A stretch of 64,000 bases of DNA from a virus: IMG/VR virus record IMGVR_UViG_3300050343_000218; one strand, 5' to 3'. The notes below the pieces were generated by a model. It ran no database searches. It had not been told where the DNA came from and saw only the letters and a list, made by a program, of their open reading frames with translations. The position numbers and the translations under genes were made by a program. Below are positions 1-64,000 of this stretch, in pieces. Each line of letters begins with the position of its first letter. Positions within the stretch are counted from its first letter, which is position 1.

Positions 1-246
1 CAGGTCTGGTACTTTATACTTTCCACTAAGTTGTCCATAAATCGTACCACTAGCAGTGCCACCATAGGTATTACCAATAATTTGATACAATCCATAAAAC
101 TCATTAGGATCTAATTCTCTGCCATTACATTCTTGCCATCCTGCAGGAGCAAAATAATCTCCATTGCTATCTTTCGGCATCATACAAATGGTGCCTACTT
201 GAACTCCAGTCCAAGATGCTTGTGTTTGAGAGTAATACTTTGACAT
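1..246 (-). CDS. Tail-collar-domain fibre protein; runs off the left edge (3' part missing)
   Basis: Manual translation from ATG at 246: MSKYYSQTQASWTGVQVGTICMMP...PAGWQECNGRELDPNEFYGLYQIIGNTYGG...YKVPDL, a phage tail collar motif. The start overlaps the TGA of the upstream gene. Confidence 0.8.
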   Translation of the reverse strand, partial: MSKYYSQTQASWTGVQVGTICMMPKDSNGDYFAPAGWQECNGRELDPNEFYGLYQIIGNTYGGTASGTIYGQLSGKYKVPDL

Positions 247-1127
247 CAGATTTTAATGATATACTCTAAAATTAAGTATGGTGTTGTTAAATGATCTAAA
301 GATTTTCTAGCATCTGCCTGGATGTTAGCAGTTGCACTAGATCCGTTATAATTAATGGTAGTCGCAGCTCTAGTATACTGTAAGTTGTTCTCTACAGAAC
401 CGCCAGTGACTGTATGATTATGTGTAATATTTGCACCACTGTGAGTGACCGTAGTTGTACTAGTTTGATACTTCACAATGTCAATTGAAGTACTATCCTG
501 AAGGTCATTATCAAAACCTTCATCTCTCATATCAGATTCATACCACACGTCATTGTGAGTGTGAGCAGCAGTTTTTCCAATATCAATTGTATTTGTTGTC
601 GATGTCCCGTTATTTTCAATGGCAAAAGTTGGTTGCCCAGAAATATTAGCTGTATAAACACTATCTTCAATGGTTCCGCTCATTGTTGTAGTAACCACTG
701 ATGCTATGCTAGCAACATATCCTATACCAGCTCTTTCATAAATGCCGCCAGAAACATTGTTGCCCATAAATTCCTGCCCAGCTGAACTGTTAGGAACTAA
801 GACTTTAGCACCTAGATTAGGAACTGCAAAACTACCTCCAGTAAAGTTGCCATCCGAATCAAACGTAGGGTTAATCAAAACTGAAGAGTCTATTCCAGGA
901 TTAAAAGCACATCCAGGAACACCAGATCCTCCTGATGGACCAACCCCAATAACTCTAGCTAAACCAGGAAAATCTTGAGCTTGATAAACTTTGCCATCGC
1001 AACGTAAGTATCCACCAGGGACACGTTCTAATAAGTTTGCATCAGATTGACATTCCTTTGAAAAAGGAACAATCACTCCAGGTGCAACACCTTGAGCTCC
1101 TCTAATATTAGCATATACTTTCGCCAT
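246..1127 (-). CDS. Tail-collar-domain protein (short tail fibre-like)
   Basis: PGVIVPF...GYLRCDG...FPGLARVIG...FAVPNL collar motif; C-terminal PYLILEYIIKI. Confidence 0.8.
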   Translation of the reverse strand: MAKVYANIRGAQGVAPGVIVPFSKECQSDANLLERVPGGYLRCDGKVYQAQDFPGLARVIGVGPSGGSGVPGCAFNPGIDSSVLINPTFDSDGNFTGGSFAVPNLGAKVLVPNSSAGQEFMGNNVSGGIYERAGIGYVASIASVVTTTMSGTIEDSVYTANISGQPTFAIENNGTSTTNTIDIGKTAAHTHNDVWYESDMRDEGFDNDLQDSTSIDIVKYQTSTTTVTHSGANITHNHTVTGGSVENNLQYTRAATTINYNGSSATANIQADARKSLDHLTTPYLILEYIIKI

Positions 1128-1149
1128 TGGTTGTGATGCCCTAAGATAT

Positions 1150-1962
1150 TTAGTAAGCTTTAATCATATAAACTGCTGTTTGATGCGGTTGAGTAAAGTC
1201 CAAAACGGCATTACCCATACTATCATAATTATTAACCGACATATTATCAGAATTATAAGTATCAGAGTACGAATTAATTGCCATACTTCCCTTATCAATT
1301 ACAATCTGCATTGACTCGTGACCGTGAGCTTGGGGTGGTTTAGTCATTCTATTATTTTCAAAATCATTAGGACCACCAATTTTAACACCAGCACCCTGTC
1401 TGTTGATAATAGATCTAGCAGTTTGAAATGTAATATCACTACCACTTTCACCAGAAGGGTTTCCAGTATGCTGAGAATTTAACGCTTTAATATTAGGATT
1501 ATGCCCGTGACCAGGAAGGTTTTCGAGACTCATCATCCTACTTTGATAATGAATTTGTTTTCTAAAAATCGAATTAGAACTTGTCATCTGACCAGTAGCA
1601 TTTCCAGTTAAGGTCGATGAACTATATTGAATTACTTTATTGGGTCTACCATTAATAGACCAGTCTGCATTCAAACTCACATTTCCGCTATTATTATTTG
1701 AATCGCCAACGTAAGTAGATCCCTTATGGAAAGGTATCTTACCATTGTTTAAATCAGGGACTTGAAATTGACCTGATGCATCAGAACCACCATAAGTGTA
1801 TCCAATAACAGCTTTAAGTAAAGGATAATCATCATTGGCGTTGGCACCACCATCACACGCCAACCATCCAGGAGGAAGATCTGAACTACCTCCACCCCAC
1901 GCCATAATTGTACCGATCGCGGCATTTTTGAAGCCGCGAATTTCTTCTAGATTTTTTGACAT
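1150..1962 (-). CDS. Tail-collar-domain protein (short tail fibre-like)
   Basis: IGTIMAWGG...PPGWLACDG...YPLLKAVIGYTYGG...FQVPDL. Start placed at 1962 (TAATG coupling with the upstream gene). Confidence 0.8.
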   Translation of the reverse strand: MSKNLEEIRGFKNAAIGTIMAWGGGSSDLPPGWLACDGGANANDDYPLLKAVIGYTYGGSDASGQFQVPDLNNGKIPFHKGSTYVGDSNNNSGNVSLNADWSINGRPNKVIQYSSSTLTGNATGQMTSSNSIFRKQIHYQSRMMSLENLPGHGHNPNIKALNSQHTGNPSGESGSDITFQTARSIINRQGAGVKIGGPNDFENNRMTKPPQAHGHESMQIVIDKGSMAINSYSDTYNSDNMSVNNYDSMGNAVLDFTQPHQTAVYMIKAY

Positions 1963-4900
1963 TAGAGTTCGATTATACGCCAACCAATAACAGAGTTGAT
2001 ATAAAGCAGACCGAAACCTGCGCCAGGTGTCTGAATAATTAATTCTCCACCAGCATCTCCTTGAATAGGATTGCTGCTGCCAGATCCTGTAGTAATCTTA
2101 ATTTGCTTATTGTAAGTCAAAGCATCAGTAACATCCAAGAAACGAATCTGATCACCTTTTTGAGGTGATGTAGGAAGTGTAACCACAACTTGCGTTCCAG
2201 TAAATGTAGTAACATAGTAATTAACGTTACTGACTACCGTGATGTCCGAATCAATTTCTTCCCACTTACGACCAGCAGTAGGTGTAAAGTAACCAGTAAC
2301 TTGATTTATGTCAATACTACCATCAGTATTAACTTTAAAGTTATTAGAGCCACCACTATTTACATCTAGTTGTCCGCCCTCAAGTTCAATATTGCCAGTG
2401 ACAATTTGATTTCCACCGACATTTAAGTCACCGAAGATACCAGCACCACCATCAACAATCAGAGCTCCAGAAGTAGAATTTGATGACGCTGCATTACTAT
2501 GAACTCTAAGTGTACCAGTATTATCACTGTCGTTACCAACAGCGGTATTACCAGTTGCAGAATCAATATAGAATGTTGTGTCTGTGGAAATATCTGCTTT
2601 CTTGACAGTAAAGTCATCTCCCAGAGTTAGGGATCCAGTAGAACCAATTCTAGAATTAGGAACACTAGCAGTACCATCACCAACAAAGTCAACCTGACCA
2701 GTAGGTGTTACCTTCAGTCGAAGATCACCGTCATCAAAGATAGTGAAGACTTCAGTAGCACTGATCTCAATTTTAGTAGAACCATTGACCCATAGTTTCT
2801 CCGTGGCGCTAGGAGTTGCTTCACCGATAGACACATTGCTATTGGCATCCATCTGGATACCACCGCTAGCATTACCGATACGAGCAGAACCATCTGCCTT
2901 AACAACTAGCTTCGCAGTAGAAGCATCGTCAAAATGATCATTGCCCCAAACTGCATCGCCAACAACAATGTTTTGACCAGCATATGTCACATAGTTTAGT
3001 GAATCATCTGCTTGTCTCTGATCAATGTCACTCTTAAGAGTAGAACCAGAGTCAATCTGGTACATCTTATTAAGACCGCCTCTTACATAGAGTGCCTTAG
3101 TGACTGTCAGATCACCAACCATCTCGTGTTGACCACCACTGAGGGCAGTGAATGTGCCATCGATAGTTAAGCTACCACTAGATTGACCACCACCGACTGC
3201 CTCGCTCTCTCCACTGCCTACAGCACCAGCTCGGGCAATGATATCACCACCAACCCAAAGACCGATGGATCCAACAACTTCAGCTGTATCACCCGTGTTG
3301 ATAGAGACACGACCCACGCCGTTGCCATCATCATCGAAAGCACGGAAGGTGTGGATACCAGTTGGGTTAAGGTTATCGCCACCAGCCCATAGAGAGTTGC
3401 GGAAGATACCAGAACCCTCAACGTCCAGAGTCTGCAGAGGAATCACGCTACCGTTGGTAACGCGAGTATTCTTCAGGTTGACCCCCAGACGCATATCGTT
3501 GCCTGTAGCAATCGAAGTAGAACCAGTGCCAGTGGTGTACGTGGTTAGTGCGTCCGCACCAATAACACCCCACTCTCTCCATCCATAGGAGGGAGTCTCA
3601 CCTTGCTGGAATCCATCAGTCTGACACCAGATCCAACCCACCGTGGTGTTATAGTTGACATTAGCAATTCTATGTGCTTCACCAACAGTTTCAGTACCAC
3701 GCAGTTCAATTGTACCCTCTTGCTTAAAGCTTTCGGATGCAGGAACTGTCTTGTCTTTCGATGTCTTGATCGAATAATTAAGACCAGAGGAAATGTTTCT
3801 GGGGTTAAGTTCCCAAACAGCGAACTGAATAGTGTTTGGTTTAAATGGAGGGTTGAAGACCATATCAGTCTCAACCAGTGCAGGGTCAACACCAGCAATA
3901 CCAGTGTTAGCAACTGACTTAATTGTCAGAGAACCAGGGTCATCGGAGCTGTCAGCAAACTGATCACCAACCTCAATCGTAACAGGGGTAGAGAAGAATG
4001 TACCACCAGGTGCAGAGATCTGGAAGTCATTGATCAAGTCAAACTTAACTTTGTTGTTGACAGTTAGAGTGTCAACTGTGACATCGTTAGTGTTGGACTC
4101 TTCATCTTGGTTCTCACCAGCGACTCGCAGCACGGAGTCATCAATCTTAGTCTCTTCACCAGAGATAGCGTTGATACGCTGGTTACCCACGAACAGGTCA
4201 CCGTTAGCGTTCAGACCAGAGTAGAAGACCACACCGCCGTCTTGACGCTTCGCCTGAGAGAACAGGACTTCATCGTCAGAGAGCACATACTCCTGTCTAG
4301 AGGGGAATGCAGTGGAGTAGTTACCAGGACCGAAACCAGTGTATTCAAAAGTATGGTTGCCAGAACGTGCCTGTGAAGGACGACGCAGCTCCATATAGAT
4401 TCGTCTATCAGCAACAGCACTACTAGTACCCTCAACACCGATTAGACGATCTTCGCGAGAAGCAACCGCCTTACCATCCATTGCACTGAGAGTAACAGTC
4501 GTATTTCTCTCTACGTTGAGAAGGAGAGATTCAACTGCTTCTTTTGTGACACTGTTCTTGTTATCATCAGCAACCACGAGACCGTGGACATAGTTATCAG
4601 CAACAGAATTACTGGCAGGAGCATCTTTAATCTGCGATCCATCACCATCAGGGTCAAACCACAGAGGATCGTCAGCAAATAGCTCAGGATACAGTCTTTC
4701 GGTAGGATGTCCGAACTTGAATGTATTAAACTCAGAAACTGAAGGCGAGAAGTCACCACGTAAACAAGTCAGGTAGTAAATACCATCCTGTTGGTTATAG
4801 ATTCTGCGGCGCAGAGTCTTAACGCGATACACATAGTAAGTGTTTTCAACTTCCTCAACATCAGTAACACTGACAATCTTATAATCTTTCTGGTTACCGT

Positions 4901-7900
4901 CAGCTTCATCACGAACAAAGTCTCCAGGAGTCAGCGTGTAAGCAGGGGCATTACGGATAACATACTGTTTGCCGAGATCAGATTCGTAATCTTTAAAGTC
5001 GTCACGACCACCATTGGGTTTCTCAGCGAGAATACCAGTTGCAGAACCACTAGCAAAAATAGTAGTGGTACTATCATTATACTTCAGAGTAGGCAGTAGA
5101 GGGAAATCACTACGAAGGACTAAACGAGTAGTACCACCCTCAATATAAACTTTATGAACGACAGGCAAGTTGCCACTAATCTCACTGCTATCAGAGAAAC
5201 CAGACCAAGCAACTGCAAGTCCTAGCGTGAAAGTACCTGTAACACTGGAGAGTTTAACCTCAGTTAAAATTGTACCTGATGCTAAAGCTGTACCAGCAGC
5301 AATATTAGTATTAATTGTGTGATCGAAGACCGTCAATTCAATGCGATCGGTACCACTAATATTCTTTAGTCTGGCAGATTCGATGGTAAATTTGATACCA
5401 CAATCAGACACCAAAGACTTGCTGTTGCCAGTCAGATAGGGATCGTAATTATAATCTGCTTCAATTGCGAGGTTGTCTCCACTAGCAGGATCAACAGTCG
5501 GAGAATCACCAAAGAAGACGGGAATATCAGTAGTTGCATCAACAGCTTCCAGAACAATCTTCTGAGGTCTTAGTCTTCTATTCTCGTCAGTTCTGACCTT
5601 AAGGACATAACCGAGCAAGGGTTCTCTAACGTTGTCAATTTCCTTTGGTACAACGTATCTGAGTCTATAGATACGGTCATCTTCCCTACGGCGATCGTTG
5701 ACACGCTTGATATAGGTGTTGGAAGTTGTGATGACTTCTTCATTAACATACTCCGCAAGAGTGGAAACACGTTGATAGATTTGGTTTGGTTGCTGAGCTG
5801 TGTTTAGTACATTCAGATACCACAGACCATTACGACCAGGAGATGCAGTCATCTCAGGGTCATATTTTAGAGGATGCCTAGTATTACAGGAGAAGATAAA
5901 GACTTCATCTTGATTGGTAACACCAACAGTACCACTAGATGTAAATGAATATGGAACACCACCACCTTGAATAGCAAGTGCTGATGACAATGCAACCTTT
6001 AACTTATTAGTATTACCAGCAGTATTATCGTAAATGGCATAATACATCTTGTTCGCATCAATACCACCAGGCAGTTGCGAACCAGGCTTAGCACGGAAGA
6101 AAACAGGAGTTGCTGCTTTAGTAGCAAAACCTTTATCAAAAACGTGAGAAGATTCTAAAGTAAATTCATTAGTAGCAGGGTCAGCATTGACGACCTTGTA
6201 CTTAAATGGAGTTGGGTTGACATCAAAGATGTACTGCTGCATCGAGATCTGAACGCCAGCGTTCAATGCCTCGGGGATATTAATTGCGTTACCCGCAGCT
6301 GCATCATCCTCAGATGCTGCCAGAAGGAATGTGTTGAGGTCTTCTGTAGGGAAAGTCTGATCGGGCGGTACAGGCGCTGTATGGCGACCAGGAGCAATTA
6401 CATAATAAACAGTGTTTGCTTCCAGACCTTTAGGTAGTCTGACTAGTTCGTTGCCAATATTAGGATTGACCCGTGTTGGAACTAAACGAACAGGTGTGCC
6501 TGTATACAGACCGTGTGCTTCAGGGCAGGAGAAGATCGTAGCACGATATACAATAGTCTCACCCAGAGCATTCTGCACTGACTGAGTAGCAGTTGCCAGA
6601 CTGCTCACCGTAAAGGTGTCGAAACCAGATGGAGTAAGTTGTGCTGACCTTTCCTGAGGACCAGATTCACCAGCAGAAATATCAGGATCTAGCTTAGCAT
6701 AAATTCTATCTTCACGCTTAGAACCAACTTTATAATCCTGCAGAATGTAAGTTGGTGTGCTATCAGGATCAGCAATTTCCTCAGGTTCGCCTGAAAGGTA
6801 AACACGAGTAGAACCAGCTGGTTCCTTAGAACCAAGAATATCAATACCGTAGTATGGAGGTTGGGTAGTATCGTCTAGATCAATTGTTTGTGGAGGAACA
6901 ATATCAGTAACGAAACCGTGCTTGTCTTGGAAGAAAGCAAATCCCTTAAATCCGATAGCATCCAGAGCGGTGTTACCGAAGTTAGAGTTAGAGTTGGTGA
7001 TTGAAATGTCAGCACCAGACTCAATCAGGAAGTGATCTGCAAAACCCACCGCGAAGATGGACACAGCCTGAATGAACGCATCATTCGACAATCTAACGTG
7101 AGCGTTTCTCCACTCATTCTTAAAGTATGCTCTACCATCTGTGTGATAAGGAGTGGTAGCAAACGAACCAGTTGCCAGTTCTTCAGGGTCAGTAACAGCA
7201 ACACCGTTCCAAGCAGATTCAAACTGCGCAGTTTCTTCGTTGAACTTAGTAAACGCACGATCGTCTTTCTGCAACGAAACGCCCGTGTACTGAGCACACA
7301 CCATCGACTTGAATCCAGTAACCTTGGATCCATCAGCGTGCATACCTGCCAGACCCCAAGTAGAACGGATCGACAGGTTAAAGATATAAGGAGATGCAGA
7401 GTCAACAGTATCAATCTCTGCCTGAACAACAGCGTTCTCATTCAGTCTGTTAGGAGGAAGAGAAGCTGTCGTATATGTCTGACCAGAGATCAATGTCGGA
7501 ATTGACTGGTTGACACGATAGTAGAAAAGAGTGTTATCTGCGGGATCCAGACGTGTAATCAGGAATGAACCGTGCAGATCATTAGTTAGTCCAGTATCAT
7601 CGATGGTAACAAATTGAGCTACGAAATAACCGTGAGGTGCTTTCGTTTTAACTCTAATTTCAGTTGCATTACCACCCAATGCCTGTGGAGTGATCGACTC
7701 AATAACCTTTTTGTCAGAGAGTGGACCCACAATACGGTTTTCAAGATCCGTCTCTTGAATAGCACCGTCAACGTTAATATCGACGACCATATTTTCATAT
7801 GCGTCACCAATTTTGTCGTAGTAGAGTTGCAGATCTTCAGCATCTGCAAACTCAAAGTTTGTAATCTTGTGGTGAGAAAAAGTTGGGTCAGCTTTATTTC

Positions 7901-8447
7901 CAGAAGCATCAAAGTATACCTTCTGCTTACCATCAAAGATAGAGAATTGCCAGAAGTAACACCCACCAGTTACATTAAAAATAGATGTCTTTGGAACCGA
8001 CACATCTGTTGGGTTTGGCACATACAGAGGACGAATCTTTGTCTTCCTGAGGTCCATACCCACCAAGGAGGTACCTCTAGGAACAATAACACCACCAGTT
8101 GTTGAGTTAAACTTGTAGAGATCGTTTTGGGAGTTGCCTAAGTCAAAGTTCACATTAGATGTGAAATCTGCGATATCGTTAACAGAAAGAACACCAGGAC
8201 GGTTGTCAATATAGTGGTCTCCAGGAGACAACACGACTGTAAATTCGTCAAATCGATCGTTATCAGGACCCGATTTATACGAAAATCTAGCAACTTCGAG
8301 AAAAGCTCGCTGAATACTCTTAAATGGTCGAGTTGGGGAGTTGCCCCTGTTGTTCACATCATCCGACGCATTAAAGTCATCAGGAGAAACATAAACAAAA
8401 CGCCCAGTTTTACTGGAAATTAGATTCTCTAGTCTGGTAAGTGCCAT
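1962..8447 (-). CDS. Large virion structural / tail fibre-like protein (2161 aa)
   Basis: N-terminus MALTRLENL...YVSPDDFNASD...RPFKSIQRA typical of cyanomyovirus structural proteins; beta-rich repeats; late promoter upstream. Confidence 0.75.
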   Translation of the reverse strand: MALTRLENLISSKTGRFVYVSPDDFNASDDVNNRGNSPTRPFKSIQRAFLEVARFSYKSGPDNDRFDEFTVVLSPGDHYIDNRPGVLSVNDIADFTSNVNFDLGNSQNDLYKFNSTTGGVIVPRGTSLVGMDLRKTKIRPLYVPNPTDVSVPKTSIFNVTGGCYFWQFSIFDGKQKVYFDASGNKADPTFSHHKITNFEFADAEDLQLYYDKIGDAYENMVVDINVDGAIQETDLENRIVGPLSDKKVIESITPQALGGNATEIRVKTKAPHGYFVAQFVTIDDTGLTNDLHGSFLITRLDPADNTLFYYRVNQSIPTLISGQTYTTASLPPNRLNENAVVQAEIDTVDSASPYIFNLSIRSTWGLAGMHADGSKVTGFKSMVCAQYTGVSLQKDDRAFTKFNEETAQFESAWNGVAVTDPEELATGSFATTPYHTDGRAYFKNEWRNAHVRLSNDAFIQAVSIFAVGFADHFLIESGADISITNSNSNFGNTALDAIGFKGFAFFQDKHGFVTDIVPPQTIDLDDTTQPPYYGIDILGSKEPAGSTRVYLSGEPEEIADPDSTPTYILQDYKVGSKREDRIYAKLDPDISAGESGPQERSAQLTPSGFDTFTVSSLATATQSVQNALGETIVYRATIFSCPEAHGLYTGTPVRLVPTRVNPNIGNELVRLPKGLEANTVYYVIAPGRHTAPVPPDQTFPTEDLNTFLLAASEDDAAAGNAINIPEALNAGVQISMQQYIFDVNPTPFKYKVVNADPATNEFTLESSHVFDKGFATKAATPVFFRAKPGSQLPGGIDANKMYYAIYDNTAGNTNKLKVALSSALAIQGGGVPYSFTSSGTVGVTNQDEVFIFSCNTRHPLKYDPEMTASPGRNGLWYLNVLNTAQQPNQIYQRVSTLAEYVNEEVITTSNTYIKRVNDRRREDDRIYRLRYVVPKEIDNVREPLLGYVLKVRTDENRRLRPQKIVLEAVDATTDIPVFFGDSPTVDPASGDNLAIEADYNYDPYLTGNSKSLVSDCGIKFTIESARLKNISGTDRIELTVFDHTINTNIAAGTALASGTILTEVKLSSVTGTFTLGLAVAWSGFSDSSEISGNLPVVHKVYIEGGTTRLVLRSDFPLLPTLKYNDSTTTIFASGSATGILAEKPNGGRDDFKDYESDLGKQYVIRNAPAYTLTPGDFVRDEADGNQKDYKIVSVTDVEEVENTYYVYRVKTLRRRIYNQQDGIYYLTCLRGDFSPSVSEFNTFKFGHPTERLYPELFADDPLWFDPDGDGSQIKDAPASNSVADNYVHGLVVADDNKNSVTKEAVESLLLNVERNTTVTLSAMDGKAVASREDRLIGVEGTSSAVADRRIYMELRRPSQARSGNHTFEYTGFGPGNYSTAFPSRQEYVLSDDEVLFSQAKRQDGGVVFYSGLNANGDLFVGNQRINAISGEETKIDDSVLRVAGENQDEESNTNDVTVDTLTVNNKVKFDLINDFQISAPGGTFFSTPVTIEVGDQFADSSDDPGSLTIKSVANTGIAGVDPALVETDMVFNPPFKPNTIQFAVWELNPRNISSGLNYSIKTSKDKTVPASESFKQEGTIELRGTETVGEAHRIANVNYNTTVGWIWCQTDGFQQGETPSYGWREWGVIGADALTTYTTGTGSTSIATGNDMRLGVNLKNTRVTNGSVIPLQTLDVEGSGIFRNSLWAGGDNLNPTGIHTFRAFDDDGNGVGRVSINTGDTAEVVGSIGLWVGGDIIARAGAVGSGESEAVGGGQSSGSLTIDGTFTALSGGQHEMVGDLTVTKALYVRGGLNKMYQIDSGSTLKSDIDQRQADDSLNYVTYAGQNIVVGDAVWGNDHFDDASTAKLVVKADGSARIGNASGGIQMDANSNVSIGEATPSATEKLWVNGSTKIEISATEVFTIFDDGDLRLKVTPTGQVDFVGDGTASVPNSRIGSTGSLTLGDDFTVKKADISTDTTFYIDSATGNTAVGNDSDNTGTLRVHSNAASSNSTSGALIVDGGAGIFGDLNVGGNQIVTGNIELEGGQLDVNSGGSNNFKVNTDGSIDINQVTGYFTPTAGRKWEEIDSDITVVSNVNYYVTTFTGTQVVVTLPTSPQKGDQIRFLDVTDALTYNKQIKITTGSGSSNPIQGDAGGELIIQTPGAGFGLLYINSVIGWRIIEL

Positions 8448-8483
8448 TACCTAAAAATTATTATGATGGTGGTCCTGTCTTGG

Positions 8484-8490
8484 TATTTAT
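8484..8490 (-). promoter_or_regulatory. T4-type late promoter (ATAAATA)
   Basis: ATAAATA about 37 nt upstream of the structural gene start. Confidence 0.6.
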
Positions 8491-8744
8491 CAGACGAACA
8501 TTCCTTTGTCTGACATATATCGAAGTGTAGTCTTCATATCGCCAATGTGCGTCATACCAATTGCACATTGAGGATAAGTTGCTTCATTTCCAAATTCATT
8601 TCTGAATTGATAATCTTCAAAGTCTTTTCCTAGCTCATATCTATGAAAGTCTTCAACACCTTCAATTTTCTTCAAAAGTTGTGCCATACGATCACACTCT
8701 TGACTACTGTTAGAGTATATAACTGCGGTTTTAGTTAGTACCAT
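8490..8744 (-). CDS. Glutaredoxin-like protein, single-Cys active site (SQEC)
   Basis: AVIYSNSSQEC ... TYPQCAIGMTHIG thioredoxin-fold pattern; start trimmed to MVLTK. Confidence 0.65.
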   Translation of the reverse strand: MVLTKTAVIYSNSSQECDRMAQLLKKIEGVEDFHRYELGKDFEDYQFRNEFGNEATYPQCAIGMTHIGDMKTTLRYMSDKGMFV

Positions 8745-9027
8745 ATTGACCCCAAAGTTTACGAACAGATTGAGTAATTGGCAAACCACCAATTCGTTTT
8801 TCCAGCAATAGTCCTGAGGGAGAAATAACTAGAAAAACAGGAGTAGCAGTTACGCCATATTTTTTAGCAAGAGCAAGATTTTCTTCTGGAATAGGAGTAT
8901 CACTGAAGTCTTCCAACTCTATTTGTTCAATCAGACTCTCTCTTTCATCGTGAAGAGCTTTGATGTATTTTTTAACTAAACCACAAGGACCACAGGAGTC
9001 CTTGGTAAACAGCAAAAATCGGTTCAT
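8731..9027 (-). CDS. Thioredoxin/glutaredoxin-like protein
   Basis: CGPC motif and YGVTATP cis-Pro motif. Confidence 0.8.
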   Translation of the reverse strand: MNRFLLFTKDSCGPCGLVKKYIKALHDERESLIEQIELEDFSDTPIPEENLALAKKYGVTATPVFLVISPSGLLLEKRIGGLPITQSVRKLWGQYGTN

Positions 9028-9173
9028 TACTTCTCCTTGTGATCGTAGGTAATTACAATTTTCTGATGTTGGGTCTTTTTATCAGTGCAAATATAGTGAG
9101 TTGCTTCACCACCCAATATTTTGCATATGTTATCTAGTTGGATTTCGAGTGCGAATTTAGCAGCATCTTTCAT
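9027..9173 (-). CDS. Small hypothetical protein (48 aa)
   Basis: Manual translation MKDAAKFALEIQLDNICKILGG...; tightly packed between its neighbours. Confidence 0.6.
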   Translation of the reverse strand: MKDAAKFALEIQLDNICKILGGEATHYICTDKKTQHQKIVITYDHKEK

Positions 9174-9412
9174 AAGTCAAGCTCAAGTTGCAGTTTGCGT
9201 TCTTCTTCTATTCTATTGTGCTCTGCCCACATTTCAGCAACCATATCTATTGGTGGGGGTGTCTGATAAGGTGGTGATGGTTGTGATTGCCACTTATCAA
9301 TCGTTTCCTGTGTAGGGACAGTAATTCGGAAGGGATAATCTTCCTCCTCAAACTCCTTATTCATATCAATATATGTTTGAGGAGTGATCTCAACTCTTTC
9401 CATTTTGTTCAT
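9170..9412 (-). CDS. Hypothetical protein
   Basis: ORF track; operon packing on the minus strand. Confidence 0.6.
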   Translation of the reverse strand: MNKMERVEITPQTYIDMNKEFEEEDYPFRITVPTQETIDKWQSQPSPPYQTPPPIDMVAEMWAEHNRIEEERKLQLELDL

Positions 9413-9617
9413 ACCAAGGGTGTTGATACAGCTTCAGAATTGAATCTTCTCCGTTTTCATAATGTTTGACCAATCTGTCAACTTGCTTTCGGTCAGCTCC
9501 ACAAGGAGCGTTCTTCAAACACATAATAATTAAATCTGTATCACTGATAGCGGGTTTAATCGTAAACCCCCACTTATCAACTTCACCTTCAATAGGTGCT
9601 TCTGGACTATCGAACAT
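9390..9617 (-). CDS. Hypothetical protein
   Basis: ORF track; operon packing. Confidence 0.6.
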   Translation of the reverse strand: MFDSPEAPIEGEVDKWGFTIKPAISDTDLIIMCLKNAPCGADRKQVDRLVKHYENGEDSILKLYQHPWYEQNGKS

Positions 9618-9624
9618 CGTTTTT

Positions 9625-9840
9625 CTACGACAATAATTTGGACAATGAAATAACTAAGAGGAATGTAACCATAATAACGATGTCCCAAGATTTTGTCATT
9701 ACAAAGTAAGGGAGTGTAGCACAGTCACCCAAGAAATTGAGTGCGACACCGAACGTTGTATTGATATGGAGGATAGTAAAATAAGCAATGATCACGAGAC
9801 CACTGCCCAATACTCTCATAGGGACAATCACATTTGTCAT
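9625..9840 (-). CDS. Small membrane protein
   Basis: Two to three hydrophobic segments. Confidence 0.6.
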   Translation of the reverse strand: MTNVIVPMRVLGSGLVIIAYFTILHINTTFGVALNFLGDCATLPYFVMTKSWDIVIMVTFLLVISLSKLLS

Positions 9841-10151
9841 AATGTTCTTTCTAATCTGTTTGTAGCTTGATCTGGAAAGTCTCTTGGTCTACTATCAGTG
9901 GCATTATCAGTTTTAGGAGAACCTTCGTTCGCCTTCATTGTATGCTGATAGTTTGGTCTCGGATATCTCATATAGAATGGATCAGGCATCCAATAGGTAA
10001 CTTGCCATTCTTGTTCGGGACACAGCTCAAGATGTTTATCTACACTATGGCAGAAACTACCGAGTTGAATGTATCCATCGTGAGTGATGCATTTGTTGTC
10101 GCCATTAGCAACTAAGAACATCATCTTACTACTCAATCTCGCTGCCTCCAA
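9837..10151 (-). CDS. Hypothetical protein
   Basis: ORF track; true start is probably slightly downstream. Confidence 0.6.
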   Translation of the reverse strand: MEAARLSSKMMFLVANGDNKCITHDGYIQLGSFCHSVDKHLELCPEQEWQVTYWMPDPFYMRYPRPNYQHTMKANEGSPKTDNATDSRPRDFPDQATNRLERTL

Positions 10152-10447
10152 TCATCAGGTTTGTCTCGTTGAAACCAATCTTTAATGTCATCAGCACTGT
10201 TGAACCCCGTTTTATGATTGGATGGATCGGGGTCTCCTAAACCCATCCTATTCAGAAAATCGTCGGTACTACCTTCTTCAATGTCTTGTGCTGCTTGGCG
10301 TCGTGCTTGCTTTAACCAATCCCTAGCAAGTGTGTGAGATTTAGCAAGCTTTTCTGCCCAGATCATATCGTCTAATTGTACTTCCTCCTTGTTTGCGATC
10401 TTTTTACAAATACCTTCTAGTCGAAGGCGATAGGCGGTAGAAAGCAT
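10133..10447 (-). CDS. Conserved cyanophage-type hypothetical protein
   Basis: MLSTAYRLRLEGIC...MIWAEKLAK...WFQRDKPDDWRQRD pattern. Confidence 0.7.
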   Translation of the reverse strand: MLSTAYRLRLEGICKKIANKEEVQLDDMIWAEKLAKSHTLARDWLKQARRQAAQDIEEGSTDDFLNRMGLGDPDPSNHKTGFNSADDIKDWFQRDKPDDWRQRD

Positions 10448-10452
10448 AAGAT

Positions 10453-10653
10453 TTAGTCTCTAAAATCTAGTTTTAGCTCAAGATCCTCTAATTTGAGGTA
10501 TTCGGCGTGTGCAGTCTCTTGACGCTCACACACAATATTTAGAATATCAGTCATTATTGTGTCATTGTCAACATAGTCATCGATATACTTGTATATCGCT
10601 TCTTTCAAGTACCGATATCGATGCCATTCTGGCGAATAAGGTTTGTAAGACAT
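10453..10653 (-). CDS. Hypothetical protein
   Basis: ORF track; operon packing. Confidence 0.6.
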   Translation of the reverse strand: MSYKPYSPEWHRYRYLKEAIYKYIDDYVDNDTIMTDILNIVCERQETAHAEYLKLEDLELKLDFRD

Positions 10654-10668
10654 AATTAAAATAATAAA

Positions 10669-10740
10669 CTCCTGAGGCAGGATTTGAACCTGCGACCAAA
10701 CGATTAACAGTCGTCCGCTCTGCCACTGAGCTACTCAGGA
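10669..10740 (-). tRNA. trnN: tRNA-Asn (GTT), CCA not encoded
   Basis: Cloverleaf: TCCTGAG/CTCAGGA acceptor, GCTC/GAGC D stem, GACGA-CT GTT AA-TCGTT, GCAGG-TTCAAAT-CCTGC. Confidence 0.95.
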
Positions 10741-10747
10741 TTGAGAA

Positions 10748-10770
10748 GGGGGCAGTGCCCCCATATTATA
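10748..10770 (-). promoter_or_regulatory. TATAAT -10 element followed 2 nt later by a GGGGGC/GCCCCC hairpin, upstream of tRNA-Asn
   Basis: Minus strand TATAAT-AT-GGGGGC-ACT-GCCCCC. Confidence 0.5.
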
Positions 10771-11946
10771 TCAGAAGAACCTTTGTTCTGCAATGTTTTG
10801 CAGTTGAGGGCGAATCAGTGAATTAGCAGACGAAATGAACTTAACCCAACAGCTGTTGTCAGACCCGTTGAACGGAATTGCCGTCTGTTGATTCCCAGGA
10901 AATTCAAGACCTGTAGAATCTACATATGCATTATAAAGACAGACGAAACGTGCAACAGCAGGTTCCCACTTCTTATAATCAGTAGTTGCTCCAGTAATAT
11001 CCTCTTGAGTAACGTTACGTGCTTTCTTACCGTAAATAGGACGAGACTTATCACCCCAGTCACAGAAATAGTAACGTAGGCAACCTGCAAAAGAGTCGCA
11101 GCTGTTCAATTCATCAACTTTGTTGATGTACTTAGAGAAATACTTTAGGAACATTGCACCAGCAAGAGTACAACTACCACCAATTTCTTTAGAACAATCG
11201 TTCTCAGTAAACGCCTTTAAATAGCGTTCCGTTTGTCCTTGAGCGTCCTTTACCGCATTAGCGATATAGGTGTGACGAGGAGCGTGGAACGCAGCGTCAG
11301 GAAGTGTTCCAGCGATACCGATGTTAAACTTGGCGCAGAACTCATATAGAGCAACTGCTTTCGGGTCGCGAGCATAAAATGCGGACTTAAATCGGTGATC
11401 ACCAGTTTGATTGGTGCGATAGTTCGCATCAACATTGTGATCATTAGATTCGACGCGAATCATCTCTTCCACAGAGAGATCACGTGAATGGAATTTTAGT
11501 GAAATCGCAATACGGGCATCGAGATCTTGAGTAACTCCGTAGAGCATAGAAACACGATTGTTTCCTTTAGTTACAGATACAAACTTCTGTCCAGGGCGAT
11601 AAAACCCAGAAAGAGTATCAGCTGAACCATAAGAAAACCCGCCACGATTAGCGAGATGGACACGATGATTTCCGTACTTCAATTCGAGAATACGGTTGTA
11701 ATAAGGCGAACTCATAAGATCGCCAATTCGTGCTAATACAATAACAATATCGTTGTCGAAATAATTGTTTCCGCTTTCATAATCGCGGATAACATCCTCC
11801 ATTAGGGGGAGGTTTTCAGGACAACGGTCAAGTACAGTGAAATTGGAAAAATAATCCCTATCTGTACCTTTTACCTTTTGGTCGAACACATCAACGATGC
11901 GTACCAATTCATCCATACGGATGATTTCGGACATTGTAATAGACAT
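10771..11946 (-). CDS. Hypothetical protein with a divergent ParB/Srx-like N-terminal domain
   Basis: IGDLMSSPYYNR ... FVSVTKGNNR ... ESNDHNVDANYR ... RFKSAFYARDPKAVAL parallels the YQR / DGQHR / EA.F..N.R pattern. Confidence 0.45.
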   Translation of the reverse strand: MSITMSEIIRMDELVRIVDVFDQKVKGTDRDYFSNFTVLDRCPENLPLMEDVIRDYESGNNYFDNDIVIVLARIGDLMSSPYYNRILELKYGNHRVHLANRGGFSYGSADTLSGFYRPGQKFVSVTKGNNRVSMLYGVTQDLDARIAISLKFHSRDLSVEEMIRVESNDHNVDANYRTNQTGDHRFKSAFYARDPKAVALYEFCAKFNIGIAGTLPDAAFHAPRHTYIANAVKDAQGQTERYLKAFTENDCSKEIGGSCTLAGAMFLKYFSKYINKVDELNSCDSFAGCLRYYFCDWGDKSRPIYGKKARNVTQEDITGATTDYKKWEPAVARFVCLYNAYVDSTGLEFPGNQQTAIPFNGSDNSCWVKFISSANSLIRPQLQNIAEQRFF

Positions 11947-12047
11947 TTAATTTTACTCTTAGTGACGGATTCCCGTCGTGAATAGGGCTAGACAATCTAG
12001 AAGTTGAGAGTCTAGGAGCAGTTTAGAGTCATACTCGGGACTTTTAA

Positions 12048-12212
12048 TTAATGAGAGTACTCTTGCAAGTGCTTCAATACTTCACTCAAAGCGTGATGTG
12101 CGCCATCGTGCCATTGACCTGTTTTATCTTGATGTTTACCATCATACAGCTCTGTCTTGAGTTTGTAAACCTTTGCCTCAAGATCAATTTTAGACAATCT
12201 AGTACGTGGCAT
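12048..12212 (-). CDS. Small hypothetical protein (54 aa)
   Basis: Manual translation MPRTRLSKIDLEAKVYKLKTELYDGKH...QEYSH; TGATG coupling. Confidence 0.7.
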   Translation of the reverse strand: MPRTRLSKIDLEAKVYKLKTELYDGKHQDKTGQWHDGAHHALSEVLKHLQEYSH

Positions 12213-13051
12213 CAGAACCAGTCAGAAGACCACTCTTCCTTACCAGCTGCTGACTGAGGAGCTTGGGTAGTTCCCTCTAGAGGAATGCTGTTGTCATCAG
12301 GATTAGTCTGAGGAGCATTTGCCATCTGGTCTCCCATACGCTCAGTTGCTTCCTGTTCACTAACTAGATCAACGTTAAAAGAGAATGTGATACGAATTGT
12401 ACCATCAGGATTCTTATCAATTCCAGGTTGCCTATGAACAAGATGATCAAGCTGAGAAGGGAAGAGAACAACGTCACCTTCTTCAATAGAAAGTGTCATT
12501 TCCTCTTTATAGCAACCATAACCCATCATATCAGGATCAAAGAATTGCTTCGCATAACGAGGTCCTTCCGTGTACATACGGTCAGGATTTAGGAAACTAG
12601 TTCCCTTATGGACCTTTGGATCAAAGTTAATATAATAGATTCCAGACAGATGTGATGGAATATGGTTATGGGACTCTTGATTCTGCCCAGGTCCATATGC
12701 ATTGAACCACTGCTGCGAAACCATAAAAGCGTGAGGATAAAACTCCGCAAGCTTGATAGATTCTTGAATATTGATTGAAAGATCTTGCAGAAGACCTTGA
12801 ATGTCGATTTCTGTTTCTTGAGTATGGTCTTGTAGACTATTATCGAAGAAAGTGGTGTAGCAATCACACTCCCAGCAAGCAGGACCGTCATCAACGTTGC
12901 TATTAGACTTAATAGCGTTCCAACGTTCTTGAATAACAGGCTCAATCAGGTTCTTCCATTTCTCGTGCGTTTGAAGTCGTCCACGATATACGAACTTTGG
13001 AAAAACTGAAAACAGACCATACTGGTCTTGCTTGTTTGTTTGTTGTGCCAT
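12212..13051 (-). CDS. 2OG-Fe(II) oxygenase (TIGR02466-like)
   Basis: WFN..HNH..SGIYY..VLFPSQLDH..RITFSFN. Confidence 0.85.
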   Translation of the reverse strand: MAQQTNKQDQYGLFSVFPKFVYRGRLQTHEKWKNLIEPVIQERWNAIKSNSNVDDGPACWECDCYTTFFDNSLQDHTQETEIDIQGLLQDLSINIQESIKLAEFYPHAFMVSQQWFNAYGPGQNQESHNHIPSHLSGIYYINFDPKVHKGTSFLNPDRMYTEGPRYAKQFFDPDMMGYGCYKEEMTLSIEEGDVVLFPSQLDHLVHRQPGIDKNPDGTIRITFSFNVDLVSEQEATERMGDQMANAPQTNPDDNSIPLEGTTQAPQSAAGKEEWSSDWF

Positions 13052-13083
13052 AACGAAGTTATTACGGAGAAGTGTTCTAGACG

Positions 13084-13090
13084 TATTTAT
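13084..13090 (-). promoter_or_regulatory. Late promoter (ATAAATA)
   Basis: ATAAATA 33 nt upstream of the oxygenase ATG. Confidence 0.55.
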
Positions 13091-13150
13091 TGTACAGTAT
13101 GTGGGCGGTTTTTACAACCACCCTGTGTGAATAAAATCACAAAACCCTAT

Positions 13151-13190
13151 GGGTCAAAAAAATGTCGGAGTTTTTTTTCCGACTTTCTGG
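13151..13190. repeat. Intergenic element copy A (GGGT-A-tract-CGG-T-tract-CCGA-TTCTGG)
   Basis: Aligns with 18434-18472. Confidence 0.6.
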
Positions 13191-13200
13191 TAACTGGAAG

Positions 13201-13410
13201 TCAATTTTCCACAGCTTCGAGAAAATCTGTAGGTTCACAGTAGACCATATAATCCTCGCCTTCGCTCTTGCACATCTGCATCAACCTCAGGAACGCTTCG
13301 TAATCATCAGAGCAATCAAGGGTCTTAAACTCACCTTCATCTGACACAAGGTGGATGGCACGGGTTTGCACATCAACGATGATCTTGTCAACGACTGAGT
13401 TGTCAGGCAT
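13201..13410 (-). CDS. Hypothetical protein
   Basis: ORF with its own TGCTATAAT promoter (13433-13441). Confidence 0.65.
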   Translation of the reverse strand: MPDNSVVDKIIVDVQTRAIHLVSDEGEFKTLDCSDDYEAFLRLMQMCKSEGEDYMVYCEPTDFLEAVEN

Positions 13411-13454
13411 AGGTCTTTGTTAGTACTCCGTTATTATAGCAGAGTATAGAGGGG

Positions 13455-14369
13455 TTAGTTCAGGAAGATGGACGCTCCAGCAATTGTCACATTAGCTGTG
13501 GCAGTGATGGTGGCGTTCACACCTGCAGCTATTGTAGCAGATCCTGCCGCTGCTGTCATCACATTGTTACCAGCGACAACGTTTGTGATCTTATTGCCCA
13601 CGACCACAGAGCATATGTCGTTACCCGTCATAATCTTCTCTACCCTACCAGCACCACCAGAAGCACCGATGATCAGGGTCTTAGCAGGAGCACCAGGAGG
13701 AATGCTAGGCAGAGGAGGGATAGGTGGGATGCCAATGATCTTCTCAGACTCTCGACCACCCACAACCTTCTCGTGGTCACCTTTAATCACAGTGACCATA
13801 TGCCCTAAACTGAGCAGAGAGAACGTACCTCTAGGATCAGTCATCGCGATGGTTCTCTCACCAAAGATCTTATCCTCTTGAGGACCAGTAACTGTAGTGT
13901 CTGTCATATCAGCCAAACTAGTCTCCTTAGGTGCTGATCTAACAATTTTAGATTTACTATTCAAGGCGAGTGCTTGATCAGCAGTAAGCGTAAGGTTTTT
14001 GCCAGCATTAATATTGAAATTGCCCTCTGCTCTGATATTGATGTCCTTATAACACTGAATATCAATGTCATTATCAGCTTCTACCTTTGTTTTACCTGCA
14101 ACTTCAATAATTGCATCATTTCCCAATTTAATTGCGGCATCACCTTCACAGTGAACAACTAGCATCCCTCCCTTTTGATTTGTCGAAGGAGACTTAACTG
14201 CTTTGATGCAAACAGCTCCATCATCGCGTAACCATAAGTGATGCCCTGCTCGGTGCATCATAAGCATATATGGTTTGTCTTCTGAATCGCAGACCTGCCA
14301 TATGTGACCAGATCTGCTGATTGTAGAAGTTGTTGTAGGTTCTGTTGGTTTGCTTTTCGATGATGACAT
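13455..14369 (-). CDS. gp5 C-terminal-like baseplate spike beta-helix protein
   Basis: HRAGHHLWLRDDG.. followed by VAG/AEG/AGK-type beta-helix repeats; TAATG-coupled to the gp5 N-terminal gene. Confidence 0.7.
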   Translation of the reverse strand: MSSSKSKPTEPTTTSTISRSGHIWQVCDSEDKPYMLMMHRAGHHLWLRDDGAVCIKAVKSPSTNQKGGMLVVHCEGDAAIKLGNDAIIEVAGKTKVEADNDIDIQCYKDINIRAEGNFNINAGKNLTLTADQALALNSKSKIVRSAPKETSLADMTDTTVTGPQEDKIFGERTIAMTDPRGTFSLLSLGHMVTVIKGDHEKVVGGRESEKIIGIPPIPPLPSIPPGAPAKTLIIGASGGAGRVEKIMTGNDICSVVVGNKITNVVAGNNVMTAAAGSATIAAGVNATITATANVTIAGASIFLN

Positions 14370-17300
14370 TAGGGACAATCCACATAGTTGGCAGGATCTT
14401 TGGCGAGACCTTGCAGAATAAGTTCGGAACGATCTTCAGGAACACATTGAAGATCTGCTTTGGCACGGGCACCAAACCCGTCTCCTCCAGTAATTATAAC
14501 CTCAGGAATCTCAACATATTGCATACCTCCCTTGATTAAAACAATATTATCAACAAATCCCTCTGAACTGAGAGATGCTTTGGCAATAGAGCTATCACCA
14601 TTTACATAAACTGTCGGTGCTTTCGTATACAATCCACCTACATTCTGCAAAGAGAATCCAACTAGTTGGCAAATAATACCACCAGGAATTAAATTGCCAG
14701 TGTAACCTTGACCACCTCTAATAACTCTAACTCGGGTAAGATATCCCTGACTATTCAAAATAGGTTCAACGAATCCACCAAAACCTGTGTTACTTTCAAG
14801 AGATATAAAAGGTAAAGCAGTATATCTAAATCCAGGTTTAGTTACAGGGATGTCAACGATTCCACCGTCGTTGTTGATTATAGGAGTGCCAAACTCAGGT
14901 GTCCCGTCACCAAAACCATCATCATCGTCACCAAAACCATCATCATCATCATCACCGCCGCCAGTACTAGTATCGGTATCGGCATCCTCACTAGCCATAA
15001 GAACAGCTGTTGCACTAGCACCAAACTCATCGATAGAAAATGTAAGATTCTCTGGAACGTCAGCAAATCGATCAGGGCGAACCGTAATTGTAAATTTCGC
15101 TTCACCATCTTCAAAACAAACTACTCCAGTTAGAGGTTGAACGATATCCTCTGGAGTAATGCCAGCACCAAATATAGTATAAGGAAGACAAAGCCCATCA
15201 TCAATGGTGCCGATGATTGTAACGACAGCCTCGCAACCAGGTTCAGAGCAAATTTCTGGAGGATCAATTGTGATATCGGTAATCACCCCTGTTGGCTCAG
15301 GTACCGATGATTCTCCAGATGGATCCTCAACCAGACACGAAGCAGATATACCCAATCCATTTAGTTGAACGATAACTTGTTCTTGAACCTCAGAATCTGA
15401 TTCATCTACATCGTCTTGACGCAATTTAATTTCAACAAAATCAGACCCATCTTCAGCAACTGTGAATGTTCCTGCCAAATCAGCAGCAGAATTCACCATT
15501 TGTATTGGACCACCGCTTTGCTTAATCCATTCAATGTCTCCAAAAGTAATACCAGTCTCAGCTCTACCAATTGTATAGTTAACTGTCGATCCCGTATCCA
15601 CATTAACAGTATTCATTGTAAAGACAACCGTTTCTCCTTCGTTTACTTTCGATTTATCAGCTGATAAAGTATAGAAAGAGTTGTTATCAGGCAACAATGG
15701 AGGTACTATAGGAGGAAGGAAAGGTGGAGTAGTTGGTGGTACTTCTGGTAATGTTGGTGGTGGATTTGTGGGAGGTGGGCAAACTAAAACAATACCAGTT
15801 TTCTTTCTGACTTTTCCACAACCATCATTAAGTTTCATTTTCACATAGAAGTACTTACATTCCTTCTCTTTCTCCTTCAGAGTTCTAGTTTCTCCAGGTC
15901 TTCTAAAACCACCGCCAGAACTTTTATCTTTAGTTGCAAATACAATTAAAGCTTTTCCTGACTGACTAAACTTAGCTTCGCCTCCTTTCACACTAAGGAT
16001 TCTGATGCGTGCGTTTTTATCTTTACGATCATCACCTCTATCATCCTTAAGCCAAATTTGACTCTGCTTTAACTTTACCTTGATAGGTTTGTTAGTAGGA
16101 TTTAAGTTCTCATAAGAGATAAGATAACGTCTTCTACCCTTTCTACCCTCTCCAAAAGGAGCTTGAAGTTTTACTTTTTTGATAACACTATTTTCTTCTC
16201 TAGTGTTTCTATAGATCTGACCTTCGCCATCTTTACCAGTTCTTTTCTTTCGCCTCCAAGTTTTGTTACCAACACTAAATGAATCTAAAGCAACTCCGTG
16301 TTTTTCAGCATCATCATCAGTCCACATCTCAATCTCTACGGTAACTTCACCAGTAGTTTTGTTGCGACTTGAATTATTAATAGTTCGGATAGGAATTACT
16401 TTGCTACGATCACCCCGACCAAACCCCATAAATCCAGAGGTAGCACAATAGTCTTCACCAGCTTTTGCAGTACCATCAGCCGTGTAAAAAGTAACTGCAG
16501 ATGAAGTAGTCAAATCACCTGATCTAAAGATAGGCATATTTGCAGTTTGACCACCGAAAATGTTAATATCACCTGCTCTAAAGAAGCGACGGAAACAACG
16601 TGCTTTTCTTTTACCCCTACGGCGAACACCTGTAGGAGTTTTACCTCTCTTATCAGAGTCGAAAGGAAATTTTTCTTTCTTGCCAGTTTTTTTATTTTTC
16701 TTTCTTCTTCTTCTCCTCCTCCTATCATTATTGTTAGGATCGTCATCATCATCTAGATCATTGATGTCATCAAAACTACCTTCTCCTATTTCATCGGGGA
16801 CTTGTATTCCCCAAATATTCACATCAGTTTGTGGTGCAGGAGCAACCGTTGCAGCATCACAAACACCATCGATCGGGAACTGATCACCATCTTGTAACGA
16901 TGCGAGAAGTTCATCCAGATCATTGTATCCAGCTTTGAGTCCCGCGAATGTACCAGACTTAGTAGATCTCTTGGGAGGTCCGTCAGAACAAGAAGCAATA
17001 CCTGTGCAAGAGATGCCCAGGAGTTCCATCACTGCACTGATTGCACCACCAACTACATCACCAATCGAACCAATAGCACCAAGGACAGATGAAATACTAC
17101 CAAAGATGTCGTCAATAACACCTGTGATTTCCTGCATTACTTTGCCGAGCAGTCCATCAACTAGACGCTTTGTCTGACAAGCAGCCCAGTTAACAACACT
17201 ACCAATGTAACCCATCAAAGTTTCTTCGATGAAGTCTTCCATCCTTTCAAAGATGTCAGTCATCGAACAACCCATTCTTTCTAGGGCCTCAGTAAACCAA

Positions 17301-18181
17301 TCAACAACTTGCTTTAAACAACCAGGAAGAGGTTGAAGAACTGCCTTGATTAATTTTTGAATAACTTCCTTCAGTTTTGCCATCAGCATACCGAAAGATC
17401 TAGAGATGACAGCTTCTATAATTGTCTGTATTCTAGTAATGTATCCTTTAGCAATCGTCTGAAGGTCAAATAGTTCACCAGTATACTTACTAACATAGTA
17501 AGAACCAATGTTGCCATTAGTAGACTGAACTGCACCAAAAAATTCAGCTAAAACTATCTCAGTCTTGGTTGCTGGATTAGTTGCGCACTTACCATCAGCT
17601 ACAGCAACATCAACAGCACCCTGTGGATTACCACCAGGAGAATATGCTTCTACCAGACCAGCAATCTTTCTATTGACATCATCATCTCCATAAGCACCAA
17701 TAGGTTTAGTGCCAAAGTTTTTATTCTTTTCTTTTTGATCGTCAGTAACGTGAGATGTTGGATCGGGAAGATCGCCTGTCCTACTATCCTGCGAAATATA
17801 TCTTTGTAGAGGTGCGTATCCAGCTTCTGGTCTCTTTGCACTGGCATTAGCAACAGCACCTTGTGAACCTACGACTAATCTCTGACGTGAATCACCATTA
17901 ATAAAGAAGCACCAAACAATGTCCCCTTTTCTAATGTTGTGACTAGAACAACTAGTGGCAGTACCACCAGATGCATTACTAGGCATCAAAACAGCTGCCC
18001 AAGGAAGATCCTGCGTGGCAGGGACAGGAATAAATTCTCCAGATTGACCAGTACGAAACTCTTTATTAATGATTCGTACTTTGACTCGACCTGAAGCTTT
18101 AGGGTCCTTTACATCCTCAATAAAACCTTTTTGCATTCCAAAAAGGTCTCTCATTCCAGCAGCGTTGTGAGAGTTATCCAA
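14369..18181 (-). CDS. gp5: gp5-like baseplate hub protein (OB-fold N-terminus, Calx-beta-like and Ig-like accessory domains, no lysozyme motif seen)
   Basis: GFIEDVKDP..GRVKVRI..DLPWAAVLMP..GDIVWCFF..VVGS OB-fold; TADGTAKAGEDY Calx-beta motif. Confidence 0.75.
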   Translation of the reverse strand: MDNSHNAAGMRDLFGMQKGFIEDVKDPKASGRVKVRIINKEFRTGQSGEFIPVPATQDLPWAAVLMPSNASGGTATSCSSHNIRKGDIVWCFFINGDSRQRLVVGSQGAVANASAKRPEAGYAPLQRYISQDSRTGDLPDPTSHVTDDQKEKNKNFGTKPIGAYGDDDVNRKIAGLVEAYSPGGNPQGAVDVAVADGKCATNPATKTEIVLAEFFGAVQSTNGNIGSYYVSKYTGELFDLQTIAKGYITRIQTIIEAVISRSFGMLMAKLKEVIQKLIKAVLQPLPGCLKQVVDWFTEALERMGCSMTDIFERMEDFIEETLMGYIGSVVNWAACQTKRLVDGLLGKVMQEITGVIDDIFGSISSVLGAIGSIGDVVGGAISAVMELLGISCTGIASCSDGPPKRSTKSGTFAGLKAGYNDLDELLASLQDGDQFPIDGVCDAATVAPAPQTDVNIWGIQVPDEIGEGSFDDINDLDDDDDPNNNDRRRRRRRKKNKKTGKKEKFPFDSDKRGKTPTGVRRRGKRKARCFRRFFRAGDINIFGGQTANMPIFRSGDLTTSSAVTFYTADGTAKAGEDYCATSGFMGFGRGDRSKVIPIRTINNSSRNKTTGEVTVEIEMWTDDDAEKHGVALDSFSVGNKTWRRKKRTGKDGEGQIYRNTREENSVIKKVKLQAPFGEGRKGRRRYLISYENLNPTNKPIKVKLKQSQIWLKDDRGDDRKDKNARIRILSVKGGEAKFSQSGKALIVFATKDKSSGGGFRRPGETRTLKEKEKECKYFYVKMKLNDGCGKVRKKTGIVLVCPPPTNPPPTLPEVPPTTPPFLPPIVPPLLPDNNSFYTLSADKSKVNEGETVVFTMNTVNVDTGSTVNYTIGRAETGITFGDIEWIKQSGGPIQMVNSAADLAGTFTVAEDGSDFVEIKLRQDDVDESDSEVQEQVIVQLNGLGISASCLVEDPSGESSVPEPTGVITDITIDPPEICSEPGCEAVVTIIGTIDDGLCLPYTIFGAGITPEDIVQPLTGVVCFEDGEAKFTITVRPDRFADVPENLTFSIDEFGASATAVLMASEDADTDTSTGGGDDDDDGFGDDDDGFGDGTPEFGTPIINNDGGIVDIPVTKPGFRYTALPFISLESNTGFGGFVEPILNSQGYLTRVRVIRGGQGYTGNLIPGGIICQLVGFSLQNVGGLYTKAPTVYVNGDSSIAKASLSSEGFVDNIVLIKGGMQYVEIPEVIITGGDGFGARAKADLQCVPEDRSELILQGLAKDPANYVDCP
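14906..14947. repeat. Perfect 21-nt tandem duplication encoding DDDDGFG x2
   Basis: gtcaccaaaaccatcatcatc occurs twice in direct tandem. Confidence 0.9.
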
Positions 18182-18183
18182 TA

Positions 18184-18411
18184 TTAGTCCTCGTAAATTC
18201 TACATTCGTCTGCTTCTGGTTCCATCTCACAGTATAGTTCCAGAGGAGTGGGATCGTGATGATCTCCTGCTTCAATCTCTGCTTTATGGTTAGTAGCATA
18301 GACTTCTAGCTCTTTCAATTCACCTTCAATGTGACGACGTTGCTGTGGAGATGTAGATGCATTGTCTAGGATCTCTTTGTCTTTTGCGATGTGCTTTTCG
18401 ATGCTTTCCAT
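18184..18411 (-). CDS. cp12: CP12 Calvin-cycle regulator (phage type)
   Basis: C-terminal DPTPLELYCEMEPEADECRIYED. Confidence 0.9.
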   Translation of the reverse strand: MESIEKHIAKDKEILDNASTSPQQRRHIEGELKELEVYATNHKAEIEAGDHHDPTPLELYCEMEPEADECRIYED

Positions 18412-18433
18412 TGTTTGGGAAGAAAACTTAAAG

Positions 18434-18472
18434 GGGTAAAATTTTGGCGGGACTTTTTTTCCGAAATTCTGG
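18434..18472. repeat. Intergenic element copy B
   Basis: Aligns with 13151-13190. Confidence 0.6.
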
Positions 18473-18477
18473 TGTAT

Positions 18478-18702
18478 TTATTCCGAAATTGCCACGTTTT
18501 CGATGACTTCTACAACTTCTGTGTCATCATCAGAGTTTTCGATGTTCTTTTTCAGAGCCTCAAGTCCTAAGGCAAGTTGTCCATACAGTTTAGCAAGTAC
18601 AACTTCATCCTTCTCTTCAGATAGTTTATCGAGGATCGCGCTGAGTCCACGAGTCATATGAGAAGGGTATTGATCTAGAAATTCTTTGTTCATTGTTAAC
18701 AA
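18478..18702 (-). CDS. Hypothetical protein
   Basis: ORF track. Confidence 0.55.
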   Translation of the reverse strand: MLTMNKEFLDQYPSHMTRGLSAILDKLSEEKDEVVLAKLYGQLALGLEALKKNIENSDDDTEVVEVIENVAISE

Positions 18703-20045
18703 TTTTTGTTCATAGAATCCTTAACGAGTGTCATAGAAGTGAAGCATTCGCGAGGTGTCATACTATATCTATGCGCCAATCTAAAGACTAGATATGCGCC
18801 ACTCCTACGAAGGTCTTCATCGTCAGCATCCTTAGCGTGATCAGGTTTAGAAGACTGGATGTGCAATTTAATTTTTTGTCCAGCTCTAAGTTCTGAATTG
18901 CCAGGTACGACAACGTTAGTTACATTCATTGCCATAGTAGCACGACGTGCGTTGTATTGGCAAATTGTATACGGACCCCAGTCAGGGTACTCTGTTTCTA
19001 CATCACTACCATCTCTTCCAACAGTATCTCCTGCAGCTTCTTCTTCATCAAAGAACGCTTCATTAGTTGTGTCAATTTTAAATGTTTTAACTGCTTGAGT
19101 ATTATTAGATGTAGAAGTTTGATAGTCCTCCAACCACTGCAACATCCAGATAGGAAATCTGTCTTGTGTACCTATGTGTCCCCATTGTTTCCAATGTTCT
19201 TTTAGGTTCCACCTTTCTTCTTTAAATTCTTGGGTGTCCGTGTTGGTTACTGCCATTATAGCAGAGAAGACTCCTTTGTCTGCCATTGCTTTGAGATCAC
19301 CATCTCTTTGCACATTATAGTTATTGATAATCAAATGAGCTGGAATTTGATTGGTGTTTGCAGGTGACTGATAGTATTCCCAATGGGGTTTGACACCATC
19401 AAACGCATCGTCTCCTGTAGACAACAGATAATCAATGGAAGCAAAGTTATATCCATCTCTCGTTCCCCAAAGAAAATATCCACAAGTATTAGCTTGCTCA
19501 CCTGCTTTAGGAATCGATTGAGTGCATACTCTCCTCGCCATCTTATCAAGCGAGATACCTTCGCCAGCGATGTGTAGCTTATTAAATGGTGCGGAACCAC
19601 GTAATTGCACCCTACTACTCATCGATGCATCTTGAAATGCTGTGGCAATTACAATATCTCCTGTTCCCTTATAGGTATTCATTGCCTTATAGGTGGAGAA
19701 AGACTTACTATCTTTTTTGATCAGGTTAATTGTAGTAAGCTTACCTTTAAAGTCAACGAAAGGAGTGGAATTTGATCCAACAACAAACTCATACTCAACT
19801 TCTTTACCAGAGGTTTGATCTGTCTCTAGAGTGATGACAAACTCTTCTCCTCCTGCCAAAGGTAAGTCAGTTGATCCTAGATCATTAAGGACTGCCACTG
19901 CAGTAGGACAGATCCTTTCTAAGTCTTCGTAGTAAGTGAACGATGCTAGGTTAGGGGTAAGATTGATAATTGCACCCGAGGTCATTGTTAATTTAATACC
20001 AATTAACTTCCAGCCAATTTGAGCATCAGAAGAAGGTGCAGCCAT
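18696..20045 (-). CDS. Baseplate hub protein (gp27-like)
   Basis: Position after gp26/gp51/tape measure; VVPGNSELRAGQKIKL..SGAYLVFRLAHRY hub-type C-terminus. Confidence 0.65.
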   Translation of the reverse strand: MAAPSSDAQIGWKLIGIKLTMTSGAIINLTPNLASFTYYEDLERICPTAVAVLNDLGSTDLPLAGGEEFVITLETDQTSGKEVEYEFVVGSNSTPFVDFKGKLTTINLIKKDSKSFSTYKAMNTYKGTGDIVIATAFQDASMSSRVQLRGSAPFNKLHIAGEGISLDKMARRVCTQSIPKAGEQANTCGYFLWGTRDGYNFASIDYLLSTGDDAFDGVKPHWEYYQSPANTNQIPAHLIINNYNVQRDGDLKAMADKGVFSAIMAVTNTDTQEFKEERWNLKEHWKQWGHIGTQDRFPIWMLQWLEDYQTSTSNNTQAVKTFKIDTTNEAFFDEEEAAGDTVGRDGSDVETEYPDWGPYTICQYNARRATMAMNVTNVVVPGNSELRAGQKIKLHIQSSKPDHAKDADDEDLRRSGAYLVFRLAHRYSMTPRECFTSMTLVKDSMNKNC

Positions 20046-23000
20046 TAAATATCTCCTTGGAATACGTGACCACCATCTCTAACAGGAGAGGTTGTCGGGA
20101 ACATAGCAACATCACCAGATCCTTGCATACCAGGATCTTGTGGAGACATAGTACCTCCACCAGCATTTGAATTTGCAGCTGACATAAGCAACTGCGGAAT
20201 ACTTGCCAGCGGTGCGAGAGCACCAGCAATACTATCTGCTAATCCACTTTCCATACCTGACTTCTGTAGAGCGTCTGAACGATTAGCAATGTTGGAAGAC
20301 ATACTGCTAGCAGTACTTGCCATCCCCCGTAGCGCACTAGTGATAGGTGATACTGACAGAGCAGCTGCTGATGCTTCTCGTCCTGGAGTACTACCATCAG
20401 CAGAGTAAGAAGAAGAACTACTACTATCCAGCGAAGGAGTACCAGGACCATCCTTAGTGAAAGGAGCGTACTTATTATATTTCGATAGAGGTTCAAACAA
20501 ACTTCGACCAGAGCGACCTACGTCACGTTCTTTAGTTGCTGTTTCCCAATGAAGGTGTGGACCATAGGAGTTACCAGTGTTACCAACCTCACCAACTTTT
20601 GTTCCTGCTGCATATGTTTTACCAACTTTCAATTTACTCTGGGACTTCATATGACCGTACATATGAGTAATACCATCTTCTGTAGTAAAGTAAATCGAAT
20701 TGCCATACCCAGCTCCGTTTGCGGTAGCACGATTGTCCACAATCTTAGCGCCTAAAGGCAGGAACATTGGAGTTCCTGATCTAGCAGCGATATCTGTACC
20801 TTGATGCATCTTCCACAATCCTGACCCTGGTGCCGTTCGCATACCACGCTTAGAAGTGACAGTAATATTAGGTCTGTTACCAGTAGCTCCACCCATACCA
20901 GGTAGTTTAATAAACTCACTACTACTAGTAGGACTAGCAGGACCACCTTGTCCACGCAGTTTCCTCATCATTTCTTCTTGCTGCTTTCTTCTATTGTATA
21001 GTTTTCCAGCAAGAGTATCGTTACTTACATTATCCAAGTCACCTGTGGTTGCTTTCTGTGCATCACCACTGAACCAAGACATTGGATTCAACATATTAAA
21101 TCCACCACCTTTACCACGAACAGAATTCTGTACAGGACCACCTTCTCCTTCATCACTTGTACCATCAACAAAGTTGTTTATCTTACCGAGAACATCACCT
21201 GACATCGCCCCCTCCATACCAGAAACCATACCACGAAGAGCATCACCACCCAACCAGGAAGGAACATTGTCAATTAGACCTTTAATAAATCCCATACCAG
21301 CTTGAACAACTGTGCTGATGGTTTTGACAATGTTAGTGACTAGATCAACAACACTTCTGATTGAACTGATAACAAGATTAAGTACTGGTGCTAAGGTCTT
21401 CAGCAGAACTTTGGCAATAATACCAATAATTCTACCAATGTTTTGAAGAGCTGTGACAAATCCACCACTTCCATCTTTTCCGTTACCCTTAATACCAAAA
21501 GCACCCGCGACAGTATCCAATGCACCTGTGATAGAACCAGCAAGTCCTTTAAAGTTATCAATCACAGGACCAAAAGTACCACCCCAGTCGAATGACTTGA
21601 ATGTGTTGGCGAATCCTTCACCCAAGAACTTACCAACGTTCTCACCTAACCAAGCACCAGCTGCTGCACCCAGAGCAGTACCGATAGGACCGAGAGCACT
21701 ACCCAGGATACCACCCACCACAGTACCGACACCAGCACCCACACCAGCACCAGCAGATCTACCAACGATCTTTGCTTTGTCTTTCTTCAGACTACCATCA
21801 GCAAGACCAGCTTTAATTTGTTCCTCATCCATCTGAGGATTCTCTGCCCTCAGTCTCTCCATTTCCTCTGTGTTTGCATCCATAGCGCCAAACCCAGCAG
21901 AGATTAGGGAACCGAGAATAGGAATTCTCTTCGCCAAACTACCAGCACCTTTTGCAACACTAGCAATACCTTTCGCATTCTTTATAGTAGATACTGCTTG
22001 TGGTGTTGCTGTTCTCGCTGCCCTAATTGTGTCACCAAGTTTCGCAGCAACACCAGGAGTAGCACGAGCACCAGCTGCACCAAGTCTAGCAGCACCCTGA
22101 ACACCACGTGATCCAAGTTTAGATACTTGTGTAGCAGCTTTACCTAAGTCAAAGTTCTTAAGAGCAGTCTTAGCAGTGGTTCCAAAACCTTTTACTGCTG
22201 TAGTTAAATTTTTAAACTGTCCAGGCAATGCTTTTATTACATTACCAAAACTAGTAATAGTTTTTACCTTAAGGTTCTTAAGGTTCTTAACGATATCATC
22301 AAAGGTACCAAGGATTGCAGCTTGAGGACCAGCAGCTTTCGAGACTGCCATAAACTGCTTGACTCCCTGCGGAGTTGCTGCAGAGACTGCTTGTCTAGTA
22401 GCGCTAGCTGCATTACGAGCACTTGTAACAGTACCCTGAATACCTGTTCTAATACCTCTACCAGCACGGAAGACACCACCCGCTTCCATCCCAACATCAC
22501 CAACACCACGAGCAATGTTCGGGAACGGACGACCTGCAGTGCGAAGAACATCGACATCACGAGCACCAGTAAGTCCTTGCCCAAAGAGTTTAGCTTGTGT
22601 AGGAAGATTTTTTAATCCAGCTACACGTGTAGCTACACCTCTCTGTACTCCCTCTACACCTCTCTGTGCTCCCTGTCTCGCACCACTTACAAAACCAGCA
22701 GCTCTTTCTCTAGTAGTTTTTACAGCAGCGACAAGAGAATCTTTTAAAGTCTTAGGAGTAATAGTAGTTGGGAGAGTACTGCTACCTGCACGTGCTCCCT
22801 GTCTGATAGCAATGTCATCTAATTTAGATGCAAGCTTGCTAGTATCTGACCTTCCAACCGCTTCAGCAATTGCTTGGGTTCCTCTAACAGGAAGCATCGC
22901 AGTTGACTTAGCAGCTCCAGCTATTCCCTTGCCGATTGCTCCACGAACTGCACCACCAGTCTTTGCATACTTACCAGACTTCGCAGCATCGACTCCCATC

Positions 23001-23524
23001 GATATCTGACGAAGACCAAACATCGAGAACCCATCTATGGGGGTCAAGATATCCTGAAGTCTAGTTAAAAACCTTGCTGTTTTTTCCCTAAAGTTACTTA
23101 GTTTTTCTCTAAGATCTATCTCAAATTCTTCTAAATTATCTGCCCACCCATCAAGAGTATCAGCAATACCTGCAGCTCCATCAGAAAACTTTGATGCTGC
23201 AGCAGTAAGAGCACCAATACCAAGTGCTATTGCACCAAGACCTAGAGCTTTCTTTAAATCTACCTTAGATTTTTTCTTTGTCTTTCCTCCCTTATCCTTT
23301 CCACCTACACCACCTATATTATACTTCTCAATTGCATTCTCTTGCGCAGTAAACTTGCTAGCAGAGATAGACTTTCTCGACAAAGAAATTTGCTGTCGAA
23401 GAAGATTGTTAGTCGTTAGCTGAGAGTTTACAACATCAGACAGGATACTATTAGTAATCTTCTGCGCGTTCAATTGCGCAGAAGAAAGAGTTGTCAGAAC
23501 TTTAATGCTAGACTCTAGTGACAT
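20045..23524 (-). CDS. Tape-measure-like (gp29 position) protein with glycine-zipper segment and C-terminal M23 peptidase
   Basis: Long Ala/Gly/Lys helical region; HQGTD, YGN, YGHM, GNTGNSYGPHLHWE M23 motifs. Confidence 0.7.
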   Translation of the reverse strand: MSLESSIKVLTTLSSAQLNAQKITNSILSDVVNSQLTTNNLLRQQISLSRKSISASKFTAQENAIEKYNIGGVGGKDKGGKTKKKSKVDLKKALGLGAIALGIGALTAAASKFSDGAAGIADTLDGWADNLEEFEIDLREKLSNFREKTARFLTRLQDILTPIDGFSMFGLRQISMGVDAAKSGKYAKTGGAVRGAIGKGIAGAAKSTAMLPVRGTQAIAEAVGRSDTSKLASKLDDIAIRQGARAGSSTLPTTITPKTLKDSLVAAVKTTRERAAGFVSGARQGAQRGVEGVQRGVATRVAGLKNLPTQAKLFGQGLTGARDVDVLRTAGRPFPNIARGVGDVGMEAGGVFRAGRGIRTGIQGTVTSARNAASATRQAVSAATPQGVKQFMAVSKAAGPQAAILGTFDDIVKNLKNLKVKTITSFGNVIKALPGQFKNLTTAVKGFGTTAKTALKNFDLGKAATQVSKLGSRGVQGAARLGAAGARATPGVAAKLGDTIRAARTATPQAVSTIKNAKGIASVAKGAGSLAKRIPILGSLISAGFGAMDANTEEMERLRAENPQMDEEQIKAGLADGSLKKDKAKIVGRSAGAGVGAGVGTVVGGILGSALGPIGTALGAAAGAWLGENVGKFLGEGFANTFKSFDWGGTFGPVIDNFKGLAGSITGALDTVAGAFGIKGNGKDGSGGFVTALQNIGRIIGIIAKVLLKTLAPVLNLVISSIRSVVDLVTNIVKTISTVVQAGMGFIKGLIDNVPSWLGGDALRGMVSGMEGAMSGDVLGKINNFVDGTSDEGEGGPVQNSVRGKGGGFNMLNPMSWFSGDAQKATTGDLDNVSNDTLAGKLYNRRKQQEEMMRKLRGQGGPASPTSSSEFIKLPGMGGATGNRPNITVTSKRGMRTAPGSGLWKMHQGTDIAARSGTPMFLPLGAKIVDNRATANGAGYGNSIYFTTEDGITHMYGHMKSQSKLKVGKTYAAGTKVGEVGNTGNSYGPHLHWETATKERDVGRSGRSLFEPLSKYNKYAPFTKDGPGTPSLDSSSSSSYSADGSTPGREASAAALSVSPITSALRGMASTASSMSSNIANRSDALQKSGMESGLADSIAGALAPLASIPQLLMSAANSNAGGGTMSPQDPGMQGSGDVAMFPTTSPVRDGGHVFQGDI

Positions 23525-23694
23525 TATCCTGTTTGCTGTTTAAGTTTTTCGTCTTCAAGATAAGCGATAAGTAATGCAACATATACTTCTCTTTCCCACG
23601 GCATCATATTTTCAATCTCAGTAAGACTATACTTATGATGCTGCATTAAAGCAAAGTTTGTCCTAAAATAATTCTCTAAGGAATTATAGGACAT
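23524..23694 (-). CDS. gp51: Baseplate hub assembly catalyst gp51
   Basis: Manual translation MSYNSLENYFRTNFALMQHHKYSLTEIENMMPWEREVY... Confidence 0.9.
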   Translation of the reverse strand: MSYNSLENYFRTNFALMQHHKYSLTEIENMMPWEREVYVALLIAYLEDEKLKQQTG

Positions 23695-23696
23695 CA

Positions 23697-24410
23697 CTAC
23701 CCGAAAAAAGATGCCAAACCCTCAAGTGTATACTCACAATCCACATTCGTATTAGGATTAGTTACGGTGAATGTGTGAGATAGCTTAGGCATATTCACAA
23801 AGAACGTTTGCATAGATGCAAACTGAGATGATGTAAGACTATCGATGAAAGCAATCATCTCTTTCCTGCTAGAATTAGCAGACTCATATACTTCATCACC
23901 ATCAATAATCTGATCGATACAATCAGCAATAAGTTCAAACACTTCATCAGGTTTAGTTTCAACATCACCAAAATTATTTTTGATGAACTGATCCAAAGAA
24001 GGGTACTTCATTTTGAGAGCAATGTTCTCAGTCAATTCGATAGTATCGGTACTACCTTCTGGTTTAATAACCTCTACATCTTCCAAGCTAATAAGAGCAT
24101 CAACCTCAGTCTCATTGTCATCCGTACAGATAACTTTGAGTTCTAGTTCTTCACCCACTGACTTGGCACGAATCTTCAGAAACAAATACTCAAGATCAAA
24201 CATCGCAAGATTCTTAATAACCAATCTACTTGTGATGCAATTAGTTAGTAGTGTTACAACTGCATTCTGAATCTGTTGTGTGTCTTCCGATTCTAAAGCT
24301 AAGAGAAGAGTTTTTTCTTCCTTAACCAAGAAGGGACGATACTTCACTGTCTGTCCCGTAGAAGGGAGAGTAGTAGAGTACGAAGGCACTTCAATTTTTG
24401 GTAAAGGCAT
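23697..24410 (-). CDS. gp26: Baseplate hub subunit gp26
   Basis: MPLPKI..Y...LPSTGQTVKYRPFLVKEEK..FDLEYLFLKIRAKSVGE. Confidence 0.92.
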   Translation of the reverse strand: MPLPKIEVPSYSTTLPSTGQTVKYRPFLVKEEKTLLLALESEDTQQIQNAVVTLLTNCITSRLVIKNLAMFDLEYLFLKIRAKSVGEELELKVICTDDNETEVDALISLEDVEVIKPEGSTDTIELTENIALKMKYPSLDQFIKNNFGDVETKPDEVFELIADCIDQIIDGDEVYESANSSRKEMIAFIDSLTSSQFASMQTFFVNMPKLSHTFTVTNPNTNVDCEYTLEGLASFFG

Positions 24411-24442
24411 AGTATTTCAATTCGATATTTATATTTAGGGGG

Positions 24443-25213
24443 TCATTCAAAAGCGTTCTTTAAATTCTTAGAGAACTTTTTAGTACTGTCATCAATACCT
24501 CTCAAAGCTTTGCGTAGTTTCTTTGGAAGAGGATACTTATCAAGTTTAGACATAGACTTGAAATTCTGAAGAGCATCTTCATACTGAATCTCAAACTTTT
24601 CATAGTACATATTAACAGTACAGGTAACCAATGTAGTAGCACCTGCATCTAGAGGAACAGCATCAATAGAATATGGATATGCTTTCTGAAACCAGTACCT
24701 CATCGACTTAGATTGAGATCGATTGACAGGTCCAGGTTCAAACTTATCAATCAGAACTGACATCTGATACTCATCAGGATATCTAACTCTAACATATCTA
24801 TTTCTATCTCTATCAGGACTGTTAGTCCATCCTTCCATCATATCAATTTCATCACCACCATTATCAAACTCCTGGAAAATTTTATCAAACCAAGCGTGGA
24901 AAACTTTGTAAGCTGTCATATTAGCATCACAGATGAAGGACAGTGACAAATCATTGTACATCTTCATCGTAGGATACTTCATACTATGCCCAGTATAGTA
25001 TCCATTTACTTGTCCAGTAGCTGCCTGCACACTAGGAAGGGAAACCGAGTTGCAAAGAAGCTCCATCGATTCTCTCGTGGCATTACTCACATCTGGCAGT
25101 CCCTGAAGATCCAGTTGCCATATAGCAGGAATAGTGCATCTAAATTGATTAGACTTTGCAACTCCACCACCACGATTAAGTTGTTTAGCTAGATCTGAGT
25201 AGAGATTCGCCAT
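24443..25213 (-). CDS. Tail-tube-fold baseplate protein (gp54/gp19 family)
   Basis: GGVAKSNQF..LCNSVSLPS..YNDLSLSF..AYPYSIDAVPL..TVNMYY. Confidence 0.75.
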   Translation of the reverse strand: MANLYSDLAKQLNRGGGVAKSNQFRCTIPAIWQLDLQGLPDVSNATRESMELLCNSVSLPSVQAATGQVNGYYTGHSMKYPTMKMYNDLSLSFICDANMTAYKVFHAWFDKIFQEFDNGGDEIDMMEGWTNSPDRDRNRYVRVRYPDEYQMSVLIDKFEPGPVNRSQSKSMRYWFQKAYPYSIDAVPLDAGATTLVTCTVNMYYEKFEIQYEDALQNFKSMSKLDKYPLPKKLRKALRGIDDSTKKFSKNLKNAFE

Positions 25214-25244
25214 CTAAATAAGCTTTGGCATACATTTTATTTAT
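25214..25244. promoter_or_regulatory. Back-to-back late promoters (CTAAATA on plus 25214-25220; ATAAATA on minus 25238-25244)
   Basis: Divergent junction between the gp54-like gene and gp4. Confidence 0.6.
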
Positions 25245-25683
25245 GGCGTACTCTGGACAATACAAACCAGTGAACTACCATAAGTATAAGGGTGATTTCC
25301 GCAGAATATTCTACAGATCATCGTGGGAACTTATGTTTATGAAGTACTGCGATAGGGAAAATAATGTATTAGAGTGGGGTAGTGAAGAGATAATCATACC
25401 GTATCGTTGTCCTACTGACGGTAGAGTACATAGATATTATCCAGATTTTTATGTAAAAGTCAGGGATAAAGATGGTTCTCTTAAAAAATATATTGTTGAG
25501 GTGAAACCAAAGAAACAAACAAAACCACCTAAAGCACCTCAACGTAAAACTAGAAGATATTTGCAAGAGGTAAATACTTTTATGAAGAACACTGCTAAGT
25601 GGAAGGCAGCAAAAAATTACTGTGATGATAGAAGAATGGACTTTCTAATTCTCACGGAGGATCATCTTGGAATCGGTCTTTGA
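25243..25683 (+). CDS. gp4: Head completion protein gp4
   Basis: YRSSWE..WGSEE..YYPDF..EVKP..KWKAA TnsA-like nuclease fold. Confidence 0.92.
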   Translation: MAYSGQYKPVNYHKYKGDFRRIFYRSSWELMFMKYCDRENNVLEWGSEEIIIPYRCPTDGRVHRYYPDFYVKVRDKDGSLKKYIVEVKPKKQTKPPKAPQRKTRRYLQEVNTFMKNTAKWKAAKNYCDDRRMDFLILTEDHLGIGL

Positions 25684-26263
25684 AAAGCTAGAGAAAGCAC
25701 AAGCAGGTGAAGATCGTAGTCCTGCTTGGTGGAGACAAGCAGGTAAGGTTGCGATGCGTTCTGCATTAGCAGACGGTGCAAAGGATGCCATCATCACAAA
25801 CGAAACTGTCAATCGTGATGATGACAATGAGGTGTCTTTCTATCCCAAGAGAGGAAAGCTTATGATGTTTGAATATAATGCACGAGTGAGTAAGCAAGTT
25901 CTTCCTTACTACGATCAGTTACCATTGACCTTAGTATTAGAAGTAAAAACTGATCACTTCTGGGGTGCGAACTTACATTACATCAGTCCAAAGAAAAGAT
26001 TAAAAACTATAGAAGCATTACTAAAGGGTAAGATTGATATACCTCGCAAAATCATTCATAAATACTTGAAACGTGATGTAAAGAACGGTGGTCTCTTTGT
26101 AGACATCGCAGAAAGTGATTGGGACTCAGCAATCTATCTACCAACTGAACAGTTTGTTGCTGCCGTTGGAAAAATAGAGATACCATATCAATCTAAGAAA
26201 GTATGGAATCACTATGATCCTCTTACCAAATATAGATTCAAAGCTAAAAGAAAGGTTAACTAA
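25667..26263 (+). CDS. gp2: DNA end protector gp2
   Basis: LPYYDQLPL..GANLHY..HKYL motif. Confidence 0.85.
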   Translation: MESVFEKLEKAQAGEDRSPAWWRQAGKVAMRSALADGAKDAIITNETVNRDDDNEVSFYPKRGKLMMFEYNARVSKQVLPYYDQLPLTLVLEVKTDHFWGANLHYISPKKRLKTIEALLKGKIDIPRKIIHKYLKRDVKNGGLFVDIAESDWDSAIYLPTEQFVAAVGKIEIPYQSKKVWNHYDPLTKYRFKAKRKVN

Positions 26264-27213
26264 TGTCACTACTTGATCGCAATAAGAAAAAGAATGGTGG
26301 TGGTAAGAGGGCACTTAGATTCCCTCGGGATAAAGTAACGGATCACGATGATTATATGATGTTTACCATCTATAAGTATCAACCTCCTTTCCGTAAAGCA
26401 AACTGCATCGGAAAATCTGGTGGTAACCTATGGGGTAGTAGATATTCTAGTTACGATACTACTGGGTTTGGCGGAGGAGAATTAGAGTCTTCTAAGTATA
26501 AAAATATGGTCCTCTATATGCCAGAGGATATTAGCGATGCGCATACAAGAAACTGGGGTGAAGTTTCTGTCAATAACATACAGCGTGCTGCTTTAAGAGC
26601 ATTTGGATCTGGTCTAGATGCTGCTCCTGGTTTGATGGACAACTTGACCACAGAGGGAGTCAAACAAGCTGCCAAAAGTATGCTACCTAAAGATACTGTA
26701 TCTCAAGGCAAGGCATTTATGAAACAACTAGCAGTAGAAGGAGCATCAGCTGCTGCAGGTGTCGATTCTAATGTTGCTTTCGGTGGTGTGATGGGTCAAG
26801 TTGCTAACCCCAACTTGGAAGTTCTATTTGAAAACGTTGGGCTGAGAACATTTAGTTTCAACTGGACAATGGTGCCCAGAAATCAAAAAGAATCTCTAAT
26901 TATTAAAGAGATGATTTGGCAATTCAAAAAAGCATCTGCACCAGAGATGGAAGCAGATGGTTGGTTTATGAAAGTTCCACACGTATTTAATATCGAATAC
27001 AAGCAAGGTTCCTCCACAAACCATTGGTTAAATAGAATGAAAGCTTGTGCACTGCAAGGTATTTCTGTTAACTATAGTGCTGGTGGCAGTTACGCCAGTT
27101 TGTCTGACGGAGCACCTGTTGCAGTGACAATTGGTTTGCAGTTCAAAGAACTGAAGATGATTCTCTCACAAGATTTTGGTGATTCATTTAGTCAAGGACA
27201 GCAATACTACTAA
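26263..27213 (+). CDS. gp48: Baseplate tail tube cap gp48
   Basis: LYMPEDISD..NPNLEVLF..LRTFSFNW..P..ES..FK..P. Confidence 0.88.
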   Translation: MSLLDRNKKKNGGGKRALRFPRDKVTDHDDYMMFTIYKYQPPFRKANCIGKSGGNLWGSRYSSYDTTGFGGGELESSKYKNMVLYMPEDISDAHTRNWGEVSVNNIQRAALRAFGSGLDAAPGLMDNLTTEGVKQAAKSMLPKDTVSQGKAFMKQLAVEGASAAAGVDSNVAFGGVMGQVANPNLEVLFENVGLRTFSFNWTMVPRNQKESLIIKEMIWQFKKASAPEMEADGWFMKVPHVFNIEYKQGSSTNHWLNRMKACALQGISVNYSAGGSYASLSDGAPVAVTIGLQFKELKMILSQDFGDSFSQGQQYY

Positions 27214-29294
27214 TGCCATACTTCAGTTATCTACCAGACATTGATCTAGCAGTTCGACCTATCAAATTTCCTTGGTCGGAACAGCAATACAAAGTAGCAA
27301 AAAATATTTTTAGAAGATTTAAAGTTAGCGAAACTTCTTTAGATACAATGACATACTTTAAAAAGTATGTTATCGATGACTCAGATCGTCCTGATATTAT
27401 TTCAGAGATTGTGTATGGTAGATCTGATTATGATTGGATCATTATGATGTGCAATAACATCATCAATCCATATTACGATTGGCCAATGAGTCAATCAACG
27501 TTGATGGAATATATTAGTACGGAGTATGATAATCCGTATGCAATTAAACACTACGTCACAAGAGAAGTAAAGAACACTGCAGGCGACGTGGTTCTTCCTG
27601 CAGGACAAATTGTTGACGAGGGTTTCTACAACTCTCCTTATTGGGTAGAGTATGACAGAAGTGATGTTGAGTTTCCAATACCAGAGAACAAAACAGAGCT
27701 CATTGTAACTAGACAGCTTGGTGTTAATCACGTTCAATTAAAATCTTGCAGTTGGGGCGTCTGTTTCCCACGAGATGTAGCTGGTGGTGGATATGAATCA
27801 GCACCTACGATATCATTCCGATCACCATATTCACAACTAGGTGAGCTGCCAGCTGTAAGAGCAACAGGTTTTGCAACACTGAGTGATACGGGATACCTAA
27901 AACGCTTTGACATTACATCTCCTGGTGAAAACTATACATATCCTCCCATTGTTACTTTCGATGGTGGGTTAGCAGGTCAAGGTGCTACAGCAACAATCAA
28001 TAGTAGCGGTCAAGTAACAGAGATTCGTCTCGATGGTTTGTCATATGATACTACCGTGGCAGATAACATCTATGAATTTGGAGGAGGTGCTACTCTTGCT
28101 CCTAATGGTAGTGGAACAGGATATACTGGAGGATTTGACCTTGGCACTACACACCTTAGATTAGGAGACTCATACGGAACACGTTATGCTACTATTAACA
28201 AAGTAGATATGACAACTTTCGATACTGTTCGTGTCTATGCTATTCGTGGTAACGGTAGTAATGGTGGAGAAACACCTGACATCAATGGTGTAGAAGATCT
28301 ATATTTAAGATATCAAATTACTGAAAATGTAAACCCTGATCCTAGTGCGTGGGTTAACCTTGGTATTGTGATCGAAGCTGTGCCCAATGGTAGTGGTAGT
28401 GGTGTCCTTGACAACTACGACTTTACTGTGCCAGCAAATGTAAGGACAGAAAATGTGTTCTTCCAGTTATATCAACCTGGTAACAGTGGTCCTTCATACG
28501 ATCACTACGGTATCACAACTATCAACTTCATCAACAACAGTGCTGAATACACAGACTCTAACGTATACCTAACAAACAATCCTCTTGATTCTACAGGTAG
28601 TGGAGCAACTGCAGTTGCTGTATTAGGTAAGCGTCTGACTGGTGTAACTGTAACCAACCCAGGTTCTTATGGTGGTGGTTACTATGTTAATATAGGTGCT
28701 TCTGGTGGCAACCCCGATTACGAAGCTTACTTTGATGCAGTAGCGGAACCAAATCCTAATTCATTTGCAGCTGATGATGTAATTACTTTCAGCAATGGTG
28801 TTACTGCTACGATCATTGAATATAATGAGCTATCTAATGGGCAAAGCGATAGTATGACAATCAAAATGGATACTATCGATCCTAATAATCCTATCGCTAG
28901 CAGTATGGCATTCACTACTGCAACTTCTACTGCTGTTGTACACACAGTGGTGTCTACTGTACAATCCGAACCAACTTTTATAGACAAAGTTGGAAACTTG
29001 TTTAGATATCAACTACTACGAACGTCTGGTACTGGTGGATGGGAGAAGCTAATACGTGACAGTTACCGTTACTATGACGAAGATCTTCAGCTAGTAGTAC
29101 CCAAGGTAGGAAAAGAAATTTCCTACCCTGTTACCTTCCACGAGTACGAGACTGAACAAAACGATAAAAAGCGCGAGATATTTATCTTAAAGAAAAGATA
29201 TATCGCACGCTTTTTGGCAGAGATGAAAGAGCAACTGCCGTATAAAAAATCTTCAGATTACATTAGTTCAACTCTGAAGAGATCAAGTATCTGA
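27213..29294 (+). CDS. gp53: Baseplate wedge gp53 with a large internal insertion (693 aa)
   Basis: MPYFSYLPD..DRPD..YG..DWII..NNIINP..DWP N-terminus; YEYETEQND.KREI.ILK..YI C-terminus. Confidence 0.85.
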   Translation: MPYFSYLPDIDLAVRPIKFPWSEQQYKVAKNIFRRFKVSETSLDTMTYFKKYVIDDSDRPDIISEIVYGRSDYDWIIMMCNNIINPYYDWPMSQSTLMEYISTEYDNPYAIKHYVTREVKNTAGDVVLPAGQIVDEGFYNSPYWVEYDRSDVEFPIPENKTELIVTRQLGVNHVQLKSCSWGVCFPRDVAGGGYESAPTISFRSPYSQLGELPAVRATGFATLSDTGYLKRFDITSPGENYTYPPIVTFDGGLAGQGATATINSSGQVTEIRLDGLSYDTTVADNIYEFGGGATLAPNGSGTGYTGGFDLGTTHLRLGDSYGTRYATINKVDMTTFDTVRVYAIRGNGSNGGETPDINGVEDLYLRYQITENVNPDPSAWVNLGIVIEAVPNGSGSGVLDNYDFTVPANVRTENVFFQLYQPGNSGPSYDHYGITTINFINNSAEYTDSNVYLTNNPLDSTGSGATAVAVLGKRLTGVTVTNPGSYGGGYYVNIGASGGNPDYEAYFDAVAEPNPNSFAADDVITFSNGVTATIIEYNELSNGQSDSMTIKMDTIDPNNPIASSMAFTTATSTAVVHTVVSTVQSEPTFIDKVGNLFRYQLLRTSGTGGWEKLIRDSYRYYDEDLQLVVPKVGKEISYPVTFHEYETEQNDKKREIFILKKRYIARFLAEMKEQLPYKKSSDYISSTLKRSSI

Positions 29295-29495
29295 TTTCTT
29301 ATAGAAACCAAATGGACCGACTTTTTCTTTCACTCGGTTCTTCATAACAACACCAGCAAGAGACTCCATAATTTTCAGGACATCTTCTGCCTTAGCACCT
29401 TCACCAAGTTCTTTGGCAACATAGAAATACTTATCAAAGAACTCTTGACCGTGTTCTTTGTAGTCTTCAACGGTGATTGGTTGATCTTTCATCAT
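29283..29495 (-). CDS. Conserved hypothetical protein
   Basis: ORF directly downstream of gp32. Confidence 0.65.
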   Translation of the reverse strand: MMKDQPITVEDYKEHGQEFFDKYFYVAKELGEGAKAEDVLKIMESLAGVVMKNRVKEKVGPFGFYKKSDT

Positions 29496-30412
29496 TCTTC
29501 CTCAGCAAGGCGAGCGAAGTATGACAATTGATCTTCATCACCACTAGGAGTGATGTCAGGTGCATTGAATCCCGCATCCACAGTTTCAGTCTTCCTCTCA
29601 AAGTTAGGAGTGAAGCTAGGAGTGGAGGGTACAACAGGTTCAAACTCTTCGTCATCAACAGTAGGAGCAGCACTCCGCTTATTGATACCAAGCACTTCAT
29701 TCAGACGTGATTGGAGTTCTTCGTATGTTTTGAACTGATCAGCAGTAGTAAAAGCAGACAGAGAATACTGTTGCTTCCAAGTTGCTTCCAGCACGTCATC
29801 ATCCTGATGCAATGCACTGGTACTATCAAACTCAGACTTGTCATAGTTCCAGTAACCTGCAACCTTACAGATCTTCAGCTTGAAGTTAGCACCTTCCCAC
29901 ATATCAAAAGGATTGATAGGGGTTTCGTCTTCAAACTCAGGTTGCATTGCTGCAGTGATCTTGTCATAGATCTTCTTACCAAACTTGTAGAGGAAGACTT
30001 TACCTTCGTTCTGAGGATTGGCAGGGTCACGCACAACAAAGATGTTGGTGTAGTAAGAGAGCTTACGCTTCTGCTTACGTGCGACTTCTTTATCTGCATC
30101 GATGCCAGAGTTCCACAGCTTACGATTGACTTCACCGACAGGATCCTTGCCACCAATAGTAGTCAGGGAGTTCTCGATATACCAACCACCAGGACCCTGG
30201 AAGGCGTGGGAGTACACCTTCGCCCAAGGCATTTCCTCTCCATCAGGAGCAGGAAGGAAACGAATGACAGCGTAACCGTTGCCAGAGTTATCGAGTTCAG
30301 GTTTCCAGAGACGATCGTCTCCACCCTTACTAGACTTATTGATCTTCTCTGCCTCCTGGACTAGTGCTTGGAGAGACGAGGTTGAACGCTTTTTAAGATC
30401 GCTAAAAGACAT
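29492..30412 (-). CDS. gp32: Single-stranded DNA-binding protein gp32
   Basis: DDRLWKP..GNGYAVIRFLP..YIENSLTT..GKVFLYKFGKKI; acidic tail. Confidence 0.97.
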   Translation of the reverse strand: MSFSDLKKRSTSSLQALVQEAEKINKSSKGGDDRLWKPELDNSGNGYAVIRFLPAPDGEEMPWAKVYSHAFQGPGGWYIENSLTTIGGKDPVGEVNRKLWNSGIDADKEVARKQKRKLSYYTNIFVVRDPANPQNEGKVFLYKFGKKIYDKITAAMQPEFEDETPINPFDMWEGANFKLKICKVAGYWNYDKSEFDSTSALHQDDDVLEATWKQQYSLSAFTTADQFKTYEELQSRLNEVLGINKRSAAPTVDDEEFEPVVPSTPSFTPNFERKTETVDAGFNAPDITPSGDEDQLSYFARLAEEE

Positions 30413-30495
30413 TAGATTCTTAGATTGAATTGGATTTGGTTTTAGTGTTGGGTCTTACGCTGAATACTGTGCAGCCCAACGGAGTTATTATAGCA
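30413..30495 (-). promoter_or_regulatory. gp32 promoter (TGCTATAAT) and structured leader
   Basis: Extended -10 at 30487-30495; GTTGGG/CCCAAC stem at 30447-30480; G-poor tract before the ATG. Confidence 0.55.
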
Positions 30496-30569
30496 CGGGA
30501 TTGATGGGACTTGAACCCACGACTTCTTGCGTGACAGGCAAGCGCTCTAACCAGCTGAGCTACAACCCC
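30496..30569 (-). tRNA. trnD: tRNA-Asp (GTC)
   Basis: GGGGTTG/CAATCCC acceptor; CTTGC-CT GTC AC-GCAAG; TTCAAGT T loop. Confidence 0.95.
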
Positions 30570-30573
30570 AAGG

Positions 30574-30655
30574 TGGGCAGGGAGGGATTTGAACCCCCGT
30601 AGGCAGAGCCAGTGGATTTACAGTCCACCTCCATTAACCACTCGGACACCTACCC
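30574..30655 (-). tRNA. trnY: tRNA-Tyr (GTA)
   Basis: GGGTAGG/CCTGCCC acceptor; GTGGA-CT GTA AA-TCCAC; long variable arm. Confidence 0.95.
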
Positions 30656-30835
30656 TTGTTCCCGTTTGAGTTTGAAGTAAAGTTTATAATAAACTTTCTT
30701 CATATCATTGAGAGTATTCATATCCTCTTCAAACCCCATATATTTGAGGAGCTGAGAGGACCCTTCTAACTCACTGAGTAATCTTAGCACGTTGACGGGG
30801 TGTCTGTCAAGACCCCCGAAATCATACTGACTCAT
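30650..30835 (-). CDS. Hypothetical protein (stop codon lies inside tRNA-Tyr)
   Basis: ORF track; ATGA/TGA coupling upstream. Confidence 0.7.
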   Translation of the reverse strand: MSQYDFGGLDRHPVNVLRLLSELEGSSQLLKYMGFEEDMNTLNDMKKVYYKLYFKLKREQG

Positions 30836-31125
30836 AAGTCTCCGAATTGATCACGCATATCTTCCATTGATTTTTTCTTTGCGGAGTACACACCATCAAT
30901 GTATCCAGACCTATATTCCCAGGTAGTTCCACCCTCAAGTCCTTTCGATGGGTTGATACAGGTTTCATCACCCAGTTTGTTGCAAACTAATCCAGCAAGA
31001 TCTAGTTCACTTTTATCATAGGATGCAGCTGTACCACTGAAGACGTGCTTACCATTAATCCAGATCGCACTGCATTTAGGACATTCTTTTCTCTCAAGTT
31101 TGAGATCCGACAGTTCCTTATCCAT
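30832..31125 (-). CDS. Hypothetical protein (CPKC...C...C)
   Basis: ORF track. Confidence 0.7.
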   Translation of the reverse strand: MDKELSDLKLERKECPKCSAIWINGKHVFSGTAASYDKSELDLAGLVCNKLGDETCINPSKGLEGGTTWEYRSGYIDGVYSAKKKSMEDMRDQFGDL

Positions 31126-31348
31126 CTTTGTTTAATTCTTTTATGAGTTTGTTGTATTCTGGCAAGTCTTTAATGAGTTGCTGCTTTAATTTCCTACGCA
31201 TCAACATCATTCTAAACTTTACCCAAGAATAGCGAATATGCAAATCGACAAATGCGAACAGTCGCATTGTTTCTTCCGTACCTGCATAGGCTACCAACAG
31301 AATAATTATTAGAGCTGTAATCGAGAGTCCAGTAGTAGATGGATCCAT
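31118..31348 (-). CDS. Membrane-anchored hypothetical protein
   Basis: N-terminal hydrophobic helix; late promoter ATAAATA at 31371-31377. Confidence 0.65.
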   Translation of the reverse strand: MDPSTTGLSITALIIILLVAYAGTEETMRLFAFVDLHIRYSWVKFRMMLMRRKLKQQLIKDLPEYNKLIKELNKDG

Positions 31349-31396
31349 TAAGCACAGAGCTACGTTGACTTATTTATTGTAGCACTGCTATACAGA

Positions 31397-31738
31397 TCAG
31401 TCAAGTTCTGCAATAGTTCTTTTCAAGGTGTCAATCATCTCATCGATATTATTGAAAACGTCTTTGACACAAACGTCTTTGGGGATTCCAATGGCATCCA
31501 TTACCTTACGGACATCACTAGCCATCAGTGCTGCTGTTTCGTCATCATTCTTTGACAATTCAACACGCATCCACAATATCCTTTGCTTTTCCAGCAAAGC
31601 TTCAATGAGATTTACATACTCTTCCCGCTCGTCAGCTGTCATAGCGGGAAAGGCAAGCGTCATCTCAGCAAGTTGATCTTGCATCGAGTTAATAACTTTA
31701 ACTTCTTGCTGAACGACTTCAGATTCCTTGAAATTCAT
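31397..31738 (-). CDS. DUF1825-like protein
   Basis: FKESEVVQQE..LLEKQRILWMRVELS.DD pattern; start trimmed to MNFKE. Confidence 0.7.
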   Translation of the reverse strand: MNFKESEVVQQEVKVINSMQDQLAEMTLAFPAMTADEREEYVNLIEALLEKQRILWMRVELSKNDDETAALMASDVRKVMDAIGIPKDVCVKDVFNNIDEMIDTLKRTIAELD

Positions 31739-31739
31739 T

Positions 31740-31994
31740 TCAAAATAGCAGCTTAGCACGACTAGTTTTCTTGATAAAGTTAAGACGCTGAGCATCAAAC
31801 TTTAGTTTTTCTTTTAGCGGTTTCGAGATTAGTTTATTGACAGTATCAATTTCGATACTATTCATTTCGCAAAAGTGAACTACAGCATCGATGTAGTTCA
31901 TTTCATTGTTATCAATAACTAATTTTTCAATTTCACCAGCAAATTTTGTAGCAGTCATAAAAGAATTTTCTATTTCATCAGGTTGTTGAGGCAT
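31740..31994 (-). CDS. gp33: Late transcription coactivator gp33
   Basis: FAGEIEKLV..YIDAVVHFCE..LISKPLKEKLKFDA..LNF. Confidence 0.9.
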   Translation of the reverse strand: MPQQPDEIENSFMTATKFAGEIEKLVIDNNEMNYIDAVVHFCEMNSIEIDTVNKLISKPLKEKLKFDAQRLNFIKKTSRAKLLF

Positions 31995-32661
31995 TTGACA
32001 TCTCGTATTCTTTAATTGCCTCAAGTAGCTTGATAAAGTGAGGTTCTTTAACTGAAGTTTCTACAATTTGACACTCACCATCTTCGCAAGCAACGATGGC
32101 AATGAATTTTTCTACTTCAATCTTGTAATGTTCATAGAACATATACCCATAAGCACATAGCTGTGGGAAATAATCCTGAGCGATGTATGGTTTCTTCGGT
32201 GACTTAGATGTCTTGAAATCAATCACAGACAACACACCGTCAAACTCTGCAATAAGGTCTACTTGTCCAGCAATTTTTAACTTGTCTGACCAGAGCATCC
32301 CCTCAACTAAACGAGGACGATCTATCCTATCTATAACACTTCTGGAAGTGTGAAACATTTGGACGGGCAAAGGAGAGTCCTTATGATCATCCAGGTTTAA
32401 TTTGTTTAAGATGTATTGCTCAGCAATACCGTGGAAATTTGTGCCACGTTTAGTAGCACGATTAGTGGTACGGTTGGCAACCTCAGCTCCAACACGATTA
32501 CGCCACTTGGCAATTGCTTCTCTCTTCTTCTTACGATTAGAGAGCACAGTAGTAACAGAGGGGTAGTGCCTGTCTCCTACGGAGTACAAGCGCCGCCCCT
32601 CTACAAGACCACGTTTTAGTGTAACAGAATCTAGAAGTTCAGAGTGATCAAATTTTTTCAT
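31978..32661 (-). CDS. PD-(D/E)XK exonuclease
   Basis: YPSVTTVL..RGT.FH..IAGQVDL..IDFKTS..QL.AY. Confidence 0.88.
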   Translation of the reverse strand: MKKFDHSELLDSVTLKRGLVEGRRLYSVGDRHYPSVTTVLSNRKKKREAIAKWRNRVGAEVANRTTNRATKRGTNFHGIAEQYILNKLNLDDHKDSPLPVQMFHTSRSVIDRIDRPRLVEGMLWSDKLKIAGQVDLIAEFDGVLSVIDFKTSKSPKKPYIAQDYFPQLCAYGYMFYEHYKIEVEKFIAIVACEDGECQIVETSVKEPHFIKLLEAIKEYEMSNASTT

Positions 32662-33397
32662 TGTAACCTTGGTTGATCTTAGAGACCAGATACGATCTAA
32701 CTAGACCAGACCTTACAATATCCTCAATGTTGAATTCAATCTTCGACATCTCGGGCATACCCTCAAGGATCTGCATAAAATCTAGAATACCAGTACGTTC
32801 TGCGACCTTTTGGAGGTCAGTTTGGGTAGCGTCACCAGCAAACATAATTTTGCTGTTCTCTCCTACCCTAGTGATTATACTATCAAGCTCGTGAAAATTC
32901 AAGTTCTGAAATTCGTCCACGATTACAATAGCATTATCAAGAGTCGTACCCCTAAGAAAAGAAGTAGACCAAAAGCTGATAGTTTCTTGACGTTGTAGGT
33001 CATCATACAATGTCTCAAATTCTTTGTCGGTATACATCGAGAACATATGCTTTACCATATTCTTATATGGAATCTGATAAAGAAAGCTCTTGTCATCGTG
33101 TGTGCCAGGAAGAAATCCAATCTCTCTGGTAGCAACCAAAGAACGAACAAGATAAACTTTTTCGTACGGAGAGTCTTCAGACAAAACTTCTTTCAATGCA
33201 TTATAAACAAGGCAGAATGTTTTACCTGTGCCAGCACATCCATAAGCATAGATGTTCTGACCCTTAGCATACTCTTCCCAAAGTTTTTCTTGGGTCTCTG
33301 TCAGAGGTTCAATGTTTCGCATAAGAGATGAATTGATCGGTTTAGATCTCTTCATCTGCTTAGTAGAAAGGACAGCAGAAGACTTTCTTCTTGGCAT
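32648..33397 (-). CDS. phoH: PhoH-like ATPase
   Basis: GCAGTGKT Walker A; GFLPG; RGTTLD; VDEFQN; GD..Q.D; IVRSG. Confidence 0.95.
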   Translation of the reverse strand: MPRRKSSAVLSTKQMKRSKPINSSLMRNIEPLTETQEKLWEEYAKGQNIYAYGCAGTGKTFCLVYNALKEVLSEDSPYEKVYLVRSLVATREIGFLPGTHDDKSFLYQIPYKNMVKHMFSMYTDKEFETLYDDLQRQETISFWSTSFLRGTTLDNAIVIVDEFQNLNFHELDSIITRVGENSKIMFAGDATQTDLQKVAERTGILDFMQILEGMPEMSKIEFNIEDIVRSGLVRSYLVSKINQGYNEKI

Positions 33398-33409
33398 AAT
33401 CTGTGTTGG

Positions 33410-33646
33410 TTATTTGTAGGGTTTGACGTTAGATCCAGGCACTTGAGAAACTTTTTGGAGGACTTCATTCCACCCTCCATCAGTTTTATTTCTCCAGTCT
33501 CCAACCTCTCCCAACCCAGCTACGCCAGCGGACCAGTCCTTATCCCAATCGGGATTGTCCTTTCTCCACTGCTCGTAACTTGAAAGAGAAAGATTTAATT
33601 CCTGCTTTTCACCTGTAGTATTGTGCTTTACTGGATAGATCGGCAT
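33410..33646 (-). CDS. Conserved hypothetical protein (MPxY..TGE N-terminus)
   Basis: Start trimmed to MPIYPV. Confidence 0.75.
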   Translation of the reverse strand: MPIYPVKHNTTGEKQELNLSLSSYEQWRKDNPDWDKDWSAGVAGLGEVGDWRNKTDGGWNEVLQKVSQVPGSNVKPYK

Positions 33647-33651
33647 ACTAT

Positions 33652-34284
33652 TTATTTTAAATCGGTGTACTTGTCTTTGTTTTGTGCACTGTATCCCTTT
33701 TCCCAAGGGTTAAGTCTTTGAGATCCCAATTCCAGCTCAATAGAATCATCAGAAGTAGTACCGCGCATACCTCTTTTGTGTTCATACTGTGCTTGTCTCG
33801 CTGACCTATCGGAGCTGACCATTTGTTCAGTGTATTGATCTAGTTCTTCCTCAGTGATGGGTTCACTAGAGTCAACTTTATCAACGTGAAAATCAACTGA
33901 TCCACCTTCTCCTAACATCTTAGGAGCCCCTACTATTCTACCATACTTTTTGATATCTTCATCAAAGTGACTGATTTTATTTGCACGTTTGTCAGTTACC
34001 TTATACTTGGTATAGTTTTCAGTTGGATCTTTAGTGTCATTCCACGAAGCAGGGTCTGCTGGTTTAAATTGACTTCCTCTTTCTTCGGGAGTCCTAGTAT
34101 TCAAATTCATATCAGGATAACTAGGGAATGAATCGTCAGATTTATCCGCAAGGTATCTAAGCTTACCAGGAGCAACACAGAGTTGAGGATTCATTTGAAG
34201 AAAATCTTCCAACCCTTCAAATGAAAGATACAATTCACCTACACTTTCTCCAGAACCCTTATCATTAAATTCGTATAGTGGCAT
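33652..34284 (-). CDS. Hypothetical protein with MPxY..SGE N-terminus
   Basis: ORF track. Confidence 0.7.
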   Translation of the reverse strand: MPLYEFNDKGSGESVGELYLSFEGLEDFLQMNPQLCVAPGKLRYLADKSDDSFPSYPDMNLNTRTPEERGSQFKPADPASWNDTKDPTENYTKYKVTDKRANKISHFDEDIKKYGRIVGAPKMLGEGGSVDFHVDKVDSSEPITEEELDQYTEQMVSSDRSARQAQYEHKRGMRGTTSDDSIELELGSQRLNPWEKGYSAQNKDKYTDLK

Positions 34285-34934
34285 TAGAATTTCATCACAG
34301 TAATGTATCTAGGAGTGTAAGCTGATGTTACTGGTGGTCGAGCAGAGTGTGGAATCCTGCCATCAAATGATACTACTCTCCCAGGTCTAGGTTGAACTGC
34401 TTTAATAATGTTATCGTCAAGGTCATAAAAAATAGTCTCGCCACCCCAGTCACGATACCATTCATCATTTGTATAGAACATAACAGTTCTATTCTTAGCA
34501 TCGATGTTGTCTATATGTGCTGTAGGTCTATCCATAGTCCTTAGCATATTAGTATAAACGTTTCCCAAAGTTTCGTATGGAGGGAGGTCGCAGACGACTG
34601 CAAGACCATCATAAAGAGCTTGACAAAGTGACTCGTCATCTTCATTACACTCAGGCGCACCTTTATGAATACGAGTCCAATACAATTTCTCTGCTTTAAG
34701 ATTCTGATCGCGAATAGAATTCCTTAGCTGTTGCTTGGTGAACTCTTCTTTATATTGTTCTAGTTCCTCTGGAGTTCTCTCAACACGTAGAAACTTTTTA
34801 CTGTGCTCTAGTGTATCGCTATCATTAGTACGAGCAAGAGTATAAAAGTTTTTAGAAAGGTACTGAAATATTTCTTTAATGGCACGTTGGTCCAGAACGC
34901 CATCATACACTTTAATATCATTTAGGAATTCCAT
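34284..34934 (-). CDS. 2OG-Fe(II) oxygenase (HxD, prolyl-hydroxylase-like)
   Basis: HID..TVMFY..WGGET..PGRVVSFDGRIPH..R. Confidence 0.85.
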   Translation of the reverse strand: MEFLNDIKVYDGVLDQRAIKEIFQYLSKNFYTLARTNDSDTLEHSKKFLRVERTPEELEQYKEEFTKQQLRNSIRDQNLKAEKLYWTRIHKGAPECNEDDESLCQALYDGLAVVCDLPPYETLGNVYTNMLRTMDRPTAHIDNIDAKNRTVMFYTNDEWYRDWGGETIFYDLDDNIIKAVQPRPGRVVSFDGRIPHSARPPVTSAYTPRYITVMKF

Positions 34935-35563
34935 TCAAGTGCCTCCGCGCAAATAGGAAATTGTTCGATGAAAAGTTTCTTGCAAGACTCAGCTACATCC
35001 ATATGTTCTTTCTGCGTACCATTAGCAGTCCTCAGAGTTATATAATGGATCCACGAACGACACGAGCCTGTCATATAGATTTTGGTTGGTACTGCCAAAG
35101 GAAGCACAAAACGTGAACATTCCTTTGCAATCCCTACAGAAAGCATATGCTGATAAAGATCCATAGCAGAATCAAAGTGACGCTCAATAGCAATCTCAAG
35201 TTCCTGCTTAACAAAAGGATCTATATCATCAATACTATTCTGACGATTCTTTGTATCCTGACGACGCAATTCAGGTAGAGGGATTTTATCTGCCAGCATA
35301 GAACTGTCAGCATACCGTTGAGAAAACTCTTGGAATGTGAAACTCCTATGCCTCAGAATTTGAGCTGCGATTCCCCTAGTGGTTTCAATCTCCAGGGTCA
35401 TTGTCGATTGCTCAAAAACAGACCAGTGGTTGTGCTTGATACAATACTTCAATAGACCTGCAACCTTAGGGTTGTCCTGGTTTGCAGGGTTACTCACCCT
35501 CGCTACGTACCCCATCATCTTCTCAGCATCAGGGGTGATAGAAACTAATTGTGCGTTATTCAT
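34922..35563 (-). CDS. thyX: Flavin-dependent thymidylate synthase
   Basis: HWSVFE; QILRHRSFTFQEFSQRY; RSWIHY..LR..GTQKEH. Confidence 0.97.
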   Translation of the reverse strand: MNNAQLVSITPDAEKMMGYVARVSNPANQDNPKVAGLLKYCIKHNHWSVFEQSTMTLEIETTRGIAAQILRHRSFTFQEFSQRYADSSMLADKIPLPELRRQDTKNRQNSIDDIDPFVKQELEIAIERHFDSAMDLYQHMLSVGIAKECSRFVLPLAVPTKIYMTGSCRSWIHYITLRTANGTQKEHMDVAESCKKLFIEQFPICAEALEWNS

Positions 35564-36222
35564 TTAGATAAGCGAAGGCGATAAACTCCAGTGTCGATTA
35601 CACTAGGTACAAAGTTCATTGAGATTGAAACCCTACGGATATCATCCGTAATAATTTCGGTCTCGTGAGTAAGGTTACTACTCCAGAGAAAGAGTATACC
35701 CTCTTTAGGCATCATAGTCAAGGTCTCACTGTTCCATTGGTTTGGTTTCCTAGGATTGGGTGAGAGGTATGGAGAAGTTTTCTCTTTAGAAAAATGGGTA
35801 AAGGTTATCCCAGGAGAGCCTTCAGGAAAGTTTAGATAGAATGTACCAGAGACAAAACAATTAGAATGACTATGCTTATACTGCCAACCATTCTTTCGCT
35901 GAACGTTTACCCAACACTCCGTGATGAAGTGCTCCTCAGTTACGTTCCAATTGTATACGTTCTGAGTAAAATCTGTATATGATTCCGATAGAAACTCTTC
36001 AAACTCTTTGATGAGAGGATGATCTTCATCTAGAAAGCTATTACCAGATGTATTCCAAAAATGCAGGAGGTCATTACTTAAAGGACAACCATCGACTCCG
36101 TGTTCAACGGCTCTCTTCGCCATCAACTCACGGGTAAGATCTTTCAGTTCTGCAAGCTTATCTGCATCCCATTTATAAATTCCCAACGGTGTGGAAAACA
36201 TAGGTACGATCTGTTCTCTCAT
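35560..36222 (-). CDS. 2OG-Fe(II) oxygenase (TIGR02466-like)
   Basis: CWVN..HSH..SGTFY..LTH..RVSISMN. Confidence 0.85.
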   Translation of the reverse strand: MREQIVPMFSTPLGIYKWDADKLAELKDLTRELMAKRAVEHGVDGCPLSNDLLHFWNTSGNSFLDEDHPLIKEFEEFLSESYTDFTQNVYNWNVTEEHFITECWVNVQRKNGWQYKHSHSNCFVSGTFYLNFPEGSPGITFTHFSKEKTSPYLSPNPRKPNQWNSETLTMMPKEGILFLWSSNLTHETEIITDDIRRVSISMNFVPSVIDTGVYRLRLSK

Positions 36223-36920
36223 TACGAATCTCTAATAACACGATAGTGATATGCTCCTGCTGTAAACACAGAAGGAGTAAAGTTCATAGACACAGAAACT
36301 CGTGGTTCGTCACACGTAGTTGTATCCGTGTAGTGAGCAATATTAGATGGCCACAATACCAAATGACCTTCAAGACAATTTACTATGTGAGCAGTTGCAT
36401 TGAATACAGTATCATCAGACTGGTCAAATCCAATGTAAGGACGGTTAGCACTAAGGTTGGTGTGAGTTAAGACCAGGGGAGCAGCTCCTTCAGGCATACT
36501 CACGTAATATGTACCAGATACAAATGAATTTGCGTGAGAGTGGATGACTTGAGATCCACCTTTTTTAGTAATGTTCACCCAACAATCAGTAACGAAAGGA
36601 ACTGGGTTTGCGTTCCATCCACATACACCCATAACATAATCTTTGTAAGCAGACTTCAAGAAGAAATCAAACTCCTTAAACACTTCTACTTCTGGGTTAT
36701 CTTCTAGAAGATGTTCACCAGCGTGCTGATAGAAATGATATAGATTCTTTTTGTAATTATTTTCACCAGCTCTAGGTTTCTTTACCGCAGTCCGAATAGC
36801 ATTCTTAAATTCTTCCTGCAGTCCTTCAGGAAATTTATAATAACCAACTGGCGTAGAGAAGATAGGTTCAATGTGAACTCTATCTACACTACGGTATTCA
36901 ACATCAACATTCATACCCAA
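36222..36920 (-). CDS. 2OG-Fe(II) oxygenase (TIGR02466-like)
   Basis: CWVN..HSH..SGTYY..WPS.IAH..RVSVSMN. Confidence 0.85.
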   Translation of the reverse strand: MGMNVDVEYRSVDRVHIEPIFSTPVGYYKFPEGLQEEFKNAIRTAVKKPRAGENNYKKNLYHFYQHAGEHLLEDNPEVEVFKEFDFFLKSAYKDYVMGVCGWNANPVPFVTDCWVNITKKGGSQVIHSHANSFVSGTYYVSMPEGAAPLVLTHTNLSANRPYIGFDQSDDTVFNATAHIVNCLEGHLVLWPSNIAHYTDTTTCDEPRVSVSMNFTPSVFTAGAYHYRVIRDS

Positions 36921-37090
36921 ATCCTTTCTGTGCTTTTTTTACGAAGTTGTTTTTCTTTTAATTGTTGTTTAGCAACTCCAAGTTGCTTTCTCATATACAT
37001 TATTTCTTCATCAGTATAGAGATGAGGTTTAACGTCAGCTAATTTAATTGCTGCCTTCGCCAAACGAATTTGATCCTTCAGTCTTGTCAT
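36911..37090 (-). CDS. Small basic hypothetical protein
   Basis: Start trimmed to MTRLKDQIRLAK. Confidence 0.65.
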   Translation of the reverse strand: MTRLKDQIRLAKAAIKLADVKPHLYTDEEIMYMRKQLGVAKQQLKEKQLRKKSTERIWV

Positions 37091-37289
37091 TGTAGTAAGC
37101 GTTGTAGTAAGAGACGATTCCGCTAGAAATCCTATGTCCTTGGGAAACCCAATCGTGGCAACACTCATAAATTGATTGCGCATTTTGAGGGATTGTAACA
37201 CTACCATATTTGCTCAGCAAAATTAGTAGACATTCTTCTCTCAGTTTTAGTTTCTCTTCGGAGTAACGCCAGTCGTTATCCATTTTCAT
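37044..37289 (-). CDS. Hypothetical protein
   Basis: ORF track. Confidence 0.6.
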   Translation of the reverse strand: MKMDNDWRYSEEKLKLREECLLILLSKYGSVTIPQNAQSIYECCHDWVSQGHRISSGIVSYYNAYYNDKTEGSNSFGEGSN

Positions 37290-37461
37290 CCTCGTTTAAA
37301 GTGTCAAGAACATCCTCATATTGAACTTGAAGATAACTAGGGCTACCATTCTCAGGCAGGCTATAACGTTCGGGATCAGAATAAATTTCAGACTCCAGTG
37401 CACTGACCAGTGACTTAAGATTCTTCAGGATTAGCTTGAGACGTTCCCTGTTAGGTTCCAT
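37276..37461 (-). CDS. Hypothetical protein
   Basis: ORF track. Confidence 0.65.
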   Translation of the reverse strand: MEPNRERLKLILKNLKSLVSALESEIYSDPERYSLPENGSPSYLQVQYEDVLDTLNEDENG

Positions 37462-37492
37462 AGGACTAGTATGTTTGAGTATATATTAGCAT

Positions 37493-37517
37493 AAAAAAAG
37501 AGGGGTTGCAACCCCTC
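37493..37517 (-). terminator. Intrinsic terminator of the riboswitch/DUF4278 transcript
   Basis: GAGGGGTT-GC-AACCCCTC followed by T7. Confidence 0.8.
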
Positions 37518-37541
37518 TCAATGTAAGTATTGTCCAAGCAA

Positions 37542-37712
37542 TTACTTGGTGTACGTTTTACCACGATAGCAGAAAGTCCCGTGAGACTCTTTGCTTTCTA
37601 CACAACGGGTATCATACTTAACACCACGATATGAGGTGTGGGTAATCTGTGCGTTGTGAAGTGCAGATGCTTTGTTGATCTGCTTCTTGATCAAGTTGAG
37701 TGAATTCAACAT
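37542..37712 (-). CDS. DUF4278-type small protein (56 aa; family of glutamine synthetase inactivating factor IF17/GifB)
   Basis: Manual translation with two YRG motifs (TSYRGVKY, FCYRGKTY); AGGAG SD at 37720-37724; sits downstream of the riboswitch. Confidence 0.8.
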   Translation of the reverse strand: MLNSLNLIKKQINKASALHNAQITHTSYRGVKYDTRCVESKESHGTFCYRGKTYTK

Positions 37713-37747
37713 TTGGTTACTCCTGAAAGTAGAGGGTTTTTAATCCC

Positions 37748-37977
37748 CGTTCCTTCAGTCGTGTGCGTCCCAATACCATTGGCATTCTGGCGATGAGTCC
37801 TTAAGGGTCTCAACCAACTCAACCTTAAGCTGATTGTTAAGGTTGGTATTGTTCTCAATCTTCAGCATAATAGCATCAGTTTGAGTACAAGTGAGTGTTG
37901 TGTAGAATAGTACTTCTAGCATTAGGATGAACGGCTCCGTTCCGCGACTTACTTGCGTCCCCCTAGGGGGATGAACG
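37748..37977 (-). ncRNA. Tandem glutamine riboswitch-like leader (glnA / Downstream-peptide class)
   Basis: Two units CGTTCA-[P2]-CGCA..-GGAACG; unit 1 at 37938-37977, unit 2 at 37748-37933; upstream of a DUF4278-type gene. Confidence 0.75.
37755..37922 (-). CDS. 55-aa ORF nested in riboswitch unit 2
   Basis: Manual translation MLEVLFYTTLTCTQTDAIMLKIENNTNLNNQLKVELVETLKDSSPECQWYWDAHD*. Confidence 0.7.
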   Translation of the reverse strand: MLEVLFYTTLTCTQTDAIMLKIENNTNLNNQLKVELVETLKDSSPECQWYWDAHD

Positions 37978-37984
37978 TACAGAC

Positions 37985-38014
37985 ATTATACTATGTCCTA
38001 TATTATTTAGTCAA
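37985..38014 (-). promoter_or_regulatory. Sigma70-type promoter TTGACT-N18-TATAAT with an embedded CTAAATA
   Basis: Predicted TSS near 37978, at the first nucleotides of the riboswitch. Confidence 0.75.
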
Positions 38015-38037
38015 GTGTTTTGGTATGAAGATACGAA

Positions 38038-38475
38038 TTACTTTCTATTGCCCCACTGGACGTTAGGAAACGCATCCCTGACTACGTTCTCGGTGATTCT
38101 GTATTTTGTTTTAAGTTTTTTATCCTTTGCCAAGCAGACAACCTCAGCTTCAGACTCGTGTAACCCCTCCAGGAGACCCACAAACATCGACTCCCGCTTG
38201 AGAGCAGGAAGACTATCACCACCACCCTTCACGAAGTAACGGAGGATCCTATGCTCAGTACTGAGGCGTGTGTGCTCTGTACCCTCAGGCACTTCGTTTG
38301 GTTTGTAAGGAACGTTACCCTCAGGAAGATTTGACTCAATACTGGGATCGTAATTGATGATCAAGATCTTGCGAAGAGCTTCGCTGTTATTCTGTTTTAG
38401 AAGTTTAACCTTTTGTTCCTTGGTCTTAGCATTGCTCACTTTTTGGAGCACTTCAGATACTAATAGTTCAGCCAT
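38038..38475 (-). CDS. Conserved T4-like hypothetical protein (DUF6433-like)
   Basis: SEVLQKVS..LPEG.VPY..RE.MF..LLEGLH..EAE. Confidence 0.75.
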   Translation of the reverse strand: MAELLVSEVLQKVSNAKTKEQKVKLLKQNNSEALRKILIINYDPSIESNLPEGNVPYKPNEVPEGTEHTRLSTEHRILRYFVKGGGDSLPALKRESMFVGLLEGLHESEAEVVCLAKDKKLKTKYRITENVVRDAFPNVQWGNRK

Positions 38476-38496
38476 AGTAAAATAATTTTCTAATAT

Positions 38497-38724
38497 TTAG
38501 TCTTCTTCCTCAGCCCATTCATTATCGAATGTTAGAGAAAATAGTTCGCCAGTATAGGGTCTGCCGTTGGAATCATACATTTCTGGATGGTCATATGGTT
38601 CTTCATCGTTACCGCCATTCATAGCAAAAACAACATCATTACCAACCCATCCAATAATAGTACCTAAGACAAAAAAGATGATGCAAGAAACCGCGCTAAA
38701 GAATAGCACAATGGATACTGACAC
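38497..38724 (-). CDS. Small membrane protein
   Basis: Transmembrane helix followed by HPEMYD motif. Confidence 0.7.
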   Translation of the reverse strand: MSVSIVLFFSAVSCIIFFVLGTIIGWVGNDVVFAMNGGNDEEPYDHPEMYDSNGRPYTGELFSLTFDNEWAEEED

Positions 38725-38727
38725 GAG

Positions 38728-38862
38728 TTACTCCTGTGGTTTTTTCTCCCACTCTAGTGACATACTAAAAAAGAATGTTTTGCGGAAGAGTTTAATTGAG
38801 GGATTAAAAGCGAACCCCGTACGCTCTATGGGTTCTTGAGGTTTTTTTGCCCTCCTTAGCAT
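38728..38862 (-). CDS. Small hypothetical protein (44 aa)
   Basis: Manual translation MLRRAKKPQEP...; ATAAATA just upstream. Confidence 0.55.
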   Translation of the reverse strand: MLRRAKKPQEPIERTGFAFNPSIKLFRKTFFFSMSLEWEKKPQE

Positions 38863-38891
38863 CAATTCTATGCCTTTATTTATCGGAGAGG

Positions 38892-39131
38892 TCACACCAA
38901 TCCTCTAGATTGAAACAGCTTTGCAGCGTCTACTAGTCCACCAACATTCTTCCCTTCAAATACTATTTGAGGAAACGACACAGAATCTTTATCGAGGATA
39001 TCTTTGATCTCCTCATCAGTAAAATCTTCATCAAGCTTCATTTCGACATAATCGATATCAGCACGTGTGAATAATTCTTTAGCGAGGGTGCAGTAGTTAC
39101 ACCCATCCATTGTATAGATGACGTTAGGCAT
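38892..39131 (-). CDS. nrdC: Glutaredoxin (NrdC-like)
   Basis: CNYC; SFPQIV..VGG. Confidence 0.85.
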   Translation of the reverse strand: MPNVIYTMDGCNYCTLAKELFTRADIDYVEMKLDEDFTDEEIKDILDKDSVSFPQIVFEGKNVGGLVDAAKLFQSRGLV

Positions 39132-39164
39132 AGTCAGGTAGGGACTAGAGAAATATTATACCAC

Positions 39165-39229
39165 AAAAAAAGGGAGGTGTCTGGATTTTGCCAGACTCTC
39201 CCTTTGCGGCGACGATATACTTTATTTAT
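39165..39229 (-). ncRNA. Candidate short late-promoter transcript / long hairpin terminator
   Basis: ATAAATA (39223-39229), then ATCGTCGCCGC, then AAAGGGAG-A-GTCTGG-CAAAAT-CCAGAC-AC-CTCCCTTT and a T run. Confidence 0.5.
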
Positions 39230-39435
39230 GAGAAGTGTTTATCCAGGACTTCAATCCTTTCCTCTTCGTGAGCAATGATATCAAGCTGATCTTGGATGGC
39301 AGCAAGTACATCAGGGTGCTCACCAATACCTACAGGATTGCGTAGATAAACTTCGACGTTTGTTTTTGCTTTGGAAATGTTACCTTCTGCTTGAGCACGA
39401 AGTGATTCCAGCATCATAAGGCGTAGATCGGACAT
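39226..39435 (-). CDS. Conserved hypothetical protein (YLRNPVGIGEH)
   Basis: ORF track. Confidence 0.75.
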   Translation of the reverse strand: MSDLRLMMLESLRAQAEGNISKAKTNVEVYLRNPVGIGEHPDVLAAIQDQLDIIAHEEERIEVLDKHFS

Positions 39436-39477
39436 AATAATTTAAATTGTTTTTATATTATGAAGCGATTAATCGCT

Positions 39478-39684
39478 TCATTTGTTGTATATATCTTCCA
39501 GTTTTTCTCTGGATAGATCAACGTACATCAACTCTTCACCTGCTTGTGGTGCTTCAGGATGCTTTGGTTTAGGTGCATTCATCTCTACGTTAATAGATTG
39601 AATGTTAGCCCACATCATAGCAAAGGCACCACCAGCAATGAGAGCAAAGCATATGAAGTATAGCGTTACTTCAAAACTATTCAT
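39478..39684 (-). CDS. Small membrane protein (DUF2973-like)
   Basis: Transmembrane helix followed by HPEAP..GEELMYV. Confidence 0.65.
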   Translation of the reverse strand: MNSFEVTLYFICFALIAGGAFAMMWANIQSINVEMNAPKPKHPEAPQAGEELMYVDLSREKLEDIYNK

Positions 39685-39803
39685 TGTGCTCCTTGATACG
39701 AAGGTACCATCATACCACCATCTTGATCATCATCATCGTCAGTTTCCTGAGAGATAACGAATAAGATGACGAGTCCTACCCATAGAAGGTATTCAAAATG
39801 CAT
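39681..39803 (-). CDS. Small membrane protein (40 aa)
   Basis: Manual translation MHFEYLLWVGLVILFVISQETDDDDDQDGGMMVPSYQGAQ. Confidence 0.65.
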   Translation of the reverse strand: MHFEYLLWVGLVILFVISQETDDDDDQDGGMMVPSYQGAQ

Positions 39804-40049
39804 TTATGCCTCCTGTAGTGATTGTACTGTGTTATGAAGCTCTCCAATGTCTAGGAGACCTTCAGCACTGAACCAGGGAGCATTCTCCCAACTAAATCCA
39901 ACGCCCATTGTGCTATCAGGTGCTACGATGTACCAATGACAAGCTGTGTCTGGTACATCAACAGCGCACTTACTCCAGTCATCGCTCCACTGTGGGACTT
40001 GTACCCACATCAACGCAGCAAATATAAAACTGAAGAGTGACTTGATCAC
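39804..40049 (-). CDS. Conserved picocyanobacterial-type hypothetical protein
   Basis: [23 protein letters not shown]; overlaps the psbD stop. Confidence 0.7.
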
Positions 40050-41101
40050 AGTGCGTTACCTCGTGGCAGAACTTCTTCTGGGAAAATAAACTGTTCGTGT
40101 GGTTGATCAACTGGTGCCAACCAAGCACGCAGACCTTCATTCAAAAGGATGTTCTTTGTATAGAACGTTTCAAACTCAGGATCTTCCGCAGCCCGAATCT
40201 CCTGACTAACGAAGTCGTATGCACGGAGATTGAGAGCGAGACCAATAATGCCAATAGAAGAGGTCCAAAGACCCATAACAGGCACAAAAAGCATAAAGAA
40301 ATGAAGCCAGCGCTTATTGCTAAAAGCAATTCCAAAAATCTGAGACCAGAAACGGTTAGCCGTAACCATACTGTACGTCTCTTCCTCTTGCGTGGAATCG
40401 AAAGCCTTGAAAGTGTTTGCTTGTTCTCCATCTTCATACAATGTATTTTCAACTGTGACACCGTGGATTGCCGATAGCAATGCACCACCTAGGATACCAG
40501 CAACTCCCATCATATGGAATGGGTTGAGCGTCCAGTTATGGAAGCCCTGTAGGAAGAGTAGGAACCTAAATATCGCTGCAACACCAAACGACGGTGCAAA
40601 GAACCAACTGGACTGTCCGAGAGGATAGATGAGAAACACACTGACAAAAACAGCGATAGGCCCAGAGAACGCAATAGCATTGTACGGACGGATACCAATG
40701 AGACGTGACAGTTCAAACTGACGAAGCATAAACCCAATCAGGGCGAAGGCACCGTGGAGCGCCACAAAATTCCAGAGTCCCCCAAGTTGACACCATCTGA
40801 CGAAATCCCCTTGAGCCTCAGGACCCCAGAGAAGAAGAAGAGAATGACCCATAGCGTCAGCTGGAGTGCTAACTGCTGCCGTAAGAAAGTTTGCACCCTC
40901 AAGATAGGAACTAGCGAGTCCGTGGGTATACCAGCTCGTAACGAAAGTTGTGCCAGTAAGCCAGCCCCCAATAGCAAGATAAGCAGTGGGTAAAAGAAGA
41001 AGTCCAGACCAGCCAATAAAAACGAAACGATCTCGTTTAAGCCAGTCGTCAAGGATGTCAAACCACCCCCTCCTTTGTTGTTGTAGTGTTGACGCGACCA
41101 T
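40046..41101 (-). CDS. psbD: Photosystem II D2 protein
   Basis: [14 protein letters not shown]...[10 protein letters not shown]; uninterrupted. Confidence 0.99.
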
Positions 41102-41125
41102 TGTTTGTTTCCTTTAAATGTGTGT

Positions 41126-41515
41126 TCATTTACCGTAAGTGTCGTAACCAGATTCATCATCAGTTTTCTTAACCTCAGCTGCAATCTCTTGCTCGGTCTT
41201 TAGATGATGTGGTTTGTGCTCCCTATCCATAGGTTGCGATTTTGTAGAGTCGTCTCGGGAAAGATTCTTGATAACAAGAAAGGCATCTTTGTTGTACTTA
41301 CGGGTGCCAATAGGCGATTGCCATTTCTTGTTATAGTCTTCCCCGACATCTATACCAGATACCTGAGTTCCAGCGAGTTCAATAACGATCTGATCTCTGA
41401 GCAGATCCCACCCTAGAGTGGATAGCATTTCCCATAATCGTTCTTGAGTAAACCGTTCTCGGTCTACTAAAATGTCGTTCATAACGTGTTCTTCAGGATC
41501 AAGTTTACCAATCAT
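41126..41515 (-). CDS. Hypothetical protein between psbA and psbD
   Basis: ORF track; no homing endonuclease motif recognised. Confidence 0.7.
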   Translation of the reverse strand: MIGKLDPEEHVMNDILVDRERFTQERLWEMLSTLGWDLLRDQIVIELAGTQVSGIDVGEDYNKKWQSPIGTRKYNKDAFLVIKNLSRDDSTKSQPMDREHKPHHLKTEQEIAAEVKKTDDESGYDTYGK

Positions 41516-41562
41516 AATAATACCACGCAGATAAGGGGAACGATAAGAGTTAAAATACCTAT

Positions 41563-41590
41563 AAAAAACCCCCCCACATATGTGAGGGGG
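41563..41590 (-). terminator. psbA terminator
   Basis: C/G-rich hairpin followed by T6. Confidence 0.7.
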
Positions 41591-41611
41591 TGAGTACTAC
41601 CATCAGGCATA

Positions 41612-42688
41612 TCAGCCTACGGTAGGTGCGGTAAGAGCAACAGGAGTTGACTCAGCAGCAGCAAGATCCAATGGGAAGTTGTGAGCATTGCGCTCGTGCA
41701 TAACTTCCATACCAAGACCTGCACGGTTCAGCACATCTGCCCAGGTGTTCAACACACGACCTTGACCATCGATGATGGACTGGTTGAAGTTGAAACCGTT
41801 CAGGTTGAATGCCATCGTGGAAACACCAAGTGCGGTGAACCAGATGCCAACAACAGGCCAAGCAGCAAGGAAGAAGTGCAAGGAACGGGAGTTGTTGAAT
41901 GAAGCGTATTGGAAGATCAAACGACCGAAGTAGCCGTGTGCAGCAACGATGTTGTACGTCTCTTCTTCTTGACCGAACTTATAACCATAGTTCTGTGACT
42001 CTGTTTCAGTCGTCTCACGGACGAGTGAGGAAGTAACGAGACTTCCGTGCATAGCAGAGAAAAGAGATCCACCGAATACCCCAGCAACACCGAGCATATG
42101 GAACGGGTGCATAAGAATATTGTGCTCTGCCTGGAAGACGAGCATATAGTTAAAAGTACCAGAGATACCAAGAGGCATAGCATCGGAGAAACTACCTTGA
42201 CCGAAGGGATAGACGAGGAATACTGCACTCGCAGCAGCTACTGGTGCCGAGTAGGCAACACAGATCCAGGGGCGCATACCCAGGCGGTAAGAGAGTTCCC
42301 ACTCACGTCCCATATAGGCATAGATGCCGATCAGGAAGTGAAAGACTACCAATTGGAAAGGACCACCATTGTAAAGCCACTCATCGAGTGAGGCAGCTTC
42401 CCAGATGGGGTAGAAGTGGAGACCGATTGCGTTTGAACTTGGGACAACAGCACCAGAGATGATGTTGTTACCGTACATAAGTGAACCAGCAACTGGTTCG
42501 CGGATACCGTCGATGTCAACGGGAGGTGCTGCTACGAAAGCAACGATGAAGCAGATGGTAGCTGCCAACAAAGTTGGGATCATCAGCACACCAAACCAAC
42601 CAACATACAAACGGTTGTTGGTGGAGGTTACCCACTCGCAGAATGATTCCCACGAGGAAGTAGATTGTTGTCTTGAAAGAGTGGACAT
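41612..42688 (-). CDS. psbA: Photosystem II D1 protein (Glu130 form), no intron
   Basis: NRLYVGWFG...[14 protein letters not shown]; start trimmed to MSTLSRQ; MGREWE. Confidence 0.99.
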
Positions 42689-42701
42689 TGAAATTGAAAA
42701 A

Positions 42702-42796
42702 AGTAAGACCATCAGGGAATGGTGGAGTTACTATTCCTCTACGCCCTAGGCAGAGGTATTAAAGACGTGTTTAGACACCCTATAGGTCTTGGTTTG
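42702..42796 (-). ncRNA. PhotoRC-II-type cis-regulatory RNA in the psbA leader
   Basis: AAGACC...GGTCTT enclosing stem with internal CCTCT..AGAGG and CCAT..ATGG stems, directly 5' of psbA. Confidence 0.75.
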
Positions 42797-42852
42797 AGGA
42801 GTGTTACGAACCGTTAAGAAATGTTTTCTTTCCTTAACCTGTTGACTTATTT

Positions 42853-42881
42853 AGTATAACAGGAAACCCTCACAGCGTCAA
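42853..42881 (-). promoter_or_regulatory. psbA promoter TTGACG-N17-TATACT, with overlapping CTAAATA late motif just downstream
   Basis: Read directly from the minus strand. Confidence 0.75.
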
Positions 42882-44611
42882 CCCTCAAAAGATAAGCATA
42901 AGTGCTCATTAATGAGAGCGTCGTCTTGGACAAAATACACGTAGTCGAGCATAGAATCCTTGAGTGTGTCCAGTGCATCCTGCTTGGTATGCACCAGTGG
43001 TGCACCTGCAAGATTGAAACTAGTGTTCAACAGAATTGGAACCCCAGTGATCTGATGATACTCCCTAAGCACCTCAGCCATATACCCCTCTGTGACAGTT
43101 TGTATTCTGCACGTACCATCAACGTGGATCACTCCAGGAGCATTGTCTATGGCAATCTGTTTAGCTTTAAAACTAACAGTCATTTCAGGAGATGACTTGA
43201 GACCAAGAGTCTCAAAGTACTCTTCAAAATACTCTTCTAGGATAATACCAGCAAAGGGACGATACCATTCTCTCTTCTTAATTTCATTTACTTTGTCTTT
43301 CGCATCTCTACCACGAGGATCAAAGATGATAGAACGATGTCCCAATGCACGTGGACCTGCTTCAGGTTGACCATCATACAAAGCAATAGATCTATCCTTC
43401 ACAAGCAGCTCAGCAAGGTCTCTAGCGGTTGCAGATCTACCAGTAACTACAGGTTGTTCATCTAGATGATGATAGAAAGTATTGTTCTTGGGGTATGGAG
43501 TCTTGTCTGATGTATGTTGACGATAAAAATACCAAGCAGCACCCATACTATTACCAGTATCATCTGCATTGGGTTCAAAGTAGAAGCTTACATCTGGATT
43601 TTGCTCAATCAAATAGTTGTTAGCAACAACATTCAGTCCATAACCACCAGTAATAATCACATTATTAATTCCAGTATGCTTAACCCACTTCCGAACCAAA
43701 TAATTTAATGCCTTTTGAGTCTCTTTCTGCAAGTGCAGCGCCCAGTTTGCATAGGGTTGAAAATTTTCTCGGGTAACTTTACCTATGATTTTCATCTTAG
43801 GATTAGACACCGTGGTAGTCCAACTAGCGTGAGTAAAATACAGATCAAGTGGAGTAGATCCCATAAACAATGAAGGAAAATACTGTTCTTCACCGTAAGC
43901 TGCAAGACCCATAGTCTTACCATTCTCTAACGGACCTTCGCCAATCAATGTAGTACCACTTTCATATACTTTAGTGATACCAAATCCACTACGATAGTTC
44001 AACTCCACGCCAGGTTTCTTTGCTTGCATCTTCTTGATGAAGTCTTCGTAACCAGCAGGATTATTCTTTGGTGTCCTAGGATTCCCAGGATTACGCATCC
44101 AGTAAGCTTTATACAGTTCTTTATACAAAGCTGGTTGACGCATCAAATATACAGACTCACATTCTCTACCAATCCACTCTGCTTCAAGATTGCCAGATCC
44201 ATCAATGCCAACTGGTTCATCACCAGGGTCATAGATCTGAGACCCATCACGATCGATAACAAAGACTAAAGCAGTCTCCATTGCAGCATTATTATATGCA
44301 TTGAAAGCGTGAGAAAGGTGATGGTCTCCTGTAAAGTCTACAACCATCTCAGGTGACAACCCTGTCTTCTTACAAACGAAGCACCTGAAGGTGTCAGAAA
44401 AAGGAGGACAAGCAGTAGGAGATTGTATGACTGCCATATCAATCTTCCCCTTCGCTGCTTCAATTGCCTTCTCGATGGCAATGAAGGGTTGCTTATCTCG
44501 TTTCTCTCCTGTATACCTCTCTTCCTTTCCAAAGTACTCAAGCTCACCATCATTGATGACGCAGACACTGGAATCGTGAGCAACACTGATTCCTAGAACT
44601 CTATAACTCAT
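42878..44611 (-). CDS. NodU/CmcH-family carbamoyltransferase
   Basis: LGIS..HDSS; EERY..K; HHLSHA; GKTMGLAAYG; GPRALGHRS; KREWYRPFA; HVDGTCRIQTV; LNTSFN. Confidence 0.92.
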   Translation of the reverse strand: MSYRVLGISVAHDSSVCVINDGELEYFGKEERYTGEKRDKQPFIAIEKAIEAAKGKIDMAVIQSPTACPPFSDTFRCFVCKKTGLSPEMVVDFTGDHHLSHAFNAYNNAAMETALVFVIDRDGSQIYDPGDEPVGIDGSGNLEAEWIGRECESVYLMRQPALYKELYKAYWMRNPGNPRTPKNNPAGYEDFIKKMQAKKPGVELNYRSGFGITKVYESGTTLIGEGPLENGKTMGLAAYGEEQYFPSLFMGSTPLDLYFTHASWTTTVSNPKMKIIGKVTRENFQPYANWALHLQKETQKALNYLVRKWVKHTGINNVIITGGYGLNVVANNYLIEQNPDVSFYFEPNADDTGNSMGAAWYFYRQHTSDKTPYPKNNTFYHHLDEQPVVTGRSATARDLAELLVKDRSIALYDGQPEAGPRALGHRSIIFDPRGRDAKDKVNEIKKREWYRPFAGIILEEYFEEYFETLGLKSSPEMTVSFKAKQIAIDNAPGVIHVDGTCRIQTVTEGYMAEVLREYHQITGVPILLNTSFNLAGAPLVHTKQDALDTLKDSMLDYVYFVQDDALINEHLCLSFEG

Positions 44612-44643
44612 AAAAAAAGGGAGCGTATGCTCCCCATATTATA
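44612..44643 (-). terminator. hli terminator overlapped by a TATAAT -10 element
   Basis: TATAAT-AT-GGGGAGC-ATAC-GCTCCC-T7 directly before the carbamoyltransferase ATG. Confidence 0.65.
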
Positions 44644-44661
44644 ACAGGTTATTGGTATTTA

Positions 44662-44769
44662 TCACCAGATACCAGGGATGATTTGTCCTGTCGTTGCGTA
44701 AGCACCGATTGCTGCGATGATACCGAGCATTGCTGCCCAACCGTTAATGCGTTCTGCGTTTTCGTTCAT
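44662..44769 (-). CDS. hli: High-light-inducible protein (35 aa)
   Basis: Manual translation MNENAERINGWAAMLGIIAAIGAYATTGQIIPGIW. Confidence 0.95.
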   Translation of the reverse strand: MNENAERINGWAAMLGIIAAIGAYATTGQIIPGIW

Positions 44770-44915
44770 TGATTTTCCTCGATAGTTTTGTTGGTGATGA
44801 TGATCTTTTGACCATCGTGTGTAAATTGCAACTCATCATCTGGATGCCACATAAGCTCTTCGTACATATCGTCAAGCTTCTGCATATCCTGATAGAGTTG
44901 ATTAGGATTGGACAT
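44766..44915 (-). CDS. Small hypothetical protein (49 aa)
   Basis: Manual translation MSNPNQLYQDMQKLDDMYEELMWHPDDELQF... Confidence 0.7.
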   Translation of the reverse strand: MSNPNQLYQDMQKLDDMYEELMWHPDDELQFTHDGQKIIITNKTIEENQ

Positions 44916-45129
44916 CAAGTTCTAGAAAGAATTTGGTTTGATCACTAGGGGAGTTCTCGTAGATAGAACTGTCACCATATTCTTTGTGATCTTTGTACCC
45001 AACCATACGACCTTTCGTATTTTGGATCGCTCCCATCATAGCAATGATCAAGAAGATTGCAGGTGGTCCGATGATAAGGGCACCTCCAATGACATAATAT
45101 GTAAGAATTTCAAGTAGGGAAGGTTCCAT
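44902..45129 (-). CDS. Small membrane protein
   Basis: ORF track; transmembrane helix. Confidence 0.65.
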   Translation of the reverse strand: MEPSLLEILTYYVIGGALIIGPPAIFLIIAMMGAIQNTKGRMVGYKDHKEYGDSSIYENSPSDQTKFFLELDVQS

Positions 45130-45347
45130 TAAATACCGAATGCGCCGAAAAAGAATAGACTACCAGTGGTAGCGTAGGAAACAAGTGCTGCAACAAAACC
45201 AAGCATCGCTGTGCGACCGTTGAGTTTTTCTGCACGTTCTGCATAAGTCTCATAACCATAACGCTCAGCGTCCGTCTGTGAGATATACATTCTGGGTTCT
45301 GTGGCGTACATATTCGTACGTCCACCGTCTTCAGTTGTTACAGTCAT
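45129..45347 (-). CDS. hli: High-light-inducible protein (long form)
   Basis: AEKLNGRTAMLGFVAA; start trimmed to MTVTTEDGG. Confidence 0.92.
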   Translation of the reverse strand: MTVTTEDGGRTNMYATEPRMYISQTDAERYGYETYAERAEKLNGRTAMLGFVAALVSYATTGSLFFFGAFGI

Positions 45348-45371
45348 AGAAGTTTTGTTAACTTGTGTTAC

Positions 45372-45401
45372 ATTATATAGGAAGGGGGAACCGTCTGTCA
45401 A
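45372..45401 (-). promoter_or_regulatory. Sigma70-type promoter TTGACA-N18-TATAAT for the hli cluster
   Basis: Read directly from the minus strand. Confidence 0.75.
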
Positions 45402-45435
45402 GAGTCTGACTGTTAGAATTTGTTAACAATTCAGA

Positions 45436-45636
45436 TTAGTAATCCTGATCTCTCAGGATGCTCTTACAAGTTTCCGAGTTCCTTTTACAGAACTGTCGTA
45501 CGTGTCCGTGGACATCGTGCTCCATAGTTTGGTGAGCTCGCGTGTGAACAAATTCGATGAACCCTAGGGTTCCAAAGATCGTAAAGATCAAAACGAATGC
45601 AGGATGGGTAAGACCACGAAGAAGGTAACGCATCAA
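45436..45636 (-). CDS. Small membrane-anchored hypothetical protein
   Basis: ORF track. Confidence 0.6.
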   Translation of the reverse strand: MMRYLLRGLTHPAFVLIFTIFGTLGFIEFVHTRAHQTMEHDVHGHVRQFCKRNSETCKSILRDQDY

Positions 45637-45668
45637 AAAAGGGGTCCGAAGACCCCCGTATTATAGCA
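45637..45668 (-). terminator. UUCG-loop terminator overlapped by TGCTATAAT
   Basis: TATAAT-AC-GGGGGTC-TTCG-GACCCC-T6. Confidence 0.7.
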
Positions 45669-45682
45669 GACTGTCAAGTGGA

Positions 45683-46054
45683 TCAGAAGTTGTACTTCAC
45701 ACCGAGCTTAGCTCCGTAACCACGGTCAAGATCTTCGTCACCAGATCCAACGAATGAGACTTCACCATATGCACCGAGGGCATCGGTCACAGCGAAACCA
45801 ACACCTGCCTTACCTGAAGGAACGGTATCAGCGTCACCACCATCGGGAGTCAGCACGGTAGCGCCGCCCTGAACGTAGTAGGAACCACTTTCGCCAAGAG
45901 CACCTTCGTAACCTACGTGCAGGTCTGTTCCAGCACCATTGTACTCCGATCCAGTCCAACCAGCATTGGTCTCTACGTTAACGTAGGGTCCTGCGAAAGC
46001 AGCACCAGCAGAAGCGAACAGAGCAGCGGAAGCTGCGAATACAGTTTTGATCAT
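45683..46054 (-). CDS. Signal-peptide outer-membrane beta-barrel-like protein
   Basis: AxA signal peptide, alternating beta strands, terminal KYNF. Confidence 0.7.
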   Translation of the reverse strand: MIKTVFAASAALFASAGAAFAGPYVNVETNAGWTGSEYNGAGTDLHVGYEGALGESGSYYVQGGATVLTPDGGDADTVPSGKAGVGFAVTDALGAYGEVSFVGSGDEDLDRGYGAKLGVKYNF

Positions 46055-46133
46055 TTGTTTTAGAAAATTAAGTATGTCTCGTAGAGTTTAACCTACGGAT
46101 GAAAGAAGACTCGACAAGTCTTCGTTGTAACGA

Positions 46134-46592
46134 TTAATTACAAGTTTTATTTATACTTGCAACTTTGTCAAAGAAGTACGGGTTTTGCCCACCGAAGATG
46201 TGCTCTCCGTCCTTCGTGCCGTAATCATAGCACTCGATGGTGTCTTCTGTCAATCTAAAATGAGACTTGACTTGAGCACCACGGGCAGTGCATAGAGGAC
46301 TGCCCTTTCCAATCCACACCTCAAGGCGAGGATCGAAGACACAAAGCATATCACAGTTCTCGTTCCTTGTCCAGTCACTGAGATAATTCCTGACCAGGAC
46401 TTCAGTGTCGGAGAAGTAAACGAGATCGTGATAGCGTTCGCGATAGATCTTACCGTCGTACATATACTTCTGTACGACGTGGATAGACCCGTCCTCAGAT
46501 AGGTCATAGGTAAGTTGAACGTGTGAGAAATCAGTGGGACGTGACTGAGCTTGTTTAATGTTGTCCCACTTACCGATTAACCAGTCTCTCAT
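46134..46592 (-). CDS. cpeT: CpcT/CpeT-type bilin lyase
   Basis: G.WDN..QAQS.P..FSHV..Q.Y..YRERY; NCDM; Y..DYG..FG. Confidence 0.85.
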   Translation of the reverse strand: MRDWLIGKWDNIKQAQSRPTDFSHVQLTYDLSEDGSIHVVQKYMYDGKIYRERYHDLVYFSDTEVLVRNYLSDWTRNENCDMLCVFDPRLEVWIGKGSPLCTARGAQVKSHFRLTEDTIECYDYGTKDGEHIFGGQNPYFFDKVASINKTCN

Positions 46593-47202
46593 TTTGAGGT
46601 TGTATTGTCAGATTGTAACTGACGATAATTTTATCATCAGTGTCTTGATTTTTTTCTGTCTCGTGTTCCAACCAACCAGGGAACATCAGTAGTGTTCCTG
46701 TCTTAGGTTCGACATCCATAGTTTTTGCTGTCTGAAAAATCAAATCTTCATCGAAGAGGTGATTAATCAATGGAGCAATAGGATTGAAAAAAGTAATCGG
46801 TCCTGCAAGAGTAGGTTGCCTGAAGTAATACGCACCACTCACCATAGAATTACTATGAGAATGACGAGGAATATAAGCTCCAGGTTCATACACAGTCCAC
46901 CACGCTTGATAGGTAGAGAACTTGATAGTGTCACAGAACAACTTTCTGTATGTGTCATACAGGTTCTGCATAATGTGACGCATCAGAGGTCGATACCTCT
47001 CTTCATTAAACAAATTGAAATCATAATATGATGTAATCCCGTGCTCGTGAGGATCAAATGTTTCTGAACGATCTTTGGAATAACCACCTTTGTTCAGGAT
47101 CCACTCTCTATCCTTGTAGATAATCTCTTCTATCTCACGAAAAGGAGGTGGGTTTGTGTCCACCTCCAGCACAGAAAAAACATCACGAGTATGTTTCTTC
47201 AT
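46570..47202 (-). CDS. 2OG-Fe(II) oxygenase (TIGR02466-like)
   Basis: AWW..HSH..SGAYY..FPGWLEH..KIIVSYN. Confidence 0.85.
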   Translation of the reverse strand: MKKHTRDVFSVLEVDTNPPPFREIEEIIYKDREWILNKGGYSKDRSETFDPHEHGITSYYDFNLFNEERYRPLMRHIMQNLYDTYRKLFCDTIKFSTYQAWWTVYEPGAYIPRHSHSNSMVSGAYYFRQPTLAGPITFFNPIAPLINHLFDEDLIFQTAKTMDVEPKTGTLLMFPGWLEHETEKNQDTDDKIIVSYNLTIQPQNERLVNR

Positions 47203-47519
47203 CCGAGCGAGATAGTATCGCTAGCAGATGCTCCAGCAATTACATTGTCACCAAAACTGATAACATCTTGCCCACCAAAGACTCCATAACCATAGTCTAC
47301 TGCTTCAGCAGCGTGGTTCTGGTAGTCAGCACTGCTGAAAGAGAAGTTGATACTATCATCAGCTTCAGCAGTATGCTTGTGGTTGTCAGCGATGTGACGC
47401 AACCCCAAGTAGTGACGCCACAGTTCAGCAAGCGTATTGGTCTCTTCATTTGTGTTGAGACCGTGGATGACTGCTTCTTTAGCAGCTTCCACGGCAACTT
47501 TGTACTTAGTGCAACTCAT
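47199..47519 (-). CDS. Hypothetical protein
   Basis: ORF track. Confidence 0.65.
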   Translation of the reverse strand: MSCTKYKVAVEAAKEAVIHGLNTNEETNTLAELWRHYLGLRHIADNHKHTAEADDSINFSFSSADYQNHAAEAVDYGYGVFGGQDVISFGDNVIAGASASDTISLG

Positions 47520-47782
47520 TAAAATACTCCACTTTCGATAAGGTCTGCTTCCACAGAGTCAAGGATGACATTGTAGTCATCTTCAGGGTCATCATACAAT
47601 TGGACGCCACGTTCTTCGTAGTAGCGTATTAGTTTCTGATATAAGCGAGGGTACTCTTCATCGAGAGTAACCTCACCAGAAACTGCAGCAGTCAACTTGG
47701 TAAGATCGGATTTGAACTTAATAGTCAACGACGATTTTCGTACGGACATTGTTTTGAATTCGACTTCGGCATTATAGATCAA
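47519..47782 (-). CDS. Conserved hypothetical protein
   Basis: ORF track. Confidence 0.7.
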   Translation of the reverse strand: MIYNAEVEFKTMSVRKSSLTIKFKSDLTKLTAAVSGEVTLDEEYPRLYQKLIRYYEERGVQLYDDPEDDYNVILDSVEADLIESGVF

Positions 47783-47806
47783 TGAAAGGTTCAGGTCAAG
47801 CCCCTA

Positions 47807-48010
47807 TCAGCAACCATCATTGTGATCGCAGTACATATCGTACAACTCTTCATCACCTGTTACCTGTGCTGCTTCACACAGGTCGCCAATTGGCACAGCT
47901 ACAACAGCTCTGCCATCAGGTTGCCTAACGATAAACTTTTCTCCTGACTCAATTCTATCCATATAAGAATCGAAGTCTTTTTCAAATTCTTCTACGGTAA
48001 TTTCAGTCAT
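47807..48010 (-). CDS. Phd/YefM-like antitoxin-fold protein
   Basis: ITVEEFEKDFDSYMDRIESGEKFIV..DGRAVVAVP. Confidence 0.65.
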   Translation of the reverse strand: MTEITVEEFEKDFDSYMDRIESGEKFIVRQPDGRAVVAVPIGDLCEAAQVTGDEELYDMYCDHNDGC

Positions 48011-48662
48011 TCATCAATGCTGCCCAATCAGCGTTAAACTGTTCCAAACCTTTATCAGTTAGTACGTGATCGTACATTGAATCAAAGACCTTCAGTGGCA
48101 ATGTACACACACTTGCACCGTTGTACCAGGCACGAACAGCACGAGGTACAGTGCGAATAGAAGCAGCTAGCACCTCAGTATGAACACCGTGGCGACAATA
48201 GATGTCAGAGATAGAACGAACAACTTCTAAACCAGCAATGCTTTGGTCATCCAAGCGACCTACAAATGGTGAGACATAAGAAGCTCCCGCTTTGGCAGCT
48301 AGGATCGCCTGTGCCGCGTTGAAGATCAAAGTAACGTTTACCTTAATGTCTTGCTCGCTAAGGATCTTACAGGCGAGCAGACCATCTACTGTGCAGGGAA
48401 CCTTAATCGTGATGGCAGGTCCGATAGGTATATACTTTTCCGCCATTGCCAGCAGTTCGTCAGCTGTATCGCCAGATACCTCTGCAGAAATACTAGCACG
48501 ATCGTCATCTCTGAAGATATGATTAATCTCTGTGATGACTTCGACGGGATCCCTTCCCTCTTTAAGCATAAGAGTTGGGTTGGTAGTAATACCGTCAATC
48601 AGACCTGTATAATACCTTTTTTTAATTTCTTCTACGTCAGATGTATCAAGAAAGATTTTCAT
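48003..48662 (-). CDS. talC: Transaldolase (TalC)
   Basis: IFLDT..GITTNPTL; IKVPCT..GL; NVTLIF; YVSPFVGRLDD; LAASIR. Confidence 0.97.
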   Translation of the reverse strand: MKIFLDTSDVEEIKKRYYTGLIDGITTNPTLMLKEGRDPVEVITEINHIFRDDDRASISAEVSGDTADELLAMAEKYIPIGPAITIKVPCTVDGLLACKILSEQDIKVNVTLIFNAAQAILAAKAGASYVSPFVGRLDDQSIAGLEVVRSISDIYCRHGVHTEVLAASIRTVPRAVRAWYNGASVCTLPLKVFDSMYDHVLTDKGLEQFNADWAALMND

Positions 48663-49270
48663 TTATGTGTCCAAGTGTACCATTGATTAGTGGTTCTTAT
48701 TCGCCCTTCGGGATCTCTTGAAGGAATAAAGCAATCGAAAGCTGCAGACACACGAACACCTTCACCTTTGTACGAACGTACAGCGTGGGGAAGAGATGGT
48801 GGGAAGAGGGTAAATTGCCCAAACTCGTTGGGTATATCTATTTTTTCCCCACCTAAAATATATGTAGTAGCTGTAGGATTTTCAGAACCCAAGAAGAGAT
48901 TACCTGATACACTTTGAGGGTTAGTATCGTAGTTATCAGGTGTACCGAAGTGACGATGAGGAAAGATTTTATTATCCATCCTCAAGATATTTCCCCAAGA
49001 TTGATAGTGAACTACCTCTCCTGGTGTCAGTGTTAGAAAGTCAGCAACAATTTCTTTAACACGTGGGAAACAATAATCTTCCCACGTCTCAAGATCGTGT
49101 AATAGATTATAGTACTGTTGCTTTCCTGTGATTTGATCTTCGGGATAATTGAAGATTGATTTGCCAAGACTGATAAGACCAGGCTCAGATTCCAGTAGAC
49201 TTTCACGTAGTATTATAGCAGTTTTTTCGTCTAAAAGATACTGCTTAATACCAAAGTCATCTAGTTTCAA
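48659..49270 (-). CDS. 2OG-Fe(II) oxygenase
   Basis: SWGN..HRH..SGNLF..LFPPSLPH..RVSAAFD. Confidence 0.8.
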   Translation of the reverse strand: MKLDDFGIKQYLLDEKTAIILRESLLESEPGLISLGKSIFNYPEDQITGKQQYYNLLHDLETWEDYCFPRVKEIVADFLTLTPGEVVHYQSWGNILRMDNKIFPHRHFGTPDNYDTNPQSVSGNLFLGSENPTATTYILGGEKIDIPNEFGQFTLFPPSLPHAVRSYKGEGVRVSAAFDCFIPSRDPEGRIRTTNQWYTWTHK

Positions 49271-49514
49271 AATTCATTCTCCTGATCTTTCTCTGCTTAC
49301 GATTCTCCTGAAACTGCTTGTCATTTTCTGACAGTACCCCAGGAGTCGTTCCAGCTTGAAACTTATCTTGAGAAACTATTTCAATGAGAGACAGGTCGTT
49401 ACCAGAAATGGTAGTACCAGTAACTGTAGACATATTAGGACATCCACAGCATTTCGTTTCGATAGTATAGCTGGTCAGCTCTTTATTGCATTGTTTGCAT
49501 CTGATAGTAAGCAT
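49257..49514 (-). CDS. Small Zn-ribbon hypothetical protein
   Basis: CKQC...CCGCPN. Confidence 0.7.
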   Translation of the reverse strand: MLTIRCKQCNKELTSYTIETKCCGCPNMSTVTGTTISGNDLSLIEIVSQDKFQAGTTPGVLSENDKQFQENRKQRKIRRMNFETR

Positions 49515-50324
49515 TTATTTTTTCCATATGAATGAAAAGGGACATTTAGATTCTTCCTCTACATCATCCTTGATCATAGACCAGGATTTATTTGGCAACC
49601 AATTCTTAATACCTTGGTTCAATCTAAATTTACGTTGCACTTCCATAGGGGGTTCAATCCCTTCCCAGCGCTGTAGTTCGTAGCTATTATCTTTAGATCC
49701 ACGAAATCTAACACAGTAAAGAGGGGTGCCACGTGGGACATTCACCTCTGTCTTGTGACAACGATAGGCACCATTGATTGATCTATACCACCTACCTAAA
49801 GGAAGTTCAGCTGTAATCAATTCCATCCCTGTCTTATGATGAAGTTCAGGATGGGGTATCATCTCGACCCAAAGATTTTTATTTGGTTTTTGTGGCCAAA
49901 ACATCATACTTTGCGCCCATTGAATGACAAGAAAGTCTTTAAAGTTATAAGGATTTGAAGACTTCGCACTGTCGTAAGATTGTATCTTACCTTCTTGCAC
50001 AAACATATAGTCTGCACAATTTTCTCTGGGAAAGCTGGTGTCATAGACTAAACCATCTGACTTCTGCCACTTGAATTTTATATCAAGTTGATTGAATACA
50101 ACAAAAGTATTAGCCCAATACTGTTTCCAAGCAGGACACTTGTAGTATGAATTTTTTTGATGTTCCTCTTTGTGATACTCTATGTATTTCTGAGGAGGAA
50201 GATAGTACTCAGGAATGAATAGAGGGTGATGCATATCTGTCTGAGCAGGACTATTAGTTGCTTTGACAGTTTGATAGTTAGGGTTGTAAAAAATCTTAGT
50301 CATTTCCAGAATTTCATAGGACAC
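49515..50324 (-). CDS. Hypothetical protein, paralog of 50300-51097
   Basis: HP..PPQ..CPAW..YWANT..P.GRW.R..N..RG.PLY..RFRG. Confidence 0.75.
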   Translation of the reverse strand: MSYEILEMTKIFYNPNYQTVKATNSPAQTDMHHPLFIPEYYLPPQKYIEYHKEEHQKNSYYKCPAWKQYWANTFVVFNQLDIKFKWQKSDGLVYDTSFPRENCADYMFVQEGKIQSYDSAKSSNPYNFKDFLVIQWAQSMMFWPQKPNKNLWVEMIPHPELHHKTGMELITAELPLGRWYRSINGAYRCHKTEVNVPRGTPLYCVRFRGSKDNSYELQRWEGIEPPMEVQRKFRLNQGIKNWLPNKSWSMIKDDVEEESKCPFSFIWKK

Positions 50325-51097
50325 TTAGAAGGGTCGTCTTTCTTGAAAAGGTTCCAAGATCCACCAGGCACCCATTGTTTAAAAGCTTGATGTTGATTCA
50401 ATCTAATCTGCAATTCTTTTGGTGGTTTTGGTTCCGCCCATCTTCTCAAATTATATGCGTTGTTCTTACCACCTCTAAACCTCATAGTGTATAGGGGTTG
50501 CCCTCGTTTAATGTTAACCTTACTACCGTGTGCTTTAAATGCAGGATTAGCAGGACGATGCCACCTACCAATTGGATACTCTACACTGATAAACTCAAGC
50601 CCTGTATCGTGAAAAGTATCTGGCCAAGAATTCAATTCAATCCAGACGTTTCTTTCCTTTTTAGGCAACCACATAAAGAGCAGTTGAGGCATTTGAAAAA
50701 CTAGATTGCCTTGATATTGACAACCAATATAACTACTGCTCCACAACACACCGTCTTCATAGATTTTACCTTCATTAATGGTGATGTGATCTCGGAAACC
50801 TTTTCCCTGAAAGTTTGTCTTATTAATAAGACCGCTCTTCATATCATATTCTAGATACAAATCAGTCTGACTGAACACAACCCACGTATTCGCCCAATAA
50901 CTCCTCCAAGCAGGGCATTCATCATAGCTGTGACCCTTATGCTCTTCAGCAGCATAGTCTAGAGCACGCTGAGGAGGGATAAAAGCGTGTTCAGAATGCA
51001 AAGGGTGGTCCCAGATGCAGGTATTGACTCTAGGATCTTGCTCAATATATCCTACTGGAGGATGATAACAAGGAGCGTAATTAATTTTAGTTGCCAT
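50300..51097 (-). CDS. Hypothetical protein, paralog of 49515-50324
   Basis: Same motif series as its neighbour. Confidence 0.75.
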   Translation of the reverse strand: MATKINYAPCYHPPVGYIEQDPRVNTCIWDHPLHSEHAFIPPQRALDYAAEEHKGHSYDECPAWRSYWANTWVVFSQTDLYLEYDMKSGLINKTNFQGKGFRDHITINEGKIYEDGVLWSSSYIGCQYQGNLVFQMPQLLFMWLPKKERNVWIELNSWPDTFHDTGLEFISVEYPIGRWHRPANPAFKAHGSKVNIKRGQPLYTMRFRGGKNNAYNLRRWAEPKPPKELQIRLNQHQAFKQWVPGGSWNLFKKDDPSKCPMKFWK

Positions 51098-51098
51098 A

Positions 51099-51647
51099 TC
51101 AAGTGCGGGAGGATCCGAACATCCTCATATCTAAGTCTGGGTCAGTAACGTTTTCGTATTTAATAGCATAGGTGTAGCGAACGTTCTCAGAGAATGGAGT
51201 TGCCCTATGCCAGATAGCACCATCAAAACAAACAGCTCTATTAGGTAAAGGCAATGAACCATAGGTATGATCTTCACACCAGAACTCAGTGCATCCACCT
51301 TCGTTTCTTTCCCAATGATGTTGAGGGTAGTACAACACAGTGTAAGCTTCTAGTCCATCAACAGGGACAGTATCGAAGTGCCATCTAGGACACTCACCAG
51401 GAAAGAATACATTCACATACATACGAATGCAATCAAAGTCTTTTGTCAAGCAACTGAAACTATCTCTAGCAACTTGATCAAACTTTTTATAGATTGGTTC
51501 GTGTTCTCTAATGTTTACCGTAAGACCAGTAGGTCTATCAGGTCTGTCATCATATTCACCCCAACGTGCTGAGGTATTGGAAGCATACAAGTAAGACTTA
51601 TAGTGATGCTTGTCTTCCAGAAAATTGTCTTTTGTGTATAATTCCAT
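51099..51647 (-). CDS. 2OG-Fe(II) oxygenase (HxD)
   Basis: RMYVN..HFD..TVLYY..EGGCT..FDGAIWH..R. Confidence 0.85.
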   Translation of the reverse strand: MELYTKDNFLEDKHHYKSYLYASNTSARWGEYDDRPDRPTGLTVNIREHEPIYKKFDQVARDSFSCLTKDFDCIRMYVNVFFPGECPRWHFDTVPVDGLEAYTVLYYPQHHWERNEGGCTEFWCEDHTYGSLPLPNRAVCFDGAIWHRATPFSENVRYTYAIKYENVTDPDLDMRMFGSSRT

Positions 51648-51649
51648 AA

Positions 51650-51722
51650 CAGGTCAGGTAGGACTCGAACCTACAATCGGCAACTTAGAAGGTTGATGCA
51701 TTATCCATTATGCTACTGACCC
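51650..51722 (-). tRNA. trnR: tRNA-Arg (TCT)
   Basis: GGGTCAG/CTGACCT acceptor; GCAT/ATGC D stem; CAAC-CT TCT AA-GTTG; GTAGG-TTCGAGT-CCTAC. Confidence 0.93.
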
Positions 51723-51750
51723 AAAAAAGAAGAGATCAATTGATCTCTTC
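51723..51750 (-). terminator. 22-nt perfect palindrome plus T6 immediately 5' of tRNA-Arg
   Basis: gaagagatcaattgatctcttc followed by TTTTTT. Confidence 0.6.
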
Positions 51751-51864
51751 GTCAAGCCATTCGCTGAATTCTTCTATAAGTGCGATGCAGGATTGAGCGT
51801 CGTTACGCTCTGAGTGATAATCTAATCGCTCGATAATGTACTTACTAATTTCACTCTGATTCAT
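51736..51864 (-). CDS. Small hypothetical protein (42 aa)
   Basis: Manual translation MNQSEISKYIIERLDYH...EEIN. Confidence 0.6.
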   Translation of the reverse strand: MNQSEISKYIIERLDYHSERNDAQSCIALIEEFSEWLDEEIN

Positions 51865-52300
51865 AGTAGTCTTTTCGATAGTACCTCCCGAGGATGTTGC
51901 TATTATAGAAGGCAGGGATGCCGTCTGTCAAGCTCTCGGTAAGAACGTTATTAATGAAGAGTTGGCGGGTCTCTTCGTAGTTGACTCGCCCTGGAGTGGT
52001 GTGTAAGGAGAGGATTTCTCTAGCAAAAGACTCCCGTCCATACGTTCGTACATCTTCTGTAAGCTCTGGACAACTTCCATAGTACTTTCTCCAGTTACTT
52101 TCACTTGTAACTCTTCGCCGCTTTGCAGTACCACCTGTATCTCTAGGCTTTCGTTTTTGCCAGAAGTATTTTCTACCGATGTAGGAACGGTTGGTGGTGC
52201 TACAGGTGATTTTGTAGACAAACCCGTAGTTGTCCCCAATAAGAGACCCATCAAAGACGCTCCCACGATACATCCAGGGATTTGGATACGGTTCACCCAT
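51851..52300 (-). CDS. GIY-YIG endonuclease
   Basis: GFVYKIT..YIGRK..Y.GS..E..YN. Confidence 0.85.
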   Translation of the reverse strand: MGEPYPNPWMYRGSVFDGSLIGDNYGFVYKITCSTTNRSYIGRKYFWQKRKPRDTGGTAKRRRVTSESNWRKYYGSCPELTEDVRTYGRESFAREILSLHTTPGRVNYEETRQLFINNVLTESLTDGIPAFYNSNILGRYYRKDYYESE

Positions 52301-52309
52301 TTCATAATC

Positions 52310-52747
52310 TTAAATTCTCTCATTGATATTTAGTATGGTTTGGTAAACGTGGATTGTGTTTTGCAAGGGGATGTCAATCTCCTTGTGCTGCTCTATTATA
52401 TTACAATAATCCAACCAGCGCAAGGAAGTCTTGAGAGGTTCATCAAACTCAACACCGCCCATAAACCTCACTCTTCTCTCTCCCCTGGTCTCGCAGAAAT
52501 TGTATACTATTTCCTCTGATTGCTCACCAATATTACGGCGAACAGCTTCTCTAGTTATCACTAAACCAGGTACATAAAATTCTGTACCATATATTGCGTG
52601 AAAAAGACCTGCACGTTGTTCGTGTTCAGGTCTTTTATAGTCGTGTAGTAGTTTGTATACTCCGATAAGATGTGCCAGAAGGTTCCTACTATCGTGAGGT
52701 ATCTGTTCACATCCTATCTTACGTAGGAACTCAATCTCCTTTTCCAT
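52310..52747 (-). CDS. HD-like domain protein (DUF6817-like)
   Basis: PH..LLAHLIGV..AGLFHAIYGTE. Confidence 0.7.
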   Translation of the reverse strand: MEKEIEFLRKIGCEQIPHDSRNLLAHLIGVYKLLHDYKRPEHEQRAGLFHAIYGTEFYVPGLVITREAVRRNIGEQSEEIVYNFCETRGERRVRFMGGVEFDEPLKTSLRWLDYCNIIEQHKEIDIPLQNTIHVYQTILNINERI

Positions 52748-52892
52748 TTGGTTGCCGTAGATAACGATACTTCAATGCAGACAACCGCCAAGCTTGCGCT
52801 AAGGACTTAGGTCCCTTCTTAAGAAGAGTTTCCTCTTCCTCAGTGAGAGGGAACCTTTTGTCTAACAACATTCTGCGTTTCCAATAAGGCAT
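52731..52892 (-). CDS. Small hypothetical protein (53 aa)
   Basis: Manual translation MPYWKRRML...GPKSLAQAWRL; TAATG-coupled to nrdB. Confidence 0.65.
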   Translation of the reverse strand: MPYWKRRMLLDKRFPLTEEEETLLKKGPKSLAQAWRLSALKYRYLRQPNGKGD

Positions 52893-54052
52893 TACAGAGA
52901 AAATCCAGCAAAAGTATCAGCTTTGACATCTTGTTTGATGCCACCGATAAGATAAGACTCAACCTCTGTCTCCTGTGGTGCCACCTGCATACCCTTAGAA
53001 GAGATCCAATGCTCTGTCCAGGGCAGAGGATTGTTGCTAGCAGGAACATCATAAACAGGTTTGATACCAATCGACTTCATACGACGATTGGCAATCCACT
53101 CAACATACTGAGCAAGAAGACGGTCATTCAGACCTAGCATCGATCCATCTTTGAACAGATACTTTGCCCATTCTTTCTCCTCATCAACACATTTTTTAAA
53201 GCAAGAAAGAGTATACTCCTCTTCTTCTTTAGCAATCTCTACCATCTCAGGGTCGTCCCCTTGCTGCCACTTTTTGATAATGTTTTGAGTGAGGACAAGA
53301 TGCTGGTTTTCGTCTCTGGCGATGAAAGAGATAATTTTAGCTGATCCTTCCATAAGTTTGAGTTCAGCAAATGCGAAAGAGCACGCAAACGAGACATAGA
53401 ATCTAATCCCTTCCAAGATGTTGACATTGATAACTGCACGATAGAGTTTACGTTTAAGATCGCGGAGAGTCCACTGCGAAGTGGGAGAATCTTTGAAATC
53501 ATCTCTCCAAAGGTTGCCTGTACCATACTCCTGCGCCGCATTGATGAAGTCATCATAAGCTGCAGTGACAGACTTTGCTCTCTCTATGATTCTAGCGTCA
53601 TTTGTGATGTGGTCAAGTACCTCAGCAGGATCACTATAGACATTCTTAATGATGTAGGTGTAGGAGCGACTATGAATCATCTCCATCATACCCCACACGG
53701 TCATTGCTGACTCAAGTTCGGGTAAGCTACAATAAGGACCAAAAGCCATCCCAGGACCACGCCCTTGTACAGAATCCAAAAGGATCTGATACTTAAGATT
53801 GGAGGTAAAGATGTGCTTTTGTACATCATTGAGTGTCTGATAGTCAGATCTATCTTTCTGGAGAGAGACTTCCTCGGGTCTCCAGAAATAACTGAGCTGT
53901 GTCTGAGTAAGTTTTTCAAACACAGGATACTTTTGAGTATCATATCTTTGAACACCAAGTGGGCGTCCAAAGAACATTGGTTGCGAAGTATAATCGACAG
54001 CATTTTGATTAAAAACGGTCATTCCTTCTACTTTAGATGGTGCAACTGTCAC
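52892..54052 (-). CDS. nrdB: Class Ia ribonucleotide reductase beta subunit
   Basis: FWRPEE; LDSVQGR; EMIHSRSY; EGIRFY; RDENQH. Confidence 0.97.
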   Translation of the reverse strand: MTVAPSKVEGMTVFNQNAVDYTSQPMFFGRPLGVQRYDTQKYPVFEKLTQTQLSYFWRPEEVSLQKDRSDYQTLNDVQKHIFTSNLKYQILLDSVQGRGPGMAFGPYCSLPELESAMTVWGMMEMIHSRSYTYIIKNVYSDPAEVLDHITNDARIIERAKSVTAAYDDFINAAQEYGTGNLWRDDFKDSPTSQWTLRDLKRKLYRAVINVNILEGIRFYVSFACSFAFAELKLMEGSAKIISFIARDENQHLVLTQNIIKKWQQGDDPEMVEIAKEEEEYTLSCFKKCVDEEKEWAKYLFKDGSMLGLNDRLLAQYVEWIANRRMKSIGIKPVYDVPASNNPLPWTEHWISSKGMQVAPQETEVESYLIGGIKQDVKADTFAGFSL

Positions 54053-56351
54053 AGTCTTCTCCTTCCGTTTGTAATATTTGTTCTAACAAAGTTTTCTCAT
54101 CAGGCACATCATCTGTTTTGTTGTCGTATGTGTTTTGATAGTAAGAAGTCTTCCATCCATACTTGTAAGTCTTCAGGAGATCCTGTGCCATTACGGAAAC
54201 AGGGACTTCACCGTTATCATAGTGAGCTGGATTGTAACTCCAGTTGCCAGAAATTCCTTGGTCAAAGAATTTTTGGAGAATAGCAACGACTTTGATGTAA
54301 CCATCATTGTCAGGCATATCCCATAGCAGGGTATAGTCGTTCTTGTGCTTCACATACTGAGGCACAATCGTTTTAAGGACACCCTTCTTACTCTTCTTGA
54401 CCGTGAGATAGTCACGAGGAGGTTCGATACCATTCGTAGTGCCACAGACGACGCTAGAGGACTCCGAGGGCATCTGAGCAGTCAGTGTGGAGTTGCGAAG
54501 ACCGTGGTTCCAGATCTCGTCACCAAGTGCTGCCCAATCCATCTTAAGCTCAAACTTTTGGTTCTTGTCATCATAACAAAACTCGTCAATATCAGTCTTA
54601 TATGTATCGACAGGCATAACCTTACGGGAATACTTTGTCTGTTCAAATGCCTCACAAGGACCATACTCTTTAGCAAGTTGCATCGATGCTTCCAGCAAAT
54701 AGAATTGGAATCTCTCTGCCAAAATGTGCACTGACTTGTGTGCTTCCCAAGAATCGTATTTGAATCCAAGTTTAGCAAGGTAGTGTGCCAAACCAATGAA
54801 ACCAATACCTAGGGAACGACGTTGACGGGTGGAGTTTTCTGCAGCTTTGACAGGATACTGTTGATAATCAATCAATACATCCAAGGATCTTACCGACAGT
54901 TCACAGAGACGACGGAGATGATCCCAATCTCTCAGTTTGCTGAGGTTAACAGCAGACAGAATACACAGTGCAATTTCACCGTGACCATCAATATGCTGCA
55001 GAGGATCCGTAGGCAGTGTAATTTCCTGACACAGGTTACTCATCTTGATAGGAGTATCAAAAGAAGAGTGATCGTTGCAATGATCGATATTCATAATATA
55101 GATACGACCAGTCTCAGCACGTTCCTTAAGCAAAGACAAGAACAGTTCTTGAGCTTTGACAGTCTTCTTAGGAATCAACTCGTTAGCCTCAGCTTCCAAG
55201 TACATATTATCAAAGGACTCGCTACCAAATTCCTCATACATTTCAGGAACGTCGTGGGGACTGAAGAGTGTGATGTCTTCGTTGTTAATGAAACGTTGGT
55301 AGAACAGTTTAGAAATCTGAATAGAGTAGTCCAGTTTACGGACACGGTTATCTTCAGTTCCTTTGTTGTTCTTAAGAACTAGGATGTCTTGGATTTCTTG
55401 GTGCCAGATTGGGAAGTGGACTGTTGCTGATCCTCCACGAATCCCATTTTGCGTGCAGCATCGTACAGTTGATTCAAATTTTTTAAGGAAAGGAACAACA
55501 CCCGTGTGTTGAACTTCTCCACCTCTGATTTTACTGTTGATGCCACGGATTCTGCCTGCGTTAATACCGATACCTGCCCTTTGTGCAACATATTTGCCAA
55601 TAGCCATATCGCTAGTAAAGATACTATCGAGGGTGTCATCAGCATCAATAAGAACACAGCTTGCGAATTGCCTAATAGGTGTTCGCACTCCCGCCATAAT
55701 TGGCGTTGGGAGGTTGAGCTGGTGTTTGGAGATTGCATCGTAGTAATCCTTTACGTACTTGAGACGAGTTTCTTTCGGATAAACAGAAAAGATCGTAGCG
55801 GCAATCAGCACATACATCTGCTGAGGAGACTCATAGATCTCCCCACTACTACGGTCCTGTACAAGATACTTATCGGAAACCTGACGGAGACCAGCATAAG
55901 TAAACAGCATATCACGTTCGTAATCAATATAATTATTGATTCGATCCCACTCAATATCATTATAAGCATTCACAAGAGTGCTGTCGTAGACACCCTTCCT
56001 AGCACCATCGAGTAGATGCTGAAAAATATGGGGAGGTTTTCTATTTCTACCATACAACTTCTTGCGAATAGAAATACTAAGCAAACGTGCTGCAACGTAT
56101 TGATAGTTAGGATTCTCAAGGGTAATCAAATCAGATGCAGAACGAATCAAGATATCTTGAATCTGTTCAGTAGTGATACCATCATAAAATTGAATGCCAG
56201 ATTGAATCTCAACCTGAGAAGCACTTACACCAGAGAGTCCGAGGCAAGCTTCCTCTACCATAATATGAATCTTTTCTAGATTCAGTGATTCGGGAAGTCC
56301 ATTTCTCTTAACAACTGTAAGTTCTTCAGTGGGGGTCATACTCGTTTCCAT
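54033..56351 (-). CDS. nrdA: Class Ia ribonucleotide reductase alpha subunit
   Basis: ATP-cone VVKRNG; FASCVL; SNLCQEI; ALCIL; terminal CDSC; no intein seen. Confidence 0.97.
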   Translation of the reverse strand: METSMTPTEELTVVKRNGLPESLNLEKIHIMVEEACLGLSGVSASQVEIQSGIQFYDGITTEQIQDILIRSASDLITLENPNYQYVAARLLSISIRKKLYGRNRKPPHIFQHLLDGARKGVYDSTLVNAYNDIEWDRINNYIDYERDMLFTYAGLRQVSDKYLVQDRSSGEIYESPQQMYVLIAATIFSVYPKETRLKYVKDYYDAISKHQLNLPTPIMAGVRTPIRQFASCVLIDADDTLDSIFTSDMAIGKYVAQRAGIGINAGRIRGINSKIRGGEVQHTGVVPFLKKFESTVRCCTQNGIRGGSATVHFPIWHQEIQDILVLKNNKGTEDNRVRKLDYSIQISKLFYQRFINNEDITLFSPHDVPEMYEEFGSESFDNMYLEAEANELIPKKTVKAQELFLSLLKERAETGRIYIMNIDHCNDHSSFDTPIKMSNLCQEITLPTDPLQHIDGHGEIALCILSAVNLSKLRDWDHLRRLCELSVRSLDVLIDYQQYPVKAAENSTRQRRSLGIGFIGLAHYLAKLGFKYDSWEAHKSVHILAERFQFYLLEASMQLAKEYGPCEAFEQTKYSRKVMPVDTYKTDIDEFCYDDKNQKFELKMDWAALGDEIWNHGLRNSTLTAQMPSESSSVVCGTTNGIEPPRDYLTVKKSKKGVLKTIVPQYVKHKNDYTLLWDMPDNDGYIKVVAILQKFFDQGISGNWSYNPAHYDNGEVPVSVMAQDLLKTYKYGWKTSYYQNTYDNKTDDVPDEKTLLEQILQTEGEDCDSCTI

Positions 56352-57328
56352 TCTGTTAGTTTTACTTGGGCTTGGAGTCCGTTAAATGTATTAGATTCTA
56401 CCACGGATTGAACTTCAATGCCAGCGTTAACCATATCATTGAGATCTTTCTGTAGTATTGATTTTGGCCAGATGACTACTGGATTTCCTTTGAGGATGGT
56501 TGCTGCAATCTTATCAACAATCTGTTTACTTCGGGGTTCGTTGTCGAAGGCGTATACAAATTGATAATTAAAAGAGCTGAGGTCAACATCGCTACCACAC
56601 ATAGCGATAGCATTTCTAAGGAAATGACTGTCGAATGGTCCTTCTGTGACGTATACTGTTTCTGTTTTGTCAATGTCGCTTAGTCCATATACTTTAGGTA
56701 CATCATCTTCAAGCATTACGGTAACGTACCGCAGCTTATCATTAGGGTTTAGGGAGCGCCCCTGATACCCAAACAGGTTACCGTCTTCATCCTCCAAAGG
56801 AATAACAATTCGAGATTCCTCACTGTCTATACGATCATAAGTTTGCTTCAAAGAGTTAGTCCACTCTTTGAACTTTTCTGCGTAATAGAACTTTGACAGT
56901 GTTTCTTCTGGCAATCCTCGTTTTGTTAAATACGTCCTTGCGGGGTGAAGATTATTTAGGTCCGAGACTAGTGGAAGTTTGATTCTTTTTTTGTTTTTAA
57001 AGACAGGTTTTTTAAAAACACTAGTGTCAATAACCCTTCTCTTTTTGGTACCAGTATTTCTCTTGAATTTCTCAAGATTATACTCTTCCCATAACTGGGT
57101 GTCCTGATCTTTCAGGAAATTATGAAAGGCTTTAGAAGTTCCACAGTTGTGGCATTTGTATACCAAACCTGTCTTAGTAGTGAAAAGGTATCCTCTCTTC
57201 TTGGAACTCCGACGCTCGGAGTCTCCGCAGTAAGGGCACCTAAAATTGTAGAGACCAGACTTCTTGGTACTAAATCCCTGCAGTCTGGAAGCTAGTAGAT
57301 TTACGTACTGCAAATCTAGATGATTCAT
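56336..57328 (-). CDS. gp61: DNA primase gp61
   Basis: RCPYCGDS..CHNC Zn finger; VTEGPFDS; DNEPR; KDLND. Confidence 0.96.
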   Translation of the reverse strand: MNHLDLQYVNLLASRLQGFSTKKSGLYNFRCPYCGDSERRSSKKRGYLFTTKTGLVYKCHNCGTSKAFHNFLKDQDTQLWEEYNLEKFKRNTGTKKRRVIDTSVFKKPVFKNKKRIKLPLVSDLNNLHPARTYLTKRGLPEETLSKFYYAEKFKEWTNSLKQTYDRIDSEESRIVIPLEDEDGNLFGYQGRSLNPNDKLRYVTVMLEDDVPKVYGLSDIDKTETVYVTEGPFDSHFLRNAIAMCGSDVDLSSFNYQFVYAFDNEPRSKQIVDKIAATILKGNPVVIWPKSILQKDLNDMVNAGIEVQSVVESNTFNGLQAQVKLTEWKRV

Positions 57329-57716
57329 CAGGTACAGGAGCAGTCGGTCCTCCGATTATAGCAGAAGGCTTCACCTCAAACAAGGGGGTGATGGTGTTTT
57401 GTATAAAAGGTGTGACAAAGAACACAAGAACTGCGACAGCACCTGTTGCTATGTACATCTTCTTCTCCATCTCATCAATCTTTTTCTTGACCAGCATAAT
57501 ATCACGCTCGCAACCTTTCTTGATCTCGTCAGTTTTCACCTCAAGATCTTTGTGAAGGTTATCGATTTTGAGAAACAAAACGTCATCAATTTTTTCTTGT
57601 TGCGCAAGTTTCTCTTGATGCACTGCCAGTAATTGTCCCATTTTTATAGAATTATCTTGTAAAGATGTTACAACATCTTCTAAACGGTCAAGGATTGCAA
57701 CGCTAACTGAATCCAT
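57270..57716 (-). CDS. Coiled-coil plus transmembrane hypothetical protein
   Basis: ORF track. Confidence 0.7.
   Translation of the reverse strand: MDSVSVAILDRLEDVVTSLQDNSIKMGQLLAVHQEKLAQQEKIDDVLFLKIDNLHKDLEVKTDEIKKGCERDIMLVKKKIDEMEKKMYIATGAVAVLVFFVTPFIQNTITPLFEVKPSAIIGGPTAPVPDESSRFAVRKSTSFQTAGI
57355..57363 (-). promoter_or_regulatory. Extended -10 promoter TGCTATAAT for primase-nrdA-nrdB
   Basis: Lies inside the upstream CDS, 27 nt before the primase ATG. Confidence 0.55.
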
Positions 57717-57736
57717 AGCTCTACTATTCGTATATC

Positions 57737-58402
57737 TTAGTTTTGTCGGACGGCAAAATCAATAGCTGCAAGATATGTTTCAGGAGATTGGTTCAGCATT
57801 TGCTGAAATCTAATTTGATTAGCGGGATCCAATGCCTGATGAACAGCAACTGCACGCTTAGCAGAATACTGATCCATCTTAATAGAATTATCACCAACTC
57901 GAACGTCAGCAAATCCTTGGGTGTCTCCAATTTCGCCAGCAGCAAGTTGAGTTGCTGTTGCTAGTACATCATTTTCCATAACAAATTCTTCTTTTTTAAA
58001 CTTCTTAGTTTGATCGGATGCTTTCTTTTTAAAGTCAGAAAGACGTGCCTTCATCAGGGTGTCCATCTCTTTGGTTTTAGATTGCATCTTGCTCTTAGCT
58101 TCGTCTCTCTTCTTTTGGAGATCCTTAGCACGACCAAGTTTCTTGCCTTGCTGAATTTGCTTTTGAGCTCTTTCAGTTTCGCTAGAAGCTTCAGTAATTT
58201 TCTTCAGTTCTTCAGACATTTTTCCTTTTCGATTTAGTAAAACGCGAGAGACGAGTTTACGACCTGCTTTAGTACGCCCATCATAGCGAGCGTTATTCTT
58301 TTTGTATTTAGTACGTGAACGTTTTCCAACAATGACGTGAGCAGGAGGCAATGCAACTCTACTGCCGTCACCAGCTGAATTTACGGGAGCATCCTCGTTC
58401 AT
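57737..58402 (-). CDS. Basic, probably structural hypothetical protein
   Basis: MNEDAP..YDGRTKAGRK; Lys/Glu-rich. Confidence 0.7.
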   Translation of the reverse strand: MNEDAPVNSAGDGSRVALPPAHVIVGKRSRTKYKKNNARYDGRTKAGRKLVSRVLLNRKGKMSEELKKITEASSETERAQKQIQQGKKLGRAKDLQKKRDEAKSKMQSKTKEMDTLMKARLSDFKKKASDQTKKFKKEEFVMENDVLATATQLAAGEIGDTQGFADVRVGDNSIKMDQYSAKRAVAVHQALDPANQIRFQQMLNQSPETYLAAIDFAVRQN

Positions 58403-58758
58403 AGTTGATCCAATTCCTCTAAAGTATATGTATCAATATAAGGATCGTCTAATTCTGCAGGCAATTGATTTATGTACTTAAGAAAAGACTTTAGTATTTG
58501 CCAATTAGACTTGTCTATCTTATGGAATAGCATAAGAGTAGAAGCTTCACCAAAAATATTGTAGATAACAATAATATGATTAAGAATGAGATGAACCTTT
58601 AGTTCACCTGTCTTCTCATAACGTTTAAACAATCTCTTGATATATTTAAAACGTTTTAAATCCTCAAGGAAGTCCTCGTAAGTTATTCCTTGAGGATTGT
58701 TGTAGTTTTTTGAGGCAAAGAGAAGAAAGTTTTCATCATTTAAATAGTCAAATCTCAT
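58399..58758 (-). CDS. Conserved T4-like hypothetical protein
   Basis: YNNPQG..EF.EDLKRFKYIKRL..HLILNHII. Confidence 0.8.
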   Translation of the reverse strand: MRFDYLNDENFLLFASKNYNNPQGITYEDFLEDLKRFKYIKRLFKRYEKTGELKVHLILNHIIVIYNIFGEASTLMLFHKIDKSNWQILKSFLKYINQLPAELDDPYIDTYTLEELDQL

Positions 58759-58768
58759 TCTCTAACCA

Positions 58769-59347
58769 TTACGCAGTGGTGATAGCAGCTGTGTCAGAAA
58801 CCAATTCAGGAGCACCGTTAGTAGAGTTAATCTTCACACGGTATGTGCCAGCATTGGTTGCTGCATAGGTTCCAACAGTATACGTTGCAGCAGTTGCACC
58901 AGCAACGTTAGCGAAACGATTGCCAGACTTCTTCTGCCACTGATAGGTGAGGAGTGAAGCATCACCAGGAGGTGTACCAGTAGCGGTGACTGCGAGAGAC
59001 ATAGCAGCGCCCACAGCTACAGCAGCGTCAGCAGGTTGTGAACTGATAGCAATTGCTGCAGCAACGTCAGCAGCGATTGAATCATCTGCCTGAGTCTCCG
59101 AAGCGTTAGCCTCAGGGTCTTGGATATTCACCAAGCACTCTGACTTGTGACGTGTGTTTCCAGCAGCGTCTGTATAAGTCTGATACGACCACCAACCAGG
59201 AGAAACCAAACCGCGATTACGATTAGCGGCAAGTGCTGCTTCAGTGGCATCGATAAACACAACAGTAGCACCACTAGTATCAGCAACCAGAGTTGCTTCT
59301 ACCGCAGTTTTTGCTGCATTGCTGTCTTCAGCTTTGTAGAGGGACAT
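58769..59347 (-). CDS. Virion structural protein with C-terminal Ig-like domain
   Basis: PGWWSYQTY..RHKSECLV; ISSQP..TYQWQ..Y.V Ig motif; TATAAATA at 59369-59376. Confidence 0.75.
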   Translation of the reverse strand: MSLYKAEDSNAAKTAVEATLVADTSGATVVFIDATEAALAANRNRGLVSPGWWSYQTYTDAAGNTRHKSECLVNIQDPEANASETQADDSIAADVAAAIAISSQPADAAVAVGAAMSLAVTATGTPPGDASLLTYQWQKKSGNRFANVAGATAATYTVGTYAATNAGTYRVKINSTNGAPELVSDTAAITTA

Positions 59348-59378
59348 CGTACTAAATCTGTTTAAAAGTATTTATAAA

Positions 59379-59969
59379 TCAGGATGATGGTGGAAGACCA
59401 TTAATGGTTTCACGGGTCACGGAGAATTCTTCCTTACCCTTCTCATCAGGGACTCCTAAAAGAATACCTCTAGTTTTGTGAGTCTGTTTCCTGAGACCTT
59501 GTGCGTGCTGTTCGCGCAGCAGTGCGTTCTGAGTATCAATCTCAGCAGCAGTCATATGTTCGATCCACTCACCTGTGTTAACAAGTGCCTTAGCTTGTGC
59601 TGGAACGATGCAATCCTGAGGGTTATCGACAACGAATTTGACATCCATATCGCCAGTGAATCCACTGCCGTTTCCTGCCATAGCCATCTCGACATCCATC
59701 AAGACTCCTTTAGAAGACATAACCACACGGAAAGATGCACCGTTATGATTGATGTCATCACCATTGGCGTCTACTAATTGAACTCTAACATTAGCACCTT
59801 TCTTGTATCTACCTTTTTCGTAGACACGAACTGTGTCAATGGTTCCTAGAATGTCAGGATTGCCCTGAAAGTATTTGATGGTACCGTCGGCTTGAGGAAG
59901 AGCAGTGATAATACCCTGCTCCTCTCTCTCAACGAATTGCGGTTTCCAATTGTTTGCGTCAACGCCCAT
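59379..59969 (-). CDS. Late hypothetical protein
   Basis: TATAAATA at 59999-60006. Confidence 0.7.
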   Translation of the reverse strand: MGVDANNWKPQFVEREEQGIITALPQADGTIKYFQGNPDILGTIDTVRVYEKGRYKKGANVRVQLVDANGDDINHNGASFRVVMSSKGVLMDVEMAMAGNGSGFTGDMDVKFVVDNPQDCIVPAQAKALVNTGEWIEHMTAAEIDTQNALLREQHAQGLRKQTHKTRGILLGVPDEKGKEEFSVTRETINGLPPSS

Positions 59970-60018
59970 TGGTTTTGATAAAAACTACAGTCTTGAGTTA
60001 TTTATAAAAAGTATAGAA

Positions 60019-60219
60019 CTACTCTTCGCGAGCAGCAATTGCTTTCGTGACAACCTCAAGAAGTTGGTCATCCATCTCAGTCTTGGTCAACTTAACTGCC
60101 TTAGAAAGAATAACAAGACAGATCTCAACCATTTTCTCACCGAGTTCTTCATTCTCAGGAATGTTTGAAACGGCATCTTTGATAATTTTCGATGCTAGTG
60201 GGAGTAGGAATGCAAGCAT
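60019..60219 (-). CDS. Conserved small hypothetical protein
   Basis: ORF track. Confidence 0.7.
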   Translation of the reverse strand: MLAFLLPLASKIIKDAVSNIPENEELGEKMVEICLVILSKAVKLTKTEMDDQLLEVVTKAIAAREE

Positions 60220-60242
60220 TTTAATAAAGTTATAAGGCTCTA

Positions 60243-60731
60243 TTATTTAGACTTCTTTTTGCCCATTGCCTTAGCAATTGCAGAACGTCTGTTCTTCAAA
60301 TACTTGTCAGACTTATCCACGTCGCCATCATTGTCAACGTCAGAGTCTTCTTTACCTACGGGATCAAGCTTCTTCTCTTTGATCTCTTCACCAGTGGGTT
60401 CAAATCCTGCTTTGACACAGTTGTTGACTTCCTTACCACCTTTCTTTTTGGTGCCCTTCTTCTTATAACCTTTCCAGCAAGAGGTGTTGCCGTTGTCATC
60501 AACGCCGTCCATCTTGACTTCGACAAGATCATACTCCTCGCCGTCAATCTCAAGAGAGTACTCGCTACCAACACTTTCCTTCTTGACTTTCTTCTTCTTT
60601 AGTTTTACTTCTTTAGGATCATCGGAGTCTGCCTTGATTTCAGGCATCACTTCGATTTCTGATGTCTCTTCAAAGTGCTGAACGTTCCAGTGCTCAAGCG
60701 CTTCTTCAAGGAATTTCTTGAAAGGCTTCAT
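60243..60731 (-). CDS. Probable head-internal / prohead core-associated protein
   Basis: MKPFKKFLEE N-terminus; CWKGY; D.D.DNDGDVDKSD; TATAAATA at 60751-60758. Confidence 0.6.
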   Translation of the reverse strand: MKPFKKFLEEALEHWNVQHFEETSEIEVMPEIKADSDDPKEVKLKKKKVKKESVGSEYSLEIDGEEYDLVEVKMDGVDDNGNTSCWKGYKKKGTKKKGGKEVNNCVKAGFEPTGEEIKEKKLDPVGKEDSDVDNDGDVDKSDKYLKNRRSAIAKAMGKKKSK

Positions 60732-60753
60732 CTTACTAAGTAATTTTAATTAT

Positions 60754-60987
60754 TTATAAAACAGAATGTTCTCTTAGATCCTTGACCCAGGATCTAAATA
60801 TTTTATTGTTCTCACCCAGTGCAATAACATAGTTTGGACCACGACGGATCACTTTACCCGTCTTACCATTAGAAATGTGCTGAACCCAATCTCCTTCGGA
60901 GAATATAAGGTCTTTTCTGTAGTCCTCCTGAACGTCTTTTTCAAATCTTTCGGTGATAGATTTTCTAAATTGACGAAAAGATTTCAT
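60754..60987 (-). CDS. Small SH3-like protein
   Basis: GDWV..GKTGKVIRRGPNYVI..FRSWVKDL; start trimmed to MKSFRQF. Confidence 0.65.
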   Translation of the reverse strand: MKSFRQFRKSITERFEKDVQEDYRKDLIFSEGDWVQHISNGKTGKVIRRGPNYVIALGENNKIFRSWVKDLREHSVL

Positions 60988-60988
60988 A

Positions 60989-61561
60989 CTAGCAGTTCCA
61001 CTTTCTAAGAGATTTTGACAAACGGTCATCACCCGTGTTGTTGGATGATTTCTGTCTCTTTCTCATACCTTTCATTCTAGCACAGAAGGATGCCCTACGG
61101 GGATTTCCAACCTTTTTTGATGGTGCCTTAAGGTCTGATCCAGGATTTTCTCTCTCGTAAGACTTGCGTCCTTTTTCGTTGAGTCCTCCTTCTTTGTTCT
61201 TACCTGACTTCTTTGTCCAGGCAGCTCCTTCATCCAGTCCCAGTTCCCTTCGCTTTTCAGCAAGATCGGGGTGAGGGGCGTACAAAGGTCCTTCATAATT
61301 TCCAGCGAATTTTGTTTTTGGTTCTCCATCTACAGTCGATTGTTCGGACACTATACCAGCGTCAACTGCAGCAGCTTCTTTCTCTGAGTCGGAAGCGTCT
61401 GTTACGGAATACTTGTCCCATCCTGCTGAACCGTATCCACACACAGATCGCTTCTCACGCTTACCGCAAAGGCGACAATATCTTTCCTCGTTTTTGCCGC
61501 CTTTACCACAGCTCTCAAGTACAGCTTCAGTGAGCGTTTTAAATTCGTTTAAACTTTTCAT
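60989..61561 (-). CDS. Hypothetical protein (CxxC..C ribbon plus DUF6321-like C-terminus)
   Basis: GGLNEKGRKSYERENPGSDLKAP..RRASFCARM..SLRKWNC. Confidence 0.7.
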   Translation of the reverse strand: MKSLNEFKTLTEAVLESCGKGGKNEERYCRLCGKREKRSVCGYGSAGWDKYSVTDASDSEKEAAAVDAGIVSEQSTVDGEPKTKFAGNYEGPLYAPHPDLAEKRRELGLDEGAAWTKKSGKNKEGGLNEKGRKSYERENPGSDLKAPSKKVGNPRRASFCARMKGMRKRQKSSNNTGDDRLSKSLRKWNC

Positions 61562-62127
61562 TTAAAGTTTGATGGTAAGGCGTCAGCAATTTCTTTCATT
61601 AACTTTTGGCATTCAGTGTCACTAAGGGCACGAGGAATACCTTCTCGAAAGGTTGCAAAGTCACCAGCAAATGCTGCTCTTCGCATTTTAGTACCAGAGA
61701 TGGCAAACGTATCTCCGTCTGCATCACGGTTACCTGAGGAAACCACATCGAGTTTACGGAAGAAATATTCCTTCCCGTTATATTTATGTATGAATTTGAA
61801 AGCATCTACTCTATCCGACCCAACCACAAGAGTAGCATCATCATATCCAGCTGCTTGAATTTCTTGCAAGCACTCAATCACATCTTTCTTAGCACCTGTA
61901 ATGTTACTGGCATATAACCTGAACATTTTTTTCATCCACGATACTTTATTTTCTGGGCGTAATGGATTTTTACCTTTGCTATCGTGAGAACGAGAAGTAT
62001 AAATCCTCCAATCGCAGCTGCCAGCAGCATTTTTAACTCCTTTGATATTTTCTTCGTGACCTGTAGTGGGTGGTTGAAACCTACCGAAGGTAAAGTAACA
62101 ACACTTGTAAATATGATCTACCGCCAT
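61558..62127 (-). CDS. Cytidyltransferase-like nucleotidyltransferase
   Basis: FTFGRFQPPTTGH; VVGSDR; SGTKMR. Confidence 0.88.
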   Translation of the reverse strand: MAVDHIYKCCYFTFGRFQPPTTGHEENIKGVKNAAGSCDWRIYTSRSHDSKGKNPLRPENKVSWMKKMFRLYASNITGAKKDVIECLQEIQAAGYDDATLVVGSDRVDAFKFIHKYNGKEYFFRKLDVVSSGNRDADGDTFAISGTKMRRAAFAGDFATFREGIPRALSDTECQKLMKEIADALPSNFK

Positions 62128-63323
62128 TGCTTTTGTATAGTGAAGTTATTGTATGCAAACTCAATTCGATTGACCAACTTAATCATATCACCATTCTGAT
62201 GTAGAACATATCCTTCAGGGGTAGTGACCTTATAACCGTTGTCAGTCTGAACGAATGTTCTGAATTGTTCTAGGTGATCTAGTTTATCTATAACAAATTT
62301 CTTTGCTATCTGCATCTCTTTGTAGAGTGCCAGCATAGCTTTAAACTTTCTTTCGTTGTGATCAAGGAACTGTTCACTCTCATATACAAGCTGACGTTTC
62401 TTAGTTAGGTTTGCTTGCGTCTTAATCTTAGCCAACTCTTTCTTTGTCTTCTCGTGATAAAAAATAATCAAATTATCAAGTGCTCTTCTGACATTTTGAA
62501 CCTCTCTACCTTCACGAATCTCATTATTAAAATACTGCTTTAAGTAAGAAGCAACGTGAAATTTTTTATCTCCTGTAGTGCCTATATTAGAAACCACAAG
62601 GTTTAAAAAATCTCCACATAAATCACACATCTTCTCAATTTTTTTAATGTGATTATGAAATTTAACAATCTCGTTACTACTTAAGGTAACACTGTTGATA
62701 GGAGTATCATTAGAAATAACTAGTACCTCTGGCACCTTTACAAAGGTATTGATAGGAGCACCAGCACGAGCTTGCATTGACTGGAAGTCATCACCAGTAT
62801 AGTGAGTATGAAAAACTACACCGATCTTCGATACCTTTGCTGCTCTACCAATAGGATGATCTATTGGAATGCCATAAGTGATAGTGTTAGGTCTAAAGGT
62901 ATAAAGTTTCTCTCCATCTACAGTCTCTGTATCAAGTGTGCTGCTGGTGTATAACAAGTCACCTTGTACAATACCAGGGATATTAAGCTTACTAAAATAT
63001 GCCAGTGAGAACTTAAGTTTCTCTGCCAGGTCACCCTCGTAATACATATCCACATCTATATCGCTGTAACAAGCTTTAGGTGTCTTGGCAAATACAGACT
63101 TAGTACCCACGAAAAACATACCATTTTGAGGATTCTTTCCGCAGATGATAGAGGGAGCGCCATCCCATTTGGTCTGCATAAATCCATCCGACTTAGACTT
63201 TTTACCCAGCATTGCTAACAGTTCTTCAAGAAATGATACTGCTGCCATACATCCATCGACGCCGTAGTTCAGCATCTCATCTTCAAGATGCTCCAGGTGC
63301 TTAAGCTGTTTTACATTTGCCAT
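62118..63323 (-). CDS. Conserved T4-like protein (DUF6267-like)
   Basis: HLEHLED; KWDGAP; QGDL; PEGYV; KLVNR.EF..NF. Confidence 0.8.
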   Translation of the reverse strand: MANVKQLKHLEHLEDEMLNYGVDGCMAAVSFLEELLAMLGKKSKSDGFMQTKWDGAPSIICGKNPQNGMFFVGTKSVFAKTPKACYSDIDVDMYYEGDLAEKLKFSLAYFSKLNIPGIVQGDLLYTSSTLDTETVDGEKLYTFRPNTITYGIPIDHPIGRAAKVSKIGVVFHTHYTGDDFQSMQARAGAPINTFVKVPEVLVISNDTPINSVTLSSNEIVKFHNHIKKIEKMCDLCGDFLNLVVSNIGTTGDKKFHVASYLKQYFNNEIREGREVQNVRRALDNLIIFYHEKTKKELAKIKTQANLTKKRQLVYESEQFLDHNERKFKAMLALYKEMQIAKKFVIDKLDHLEQFRTFVQTDNGYKVTTPEGYVLHQNGDMIKLVNRIEFAYNNFTIQKQWR

Positions 63324-64000
63324 TAGTCGTCGTAACCTTCGTCTGATGTACTGAACAATAGTTCATCTTTAAACTTATACGCTGACTGCAATTTGTCTGG
63401 CCAAGGTAAACTGCTACCAGATGTATCACGAATATTAAATTTCAACTCCATAACTGGTGTCTTCACTGTAATATCAACACGTTGACCAGTACCAGTTTTA
63501 CCTCCATAATGAACTATGACAGATGTAATGTTAGTTGCATCATCACATTTCTGTTTAGTCATAGGAAAGCTTTTTATCTTTCCACCAGTCTGCAAATGAG
63601 TATAGTGGTATCCATACCCTATAGATCCTCGGATCATACTTTGCAGTAGTCCTCTATTATACGTAGGGTTTGTAACGTTACCGCCACTGACTACTTCACC
63701 CGCAAGAGCTTCTTGAAATATCTTACAAAGTCTTTGATTATCTATACCAAACGTTTCAAGAACTTTCAATCCAACTTGATTGGTAATTTTTCCCACAGAC
63801 AATTCACTCTGAGGAAATATTTTTTTCATACCTAAGTTGGACATCGTTGTTGTCCCACCTTTCTTTAGAGAAAGATAAATTTCCTGATCCGCTTTCCCTT
63901 TACATTTAGTTTTCAAGGTCAAGTCAGTGACAATAGAACCAATGTCATAATTGGTTGCTGTAGCATCACCAACTTTCCAACTAGTACCAGAAAATACTAA
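63323..64000 (-). CDS. Hypothetical PD-(D/E)XK-like protein, 5' end beyond the right edge
   Basis: Frame is open to 64000 (LVFSGTSWKVG...IVTDLTL..EIYLSLKKG). Confidence 0.55.
   Translation of the reverse strand, partial: LVFSGTSWKVGDATATNYDIGSIVTDLTLKTKCKGKADQEIYLSLKKGGTTTMSNLGMKKIFPQSELSVGKITNQVGLKVLETFGIDNQRLCKIFQEALAGEVVSGGNVTNPTYNRGLLQSMIRGSIGYGYHYTHLQTGGKIKSFPMTKQKCDDATNITSVIVHYGGKTGTGQRVDITVKTPVMELKFNIRDTSGSSLPWPDKLQSAYKFKDELLFSTSDEGYDD

What the first reader, a model, noticed from the sequence alone, without database searches (positions are those of the whole stretch)
37748..37933. A complete 55-codon ORF is looped out of a glutamine-riboswitch aptamer, with its start codon paired to its own last codons
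Seen in sequence (minus strand): CGUUCA-UCCUAAUGCUA-[ORF body]-UGGUAUUGGGA-CGCACAC-GACU-GAAG-GAACG. CGUUC (37929-37933) and GAACG (37748-37752) can form P1. UCCUAAUGCUA (37917-37927) and UGGUAUUGGGA (37768-37778) can form an 11-bp helix with three G-U pairs in the P2 position. That helix contains the AUG, and its partner strand encodes Trp-Tyr-Trp-Asp. The UGA stop lies inside GACUGAAG. Established: glnA and Downstream-peptide riboswitches bind L-glutamine and sit upstream of DUF4278/gifB genes in cyanobacteria. Inference: translation and aptamer folding are mutually exclusive. Ligand-stabilised folding would bury the AUG, while a translating ribosome would unzip the aptamer. This would be a riboswitch-peptide attenuation device coupling glutamine level and ribosome traffic. 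I do not know of a description of this nested architecture.
Basis: partly seen in the sequence, partly recalled or inferred. Interest (0 to 1): 0.9.

Follow-up and report, generated by a model that had tools for sequence, protein, structure and literature searches.

The report
Gene inside nested double glutamine riboswitch
In a marine cyanobacterial virus, a real 55-codon gene lies inside a stem-loop of a glutamine-sensing RNA built from two sensor cores folded one inside the other, so folding the sensor and translating that gene must compete on the same RNA.

Summary
The element spans 37977-37747. An outer, canonical glutamine-I aptamer (P1 37977-73 with 37752-48, P2, AGUA/GAA E-loop, P3) carries in its P3 loop a second, circularly permuted core, whose P2 closes round the ORF. 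Across 320 phage loci the 23-60 long-range pair holds in 317 (outer) and 309 (inner) in the nested register, against 217-220 in the linear one; both P1 helices covary only when nested. Only 4-5 bp of the '11-bp' helix are conserved, but the AUG overlaps the stem in nearly all homologues. A covarying helix buries the downstream DUF4278-like gene's Shine-Dalgarno when the aptamer is unfolded, which predicts glutamine-ON for that gene and OFF for the nested one (inferred; no binding or expression data). Gene-free forms, and forms with a gene in the outer loop, also exist. Not found in 400 host-family genomes. The founding glnA alignment holds these RNAs as linear tandems; I found no paper on the nesting. 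This scan noted the layout before on other phage genomes.

The parts
37985..38014 (-). sigma-70-type promoter, TTGACT-18-TATAAT; predicted start 1-2 nt before the aptamer
   Evidence: 11 of 12 matches; a -10 box lies 7-9 nt before C1 in 186 of 218 homologues with an outer 5' strand
37973..37977 (-). outer aptamer, P1 5' strand (C1, G2 ... C5)
   Evidence: covaries with 37752-37748 (8 loci CGUUU/AAACG); RNAalifold consensus; Rfam parse of compact homologue L524
37958..37971 (-). outer P2 hairpin (in about 50 homologues its loop holds another complete ORF)
37950..37957 (-). outer junction C21-G22-C23-A24 and E-loop 5' strand AGUA
   Evidence: numbering from the crystallised aptamer (PMC5393176); position 23 covaries with 37747
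37945..37949 (-). P3 5' strand (AGUCG), shared by both cores
   Evidence: pairs with 37761-37757; compensatory forms
37929..37943 (-). inner, circularly permuted core: G54', P1' 3' strand GAACG (37942-38), G60' (37937), short linker, P1' 5' strand CGUUC (37933-29); GGAG at 37938-37935 is the likely ribosome-binding site of the nested ORF
   Evidence: pair probability 0.96-0.98; GAACG/CGUUC or CAACG/CGUUG, never mixed; GGAG in 129 of 129 ORF-bearing GAACG-type loci, 0 of 8 gene-free ones
37917..37927 (-). inner P2' 5' strand; contains the AUG (37922-37920); 11 bp here, 4-5 bp conserved
37755..37922 (-). 55-codon ORF, phrog_504 family, helical hairpin with two conserved Cys, function unassigned
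   Evidence: E 1e-24; 315 phage records; dN/dS 0.18-0.21; model pLDDT 78
37761..37778 (-). inner P2' 3' strand (37778-68) and inner junction C21'-G22'-C23'-A24' (37767-64); also codons W-Y-W-D-A-H
   Evidence: synonymous sites locked (e.g. GCA 91 of 91, GAC 87 of 91); inner 23-60 pair kept in 309 of 320
37747..37761 (-). P3 3' strand (37761-57), E-loop 3' strand GAA holding the stop codon, G54, outer P1 3' strand GAACG (37752-48), position 60 (37747)
   Evidence: stop at this place in 206 of 210 ORFs of 53-66 aa; position 60 = C in 102 of 102 loci with outer G23
37720..37746 (-). expression platform: CCCU (37736-33) and CUUUCAG (37729-23) can pair with the aptamer's 3' strand; Shine-Dalgarno AGGAG 37724-37720
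   Evidence: free fold; covariation A:U 68, G:C 79, G:U 58, A:C 0; independent pairs about 9:0, p about 0.004
37542..37712 (-). DUF4278-like (IF17-like) 56-aa gene with two YRG motifs, phrog_545; presumed main output
   Evidence: Pfam DUF4278 E 9e-5, 23.2 bits, under the 25.3 cut-off; phrog_545 E 1e-33
37490..37519 (-). intrinsic terminator closing the two-gene transcript

Best explanation
A phage transcript of about 480 nt starts just before a nested double glutamine aptamer. Shown by covariation: the outer core is a canonical glutamine-I three-way junction; its P3 loop is replaced by a second, circularly permuted core that uses the other end of the same P3 helix; that core's P2 closes round the phrog_504 ORF; and when the aptamer is unfolded its 3' strand pairs downstream and buries the start of the DUF4278 gene's Shine-Dalgarno. 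Inferred from the known class: glutamine plus Mg2+ locks C1-G59, the 23-60 pair and P3, which frees that Shine-Dalgarno (DUF4278-like protein ON when the host is nitrogen-replete, as for gifB). Inferred from anatomy: the same fold ties up the nested gene's GGAG (its first two bases are G59' and G60'), its AUG and its last codons, so the nested gene is damped at high glutamine; at low glutamine it is translated, and a passing ribosome strips P2', P3 and outer P1, resetting both pockets. The unit thus works as a reciprocal switch between two small phage proteins, with two coupled pockets probably sharpening the response. Structure about 0.9; glutamine-ON control of the DUF4278 gene about 0.75; glutamine control of the nested gene about 0.55.
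For: Nested register: 23-60 pair Watson-Crick in 317/320 (outer) and 309/320 (inner) against 220 and 217 for the linear units; outer G23 predicts C at the far position 60 in 102/102 unselected cases; inner P1' never discordant in IMG/VR (0 and 0, against at least 120 CAACG/CGUUG); 81 loci with inner CGUUG never have CAACG downstream; RNAalifold picks both nested P1 helices unaided; Rfam parses compact L524 as the outer aptamer with a 48-nt insert in L3 at 46.8 bits. Coding: dN/dS 0.18-0.21, start and stop fixed on the RNA scaffold over lengths of 53-66 aa. Start burial: at least one AUG base paired in 134/135 and 37/37 distinct stems; P2' switches from UCCCA/UGGGA to UCUAU/AUAGA between groups with the AUG still inside. 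Platform; in the second group C60 and the Shine-Dalgarno are co-paired in 101/101 free folds, as described for gifB (PMC6212724).
Against: No binding, probing, ribosome or reporter data. Gene-free forms are common (50 of 97 in the second group), so the ORF is dispensable for the RNA. The conserved part of P2' is short (median duplex about -8 kcal/mol) and pair 4 does not covary significantly in independent pairs. P1' is predicted to form without ligand (p 0.98), so the nested gene's ribosome site may be structured in both states. GGAG is absent in 54 of 81 CAACG-type loci. The inner core has no AGUA/GAA E-loop and its 23-60 pair is broken in 10 of 102 second-group loci. A ribosome ending at the nested stop would also melt the anti-Shine-Dalgarno helix, which could blur the reciprocal output.
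Confidence: 0.6

Rival explanations
1. Passenger gene: the nested double aptamer regulates only the DUF4278-like gene; phrog_504 and its relatives sit in loops that tolerate insertions and borrow the promoter, with no selected glutamine control of their translation.
For: Gene-free, inner-only, outer-only and two-gene forms all occur; a homing endonuclease also sits in the linker loop in Sf-CH5 and S-H68; homologues of the protein occur in plain operons. Fixed start and stop could be inherited from one insertion event.
Against: Start codons stay within or next to the stem in both loops and both groups despite different stem sequences; pairing beyond the 5-bp core is better than in permuted controls (-8.84 against -8.16, sd 0.12; relatedness not removed); GGAG appears in the linker only when an ORF is present; ribosomes crossing the aptamer cannot be neutral to its fold.
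Confidence: 0.22
2. One working pocket: only the outer core binds glutamine; the inner permuted core is a structural remnant (like the 'ghost' aptamer of singlet glycine riboswitches; own knowledge) that closes P3 and anchors the gene.
For: Inner core lacks the E-loop; its 23-60 pair is less strict (92 of 102 in the second group).
Against: It keeps C1', G2', G22', G54', C58', G59' (partly fixed by my search patterns, but also in the 80 loci found by protein alone), and its 23-60 pair switches to G-C in two loci (L483, L538). Glutamine-II binds with the same pocket and no three-way E-loop junction (PMC6698751).
Confidence: 0.13
3. Linear tandem, as the first reader and the founding alignment read it: two self-contained aptamers, the second with P1 37933-29 / 37752-48.
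For: The strands are identical in this genome, so the pairing is possible; Rfam can parse L483 as two halves above cut-off; it may occur as a folding intermediate.
Against: Breaks P1 pair 5 in 81 loci and the 23-60 pair in about 100 of 320; leaves both units without P3; predicted probability about 0.001 over 212 homologues; -70.0 against -73.4 kcal/mol for the nested fold here.
Confidence: 0.03
4. Classical leader-peptide attenuation: ribosome speed at glutamine codons sets the RNA fold.
For: A short ORF overlaps regulatory structure upstream of the regulated gene.
Against: Only 3 Gln codons in 55, no run; protein-like purifying selection along the ORF; no terminator between the two genes; switch intact without the ORF.
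Confidence: 0.02

Closest known systems
Glutamine-I riboswitch (glnA motif, Rfam RF01739), e.g. Synechocystis gifB leader (PMC6212724); crystal construct in PMC5393176
   Same: Outer core has P1, P2, P3, C21-G22-N23-A24, AGUA/GAA E-loop, G54, a 23-60 long-range pair, a DUF4278-type gene downstream and an inhibitory helix over the ribosome site.
   Different: L3 is not a loop but a second permuted core with a whole gene in its P2; phage-borne; the window scores below the Rfam cut-off.
Tandem glutamine riboswitches (PMC2864571; 157 doublets in PMC9481103)
   Same: Two glutamine cores on one leader; rows with these very cyanophage motifs stand in the 2010 glnA alignment.
   Different: They are aligned and counted there as separate linear aptamers, with the ORF and 3' half left in unannotated flank; covariation here shows strand-exchanged nesting with one shared P3.
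Glutamine-II (Downstream-peptide, RF01704; PMC6698751)
   Same: Same pocket nucleotides, C-G form of the long-range pair, YRG peptide downstream; shows that the pocket works without the glutamine-I junction.
   Different: No pseudoknot helix here; 27.4 bits against 33, with broken pairs.
c-di-AMP (ydaO) riboswitch with two pseudo-symmetric pockets (title cited in PMC5393176)
   Same: Two related pockets arranged head to head in one fold.
   Different: Unrelated sequence and ligand; no embedded gene.
Structured RNAs that carry ORFs in loops: group I introns with homing endonucleases, tmRNA tag frame (own knowledge)
   Same: Coding sequence looped out of a folded RNA.
   Different: Here start codon, last codons and stop are themselves paired or pocket-forming nucleotides of a metabolite sensor on an mRNA.

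Membership tests
Glutamine-I riboswitch (outer core) | P1 with C1-G59 and G2-C58 | tested here: met
   37977-73 / 37752-48; pair 5 covaries in 8 loci
Glutamine-I riboswitch (outer core) | Three-way junction with P2 and P3 | tested here: met
   P2 covaries at 5 pairs; P3 AGUCG/CGACU with compensatory forms
Glutamine-I riboswitch (outer core) | E-loop AGUA/GAA at the base of P3 | tested here: met
   37953-50 and 37756-54; position 51 is G here, A in about a third of homologues
Glutamine-I riboswitch (outer core) | G22 and long-range 23-60 pair | tested here: met
   C23-G60 here; G23-C60 in 102/102 of the second group; 317/320 overall
Glutamine-I riboswitch (outer core) | Score at Rfam gathering cut-off (35 bits) | tested here: inconclusive
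   Window: 28.6 bits for the 5' half only, the long insertion defeats the model; compact homologue L524 scores 46.8 bits in the outer register
Glutamine-I riboswitch (outer core) | Position before a DUF4278 / nitrogen gene with an expression platform | tested here: met
   DUF4278 E 9e-5 though under the curated cut-off; covarying anti-Shine-Dalgarno helix
Glutamine-I riboswitch (outer core) | Selective L-glutamine binding and regulation | not testable with these tools
   needs probing, calorimetry or reporters
Glutamine-I riboswitch (inner core) | Pocket nucleotides C1, G2, G22, G54, C58, G59 and 23-60 pair | tested here: met
   all present; 309/320 for 23-60
Glutamine-I riboswitch (inner core) | Canonical strand order and E-loop | tested here: not met
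   P1' 3' strand comes first (circular permutation); junction reads A-[A/C]-A-C opposite G-C, no AGUA/GAA. Works like a glutamine core; not filed as a canonical member
Glutamine-II riboswitch (RF01704) | Pseudoknot with helix formed 3' of GAACG | tested here: not met
   27.4 bits against 33, four non-standard pairs in that helix
Linear tandem riboswitch | Each aptamer folds from its own contiguous sequence | tested here: not met
Leader-peptide attenuator | Run of regulatory codons and alternative terminator | tested here: not met
   3 Gln of 55; no terminator between the genes; dN/dS 0.2

The most novel reading that the evidence does not exclude
A two-pocket, pseudo-symmetric riboswitch that contains a natural circularly permuted glutamine aptamer and regulates a gene lying inside itself: glutamine turns the enclosed gene off and the downstream IF17-like gene on, ribosome traffic resets the sensor, and the two P2 loops serve as exchangeable gene slots (up to three genes under one sensor, as Syn9 gp196-gp198).
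Probability: 0.4. Interest if true: 0.88.

Novelty: new variant of a known kind. Interest (0 to 1): 0.76.

Why it matters
It would add two things to riboswitch architecture: a natural circularly permuted, nested second aptamer, and a regulated gene inside the aptamer instead of behind it. It reinterprets part of the 'tandem glutamine riboswitch' count, and shows why Rfam scans miss an element shared by several hundred cyanophage genome records. It gives a concrete, testable way for marine phages to read host nitrogen status (Syn9 gp196-gp198 is a lab-ready case), and a natural scaffold that takes whole genes in its loops.

Tried and rejected
Rfam at gathering cut-off finds nothing here. RNA-library contigs cover the region, but flat and equally over flanking DNA, so they are no evidence of expression. 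Protein function: no Pfam, only unnamed Atlas clusters, generic helical matches with Z under 6 in the PDB, only cyanophage unknowns in BFVD; no function claimed. Inner versus outer ORF homology: same Cys...NL...K..L pattern, but hhalign probability only 8.7% and a different PHROG (6471); left open. The four loci with downstream CAACG are chance matches in coding DNA. One search used a mistyped pattern and a faulty regex; both ignored. One search fetched a wrong paper. Ames and Breaker 2011, Ren 2015 and the Syn9 transcriptome paper are not held, so a mention there is not excluded. P2' pair 4 did not reach significance in independent pairs. The 9/9 independent-pair result for inner P1' includes loci selected for that pair; I rely and the unselected sets instead. 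Longer 78-85-aa gene calls that read through the aptamer were set aside: their starts lie at or before the -10 box.

Full report
SETTING. The window is a T4-like marine cyanophage (psbA, psbD, phoH, thyX, PhotoRC-II, tRNAs). The finding lies on the minus strand in a self-contained unit: promoter TTGACT-18-TATAAT (38014-37985), structured RNA, a 55-codon ORF, a DUF4278-like gene (37712-37542) and a terminator near 37519.

THE OBSERVATION. The letters are as described. The ORF is phrog_504 (E 1e-24), with matches in 315 phage records, essentially all Synechococcus or Prochlorococcus phages. Outside the RNA-bound ends dN/dS is 0.18 (55-aa class) and 0.21 (53-aa class), and third positions vary most. 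Among 210 homologues of 53-66 aa the AUG lies 5 nt after A6' in 205 and the stop at GACU|RA in 206, and the last codons are locked at synonymous sites. So a real gene is fixed at both ends to an RNA scaffold. The 11-bp helix forms in this genome, but only pairs 1-4 (209-210 of 210) and pair 5, the A of AUG (188), are conserved; pairs 6-10 are at 35-42%.

Rfam at relaxed threshold shows a further half-aptamer at 37979-37934 (28.6 bits, cut-off 35). In homologues the order is always CGUUCA, P2, CG[C/G]A, AGUA, AGUC, GCG, GAACG, G, linker, CGUUCA, P2' with the ORF, CGCA, [A/C]AC, GACU, RAAG, GAACG. AGUA-AGUC lies in the first half and GACU-GAAG in the second: together they are the E-loop and P3 of a single canonical glutamine-I aptamer (numbering from PMC5393176). 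What lies between them is a second set of pocket nucleotides whose P1 3' strand comes before its 5' strand, that is, a circular permutation.

TESTS OF THE REGISTER. (1) Inner P1': in sets not selected for it, 137 GAACG/CGUUC and 9 CAACG/CGUUG, none mixed; whole-collection scans for the two mixed forms gave 0 and 0 against at least 120 CAACG/CGUUG. (3) Eight loci have outer CGUUU with downstream AAACG. (4) A scan for outer G23 gave a second group of 102 loci; all have C at the far position 60, which the pattern did not fix, while the inner core keeps C23'-G60' in 90 and switches to G-C in 2. Over 320 loci the 23-60 pair is Watson-Crick in 317 (outer) and 309 (inner) when nested, 220 and 217 when linear. 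(5) P3 shows compensatory forms, including A-U to C-G at its first pair. (6) RNAalifold on 33 gene-free forms picks both nested P1 helices, and Rfam itself parses L524 as the outer aptamer with a 48-nt insert in L3 at 46.8 bits. Counts are of sequences, not events; the tree-based check gives about 24 changes of inner P1' type, with the downstream base never following.

START CODON BURIAL. In the second group P2' is UCUAU/AUAGA instead of UCCCA/UGGGA, encoding I-D instead of W-D, and still holds the AUG (pairs 1-5 in 51, 51, 51, 50, 46 of 51). Allowing bulges, at least one AUG base is paired in 134 of 135 and 37 of 37 distinct stems. GGAG in the linker, whose first two bases are G59' and G60', is present in 129 of 129 ORF-bearing GAACG-type loci and 0 of 8 gene-free ones of the first group, though in only 27 of 81 CAACG-type loci.

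EXPRESSION PLATFORM. In the free fold the aptamer's 3' strand (37758-52 and G59-G62) pairs with 37729-23 and 37736-33, covering the first bases of the AGGAG before the DUF4278-like gene. Position 51 covaries with its partner there: A:U 68, G:C 79, G:U 58, A:C 0; independent pairs go about 9 to 0, p about 0.004. In the second group a different helix pairs C60 and the Shine-Dalgarno in 101 of 101 local folds. This is the arrangement proposed for gifB, an ON switch (PMC6212724; PMC6698751).

MODULARITY AND RANGE. Of 309 complete loci, 212 have a gene only in the inner loop, 39 in both, 11 only in the outer, 47 in neither. Syn9 carries gp196 in the outer loop, gp197 in the inner and gp198 (DUF4278-like) behind; Bellamy is gene-free; Sf-CH5 and S-H68 have a homing endonuclease in the linker. 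Distant phrog_504 homologues without the W-D-A-N-D tail sit in plain operons with no aptamer. Neither the nested pattern nor phrog_504 was found in 400 genomes of the host family, apart from a phage contig carrying gp23; the six hits in genome contigs look like binned phage DNA. The protein models as a helical hairpin (pLDDT 78) with no telling fold match.

MECHANISM. Shown by sequence comparison: nested fold, coding ORF, overlap of its start, tail and stop with aptamer nucleotides, anti-Shine-Dalgarno helix. From the known class: glutamine binding and ON control of the DUF4278-like gene. Inferred: damping of the nested gene when the cores are locked, resetting of the cores by ribosomes, and coupling of two pockets through P3. 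The main rival is that the gene is a passenger in a tolerant loop; a second is that only the outer pocket binds. Linear tandem folding and leader-peptide attenuation are disfavoured.

WHAT IS KNOWN. Glutamine riboswitches in cyanophages are reported as plain Rfam hits (PMC9964418, a 99-nt hit; PMC9004378). Tandem glnA RNAs are known (PMC2864571) and counted as 157 pseudo-cooperative doublets, with no use of 'nested' or 'permuted' (PMC9481103). The founding glnA alignment contains these motifs, each half aligned as its own aptamer and the ORF left in flank. Searches for nested or permuted glutamine aptamers or an ORF inside an aptamer found nothing relevant; three primary papers were not held. 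This scan reached the same nested reading on other phage genomes; I had formed it before that look-up (note), and those notes are not counted as evidence.

VERDICT. Observation partly confirmed, interpretation partly supported. A new variant of the glutamine-I riboswitch: well supported as structure, untested as function. Interest 0.76.

Noticed in passing
L322:540-1112 (Sf-CH5), L323:758-1330 (S-H68), also upstream of the ORF in L067: A 190-aa homing endonuclease gene (phrog_314) is inserted in the linker of the inner P1' hairpin, stretching a 3-nt loop to about 590 nt.
   Followed up: partly
L320:700-900 (Syn9 gp196); L002, L055, L087, L492, L498 and about 45 more: The outer P2 loop holds its own 65-75-aa ORF (phrog_6471 in Syn9), AUG 4-5 nt into the stem, stop at the 3' strand; nearly leaderless from the predicted start.
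   Followed up: partly
L033, L066, L076, L102, L228 and 11 more, outer P2: A conserved 47-nt structured insert with no ORF in the outer P2 loop; unexplained.
   Followed up: no
L076, L231, L242, just 3' of the element: Position 60 is A, the ACUGAAGGAA motif repeats, and a further TATAAAT..CGTTCATCCC unit follows; possibly a duplicated or decaying element.
   Followed up: no
window 38004-38010: CTAAATA overlaps the -35 box, also in Syn9, L408, L409, L414; resembles a T4-type late promoter (own knowledge), so the unit may be read early and late.
   Followed up: no
L314, L317, L318, L319, L315: Cyanophage DNA inside bacterial or archaeal assemblies: a 194-kb contig with gp23 in a Synechococcus MAG, a 188-kb contig with phage-type genes in a Nonlabens isolate, contigs in a Euryarchaeota MAG; likely contamination.
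   Followed up: partly
window 42723-42816; 10669-10740, 30496-30655, 51650-51722: PhotoRC-II RNA before psbA and four tRNA genes; with psbA, psbD, phoH and thyX nearby these mark a T4-like cyanomyovirus.
   Followed up: no
L524:3805-4007: Group I intron downstream of a PhotoRC-II RNA in a related phage.
   Followed up: no
P0061 (528 aa): A predicted protein with ten matches to the C-terminal 16 residues of phrog_504; may be an assembly artefact or a repeat of the aptamer's 3' half.
   Followed up: no
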